From: Basidiobolus ranarum
Lineage: Eukaryota
Assembly (NCBI GenBank): GCA_040143965.1
Contig: JASJQH010000048.1
Span: 1 to 38,251, forward strand
Length of the DNA: 38,251 nt
Direction of reading: 5' to 3'
Notes under the pieces: generated by a model
The model's input: the letters and a program-made list of their open reading frames with translations, nothing else
The model's database searches: none
Told to the model about the DNA's origin: nothing
Program-made: the position numbers and the translations under genes
Shown here: positions 1 through 38,251 of the stretch, in pieces
Numbering within the stretch: the stretch's first letter is position 1
Layout: every line of letters starts with the position of its first letter

Positions 1-189
1 TTTTGCTATTTAAGATCATCACAAGGCGTGTCTTACCTCAAGGGAATCTAAGCTGGTTTTATATTGTAATCAGTGATGTGATAATAATGGGATTGATTTA
101 ATTTCCTTTTCTACTGAATTTTGATGGTGATCAGGCTATGGCTAAATTGCAAGAATTATTTAAATCCAAATCAACTTTTAATGCGCAAT

Positions 190-220
190 GGGCAATGGGT
201 AATGGGTAGTGGGTAATGGG
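190..220 (+). repeat. 7-bp tandem repeat (AATGGGT)x5 with five GGG tracts (G-quadruplex motif)
   Basis: Sequence ggg caat ggg taat ggg tagt ggg taat ggg, about 35 bp past the SDR stop codon. Confidence 0.85.
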
Positions 221-253
221 TAATGCTTGCAAATGCAGATTGAATATCTAGAT

Positions 254-1212
254 TTACCACGGAAGTGTTTCTCCTTCAAAGGTGAGGAATTTCCCGTTAT
301 CCGTAGCTGTGAGACCGTTAATAACTTTCATCATGCCAGAAATACTTTGCTTTGGGGTAACTGGGGCATCTTCACCACCCAGATCTGCGAATAAGTGAAT
401 TTAATATAAGCCAATTCATAAGTAATAATGTAACCAATTCCTTACCAGTTTGCACCCAACCAGGATGAATAGATATAACGACAAAACCCTTGTCGCTGAG
501 TTCTTTAGCGAAGCAGGTGGTTACTATTGAGTTATTTGTAAAGTTAGTGATGCTATAAGTGCTGGTGTACTAATCTTCCAACTTACACATGTTTAAAGCT
601 GTTTTGGTTACTGCATAGCCCATTTGAGGTAGCATAGAGATATTCAAAGCTATTGATCCAAGGATAGAACCGATGTTTATGATCTTTTTCTGATTTCCCT
701 TCTCCAACAGAGGAATGAATTGTTGAGCTACCAACATAGGTCCACTAACGTTAGTGGAAAACATTGATTCAAGAACGGCCTTCGAACTACAAGAATTAGT
801 GTTGTTTTCGAGTGGGAATAGCACGTTGGTACTTACGTCTTAGTCAAGCCTGGAGCATCACTACCAACTCCAGCGTTGTTGATTAATACGTCAATACCAT
901 TCGAGGCCACTGTAGATATCTCCTCCGCGCCAGCCTGCAACAGGTTGGAGTGATAAGTTATACATATTGTGAAGTAGAAAAGATTATTAGATATATTGTG
1001 AGTACACTCACCTTTATGGATTCTTCGTCATTCACGTCAAGTTTGTGGATACTTAGTCTATCTTCAAAGGTGCTCTTTAGTTGATTGAGCTCCTTAGCTG
1101 ACGATGGGTTTCTGCAGCATGCGTATACTTTCGCTTCCTCATTGTTGAGGATTTGAGTTACGAATTCCAATCCCAAGCCTCGGGAAGCACCGGTGATAAC
1201 ATAGGTAGTCAT
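254..1212 (-). CDS. Short-chain dehydrogenase/reductase, C-factor (CsgA)-like; spliced
   Basis: Rossmann motif MTTYVITGASRGLG, NNAG motif, catalytic YxxxK (GYAVTK), IHPGWVQTD and C-terminal ETLPW*. Exons are joined by GT-AG introns (e.g. 1011-935). Confidence 0.9.
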
Positions 1213-1370
1213 GGTAAAGTAGAAAAAGCTGTTGGGTCTCTCATTAATCAATAGCCTTTATATAAGATTATTATTTTCCGATCAGTAGTAATCACTGATT
1301 ACGTTTCAAGGTATTTTCGGCAAAAAATCATTTCGTGCCCTCATATACGGAGCATAGTTTATTACTAAGT

Positions 1371-1406
1371 GTATGATTCGTATAATTCGTATGATTCGTA
1401 TGATTG
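1371..1406. repeat. 9-bp tandem repeat (GTATRATTC)x4 upstream of the SDR gene
   Basis: gtatgattc gtataattc gtatgattc gtatgattg. Confidence 0.85.
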
Positions 1407-1801
1407 ATAAAATAACTAACTCATCCTCCATCCAGATTGATATCATCATGATGCACGTGACTTCAACAGTGCTTAATAAAGTAGAATCAAGTCCTAATCC
1501 AAAGGTATTTAATTATCCTAATGCGCTTGCTAAGTTTCGCTCTAGTTCTCAGGGGTACACTCACAATTGACAGTTAGAAATTGGTGAACGAGTTTAGGTT
1601 TCTTGTTTGTATTGGAACTAGGGCTAGTGGCTAGGGTGAAAGAATGGTAGAGTGAAAGGAACCTGATTCAATATATACGAAGGTCAATAAGAGATTCTAT
1701 ATTAGGGACTAGGGTTAGTTTTAAAATATACATTTGTTAGGTTTCTCACTGAATTTGGCCACGAACTAACTACCACCATGATGTCGATTATTTGGCTTCA
1801 A

Positions 1802-4220
1802 TTACCACCATGAGCCAGATGGCTTAGGTTGAGTATTCGCTTCAATCCTCTTATCCACATTAGCAGAGTATTCCAAAATCTTGCTATGAATAATGTCGTC
1901 CAGATCCTCATCTTTACCAGATACGATTCTCAATAGATCTTCAGTCAGGGCGTAGTTTCCAAGAATATCTACATGATCTGCGGTCTTCACCCCTCCTCGT
2001 AGATCAAATTTAGTAAGTTCGTGTTCGAACTCTCTAGTAACAATCTTGATACCAGATGGATTGTACAGCGGCTTTTTCCATCCGCTGGAGCACATGTAGC
2101 CTAACGAGATCAAAGGTACTGTGCCATCTCTAAATGAAATAATTAAAATACCTTGTCTACAGTTAGGAAATGATAGACTCCACTAACCCGTCTGACTCTA
2201 CTATTCCAGATGAAATGTTGTAATCTGCCTGATGAACATTCGTGTCGATGTAAATGTTTGGGTTCAAAAGTTCTTTCGGCAGGATCTTTGAACTCTTAGA
2301 TTCGCCTGCACCAGCTGCTGCAGCATTTTCCGGTTCTACCTGATCAGCCGTGTAGTAATATTGTCTCTCTGTCAATTTTCCGACTCCGTGCAGGCAATAG
2401 ATCTTCATATTGGGTGCGTTGGGTAGTTGCGAATCTAAGGGGTTAGCCCAAGTGGTGGGATCATCGCGTTTTAACTCTCCATTGTCGTTACTAAATCCTA
2501 AGCTGTAAAGTCTGGTGAAGTAGCTCTTAAAGCTTTCATCTCCAGTTTTAAATAGCAACTCTAATGCATCTTCCAAAGTCAAGTTTCGAGTTACCGATTC
2601 CCCTTGACTGAAGGAGATAATTGGCCCATAAGAATGTTTGATATGAGGGATATCATCGGGTGCGGAACTCTCATCTCCCCAGACGTAATTCCCTCCTTTA
2701 GGCATCATTGAGGCCACTCCACCCCACGTACGGAATAGCTCGGTACGTTCACGTCTCGAAAAGAACTGCTCCAACACATAATTAGCAACTGGCTGAACAG
2801 TTTCTCTTTGCTCTCCGGAGAGTAAAGAGCTGAGTGTTTTAGGTACACCGAGCATGGGACCAGCTATATTAACAAACGTATGAATGTAATCATTGACCCA
2901 GTTTGGCCCTCCTTTACCTCCTTGCTCACTCTCCACCCATTGTAGGAAATAATAGATAACATTGGAACCTTGGTGAGAGAATAATCGAGTTACTCTTCTG
3001 AGGTTATCTAGCCAACGTAACGAGATTAAGCTTACCCATTGAATGACCTACGAGAACAGCTTTCTCTCCGGTATACATCTTCGCCAATTCGATAGTGTTC
3101 TTCATACGAGTGAAATGTTGATCACGAACCTCAAGGTCAGCAAATCCTAGACGCCAATCGTATCCAGCAAGATGCATATTGTTATTATCATAACCTATGG
3201 CGGCGAGATTTTCAATAACTTTGCCTAAATTCATTGTATGATTTAATATAAAGAACATGTGTAAGAAGAGAGGAAGACTCTATCCACTGATCTTACCCCA
3301 AATCCAGTATCTAACGATTTCATTAAATGATATGACTATATTAGTACTGTTGACGAGGTTTATCTCTCAAGTGAAAGAAACGTACCCAGTAATGAAATAA
3401 TCCGCCGCATCTAAACCTTGAGCTGCACGAAGTTTAACGTCGGTAGGATCGAGACCAGTGATAGGATCTAGCTTCATATTTTGAATCCAGCATTGTTTGT
3501 CCAAAAGTACCGCACGAAGCATGGCTAAATATCTCAGTTAATATGGCAAGGATTTTATGAACCAGTAAGAAAATATCTCTTACTTGCGGTTCCCCAAAGA
3601 CGTTTCCTGAAATATTTCAAGGCACAATCTGAGGTACTCCAACTTTCCAAGCCCTAGAAAATTAAAGTAAACAGAGATGGAGAGGTTGTTATCGTAAGTG
3701 AATGGAAGCAACTAAGATATCTCTTCAAATTCAAGGTTAAACTTACTGTAGAGATGATTCCTGGGACAAGAATAACCGGATGCTTAGCTTTAACGCCTTC
3801 CAATACCAATTGTTTACCTGGCAAAAAATCCCCAATCTCTTGTTCTGTTTTCAACAAACTGGTCAAATTGTTGAAGATAAAGTCAGGGCTTATATTGGAG
3901 GGTAAGAGTGTAGACAAGTCCAAGTCATGAAATAGATACTCCCTGACTGAGTCTACATAAACACCTATATCTTGATTCTCCACTATAGGCTTCAAGCGAG
4001 CTGCTAATATTGCCCCTAATCCGAAACCGAGGGCAAAGATAAACCGACGCTTACGTGACCAGGATTTTCCAGGCTCTTTTACCTCCGTCGCCTGTACCAT
4101 TTCGTCAACAAGCATTTCTTTGGGATTAGTTTCTTCTGTAGTTGTATGGTCCTTTTGAACCGATGTTTTAGAGAGATCGGAGGATTTCTCGGATTTATTA
4201 TGTAAATGTTTACGTGGCAT
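1802..4220 (-). CDS. LRO1: Phospholipid:diacylglycerol acyltransferase (PDAT, LCAT family); spliced
   Basis: N-terminal TM segment after RKRRFIF, then KHPVILVPGIIST, GYWIWGKVIENL, YDWRL, nucleophile motif GHSMG, LPNAPNMKIYCLHGVGK, DGTVPLISLGYMC and ADHVDILGN. Confidence 0.95.
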
Positions 4221-4515
4221 TAGTGGGGGTTTTTATATTCAAGCTAGTGGTTTATAGTAAGTTAAGTATTTGTGGGGTTAGAAAATGTGGTCAGGTCAGG
4301 CCAGTTTAACAAGAAACAGAGTAGCGGCAGTGAATCCTGTTAAGTATCGAAAATCAATGTGATTCCATATGGCAGTAAATTCGTGTCGCACGATATTAAT
4401 TTACCTTTCACTTACTATTTCCATCCCCTATGCTATGGATGCTTCAAATCAGACCCCTGATATAGCCGAATTTGAAGATCACCATATGAGTAAAAGAACA
4501 GGCTAATGTCCTTTT

Positions 4516-4567
4516 TTCGTATGGTTATTTTCGTATAATGGTTTCGTATAATGGTTTCGTATAATGG
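4516..4567. repeat. 13-bp tandem repeat (TTTCGTATAATGG)x3 plus a degenerate copy upstream of LRO1
   Basis: Exact copies at 4529-4541, 4542-4554 and 4555-4567; partial copy from 4516. Confidence 0.9.
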
Positions 4568-5068
4568 TTAATTACTTCGATGAAAGTCCCCAGTTGTCAA
4601 AGCAAAAGTAAGCATGGCACAGGAGATGTAACAAACAAATCAAAACATCATGTACAGGTTCATTGAGTCATCGAGATACTGGAGATACGGTTAGACAGTA
4701 TTTGGTTAACATTGACATATGATATTCTTAGCCCTAACCCTATTCATGATCCTGCTGATCATTTCTGTACTAGTTTGTTTCGGATTGAAGCGATTTACTA
4801 GGAAGATTTTTGCTTATTGATGCTACTACGTACCTGAGTGTTGGGGTCTAGTCTTAGAATCATGTGATTAGGATCTAATGTAGTGGGTGAAAGGAAAGTA
4901 TGAGAGGAAAGGAGAGGATGCCATGATTGTAGACAACCACCTCCTCATAATCATAGTTCTATCATTGGGAATGAGATAATAAATGAGGGTATGCTAGCAT
5001 GTCATCTCAGCCTTTTCGATAAGGTGAGAGTTTGAGTGAGTAACGACGGAATACAGGAAACAAAGCCA

Positions 5069-6581
5069 TCATCCTTCTTGCATTTCTAAGGGGTAATAGT
5101 GCCCTAAAGCATTCACCACCGTTTGAGAGTCTTCTTGATTTACCTACATTCAAATATATTAACTGTCAAGCTTAAGCCATGATGAAACACATCAATTCAA
5201 AAACTAACCAAAAGATAAACGGTATGATAGGTGGTAAGATAAAATATGGAGATGCCTAGACCTTTAAGCCTTTCTGTACAATCACGTACGATACCGCATT
5301 GCTCTTGAGAAAAAAAATTAGCCAAGACGCTCTTCTTGTCAACAGAATTGTAAATGAAATACCAAATGCAAACGCCGTATTCTCAATCCTCAGTATCGAC
5401 CACGCTCCATCGCAGAAATTGAGACTACCTGGTGGAAATAATGAGAGACAAGGCTCGCTCAAGATCAATGAAGCACTCTCTGAAGTGCGCGTGAATGAGA
5501 AGAATCGATCATCTCGATGTCTGTGTGTTAATTCTAATTAGTATGAAGCAACTACTATAAATATCCATGCCGATGGTTACCTGTCGTTGCTAAAGAAAAG
5601 TAAATGAATCAACGGGATTGACATTGTGTCTTGAACTGCCTCTACGCTTCCGGCTAAAGAGGTCACATAAACTGGACAATCAGGGATGGTCACTACACGA
5701 CGCAAGTTGGTAACTTGTTCGGATGTGGCCATTTCGGGTGAGGATTTCTCTACTTTCGCCACTTCACAGTCCTGGTTCTGTATGGATAGACTCGAGCCAT
5801 CCGTGCTAATTCTTTTACCTTTTGTCAATTTTAAGGAATTAGCTATAAGAAAGGTGAATTATTTTACATCAATACAAAATACCATCGCTACAAGAAGGCG
5901 AGATGTTAAGTGTCACGTCTTCAAGTAATCGTAATTCGTCTCGAATAACAAATGTGTTTGGAAAGCATGATAGAGCTTTTCTCACCGATTCTTCCGGAAT
6001 CTAAATAATACAGAAAATTCAATTTTAGAATGTCTTAATAGAAATTCTACAGAGCATAAACCACCCACCAAGGTATAGTCAGTCTCATACGTAGATAGCT
6101 GAAGAATAGAGATGTCATTGTCGGCTAACGGAGCGGCTATGGAATGTAAACCGGGAACTTTGTAGTTGATAGTAACAAGGATTAGTTAATACGAATAACC
6201 CAACCCACAAAAGGCACTGGACTAATGTCACGGCTTACCTGTTCCACTTTGTCCCGTTAATATTTGAAAAGGAAGGTACACTCTCGGGCAAACAGTCACC
6301 TTTGCTTCTCCAGGAAAGCTATCTATTCCAGATTCGTCCAAGATTAAGGAAATATTGGAGGGGGTTTCAGTAAAACTGAAGAATTCCTTTCCTCTGAATA
6401 AGAAAGTCTTTTAGTTATACTTCGCGACAGTGAATATTGAAGCAAGTCTATTCGACGATGTTTACTCTTTAGGGAACAAAAGCAACTTAATGATAGTATG
6501 TGCGCATATCGGAAGGCTCTCTTTTGCAATAGAGACAAGTCTGAGTCGATAAGGTAAAATACACACTTCCAAGTCTGACAT
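5069..6581 (-). CDS. CASTOR: CASTOR/GATS-like four-ACT-domain protein (homolog of the arginine sensor CASTOR1); 6 exons
   Basis: Manual splicing gives MSDLEVCILPYRLRLVSIAKESLPICAHTIIKLLLFPK-EGKEFFSFTETPSNISLILDE...IAAPLADNDISILQLSTYETDYTL...IPLIHLLFFS...WSILRIENTAFAFEQCGIVRDCTERLKGLGISIFYLTTYHTVYLLVNQ...EG*. This is collinear with human CASTOR1 as recalled (FFSLTETP, IAPLA..SVLMLSTYQTD, GFDECGIV, ISAYYISTF). Exon count is approximate. Confidence 0.88.
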
Positions 6582-6891
6582 TAGACTGACGATAGGTACG
6601 GGCCAATCCTTTATCGGTTAGTGGAGATTGAAACGTTAGAGCTAAAACTCTAAATGCCAAACGTGATCCACGTGATCTTGCAACAGAGATAATCGAGAAT
6701 CTACATTTCCTGTCCCTCTAAACTAGTCAATTCAAAATCAAAGTATATGGTTTAGATTTAAACATGGATTATTGATATCTGAGTAAGAGTTAAAAATTCA
6801 GACGATATTTTGAATGACGGAACATGCTTTCTTTTTTTCGAATATTGACCCAAGTTTCCCATTTTCGCGTGTATTATTAAGTGTGATAAAG
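6582..6891. promoter_or_regulatory. Short divergent promoter shared by CASTOR and MED4, with tandem ACGTGATC (E-box CACGTG at 6669-6674)
   Basis: Head-to-head ATGs 310 bp apart; acgtgatc-c-acgtgatc at 6661-6677. Confidence 0.5.
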
Positions 6892-7789
6892 ATGCATAGA
6901 GAACTTCCATTAAAACAACATGTCGGAGACATAATAGATGAATATACTCGATTACTTCGGACTCTTTTTCGCACAATAGACGCAACTATCGAAGGAAAGC
7001 TAGTTGCTGGTCAGAAAACTCCACAAGAAACAATACGAGCAATCATATTATTAGACGCGAAACTTCAGAAAGCATACGATGAAGGTGGGTTTTCTTATGC
7101 ATTTTTTGAAAGAAAATTATTCCCTTAAGGTAGTAACCTTTTGCACTGATGCTGTATTGAAATTAGTCGAGGAACATCAGAATTACCAACGTCGAATATC
7201 TCAGGTAGAAGAGGAAATCTCGGAATACAATCAAGCGATTAAAGAATTGGTTGAAAAATTAGAAAATACAAAAGAAAACCTCGAATCTATGATAGATCGC
7301 TCAGAAAAAGCCTTGAATACTCTTAATCAAGCTAAAGAAAGTAAGACCCAAAGTATCATACTTGCCCTATTTTTCCCTACTCACATTTCGATGATTTTAG
7401 GCAAACTCAGCTTCAAGGAGATCATATCTTATTCAAACAAGCTCAGCTCATTCACCGCTGCTCCACCGAATTACAATCCGAGCAATACATTTATTCCCGT
7501 GGAACCTCCATACCCAGTTGAAGTTACCATGCGCGCAGGTTCACTCAGTCTTCATCATACCAAAGGAACCGAAGCTGACGCAGTGTCAGGTAATCATCAA
7601 TATCAGAATTGCACTCGCACTCGCGCATACACATTTACTAATAGTGACTTATTGACATTTATAGAAGAATCGGAGGAAGAACAGCCGAGCTATCAAGCCT
7701 TTTCTTTCCTGGCTCAGCAGGAAGAAGAGGAAGCGGCAGAATCCAACGATTTCCTTCTGGATTTAGACTTGAATCCAGATTTAGAGTAA
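6892..7789 (+). CDS. MED4: Mediator of RNA polymerase II transcription subunit 4; 3 introns
   Basis: Coiled-coil middle region (EEHQNYQRRI), then EIISYSNKLSSFTAAPP, PYPVEVTMRAGSL and an acidic tail ending LDLDLNPD. Confidence 0.88.
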
Positions 7790-8119
7790 TGATACTTAAT
7801 GATACAGGCCAACAATCAATTCATGAATATTTTATTTATACATAGCAGCCCAAAATCCTCTTTTCACCGCTATCATTCTCATTTATTTCATTGAATCCCT
7901 CCCAGAAAATATAAATTGCAAAGGATAGTTAACGATGGTTTGTTTGTAAATAATAATACTCCAGTTATGTATCAACCAGCAAATATGGGCTACTGCAGAT
8001 GGTTGCCTTTATTTATATATAATTCTCCTTTTATTCTGGAAAGGCAACAAATCAAGTATATTACAAGGTATGTCAGTTACAACGGAGATAAGATCACAGA
8101 AGGGCAGTAGTTGCCAGTA

Positions 8120-9667
8120 TCATTGAAACTGGGCCCGATACGGCTTGGTAAAGAACGTAGGAGGGAAGATAGCGACAGGGAGTTCAAGTCCTTTGCTGTT
8201 GTCGTAATAGATATCGGCTGTGATTCCACTCAATCTGCCATCACTTTCATGACTAGCATTTTTGCCTGGTAAGCTTTCTAACTCTACGCCAACACATCTA
8301 ACTGGTCCAACAATGTTCAATTTGGTCTTCAACATCATCAAAGGAAGGACAGAGAAAGTGAGGTGGCAATAACCAAGGTCCAGAAATTTAAGCTTATTCC
8401 CAGAACGAAAAATACCTTTCACCATATTATCAATAGAGGACGGTAGATTGCCCACTTCGTCTCCGAGATACAGCAATTCTAATTTAGGGCAGCATAGAAT
8501 CAATTGAGGAATCAAATGACAATCATAAACCGTACGACGTAGCTCTAAGCATGTTAACTCTGAACAATGCTCTGATATTACCTCCAGCCCTTTGGGAATA
8601 TTCATAGAAAGTTGATTTAACCTTAAATAGCGCAACTGTGAGCCTACGCACTTGACCAAACTGGAGAGTCCGGAAAGAGTAACGTCAGTTTTCGATATAT
8701 CGATATCTTGAAGTCGAGCACATTTGCATATCTGCTGTAGTTTAGAATCGTTGATTCCTCGGCTAGATGCTAAAGACACACATCGTAGCTTGGGAAATCT
8801 AGTCAATACATCCAATGAGATGGACTGAAAGTTATATCCAACAAATTCCAAACGATTTAAGCTTTGGCGATGATGGTGATAAAGACTAGCAAGTAGAGCT
8901 TCGATACTCAGAGGTATACCTTCGAGTATAACAGAACACATGGTATTTGGAGATATTCTTTGTAACAATCTTTCCAGTATGGGTGTAAAGTCTCCTTTAG
9001 AAAATCGCACACGAATGTGCAAGTTGGAGAGCTTAGGGGTCACTTGAAAGATAGCTTCGAGATGCTCGGATTGAAGTGCATAATCATCCTTTGTCCAGTC
9101 CAAAGAAATGGATTCCAAAGCGTCGTAGCTACTTGATATATCGATAAGATCCTCGACGGGAAAGCAGCTATTCCAGGACAGGACCTTGAGATTTGAGCTA
9201 GCATAGCGCTCTCGGTACATCTTCCACAATACTCTCAGCTCGAACATAAAGTGCAACCTTATGCTTGCAGTATGTGTAGAGTCTCCTGGCAGTAGATAGT
9301 GCACAAGATAATCGAAGGAATCCAAATTTATACCCTTCACCAAACCGAGATAATTGGTGGTTAACTGACCCAAAAAACCGACATTCAGCAGCTTCTTTAA
9401 CTCAAAAGAAAGTTGGGTCTCAGAATCAATGCAGGCATACAGAATCCGCAAGAATTGAGTAGCCCTAGTTGTATTGATTGTGTTAACAGGCTGAGTTTTA
9501 AAGAATTCACAGGGATTACTATACAATATTGCACTTGACAATTTGAACCAAGACCTATTCACAAGGCAACAATTAAATAGGGAATTCCTGTCGTTCCGAA
9601 GAAACTTTAAAACCTCGTAAGTACACTCTGTGGGTAGCACTATATTCGTTTGGTTTTTCGAATGCAT
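8120..9667 (-). CDS. F-box / RNI-like leucine-rich repeat protein; single exon
   Basis: N-terminal LPTECTYEVLKFL...LFNCCLVNRSW F-box, followed by LRRs (CARLQDIDISKT, CSELTCLEL, CPKLELLYL). Confidence 0.85.
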   Translation of the reverse strand: MHSKNQTNIVLPTECTYEVLKFLRNDRNSLFNCCLVNRSWFKLSSAILYSNPCEFFKTQPVNTINTTRATQFLRILYACIDSETQLSFELKKLLNVGFLGQLTTNYLGLVKGINLDSFDYLVHYLLPGDSTHTASIRLHFMFELRVLWKMYRERYASSNLKVLSWNSCFPVEDLIDISSSYDALESISLDWTKDDYALQSEHLEAIFQVTPKLSNLHIRVRFSKGDFTPILERLLQRISPNTMCSVILEGIPLSIEALLASLYHHHRQSLNRLEFVGYNFQSISLDVLTRFPKLRCVSLASSRGINDSKLQQICKCARLQDIDISKTDVTLSGLSSLVKCVGSQLRYLRLNQLSMNIPKGLEVISEHCSELTCLELRRTVYDCHLIPQLILCCPKLELLYLGDEVGNLPSSIDNMVKGIFRSGNKLKFLDLGYCHLTFSVLPLMMLKTKLNIVGPVRCVGVELESLPGKNASHESDGRLSGITADIYYDNSKGLELPVAIFPPTFFTKPYRAQFQ

Positions 9668-10274
9668 AGTACAAATGGACGAACAAAGAAAGCTATTTAC
9701 TGGAAGGTAAAGATAGTTCCTGATCGGTAGTAAGATAAGAAGCTATAACCGATAAATTAATTCCTTAATTCCAAATTGCGCCTAAGAACATATCACATCC
9801 TATATCCCTCACCCTATACCCTATACTCTATACCCTATCCTCCATCTCTCATCCCAAACCCTAAGTCCTGTTTTAGAACAGTTTTCCTATTTCTCCTGAT
9901 TATGACACACTGTATCTAGCAAGGTAGTCTGATCAATCTTAGTCAGGTAAACTGATAAATCTGCTGATAAACATCATCTGTGTAACAAAATGCTAATATT
10001 AGTTAGATATCTCGGAACATGAATTCCAATCCTAGCCCAAACCCTGAATCTTAAAGCGGAATAACTGAAGCCACCTCCACCTATGCATGATTAAGGGGTT
10101 GGGGTGAGGGCTACATCACATATGATGTCTTTATATAGCAGCAAGCTCCCATATTTGTATTCTATACATCATTGGTTTAGCTTTTGTCATTTTAGGAATG
10201 AATGCTCGTGATCAGTATGTGATTCATGTGTGATCAATTCAGTACACCTTGATGACTGCTCAAAACTCAAGATA

Positions 10275-10482
10275 TAGGGTTAGGGGTGATGTGTGATACG
10301 TAAACTCACACTCAGCTAGCGCTTGCAAAATAAAAAATTTCATGAATCTTGTATATCCAAGTCAGAGTAGGGTTAGGGTTGGATTCGTTTTCCGCAGATT
10401 ACACCAACTTACCAATACTGATCGGGGTGATTTCTGTATGAATATTGTATGTCGCTTATGCAACAGGCAGGGTTAGGGTTAG
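10275..10482. promoter_or_regulatory. Cluster of telomere-like TAGGGTTAGGG motifs upstream of HEL2
   Basis: tagggttagggg 10275-10286, tagggttagggtt 10368-10380, agggttagggttag 10469-10482. Confidence 0.55.
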
Positions 10483-10596
10483 ACAGGATGGAATCAGTAT
10501 CAACCGATCATCCATGAGCTAAACGATTTAGGTGTTAAAAACTTTCTTACACTCCTTTAATTGCCAATTTCTAATTCTAACTTGCGCTATTTAATA

Positions 10597-13132
10597 ATGG
10601 TTACCCAACAACAAGAGACCAGAAGCGAACCCAGGCCAAAGGCTCCTAACAATAATACTAGCAAAAGGCCACAACCTCATTGGAGACACCGTAGACCAAA
10701 GCCAAGAAAAGAAGTAGAAAATAAAGATGGTGCTGCGGAGAATGACGTCAACGCAGTTAGTGATGAAGTAGAAAACGATGATGCTGAACGATGCTTCATT
10801 TGTACCGAGCCTATATCATGTTATTCCGTTGGCTCTTGTAACCATCGCACTTGTCATCTGTGTTCTCTACGTCTGAGAGCACTATACAAAAACAAATCAT
10901 GTGGTTATTGTAAGGTAACTAATATACTTTAACTAATACTTGAAACACTCCAAGTTTTTCTTAATTTTTAACCATAATCTATTAAATAGACCGAGCTAGA
11001 GTCAGTTGTGTTTACTAAGGACCCCGAAAAACTCTTTGAAGCTTTTAATTTAGCAGATTTACCTGCCCGTGATGAGAAAACCTCTGTTTATTTCGATACA
11101 CAGGACTTGTGTGATGAAACTTTAATTATTCTACGGTATAATTGTCCTGATAGCACTTGCGATTTCCACGCTGAAAATGGGTGGAGAGGGTTGAAAGATC
11201 ATGTCAGAATGGTGCACCATCGTTCTTTATGGTTAGTTCATCACTAATAAGTTGCATAGTTGAGCTATTTTCTAAAATGGGACCTTTATGCCTTAACTAG
11301 TGACATTTGTATCAAACATAAGAAAGTTTTTTCCCATGAGCACACACTATATACTCGGGCACACTTACAAAAACATATGACGGTTGGAGATTCCAAAGAT
11401 CCCAATAATACCACCGGTTTCAAAGGTCATCCCGAATGTCAGTTTTGTAAAATATCCTTTTATGACGGTGATCAACTGTTCGAACATTGCCGTCATAAGC
11501 ATGAGCAATGTCATATTTGCATTCGCGATGGAAGCGGGCGAAACGATTACTACGCCAATTACAGCACTCTTGAGCAGCACTTTCTCAAGGATCACTTTTT
11601 GTGTACCCATCAAGAATGCTTAGACAAAAAATTCATGGTCTTTGAATCAGATATTGATTTCAAAGCTCATCTGGTATTGAATTGTTTGTATAGTGTCGTT
11701 ATCCTACAAGTATAGATATTAATATTTCTGACTACTCCAATAAGGTTCAAGAACACAGAGGCGTGGCCAGTCAGAGATCCCAGTTGAAGCAAGCCAGACA
11801 GATCGAAGTTAATTTTACTTATTCGGACAACAACAACAGAAATCGTGGTCGGAATAGAGATCAAGAGAATACACGTCGGGTATGTATGATTTAATATCAA
11901 GTATACACATGCACATACATGGAATCAGCAATTAAACACTACATAACAATGATAGAGAGATAATCAGAACCATCGAAGGGAAAATGACACCAAACCTCCA
12001 GATAATAACTCCAGACACGATGAGCGTGGAAAGAATCATAGAAATGACAAATCAAAAGGAAGAATCAACCCACCCCCCGAATTTGGCAGTACCTTGAGTG
12101 ATCAAGTTCCTTCCAACTCTAACAGCGTTTCCCAAAGTACATCAGATCGTGGGAGTATCAAAGATAAAACCCCGACTGGCTTCGGTCAGCTAAGTGACAA
12201 TGCATCAGGTGCATCTTCTCTGGTTGACGATGATACACTCAGGTAACTACACAATAGGCGTAGCAATGCTTTCAATGCCTAATATTTGATTTGTGTTTAG
12301 TAACCACACTGCTTTTATGGAGAGATTGTCCGGGTATTTGGGAAGAAACAAGGAGCGGATCGAGAATTTTAAAGAGTTGACTGCTGCGTATCGCCGGGAC
12401 CTCATTCCGGTCTCACAATTTCTTGATTCCATCAAGCCACTCGTTCCTGCATCTAAAGACCAGCTTGCGACAACTGGTAAGATTGTGAATGGTCTAGTAG
12501 ATTTGTTAGATGTTGAAGAAAAAAAGCAGGAATTGTTATCAAGTTGGCGTGACCGTAAAATCCAGGTAACTACACTAAACTGATCAGATTATCTCCACAT
12601 ACTTGTCTAACATGTTCATCAGAAAAACAATGAATTCCCTCAACTCAGACCGACCGGGCTGTCCAGTGATATTGCATCCAATAATGCTGCCAAACATGTC
12701 TTAGTTATCAAATCTAAAACATCCAAAGCAAATCAACCTGGTGGCAATGGAAAGACGGGAGTGTGGGATCGTGTTGCTGCTGCGGCGCAGAGGCCATCAT
12801 CTCAGAACAATTCTACCCTTTTCCCCTCTCTACCTTCAGTGTCGAGACCCTCCACTTCGTCTCACACCTCTACCGCTTGGTCTGGACGGTCGACGCCTCA
12901 CTTTGTCTCTCCGGCAGCCTCAGCAGCCCCAAGAAAGACTCCCGCTGATGACTTTCCCTCTTTGCCAGCTGTACCCAAGCCACCCAAAATCAAAGGCATC
13001 TCAAGCAGAAACAAAAAAGACGATAGCGTATGGGGAAAACAAAAGGAAGCACTTGGTGCCGATATGGAAGATTTAGAAATACACGACGGAAAAAAGAAGA
13101 AAGGTAAACAAGTACTACTTCATTTTGGATGA
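10597..13132 (+). CDS. HEL2: E3 ubiquitin ligase Hel2/ZNF598 (ribosome quality control); 6 introns
   Basis: RING CFICTEP...CNHRTCHLCSLRLRALYKNKSCGYCK, C2H2 fingers (GFKGHPECQFC, EHCRHKHEQCHIC), FPxL motifs and C-terminal KKKKGKQVLLHFG. Confidence 0.95.
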
Positions 13133-14044
13133 ATTTAATCCATTGCCATATTTGCCAGCCTGTATTGTAAATGGCTAAATAAACTAGTGCTAATAGCCTT
13201 TAGATGAATCATTCGTTTCCACATTTGGAAAGCATCTGAAAGTAATGTGAATTCACTTATGAGCCGATGTACATTCCTTCGATCGATGCAAATATAGATC
13301 TGTGTAGTGTTGATGTAGAAAGCTATTGGAGCAAGATGGCCGATTCTACCGAGTACTTGATGGCAAATATAGCAATGGATAAACACGGGATGGGGGAAAT
13401 GGATGATTGAATTGAAATAAATATCGACAATAAATGGAGCAATTTCTATAATGAACCTGAACATCTTAATACCCGAATGACCTCCACTACCATCATCTAT
13501 CTTTTTTGCTCGTGATACAAGGATGGTGAGCATGGATTGATAATGGCTAAGTCGGCACAGTTTGCGTCATAAGAGCGCTTCTCTTGGGTAAAGTGGTCGT
13601 ACAGGATACGGTGTACGAGTGTATAGAAGGAGTTTTTGGTCTGAGTTTCTTACTTCCTGACCACCTAACATGCCTTTATGCTGCTGAATAGGTTCCATTC
13701 CCAATTTCTAAGTTTAGATAAGAGCGATCCATTTGAAGCCTGTGTTTAGTCTAGGCTTTGGATACAAGTCACTCATTGTTGAGTATCCGGTTGATCCAAG
13801 CAAGTTGTAAGAAAGGATCTTGTTCTACGGCGAATTCTGGTATGGAAATTAAAATATGCTTCTGTATCTGTTTGTGTCGCATTTATAATATCATTTTTAC
13901 CCATTTGTTGACTGGATTTTGACATCTCGTTAGTCAACGCCTCATCAATGTGGTTCATTTAATTTGGACGGTCGACCACGCTCGTACTACCATATTTGCC
14001 TTGAATCGTGTCACCAAAGCCATGCCATGTAATGCCATGCCATG

Positions 14045-14439
14045 CTATCAATACCAGTATTTTCTCTATCTCATTCCCACACTGGAGGAGGCGTTATAGG
14101 ACTTGCGTCGACCCCAGCTGATAGAGAAAACAAAAGATGCTAAGGGTTAGCAATTGGTTAATAAGTGCTTAATGGCTCTTTCTCTGGTGATTGCATCCCA
14201 AGATGAATGCAGAAAGATCTCTGCGGAATGATTTTGCCCGGAAAGAAATTAAGATTTGTTGTGAGATGGCGATTGCGAATGTTTAGGAGTGCCTCTAGAA
14301 AAGGGAATGTGGTGTAGCACAATTGAAGCACAACCATTTCCCCTCCAGGGTTATCAGTAGGTCTAGACCTTTCCACCACGATTTAGATTGAAAATTGTTA
14401 TCATATCATGGCATAAGATTAGCTGTAGATCTATAAAAG
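14045..14439 (+). promoter_or_regulatory. Globin promoter with five WGATAR sites, an 11-bp inverted repeat and a TATA box
   Basis: GATA sites at 14045, 14066, 14119, 14351 and 14398; ttttctctatc (14060-14070) pairs with gatagagaaaa (14120-14130); ctataaaag at 14431-14439. Confidence 0.5.
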
Positions 14440-14482
14440 CTTGTGCGTTACCACTTTCTTCAATTAATTAATCTTTTACAAA

Positions 14483-15172
14483 ATGGATTTTCTTTCAAGC
14501 GTTTTTGGTTACAAGAAATCCCCCTCCATCAGTTCCATGAACCGAAGTTATCGCTCTCGCGATAATCTCATGAAGAGGTCTTCCGATAAGGCATCAGTTA
14601 TGGTTGATACTATGAGCTATACTGAAAAACCCAGTACATACAGCACTTGTCCAGCCACTGGACGTAGAGTGGACTCGGCCTACTCTGATAAAAATAGCAT
14701 GTCTGAAGGTTGTCCTTTTTCAAAGCCTATTGAGAACATGATGGAGATCCCATTGGAACTTAAGAAGGATGGCGAGCCAACAATCTTAGAGATACTTGGT
14801 GAAGACCGAGTCGAACAGATCGTTGAACGATTCTATCATCATAACCTAACAGATAGGAGAACCCGGGCGTTCTTCCATGGAATCAATATCGAAAGACTGC
14901 AACGGATGCAGACGGTGTTTTTGGTTAGTCTGTTAGGTGGGAAACCCATTAATATGCGTAAAATGCGGTCTGCTCACAAGCGTCTACTTGAACTCAATGA
15001 TTCTCACTTTGATGCTGTCATGAAAAATTTAATGAGAGCAGCTAAGGATATGCAGGTTCCGCGTAACTTGCGGGACAGGATCCTCGCGGCTGCTGAGATT
15101 ACCCGGGATGATGTCTTAGGACGTACACCGAAACATGAGCTTTATATTAGCTCTCAACCAGATTACTACTAA
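14483..15172 (+). CDS. Group I truncated (2/2) haemoglobin with a ~98-aa N-terminal extension; single exon
   Basis: TILEILG...VERFY (TyrB10)...AFFHG (PheCD1) INIERLQRMQ (LeuE7, GlnE11)...LLGG...MRSAH (HisF8)...HFDAV matches the HbN/GlbN pattern. Confidence 0.92.
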   Translation: MDFLSSVFGYKKSPSISSMNRSYRSRDNLMKRSSDKASVMVDTMSYTEKPSTYSTCPATGRRVDSAYSDKNSMSEGCPFSKPIENMMEIPLELKKDGEPTILEILGEDRVEQIVERFYHHNLTDRRTRAFFHGINIERLQRMQTVFLVSLLGGKPINMRKMRSAHKRLLELNDSHFDAVMKNLMRAAKDMQVPRNLRDRILAAAEITRDDVLGRTPKHELYISSQPDYY

Positions 15173-15991
15173 AAACCTGAGGCGACATTGAGTTCATCAT
15201 ACCCATTCTCAGCATGTAAAACCTAATTAGCACTCGCATCCCATTGTGTAATTACCACTTCACTACGCACTACGCATTACGCACATTACAATCCTACAAA
15301 TGGACAATTTCTACATAGAGCTATTCACGTCTTATTACAGTACAATATACCTTTAGAAGTATTGTGTTTTACTTTACTGCAATTACCACCTTACTACATA
15401 TTAGAAATGTTTCAACTAAACTTTCCTGGTGAAGCTTAGGATTAGCTGTTTTACCTTGATAAATTCTGAATTAAAATACTTGTTTAAACCTATAAATCTC
15501 TTGATTTTCTTTGATTTGCCCAACCTTGATTGAATTCTCTGGAATGCTTGTGGTTCCACTTAGTGGCTCCACTTTGAATGAGAAAACTCTGCTTAAGCGG
15601 AGCATCTAACTTGAACAACCTTTGTTTCTGAGGGTTAGTATTCCTCCTTATTGGCAAACTTGATCTGATCACGTGCTAACTATTTGATTTCATCTACCCC
15701 ATATCTGAATAATTCAATTGGGGCCCCAACGATATTTGGGAACCTAAAACGAGGCATTAGTCAAAACTTTCTCAAGCTTGTTCAGGAAAATAGCTCCAAA
15801 GGGTACGTATAATGCAATTTACTTTGAATGTATGAAACCAATCCACATTGTACCTACTCAGTATGTTCTCTAGTAAAGAGTCTGACCGCTGCTCTTATCT
15901 ATGTCTTCAGACGTGACCTTATTACGACCATCAATTAATCAAGCTGTTTTTTCTTTTTTCCCGAAATTGCGTATTTCTCTTTAGATTTAAA

Positions 15992-16506
15992 ATGTTCCGT
16001 ACTAGTGCCTTGCTTAACGTTGTAAAACAGGTATGTATTCTGTTTGACAAAACACTACAACCCTCGAAAGAAACGCTCTAAATCAAACCTATTATTTATT
16101 AGTCCACTGGTCTCTTTGGTATCGCTGTTCATCCCAATCCTCGTCCTCAATTGATCGATATTTACAACCAGACTCTTACTGCTTTGGAACGTCTCCCTTC
16201 TAACGCTGTATATCGTCATGCCACCACCGCTTTGACTAAGCAAAAATTGTCCGTTGTCGAAAGTACTGAAGACATTCCCGAGCTTGAGGCCAAGTTGGAT
16301 GCTGGTCAAATTGAGGAAGTCATTATGGCCGCTCAAGATGAACTCAAGTTAGTTGCGAAGATGGAAGAATGGAAAGCGTTAGTATAATTTATATTTTGGT
16401 TTACTCTTAGGAGAAACAACTAACATTAAGGTGAATTTTATTTAGCTGGGAGCCATTAGATGTTGAGCCCTCCAGCGATCAATGGGTGTATCCTGGTCGC
16501 AAGTAA
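15992..16506 (+). CDS. NDUFA5: NADH:ubiquinone oxidoreductase accessory subunit NDUFA5 (B13/NUFM); 3 exons
   Basis: MFRTSALLNVVKQ|STGLFGIAVHPNPRPQLIDIYNQTL...AVYRHATTALT...GQIEEVIMAAQDELKL..MEEWKA|WEPL...QWVYP. Confidence 0.93.
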
Positions 16507-16925
16507 TTTATTACTAGCCGCTCGTTTCATGTTCCAAACCACATCATCTATTCGCTTAGTAACATCTTAGAGGTTTTCATTTTGATCTCTATTCACTTCC
16601 CTTTTACTACATTCAAGAAAATCACATAAGACTCAGCTCATGTCTACAAATATGTACATGCCTCGATATCATCACTAAAAATAAAGAATGATTTGTGACT
16701 GAACCAAGATAGCAAACTAGTCGAAAGAAATATCCTAGAGTGAGGTCTATTCTATACCGACTTTGATCCAGATGATAATTCGGATTTATGGGGTCATCGT
16801 ATTGGTGATATTGGGGCTAGGATTCGACCTAGCGTTTACTATTATTTCATGTTCATTTTTGCCTCATTTTGCACCCTTTCTCTGATACATTGTATTTAGA
16901 TAGCGTATTTTGGTAGTCAACTAAT

Positions 16926-17334
16926 ATGGGAAAACTATTGACAACCGTAGCTAGTCTCACAGTTGCTGCAGGTACTGTATATTACATTCGGAAGAGAGCC
17001 AATCATGATTCTCAAGGTATTCAGGAACTTGTATCACAAGCGAAGCAAACCTGGAGCGACTCTTTAGCCAAGTTAGAAAATGTAAGGATTCAAATAAGTT
17101 TAACCATTCAGTGGATTCCAGTTCAATAACCTTTTTATCTCATGAAATAACTTTCAGGTCGACGATGTGGTAGCTAAACAGCCACCAACTACTCTTTCTT
17201 TACTTCAAGGAGAGTTCACTTATTTTACCAAGCAGTTTGTCCCAGATATGAAGAATTCTTGGAACCATGGAGTTTCTCGTTTAGCTCAACGAGCAAATAA
17301 TGTTGAAGTAGACGTGAAGAGTTTATGGAAGTGA
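16926..17334 (+). CDS. Small mitochondrial membrane protein, probably MICOS subunit Mic12/QIL1-like; 2 exons
   Basis: N-terminal TM (LTVAAGTVYY). Intron 17082-17157 (gtaagg...ttcag) joins in frame to VDDVVAKQPP...MKNSWNHGVSRLAQRANNVEVDVKSLWK*. The KxxWNxGV motif is typical of Mic12/Mic13. Confidence 0.6.
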
Positions 17335-17945
17335 GAATACCCCAAAATACTTCTCGACCAATGTTACTTAAAGTATAAAGGAGTAGAACCGAAGTACTAC
17401 TCAAGTTTACTTGACATCCTGTGATATTTACTCCATTCTTGTGAGCTTTTATCATTTTAATTATTGAACTTTTCATTTGCAAGTCAGTCCTCTACAACAA
17501 TCCATTAAAGTTATCCCGCATTTTCCAACACTGATGTATATTTGATATTGAACAAATTTTTGAATGCAAAAGGATGTTATCCTAATAAGCTATTGTTGAT
17601 CACATTAATTGAGAATTAACAATTCATCACACACTGTTCCCTACTACTTTAAGTCGGTATATTGTGTACCGGAATTTGTCACTCTATGTACAGAATATTC
17701 AGAATATCAGGATCTCTTAATCCTACTAGGTTTGGTCAATATCAAGCTATTACAAACAAATCGGAATTTCCTAAAAAGGGATATACTTTCTGATAAACAA
17801 TAAATGACCACGAGAGCGGATTTAAGAGAAACTTCGAAATCTACCAGATTTTCTATTTGTTAGTTAAAGTTTATATAATCAAAGCCACTTCCATTTATTT
17901 ATACGTTTTTATATTACAGATGAAGAATAAGATATACATTCAATA

Positions 17946-18626
17946 TTACAAACATACAAGAGACTTTTCATGAGCTATTCTGGGACTAGTGTGAAGACGA
18001 TAGTGCATATCTTCATACTTTTGCAGTAAATCTCTCTTCCACGAGTTACGTTGAAATATTCCTGCGACTTTTTTACTAGCAGAGGTAGAGGAACCAGACA
18101 TGAATAGATCAAGGCGACACTCAAAGCTAATGGGAACCACCACGCGATCATTCTTGCGATAAATAGTGTTACATTCAGTTTCATAAACAAATGTCCAATC
18201 AGACTTGCTGGACACGCTTCTTACGTCTATACGACCAATGTTAAGCACAATAGGTCTGATTAGTATGTTGTGTTGATCACTACCGATGAATATTTGTGAA
18301 ATAGTTGGCTTTGCAGAGTAGGAGCGCTGAAAATGAGCAATGGCTGGTTTGGCTTTGAAGGTGACCACTCCGGAGGTGGTATCAATGGAGAAGAATTCGA
18401 ATTCAAATGCGACCTTTTCGCTTACATCTTGATGGACGATAATGAGAAGACTCTGATGTTGTAGTCGCTGGTTTACGATGTTCCGAACCATTTCTCGGCA
18501 TTCCTTGTAATTAATAATGACAGATGCCAATGTTTTGTAGTCAGCATGTTCCAACACCTTATATACTGCATCTCTAGAATATTGGTCAGTGACGGAGGCA
18601 GAGCGTTTGATAGAAAGACGACGCAT
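17946..18626 (-). CDS. Hypothetical protein, 226 aa, with possible degenerate F-box-like N-terminus; single exon
   Basis: Clean ORF with TATA-like elements upstream (about 18691 and 18722); DAVYKVLEHADYKTLASV resembles an F-box helix pair. Confidence 0.65.
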   Translation of the reverse strand: MRRLSIKRSASVTDQYSRDAVYKVLEHADYKTLASVIINYKECREMVRNIVNQRLQHQSLLIIVHQDVSEKVAFEFEFFSIDTTSGVVTFKAKPAIAHFQRSYSAKPTISQIFIGSDQHNILIRPIVLNIGRIDVRSVSSKSDWTFVYETECNTIYRKNDRVVVPISFECRLDLFMSGSSTSASKKVAGIFQRNSWKRDLLQKYEDMHYRLHTSPRIAHEKSLVCL

Positions 18627-19518
18627 TCTGTGTATGGCTGGTGTGAAATATAGGTGAGGGCTGGTTAGTTTTCAATTCTACGACTGACCTTATATATGGC
18701 CAATCGAGCTGGGGGTTGTGATATATAAGGTAAGCTCGTAAGTTTGGTTTGGGGAGACAGTATTTAATTGCACACTTCTTTGCTTGCCACTTCCCAAAAT
18801 ATAAAGATCCAGGTAGATTTATTTGGGTGGACCATTAGTAGATTTATTCGATTAAATTAAAAAGTGATTTTTCCGGGAGTGATAACACACTTACTTAGGG
18901 TTAGTCTATCCTCTATTGTAAATTGTTTGGAGAATAAGGAAATCTACGCCAATACATCTCTACACCTCGAACTGCGTTCTGGTGGATATTGACATACTTA
19001 ATTCCTAGCCTTAGTTTCGCTCGTGTACGAGGTCATTGTCATTTGTTTATCTAGTAAGCTGTGATTCAATGAACAATCTCGCTATCCAGAAAAATTAGGG
19101 TTAGATCCGCTTGAATGACACCAAGTATTGGATCATCTATACCAGTATTGGTGGATATTGGATTGTTCCATTCAGAATGGATCTGCTATCACATTGAAAT
19201 ATACCGGTTTATAAAATCCAGAATATTGGAATCATAGTTTGCAGTCAGGTATTGCACTAGTTAAAATCATTCATAAAGCCCCCTAAAATTAAATGAATTC
19301 CTGTTGCATACGTCTTTTCTCAAATCCTTATGATTTTTGACCCTATCAAGAATTCCTAATTTTTGTTAGCGTACTTGAGGGTCTATTAGTTGGGTCAGGC
19401 ATTTCTGCTACTATTTCGTAACAAAAGTTAAACCACCTACTACTAGCGACTTTTATACTAAATCTCTTAATCTTGTGAACCATTCTTCTCCATTTGATTC
19501 TTTCTCATTTAACTAAAA

Positions 19519-21004
19519 ATGCATTCATTAAGCCAACATAATAATAATCCCCAGCTACAGCAGTATCTTCAATTGCAACAAGCTGCTGCTATGAAAAATC
19601 CATCCGCTTTGAATGCACCCAATTTAGGAGGTCCATCCACTATGTTAAACAAACTTCCTACCGGTTTGGGAATTCCTAGTGGCTCTAACAATCTTCACAA
19701 TATGAGTAACTCTTTGGGAGAGCCATATTATGGACCTGGAGGAGGCGCTGCTAGTGCTGGGCATAACAATGTAACCATGCCTTTCAGTGGAGCTCAGCAA
19801 CAAAGATATGCCTTGATGGAGGAAGAGGCCATATATTCTTTTATTTTGGATTTATTCCATCCCGACTCTCGAGAACAGGCACTTGCTCAACTTGCCAAAA
19901 GAAGAGAGACGTTTGAGGATTTGGCAGTTGTTTTATGGAATTCCTTTGGTACATAGTCTTTAATATATTTCCGTTTTCTTTGTGTAATAAGAACTGTAAA
20001 TCAGTATACAAAGTGAGTCGGTTGCTTACACGTTTTATCAGGTGTTATGTCGATTCTATTGCAAGAGATAGTTAACGTTTATCCTCTACTCGACGCCGAA
20101 TTGACAAACTCCATTTCCAATAGAGTATGCAACGCTTTAGCTCTACTACAATGTGTTGCCAGTCATAACGAAACTCGGTTACCATTTCTTGGAAGTAAGC
20201 CACTTCAAGCACAATTCAACACATCTCATAAACATAACAAGACTAACAAGAGTGATTGAAATCAGCTCATTTCCCCTATTTCTTGTATCCTATGTTGAAT
20301 ACAACCGACAACAGTAAGCCTTTTGAATACTTGCGTTTGACCGCTTTGGGGGTTATTGGTGCATTAGTGAAAGTTAGTCCCTCTTCAAGAGTTATATATA
20401 GTCACCCTTTCACTCTCGGACTAACATGATTATACTAAATTATAGCAAGATTGTCCAGAAGTAGTCAGCTTTTTGTTAAATACGGAGATAATTCCTATTT
20501 GTCTTCGTATTATGAACCATGGAGCGGAACTTTCTAAAACTGTACTTATGTCACATCGCTTTGATGAGCAACTGTTCAAGATGCTAATTAAATTTCATGA
20601 ATCTATAGGTGGCTATATTCATTCTTCAGAAGATCCTTCAAGATGACTACGGATTACTTTATATTTGTCAAACATATGAGAGATTCTTCGCTGTTATCAC
20701 AGTGCTTGAGAATATGGTCATGCACCTGACTGATAGTCAATCTTGTCGACTACTAAAGCATGTAGTGAGATGCTACCTAAGATTATGTGAAAACCAAAGG
20801 TATGTTCAACTTTCATTTTCTCATCTTAACCAGTATTTCTAACCTTCATTATTTATCAGGGCTCGTGAGGCACTTCAATCATGTTTACCAAATCCTCTAC
20901 GTGATGGTTCCTTCTCACTCACATTAAAAGAGGATTTGGTGGCTAAACGAGCATTAAATCAATTGTTGGTTATACTAACTGAAGGTATAAATTCCGGTAA
21001 TTAG
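19519..21004 (+). CDS. CAF40: CCR4-NOT subunit Caf40/Rcd1/CNOT9; 5 introns
   Basis: [90 protein letters not shown]. Confidence 0.96.
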
Positions 21005-21824
21005 CCCAATACTAGGCATTGGCATCCATTTAGCTATAGAAGTTTCTCCCTCTACACTTCCCTTTTCATTCAAGTTGCATTGGGGATAGTTAGATTTAAC
21101 TTTCCAAAAATACTTTGTAGAACTTTACAACAATCTGATGAATATATATATACACATATTTCTATATTACTACCAATATTTCTCCCCTCCCCATTCCAAT
21201 TTTCAAGTGAACTAATATAAATGATAGATTCAACCAGGATCAATATTTGATTGTTAACATGCGAATGAGTGTTTAGTGTAATTAGTGGGATGGGAATTGC
21301 TAGATCAGGTGAATCACTTTATTTATCCTCCCCTCCTCTTCTCGTTCTCCCCTCTCCCTAACCCTCTCCCCTCCATCCCAAGATAACACTAATTGACAAT
21401 GGAAATGTGATGAATGTTTAAGGAATTTCTTCATGAATCGTGGGTCGAAGGTGAGAGTGTGTGAAGGTGAGTGAGGGTGGGTGGATGATGGGGATTTTTC
21501 AAAATAATGATTGAATGGTATGATTCGATGGAACAATCTGATAACTCTCGATATGATGAATAATTGGGGAGGAAAGAAAAACGGCGATGCAGAGAGGTGT
21601 TAATGGTGAATATGATAGAGGAAAAATGCGAGCAAAAATGAAGAGTCGAGGACGTGTCAAATAGAGTGTCAGTATATGGGATGTATTCGTATTCAAAGTA
21701 AAACGTAAAGGTAAAGGTAAAGCAGATGCCGATAGAGAATCAAGTGTAGCGCAATTAATGGATTAATCTAACCACCGTTGGTCATACAAATGACGGTCGA
21801 TTGAATCAGTGTTTTGGATCAAGT

Positions 21825-26368
<4,544 letters not shown>

Positions 26369-26380
26369 ATTATCCGATAC

Positions 26381-26684
26381 CTATGAGCTAAATTTGAAGG
26401 AAAGTTAGTATAATCCCTTAGGAAGGAAATAGTAAAGCTTCAAATAATAGTATTTTTTTTAGTGTAGTAGTTGAAAGCAAATAACATGAATCATTAGAAA
26501 AGGTTAAATAGGCTTCATATTAAGATGGTGTAAGTACTGTGAACTCGGTCGCGCTTGAATTCATTAACAAAGACAAAAAAATAAGGGCAGAAAAGATTAT
26601 AACAATAGATATATCAACAAACGTAGACTGCTCTGTGCAATCAATCTCGACTTGAAAGGTGATGATGCAGTAATAACTGCTTAC
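26381..26684 (-). other. Probable 304-nt intron in the YAK1 5' UTR
   Basis: Donor AAG|GTAAGC at 26684, branch ACTAAC at about 26409-26404, acceptor CATAG at 26381, 12 nt before the ATG. Confidence 0.5.
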
Positions 26685-28151
26685 CTTAAAATAAATCACC
26701 TATCCCAGATTCAATAGCGAGAGGGCGATCACGTAAAATTGCTTATAATCAGTAGTAATGTTTGCTCAATTTGATTGTAGGAAAGGCAAAACTAGCAAAC
26801 AGTAGTATACGAAATGACTCAATTCTAGAAAAAACCAAGAGTAAATTACTGAAAATAGTAAATTGACTCCACCCAGATAGGTCCAAGAAAGAATAGAGAG
26901 CGGTTTCAAACAAGGAAAGGAAAAAAAGAAAGTAGAATAAAGCGATGGCCAAGGTTGGCTGAATGGGTGTATGTGATGGGACTACGAAAAGTAAAAAGGA
27001 GAACTGAAGACTTGGTTAATTATAAAGATAAATTACCGATCAATAGTATATGGACAATCGTAAAAAATTAAATACAAACAGCTTAACAACAAACCAACTT
27101 TAGTTTACTAGTTTAGACTTGGTCAACAATTTTGACGGCTCATTACCAATGATAACACCTCAAACACCCGATACCTACCCATTACTATATATTCAGAGGA
27201 TTAGCCTATGTTATTGAGGCATATATATAAGTTATACACATGGTACCACTCTACTAGTTTGCGTTAAAAGCGTAGGATCCCAAATAACTGCTAAAGACGA
27301 GATATTGAAATGTCCAAAATAACAGTCAACCTTCTACATCCACAGTATTACGAGAGTGTGAAATGTACCAATTTGGATCAATTACGATGTTATTTGCTGT
27401 CGTCAAACTCGATTATTTTTCAAGATCTATCGCCATTCAGAGAAAAATTTATCGAGATTTGAAGCCAATCAGTTACACGACATCTTAATCACCATCTTTA
27501 AATCTCACTCAGATCATTAAAACCATCAGTGTTAACATGGTCGAGAATTATAGGGGTATTCTGACTGAATTGCAAGATTAACAAGTGTGACTATGACCAA
27601 ACCTGATGACGAAAGATCCCCCAAGCGCAAAGGCATCCGCTGAGACTGTTCTTTTGGTGAATCTAATTTGTGTTGTATATGGGTTAGGTGAGTATCCAGA
27701 TAGGTCAGTTCACTTGAGTATGCCGGGGAAAAGGGAGCTGGGAATAGAGAACTGGGGATCTTCAACCATCAGCCATGAGCCTTACAATCGAAATCATGCT
27801 AATCTTTCTATTGGTTAGGGTAAGTCGCTCTTTACTGTTGTTGTGTTTATCTTAAGCATAATCTAAACAAACCGCTTTCGAATCAGCCCAAGTGATGATT
27901 TTACCGAACTTCAGATAGCCAGTGTTGATTTTAAATGAGGTTACTGTATAAATAATATTGATACTACGTTTTAAGGTTAGTTTTGTTTATTTAAAATCAT
28001 TTGTTTTTGTCACAACTACAAATTATTGGACAATCAGTACACAACAACCAGTGCTCAATAATAGGTAACTGCTCTGGTATATACACTCAGAGTAACCTAT
28101 GATGCTAGTAATAAGAATTCTTGTTATAGCGTACAAATAAATAGTCCTTGT

Positions 28152-31100
28152 ATGAACGAAGATATAACTGAAGATGAATTGGGAATTCTCTACACAAATC
28201 AAAAGGCCATCAGCCACACCTTAGATACACAGTTAAGTGAGGTCAAACCTCATGCTACTATTACCATCGAAATTCCCAAAAGACCAGTAGGCTTAGAGAA
28301 TTATGAAAACAACGAGTTGGTCATATCAAGTAGGAATAAAGCACCGAATCCAACTATAGAAGAAATTTCCACAAAATCTGCAAATACCAAGAACGATACG
28401 AAAAACCTCCATACCACTGTAGAAATTGAAATTGGAAATGTCAATGTAGCCGGTGATAGCAGGTCATGCGAAGTACCTGATACAACTACACCAGAAAATC
28501 CTGGCCATTCAACGACTCCTACCACAGCAGAAATAGAGATTGCTAAAATGGCCGGTGATGGTATATTGTACGAAGCACCCAACACAAATAAGCCGGAGAG
28601 GCCAAATCATTTAACGACTCCTACCACCGTAGAAGTTGAAATTGGAAATACCAAAGTTATTAACGATAATATGCCGACCGAAACACCTTACACAACTAGG
28701 TCAGAGAGTTCTAATCATTCGACTGCTCCTAACACGACAGAAATTGAGATTGGAAATGTCAAAGTGGCTGGTGATAGCATACCATATGAGGAGCCTGAAA
28801 CGGCTACACCGGAAAGTCCTAATCATTCAGCGACTCCTACCACATTAGAGGTTGAAGTTGGAAATACTACCATTGTTGGTAATAACATACCGCCTGAAAA
28901 ACCTGACACAACTAGGTCGGAGTGTCCTAATCATTCAGCAGCTCCCACCACGGCAGAAATTGAAATTGGAAATGTCAAAGTGGCCGGTGATAGTATACCA
29001 TACGAAGAACCTAACATAACTACACCGGAGCGACTCAATCGTTCAACGGCTCACACCACAGTAGAGGTTGAAATTGGAAATGCCAAAGTTGTTGGTAATA
29101 ATATATCCCCCGAAAAACATGATAAAACCAAGCTAGAGAGTTCCACTCGTTCAACGGCTATTGGGGATATCTCCTTGACTGTTGATGACAAACTTGAGAA
29201 TTCTACGAATGATTTATCTTTTGGTGAGCCTCTTCCTTCACTTCCAGCTGATATCCCTCAACCTAGGACTGATGTCCAGATATGGATAAGCCCAAAGTGT
29301 GTAGAGAACGAAGAAGATTCTAAACTCGAAACAACAATGATTAATCCGATACAACGTCAAACTGAAGATTCTCAGACTTCGGACGATTCGCACAATAACA
29401 GTAATACTCTTCCCAATGAACTTATAAGTGAGAGCCTGTTAGTGGTTAATAATGAAGCACAGAATATTGCTCAACATGAGGAAAAAGAGACGTCGAATAG
29501 TTTTGATGAGTCTTCAAATATGTATACAAAATATCCATTGCGAAAGAGAACTGCATTGTCGTTGCACCCATATACCAGATTCTCTTGGACTGACCCTGAA
29601 ACAATGCCAAATGTGATAATCGATACAAGCGTTTTAGAAGAGCCAATTGAGCCTGAAGATAAAAATAAGCAGCATGACTATTACGATAGCGAAGGTGATA
29701 CTGATTACACAGAAACACAAACTCGAAGATTTGCCAATTCTTTAGGAAAGGATGACGATTTGGGATTGATCCCAGAAGCAAGTGAATTGCAAGCACTTCT
29801 CGATGATACAACGGAGTCAAATTCTCACTCTAGAAGTAGTTCGCATCATAAGGTTCAATATAAAAGGAAAAAAAGAAGCAAGTCTTTGATTGTGAAGCTC
29901 ATACTTCCTGGTTATCGTAGAAATCCGATCCAAACTGACGAGTTATCCAGTGCTTATGGCGGTAAATCTTTTCAAGACGTAGACGACTTCTCAGAAACTT
30001 TAGCTCGAGCAGATGAATATCTTCAAGCACTGGGACAGTCGGAACCGCACGATGTAATATCTTCTCCTAGGGCGAAACTAGGAGGGCGCTTGGTGATATT
30101 GGATGATGAAGACGAGGCTGACACTATGAATAATCAGCGACCCACCGGACATCGTGCGATAATTGCTGAGCCAGAGGATCCAGAAACCATTGAATCCATA
30201 CATCAGTTTAGTCGTCAGTCGAAGCATCCGTCAAAATTGACAAAGAAGAATCTTGCTGGAAAACTCCCTGCATCATTTCTACGCGTTTATAACGTTGATA
30301 ATTCATGTCTGCAAGATCAAACCACCGTACAATCAAAGAAAATTCGACAATTGCCCTTGCAATCACACCCACTTCGTATGACTGAACAAAGAGATTCGAT
30401 AGAGAATGGAAGGCCTCTCTCTCCGACCTCGGTATTTTCCGATGAGATGTCAACCAATTCAGATGGCGAAATTCATTCAAGTATTGAATCCGAGGGGGAT
30501 TCTCTTGATGTAGAAGCCATCCAGCAAAAACGTTATAAACAGAAAAGAGCCTCGTCAGGAGTAAATCGCAAACAAAAGCCTATCAACTTCCTCGATATTT
30601 ACGAATTGTTATTAGACGAGTACAAGGACGGCGAAATCCCTAATTTTTTGAGAATTGCTTGTAGGCGATTGCTTCAAAAGCACAATTGGGGCTACGATAT
30701 CTCCGATGATCCATGGAGCAAAATGATAAGCTTCGATCCAAGCTTTATCGATGACGACGCGTATCAAGAGGATCAATACACTCTTTCCGAATGGCAACAG
30801 GGCGGAGATTTCTGGAGAAGAAAATTAAGACGACTTCGTCGCCAGCGAAATGCCCTGAAGAAGCGAGTAGTCAAGCCTTACATCGCAGATCCCAAAAAGC
30901 CACCGACTGATCAGACTCTAAATGATCACAACGATGCAGTAGAACAAACACACAATACAAACCACTCTGTAAGGAAAAGAAAAAGACCATCAAGAATGGC
31001 GATAGCCAACTCTGATGATCCTACTAACCCGTTTGAGGAAATTGATAATGAAGATGTTGTTGAGCATTCATTAGAAACATCCGACCAATTAATAGAGCAA

Positions 31101-34100
31101 TTAGTACCTACCACACCGCAAGAGAATATCGCACCACCAGGTAAGCGGAAGCGAGTTGTAAAATCGAAGTCCAAATCAAAGCTTCAACAAAAACTAGATG
31201 ACGCCACGGCGCAAGGCTTTGTTTCTACTGTAAATGCATGTAAAAAGTTGAAAGAGAATGGTGCAAAGAGAAAGAAGGTTGCAGCTTTTGTGAAAGCACT
31301 TCGAAAAAGGCAGAGTACTAAGGACGGGAATACTTTCACTTCATTGGATGTTGCACGAAATGTTCCTTCAATTTCATCCGAACTTTCTTTAAGTCCTTCT
31401 AGATTGAATTCCCTCCACCGTAGTACCGGCTTAACCCACACTCCAAAGAGTTCTCAACGGAGCGCAGAACCTTTCTATCGCAGACCTGTGCGGCCCTTAT
31501 TACCCCCTAATACTCCCATGTTAAATCATGATATGAGCATGTCCTTTAAAGGTAAACGACAGCGACTCGAAACTATTATTGGCAAAATCAAACGCCTGTC
31601 GTTGAACACCACATCCGTAGATAATACGCAATCACTTTCATCGCAGCTTCATCATAACTTAACAGCAAGTCAAAATGCTCCTCGCAATATGCAATTTACT
31701 CCTACTAAAATGGCAAATCCTCCCGCCAGGTTGTCACTCCTTTTCACACCCAAATCTTCCAGTTCGTTGCCGAGTACGTCCACCCAGATGGTTGACGAGA
31801 ACCTAAGTATTTCTGGTACAGCCGAAAAATTACCTACTACCTCGAAACGCAAAAGAAAGGGGATAGCTCATAGATTGTCCCGTCCCCAGGGTTTTGATGA
31901 AAAAACTACTACTACTTCCAAAGTATCTCACTTTCAAGCTTTAGATGTTGCAAACGATACGCCTAGCTCTACCCAAGCGTTACATACCAAATTGAATAGT
32001 TGGTATATGCAAAACAACCCAAGCAGATTTACTCCTAAACCTCTAATATCTGGGCTCTGGTTCAACCAGAACACCTTTGTAGGTAGAGGTGAGCTTCATA
32101 CACTATTACAAACGCTCGACAGCATTAATTCTACGAAGCCTTATGCTGCTCGGGTTTTCGAAGTATTTGATGCAGATATCATGACAACCGCCACCATTAC
32201 CGAATTTGCACGAATCATTCCACCCTTCATTTCTCAATTTTCCGATCATTTGAACAGAATATGGGATTTGGAAAAATCCAATCAAAAGGCCATTTCGCTT
32301 GAGAGTGAAATGAGTGTCATAAGGAGTGCCAACTCATTATTGGATTTTATAACGGTATTTTTACACGATCGCTTATCTCTTGCTTCTGTAGAAGATAAAC
32401 ATATAGTGTATAACGTTCTCGGTGCTGAATGCACATATCTGTTAAAACGAATCGACTTTTTAGTACGAGAAGAATGGCCAGATACATCTTCCCTGTATTG
32501 GAGTCTGAAAACAATAGGCGAAACTTACTTGCATTTGATTTGTTGGGGTTTTTATCTGAATCTGAACCACAGCCAACTAAAGGACTCTACGTATCCCTGC
32601 TTCAACCTAGTTGATATCTCGAAGCGCTTGATCAAGTTCCTAAGAAAATTTAAACTGGACGAGTTTAAAGTAGACTCTAACGATCAAGGATGTAACAGCT
32701 GGGGGGCCTCGATGTTCATATGTTTAATTCATATCCTGGACAGACTGTCTCAGTATACAAAGTCTCAAGAGGATTGTGACGAGAGTACACTTACTACAGC
32801 TCCCTTCTGGTCGGTATTCAACGAAGCAGTTTTAGAAGATTTGACGGCAACCACACTTGACTCACAGGAATGGGATTTTCCTCCACTGGCCGATAAGGGA
32901 GAGGAGATTTGGAACATGTTGTTTTCTATCTTGCCTCTGTACCAATTCAATGAAAACGGAGTATTCTGCACTCAAAGGAAATGTTTATCCAATTGGTCAT
33001 TAGTACAATATTTACTTGAAAAAACTTCTGGGTTATTGGAATTAAGTGAAAAGTCCTGCATTCCTCAATTCTCGCATCGACAAAGTCGGATGTTAGACCA
33101 TTACATCCGCTCTCTATTTGGACGATGCTATGAGTTGTGCTCGATGTGGCAATGGGATCCCGATCAAAAAGTGCTTCTGCTATTGTATCGGTTCTACGAG
33201 AAACGCCAATTTAAAGACCTTTCTTCTGAGTCACATCCGCATTTCCCCCACTTCTTGAAAGAATTCAGCGGCCTTGTTCCTCGTGAAGTTCAGTTTTCAG
33301 ACACTTGTTTCCACATTTTAATGAAATTTATTTATGTTTCGTTAAATACTTGGTGTGAACGGGCAGTTAGCTTCACAGCCAACCTGATGCAAGAGAAGTC
33401 CAAAAGAGAAGTCCGATCCTTTGTGTCTAGAATATCACCTACTCGTGTGCTCAAATTTACAAAGTCGCAAACAACCGCCGATTATTCGCCGCTGTTGAAT
33501 CACTACAACCTGATGCTGATTTTTGCTTTGACAATTCCCAGTTCCATAAAGCCACGATCGACTGTGCAGATGAAGAGCTACCTGAACTTCGTTGAGAGCG
33601 ATCAGATGTCTCGAAAGATATATATCGAAGGCTTTACACTGCTAGGACTAATATATCAATATCGCCGAGAGAAAATCCTGCCAATCTTGGAAGTTTTAAA
33701 CGAACGAATGTCACAGGTAACGCAAGAATATCTAGATATGGAAGACAAACGAGCCATCCCTTACATTCCATCTATATTTGGTGAACGCCCTTCGGACGAG
33801 TGGCTATCAGAGAACGATAGAATGAAACTAACCCACACTCAAGCAAGCGTTGTTGAGTTGCTTGAGCTTTTCTTCAACCAATACCGACGATTAGCTGCCG
33901 GCGAAGACTACCTGATAACCGAGTTCATTAGCACCGGTAAGGTTATTTTTTTTAAGGTTATTTTCAATCGACGCTCATTCTATAATAATTATTGACCATT
34001 CTCCTCCAGCTTGGTCCATTATGCTAAATCCAAGCCTGAAGTTTGCTCACAAGATACGCATGAGCTGCATAAATCACGTCAACAATTTGCTCAAAATCCG

Positions 34101-36990
34101 TTCGCAACTTCGAAGTGTTTTCACGACTGGTTCGTCTACAATAGACTCAACAAATAGGTTATCAAGTGAAAGCGATGGCCGTAAAGTAGTTCACGAATCC
34201 CCAGACGACTTTGACGATTTTGAGTTTGATGACCTCGATCTAGATCAATTGTATTTTGTGGAGCAGCAGGCTGTTAAAACTGAGAACTTCAAGACATACG
34301 ACCAGCCATTTGCAATGGTATGCATTGTTATGCTAAGGATTTGTAATTGGTTTGCGAATTAAGCTCTTGTGATTACAGGCTCTAGATAGGATTACCACCA
34401 ACATACGGGAATTGGTTTTTTCAAAATACATTATTGGTATGTATAACCTCAATTTGACATGCTGTAAGCCACTTATTTATATGCCTTTTCAGACCTCAAT
34501 GGAACCGGGATAGACGAGAAATATGCTTTGCACTTTTCGGGAATCCAGAAAACTGTAGAATGCTGGGTTGATTGCTTATCCATCTCTGTAGAGTATGGGT
34601 TAAAGGTAGGCAGGCCATCTACATATCTTTGATTATAGCCACTCACGTTCTTTACCTTCATCAGACATGGGATACCTATTTTCTATCTCAAAGTGTGGAC
34701 TCGTGGACCACGTTAAACAACCCGTCAGGGCGTAGAGTTATCTCCCTCTTTTTCTCCACAAAATGGTTAAGCCTTTACAAGGACATAACGGTACTCTTCG
34801 GCGTAGTTTACTGAATGTTGAACTTTAACTAATACATTGCAATAGAAGTACCAGGACCAAATCATCAATGTATGGTTTCAAACTATTGTTGAGCCTAACT
34901 TTACTGTCCAGCATATTATGACGTCGGCACTCCTAAACCAAGCAGTTGTTCCCAAAATATTTTATAATCTTCCAATTGCCATAAATCCCAAGCATCATGA
35001 ACATACTTTATCCAAAGCCGAACTGGTTCGGTTACGATCTGCTGTGATAGGAGGTTAGCGATCATCCTTGATTAGCAAGTCAAACATCTGTAGTAACCTT
35101 TCTTAATTATACTAGCCGTTTTGAGTAATATGGGAGATGACTACAGTTTCAATCTCAGTACTAATCCAGAACTATGCTCAGCACTCAAGAAGAGATATCA
35201 CTGCTATCTCAAAAGCATGCTGTCGTCTCTTAAAGATTATTTCGAGGTAAGTCCATACATCAGACTTGTTCTTACTATGTGGGATGTACTAATTCTCTGT
35301 AGTATCTCAATTCCCCTTCACTGTTCAATGAAAAAGAGAATTACATTAAGCTTATTCACGACATTGTTGGTAATGTCATTGAGCATTGCTCAGCTATCAT
35401 GTACCAATCTGATTCTTTCAGCACGCAACTTCCCGAAATTCGGTATTTTATGTCCAAGGACTTCCCACTCCCGCCTGCGTACGTTATTAACCATTTGAAT
35501 AGAGTCTATGATATTCAATAATACTAATCTATCCATCATAGAAATCACTTCTACATTACGCAGAGACTTCGCGGGTTTTCCAAGCTCAACTATACTGCTG
35601 ATCAGCGTCTCCAGAAGTCTCTAGTTGAATTCTTTCAGACCCATCTAGAAACAATATTTGGACAGTATGAAAGAGAGAAGCAGGATGAGCAAAAGCTCCA
35701 AGCCCTGGTCGCTTCATTCCTTAATACGTCAAAACAGTCGGACAATGAAACAATATGGTAAGTGAACAATTTGTACCCGCATTGATTGTAATTCCTTCTA
35801 ACATATACATCTAGGAACTCAACAGTTGCATCGTTTCGAATGTTTATTTTTGGTACAATCATCAAAAGATATGTTACATGCTTCATCAGACGACCTGAGC
35901 TTGCTACCTTAGCTATCCCCGCAATGAGGCTTTTGTCTATGATATTAGATTCTCTCTCAGATGAATATTGGAGCCTGCATGACCCAGTCCAAGGAATTAC
36001 AGCTCTTCAAAAAGAAATGAGTATCTTATTCTATCCACTAACCAATGCGTTGATCCAATGCCAAACGGTAAATACATTTCCAAGGATATGCTTGATTTGT
36101 CGAAATGTATATTGATGACCGCATTTCACTTTAGGATTCACATACCAATTCGGTTGTGCATAGAATCATCTCCAGATTGATCCTGAAGATCTTTATTAGC
36201 TGTATTAAAATCTTTAGGCGTGTCCACATTGACTACAGACACTTCTGTAAGTGCTTCTTGGACTCCCCTCTCCTTAAGTGACGACTAACTCGAGTCCTTC
36301 TTTAATAGATGCACATAACAAGGAATGGGCGTCCCTTTTAGAGCAAACCATAAAAATTGCCCATTTGAAGAGCGTCTTAATGATAAGAGACATTCTTCCA
36401 AAGAGCAATAGACAAACAACATTCTTTCAAGGTTACCAGGATACTTTGTCTACAGAGCACATCAACATCACCGAGCTTAGTATGCTAGCTCCGAACCGGT
36501 ATTTTTCTTTTGAGCGGCAGTTTCCTTGTACACTTATGACTCGACAAATTGGCGAGTGCTACAGTACACGCTCCCTTGATGATGTTAGTATATCAATGTG
36601 TCTATTGTCAAGTTCTCGAATTGGTTTTTCTGATATTCAGATTTTAGGTCTCCCACGAACTCCTCGCTACAATATTCGAATTCTGGTCTGAAAGTGCCTC
36701 ATTCTATCCCAAATTAAGAGCTTCTATCATCAGTGACTTCTCCAATATCAAGATACATAATATTTTCAAGTTTATTGAGAATTCAAGAATTTCTAATCCT
36801 CATTTCAAGGTATTTCATATTCTTCTGATTTCCAAACATCCAACTTTGACACCAAAATTATTTTCTATATTTGTTTCAGCGCTTTTTGGAGGACCTTCGA
36901 CCAGCTAGTACCCCTTACTTGGTTCGTTTTTGGTCTTCCCACCGACATCCAAATTCTAGCCCAGTCAGCCTAGACCTTGTAAATATTTAA
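28152..36990 (+). CDS. MMS22: Mms22/Mus7 (MMS22L) replication-fork repair protein; 5.8-kb first exon plus about 13 short introns
   Basis: Fungal Mus7-type motifs YPLRKRTALSLHPYT, KNLAGKLPASFLR, FNQNTFVGRGEL and FYEKRQFKDLSSESHPHFPHFL...DTCFHILMK. Downstream exons splice in frame to TAA at 36988-36990. The true start may lie upstream. Confidence 0.8.
28413..29159 (+). repeat. Coding tandem repeat, 7 units of about 108 bp (36 aa), within MMS22
   Basis: Unit TTxE(I/V)EIGNxKVxGD/NxIPxExPxTTxxExPNHSxxP; unit 2 is 34 aa. Confidence 0.92.
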
Positions 36991-37702
36991 GCAACTCCCC
37001 CATCCCTGTAAAACGGGCTTACATTCAACAGGAACATGCTTTATAGAATTAACGCATTACTAGCAATATTATCATCATATTCCTTCATGTTGATGTTTAG
37101 AAATTTTGTACACAATCATGAAATAAATCACTTGGATCTCAGTCACACTTCGAGTTTTGATGCTCCACATCGCATGACCCTAACGTCCATCGTATGGCTG
37201 CGAATAACAAATTGAATCTGAATAATTAGAGTGGCTTGGACCCCTCATTTATTCTAAGCTTTGAATGGAAAAGATCGAGGCAAAATATTAAGTATCCAAG
37301 TAAGATCAGTGCGAATCCCCTAATGGGTATTTCATTAATAACCTAATGGTGTCTACATAACCCATCTCCATTGGAATTCAGGTACTCGTGGTATTTTTCA
37401 AAATAACAATAATAATACCTTGCTAAATTACAAAAGGAAAAGAGTAAAGACTCAAGGAATACACCCAAAGCAGAGGAATAGGAGGGCATAAGAGTTCATA
37501 CGTATTTAAGCGCTAGTGTTTGTGAGTTGTTGTAAGGTGCTCTTCTACACAAAATATGGTATTGTCTGCTCTCGTCGTTCGAACTTAAAACTCATGTACA
37601 CATAAATGTACATAACTAAGCACTATAGACAAATCACATCTTGTATAAATGAGCCCTAACTATCAGTTTCTACTACAAGTAGATAAGCAAAGTAGCCAGA
37701 GT

Positions 37703-38251
37703 TTAACGTAATTGTGCATAGGGCGGACGGGTATCAGGGAATCCACCCGAGTAGAGCTTGCGATTTCTTTGATTACCACGTCCTCTGCCGGCAAAATTGG
37801 TCAAACGAACCCCCTGATTAGCTAAGGTATGCTCCAACGCTTGTCTCTGATTAGCCTCCTCTCTTTCTTCGTAATTGAGAACCAATTTCTTTAGTTGTTG
37901 CTGCTCTTCGCGTTCTGCCTCTTGCTTGTTGCGAGTATTGACTGCCAATGAGCAATTAGAGGGAACCTCTACGGTTCTTATTTGCTGCTTATTTCCGCGC
38001 TTTGTTAGTAGGGTAAATGCGACGTTTCCTTGATCTTCACTCTGATTCCGCTCCAATACACCAAGCATACTCTGGTTGGTGAGATGCATTGGAATGGGCA
38101 TGTCTAGAGTAGCTGCCTTACGTTCAAGTTTTCGTGATTCTAAACTCTCTGACATCATTTTGCTGAATTCTCTTTCAAACTCATCTTCTTCCTCTTTTTT
38201 CAAATCCTCCTTCTTGATATTGAGAACCACAACATCAGCTTCTTCATCTGC
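37703..38251 (-). CDS. UPF2: Nonsense-mediated decay factor Upf2/Nmd2, C-terminal part (5' end outside the window)
   Basis: EFEREFSKMMSESLESRK...DMPIPM...VAFTLLTKRGNKQQIRTVEVP...EREEQQQLKKLVLNYEER is the Upf1-binding C-terminal domain. Confidence 0.93.
   Translation of the reverse strand, partial: ADEEADVVVLNIKKEDLKKEEEDEFEREFSKMMSESLESRKLERKAATLDMPIPMHLTNQSMLGVLERNQSEDQGNVAFTLLTKRGNKQQIRTVEVPSNCSLAVNTRNKQEAEREEQQQLKKLVLNYEEREEANQRQALEHTLANQGVRLTNFAGRGRGNQRNRKLYSGGFPDTRPPYAQLR

Follow-up and report, generated by a model that had tools for sequence, protein, structure and literature searches.

The closest described systems include human CASTOR1 and human CASTOR2. Human CASTOR1 (GATSL3; PDB 5I2C, 5GS9, 5GT7) is an arginine sensor in which Asp304 forms a salt bridge with the ligand and Ser111 contacts its alpha-amino group, and it is released by arginine from Mios, a subunit of GATOR2. 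According to the available text of the original reports, the D304L mutant had no measurable Kd for arginine (PMC5020642), the D304A mutant did not bind arginine and pulled down more GATOR2 (PMC5187391), and S111A/D304A and D304A served as apo-locked forms for cryo-EM (PMC12477443). In the human complex, as described in the accessible parts of PMC12477443 and PMC12507694, Mios Arg137 pairs with CASTOR1 D121, and H112 and Y118 are also in contact. Y236A in CASTOR1 and H136A in Mios break the complex (PMC12477443, same part), and CASTOR1 with residues 85-90 deleted or residues 86-94 changed to glycines is not released by arginine (PMC12507694, same part). Human CASTOR2 (GATSL2; PDB 9KPB, 9KPG) is bound to GATOR2 regardless of arginine and can heterodimerise with the sensor, as stated in the available text of PMC5020642 and PMC5187391.

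CASTORs of early-diverging fungi are already published. Castor1/Castor2 were reported in several early-diverging fungal phyla in a survey that lists the Basidiobolus meristosporus protein ORX93369.1 (PMC11836306); presence and expression are discussed in the accessible part of that survey, not pocket residues. In the part of its supplement that was available, ORX93369.1 and two other B. meristosporus entries are listed, and ORY06794, a B. meristosporus protein with Val at the position of Asp304, has 0 occurrences. The gene described here, also with Val at that position and called the Val copy below, was not found in print: searches returned no literature on Basidiobolus together with CASTOR1, most subscription papers being beyond their reach, and nothing on bioRxiv on fungal CASTOR paralogues and ligands.

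The window, which is the whole stretch of 38,251 nucleotides of Basidiobolus ranarum DNA that was analysed, carries on its minus strand a CASTOR gene extending from an ATG at 6581 to a stop at 5069, with 8 exons and 7 GT-AG introns of 59-81 nt. The joined exons were translated as an uninterrupted frame of 347 aa, rather than the approximately 330 aa first estimated, and a search with exon 6 retrieved the same reading from the public annotation of the 38,251-base contig (P0001, 347 aa; source name 'GATS protein-like 3 [Basidiobolus ranarum]'). The features of the gene are as follows, X1 being a run described below.

6466..6581, minus strand: exon 1, with the ATG at 6581 and the start of ACT1; piece of the Pfam Castor1_N match; X1 joint 6393-6466
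6239..6393, minus strand: exon 2, remainder of ACT1, followed by the short beta6-alpha3 ('release') loop; X1 support
6069..6157, minus strand: exon 3, ACT2 with Ser107 and the Mios-pocket motif; ACT_7 at 32.3 bits
6108..6110, minus strand: Ser107 codon (human Ser111, alpha-amino contact), from the sequence and its alignment to human CASTOR1
6078..6089, minus strand: Tyr114-Glu115-Thr116-Asp117 codons (human Y118, Q119, T120, D121; Mios pocket), from the sequence and its alignment
5883..6000, minus strand: exon 4, last part of ACT2 and then the first part of the linker
5581..5818, minus strand: exon 5, low-confidence linker and then the start of ACT3 with the dimer helix
5363..5520, minus strand: exon 6, ACT3 and then the start of the pocket lid loop
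5293..5369, minus strand: codons of lid-loop residues 290-295 (human G274-G279), interrupted by intron 6; X1 joint 5303-5363
5209..5303, minus strand: exon 7, ACT4 including the floor of the pocket; X1 shows 0 differences over 5207-5303
5218..5220, minus strand: Val320 codon GTT (column of human Asp304; GAT in the Asp paralogue), from the model, the alignment, and X1
5069..5143, minus strand: exon 8 with the stop codon, from the model and X1

Exons were checked against the contigs of run X1, the kind of which is not on record. The contigs are spliced, and since they are 95-99% alike to the window their source appears to be another strain or a close relative. For the exon check proposed in the original prediction, these contigs support the model: introns 1, 2, 3, 5, 6, and 7 are skipped where modelled (6/7), and intron 4 is indicated by a 16-letter loose end only. 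The GTT codon of Val320 is unchanged in X1. An alternative splice of the last intron that would change the Val region was looked for in X1 and not seen; it is ruled out by an X1 joint that fits the model and by the position of the Val codon, 10 bases inside exon 7. Eighteen letter differences from X1 were listed, the list being incomplete for one record with 8 differences; 11 are coding, and 10 of the 11 are synonymous (35% expected for transitions). The dN/dS of the Val copy against its Asp paralogue (see below) was approximately 0.05, a rough value with dS near saturation (pS 0.73). Because the frame is open, the joints are present in X1, and the differences are mostly synonymous, the gene is shown to be intact, spliced, and under purifying selection. 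In addition, 5880 and 5744 are separated by just 11 letters in one X1 contig (window 5744-5880), as if 20 codons of the linker had been lost in frame; the junction has no canonical splice ends and a short side of 20 letters, and may be an allele, an isoform, or an assembly bubble.

The Val copy was compared with known families using Pfam, PDB sequence matches, and a predicted structure. Castor1_N was matched at 66.5 bits (cut-off 26.5), ACT_7 twice, and CASTOR1_ACT-like once, all above cut-off and with no kinase domain, which is the domain set of the CASTOR family. The top PDB sequence matches were human CASTOR2 and CASTOR1 (E 3e-29 to 9e-26), and an Atlas search agreed with the assignment. 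An AlphaFold2 model based on a 125-sequence alignment had a pLDDT of 86 and a pTM of 0.86, and its four-ACT fold matched CASTOR structures in Foldseek at E 1.8e-23. Compared with human CASTOR1, with which the four-ACT fold is shared over the whole chain, the model gave a Z of 34.7 and an rmsd of 2.2 for 277 aligned residues at 28% identity; Z ranged from 28.4 to 34.7 for CASTOR entries and was 13.8 for the next family, aspartate kinase. The HMM and structure comparison proposed beforehand, together with the 8-exon model, thus bore out the expectation that the short exons splice into a four-ACT protein collinear with human CASTOR1, and the four motifs quoted in the original prediction were located at residues 104, 112, 290, and 315.

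The HMMER alignment of the Val copy with human CASTOR1 shows no gap between the lid loop and the last helix and pairs Val320 with Asp304, in agreement with the proposal that the arginine-binding Asp is replaced by Val; the assignment rests on this ungapped sequence alignment, as the structural matches give ranges and not residue pairs. The alpha-amino contact of CASTOR1-type arginine sensors is retained (Ser107 for Ser111), and their salt-bridge residue is absent. The equivalents of S111, Y118, D121, F275, C278, G279, I280, V281, and T300 are kept. Six further residues differ from human CASTOR1 in the Val copy (Q119 is Glu, Y236 Ser, L273 Phe, G274 Ala, E277 Gln, and F303 Thr), and these six positions differ from human in the Asp paralogue as well. 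For the Mios pocket, the motif STYETD had been read as the conserved counterpart of human STYQTD, which is correct for Y118 and D121 but not for Q119, and Y236 is replaced as noted. Of the positions I202 and Y207, which we take to be the dimerisation residues of the CASTOR ACT1/ACT3 helices, I202 is kept and Y207 is Phe. Judged by these sequence features, the Val copy is a genuine member of the CASTOR family but, by the defining residue, no CASTOR1-type arginine sensor.

Four full CASTOR genes were found in the B. ranarum genome, three of them without the Asp, so the implied view of the Val copy as the CASTOR of this fungus did not hold; a sole CASTOR gene is ruled out by the Asp paralogue and two Ala-type genes. 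The Asp paralogue (P0002, contig C7307, 354 aa) is 75% identical to the Val copy, has the same eight-exon layout, and carries GAT (Asp) at the codon, one base apart from GTT (Val). At the 12 remaining positions on the list of arginine contacts and lid residues (equivalents of S111, V112, L113, L273, G274, F275, E277, G279, I280, V281, T300, and F301), the two paralogues are identical. Position 286 in the lid loop is Asp in the Asp copies and in Mortierellaceae and Olpidium, and Asn in both Val copies. The two further four-ACT genes, found with a Phycomyces protein as query on C1908 (L018) and C6954 (L019), encode 368 and 372 aa and both have Ala at the Asp304 site. In B. meristosporus, an Asp copy (P0003, ORX93369.1) occurs together with a Val copy (P0004, ORY06794), the latter a 173-aa partial model with an apparent retained intron. 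No clear synteny was detected between the contigs of the Val and Asp copies of B. ranarum beyond the gene and one weak match.

The intron phases of the Val copy mirror its internal duplication: introns 1-3 have phases 2, 1, and 0, and introns 5-7 have phases 2, 1, and 0 at matching motifs. The same six phases are found in the Asp paralogue and in both Ala-type genes. Because the phases repeat at matching motifs and are common to all four genes, this arrangement suggests that the six mirrored introns are older than the event that turned two ACT domains into four.

The Val and Asp copies of the two species cluster with Asp-type CASTORs of Olpidium and Mortierellaceae. In 152 shared columns of this quartet, 7 sites pair the Val copies (one being the Val column itself) and 1 pairs the sequences by species. 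The Val pair was supported at 76/75 in a short core without the Val column and at 97/85 in a 22-row tree with it. With the Val column left out, the tree pairing the two B. ranarum copies, as expected of a separate duplication in each species, was rejected (p-AU 0.013). Because the quartet is nested among Asp-type fungal CASTORs, Val is the derived state and replaced Asp following a duplication that predates the divergence of B. ranarum and B. meristosporus; the vertebrate CASTOR duplication is a separate event. The Val pair has changed faster, with 20 of 137 core positions altered against 8 of 137 in the Asp pair (p 0.027), a difference compatible with relaxed constraint and equally with a new role.

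Replacement of Asp304 was implied to be exceptional, which a family survey contradicted. A whole-protein word search had returned 3 Basidiobolus proteins among 1684 candidates, and the survey was therefore built on representatives. The best 150 of 490 representatives and P0002-P0004 gave 153 aligned rows, from which 19 without an aligned motif were dropped. In the remaining 134 rows, the Asp304 column holds Asp in 87, Ala in 16, Ser in 10, Gly in 9, Asn in 5, Glu in 3, Val in 2, Thr in 1, and His in 1; it is thus free of acid in 44 of the 134 rows drawn from the best 150 of 490 representatives and P0002-P0004, and loss of the arginine Asp is common in the family. Rows without Asp are spread over several separate clades. 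Among the 134 surveyed rows, Val occurs in the Basidiobolus pair only. In the same survey, D121, the symmetric counterpart of D304 in the first half of the protein, is Asp in 140 of 145 rows, and because this exceeds the 87 of 134 rows with Asp at D304, the Mios pocket is the more constant feature of the family.

A fungus-wide Ala-type clade (Cladochytrium, Paraphysoderma, Phycomyces, Piptocephalis, Syncephalis, Jimgerdemannia, Calcarisporiella, and the two B. ranarum copies) resembles the Val copy in lacking the Asp304 equivalent and keeping the D121 motif, and shares six intron positions and phases with it. Its members belong to chytrid, zoopagalean, and mucoralean fungi. It is separate from and older than the Val pair (100/100); derivation of the Val copies from it was rejected (joining, p-AU 1.9e-5), the Val pair being nested among Asp-type fungal sequences. 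Going by its residues, the Ala-type clade is probably arginine-blind.

The genome was examined for GATOR2 partners, as had been suggested at the outset. A Mios gene was located on C359, and pieces with best PDB matches to WDR59 and WDR24 were located on C7005 and C7879; the B. ranarum Mios protein was absent among the 48 matches of a protein search. The Mios loops can be aligned to human MIOS 108-148 without a gap, with His112, Lys135, and Arg137 kept and His136 replaced by Val, as in many other fungal Mios. The same loop motif is present in Mortierellaceae and chytrid Mios. Both halves of the central salt bridge (D121 and Mios R137) and the Y118/H112 pair are kept in B. ranarum, and these conserved residues support the predicted link of the Val copy to GATOR2. 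The neighbours of the Val copy have unrelated housekeeping roles and do not form a TORC1 gene cluster; they encode an LCAT-type acyltransferase (2163-3047), Med4 (7055-7789), an F-box protein (8120-9742), a ZNF598/Hel2-like RING protein (10561-11715), Rcd1 (19513-19956), and a protein kinase (25313-25780).

The beta6-alpha3 release loop (residues 78-100 of P0001-P0003) spans 22 residues in the Val copy and the Asp paralogues and, counted on the alignment, 28 in human CASTOR1, in which it is 6 residues longer; the Val copy thus lacks the long release loop of CASTOR1-type arginine sensors. The named holozoan rows have spans of 28-30, and most fungal rows have spans of 22-24; the family median is 24 (135 of 153 rows), and 11 of the 135 rows are at 22 or less. 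Because the loop is long in holozoan rows and short in most fungal rows, the published release mechanism may be a feature of the animal lineage. By analogy with the human loop variants, the short loop favours constant Mios binding by the Val copy. Since the loop of the Asp copy is equally short, arginine sensing should not be presumed for that copy either.

The reading preferred here, with a probability of roughly 0.5, is that the Val copy is an arginine-blind GATOR2 binder and a natural counterpart of human D304A/D304L. As in those mutants, Val would be unable to form the guanidinium salt bridge, and arginine would remain unbound and cause no release. The protein would then bind Mios at any arginine level and act as a standing brake on TORC1, either in homodimers or in heterodimers formed with the Asp paralogue that damp or shift the arginine response. 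This reading is supported because Val is found at D304 in two species, Asp is found in the sister copies, and the other 12 pocket positions are identical; the constancy of the D121 column, the kept Mios residues, and the purifying selection on the gene also speak for it. The same position is free of acid in the engineered human D304A and D304L proteins, from which the Basidiobolus change differs in being natural, kept in two species, and accompanied by an Asp paralogue. The proposed role is that of human CASTOR2, which, unlike the Val copy, keeps the Asp and has an arginine-bound structure (9KPG, by title). The reading is weakened because kept pocket walls and contacts to the alpha-amino and carboxyl groups are also expected of a sensor for another amino acid, and because Q119, Y236, and Mios H136 differ from human; moreover, a third arginine-blind copy looks redundant because two Ala-type copies already lack the Asp.

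A distinctly less probable reading is that, after duplication of the Basidiobolus CASTOR, the one change in the pocket floor made this copy a sensor for an uncharged amino acid, held by the kept backbone contacts and releasing the protein from Mios, which would feed TORC1 a second input through GATOR2. Methionine, leucine, glutamine, and citrulline would be candidate ligands. Such a sensor would account for a floor that has lost its charge while all other listed pocket residues are kept, for the loss of a second lid-loop acid at position 286 in both Val copies, for the maintenance of Val in two species, and for loss of Asp in several separate clades; lysine or threonine is the ligand of the related ACT domains of aspartate kinases, according to the available text of PMC5187391. 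The pocket residues may however be kept for the fold, and the release loop, at 22, is among the shortest in the family. The backbone carbonyls to which guanidinium binds in human CASTOR1 (accessible text of PMC5020642) also still line the floor, which disfavours a purely hydrophobic side chain. The original prediction named a different, possibly hydrophobic, ligand or none; 'none' is better supported, by human D304L and D304A, and nothing tested points to a hydrophobic ligand. If a re-specified sensor were correct, the repeated losses of Asp (Val, Ala, Ser, Gly, and Asn clades) would represent unrecognised nutrient sensors with different ligands.

It is somewhat more doubtful still that fungal CASTORs have no role at GATOR2 and use the pocket around Asp117 for another partner or ligand, Val being incidental drift in a duplicate. 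The faster change of the Val pair and the differences in the interface at Q119, Y236, and Mios H136 would agree with this, and no fungal CASTOR-GATOR2 binding experiment was turned up in the literature searches. It is opposed by retention on both sides of the D121/Mios R137 salt bridge and the Y118/H112 contact, and by recurrence of the Mios loop motif in Mortierellaceae and chytrids.

Weak binding of arginine (or lysine) by the backbone carbonyls, with a response at high concentration only and a wider sensing range, is an unlikely explanation. Five backbone hydrogen bonds to the guanidinium are independent of side chains in the available description of human CASTOR1 (PMC5020642), and CASTOR2, first scored as non-binding in the accessible text of PMC5020642 and PMC5187391, now has a crystal structure with arginine (9kpg, by PDB title). 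CASTOR2 nevertheless retains the Asp, and human D304A and D304L had no measurable binding within the titration range used (PMC5020642, PMC5187391, same text). Finally, a sequencing error, a wrong splice, or a dying duplicate, suggested by the single base between GTT and GAT and by the partial B. meristosporus model, is very improbable and already largely refuted, as the same codon in the spliced X1 contigs and the Val of the second species rule out a sequencing error, and the frame is open with canonical introns and 10 of 11 listed coding differences synonymous.

Taken alone, the Val-copy gene is an unremarkable representative of an established family. Together, the Val and Asp copies amount to a controlled experiment set up by nature, with two copies in one genome that are approximately 75% identical and differ at one residue among the listed arginine contacts. 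The pair could reveal whether arginine is sensed by fungal CASTORs in the first place, whether the old function of the family is to bind GATOR2 and not to sense arginine, and whether duplicates turn into ligand-blind brakes, as proposed for CASTOR2, or into sensors of new nutrients.

Several other features were recorded in the genome and the window. An intronless, half-size gene of 141 aa with two ACT domains lies beside a DEAD-box helicase-like gene (C8320:4813-5238, minus strand; G000, L011:3314-3739); it is 42-46% identical to plasmid-borne bacterial 'ACT domain-containing proteins', and transfer from bacteria is possible on these identities. In the window, a frame at 14468-15172 on the plus strand has a bacterial-like truncated globin domain (PF01152, 43.5 bits). 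An 826-aa open frame at 21825-24305 on the minus strand had no Pfam match and weak Atlas leads only (best 0.84). A 1976-aa open frame of the Mus7/MMS22 type at 28065-33995 on the plus strand has, towards its N terminus, 4.9 copies of a 108-bp tandem repeat (28582-29105), and a perfect 13-bp tandem repeat (3.2 copies) is located at 4529-4569, downstream of the CASTOR gene.
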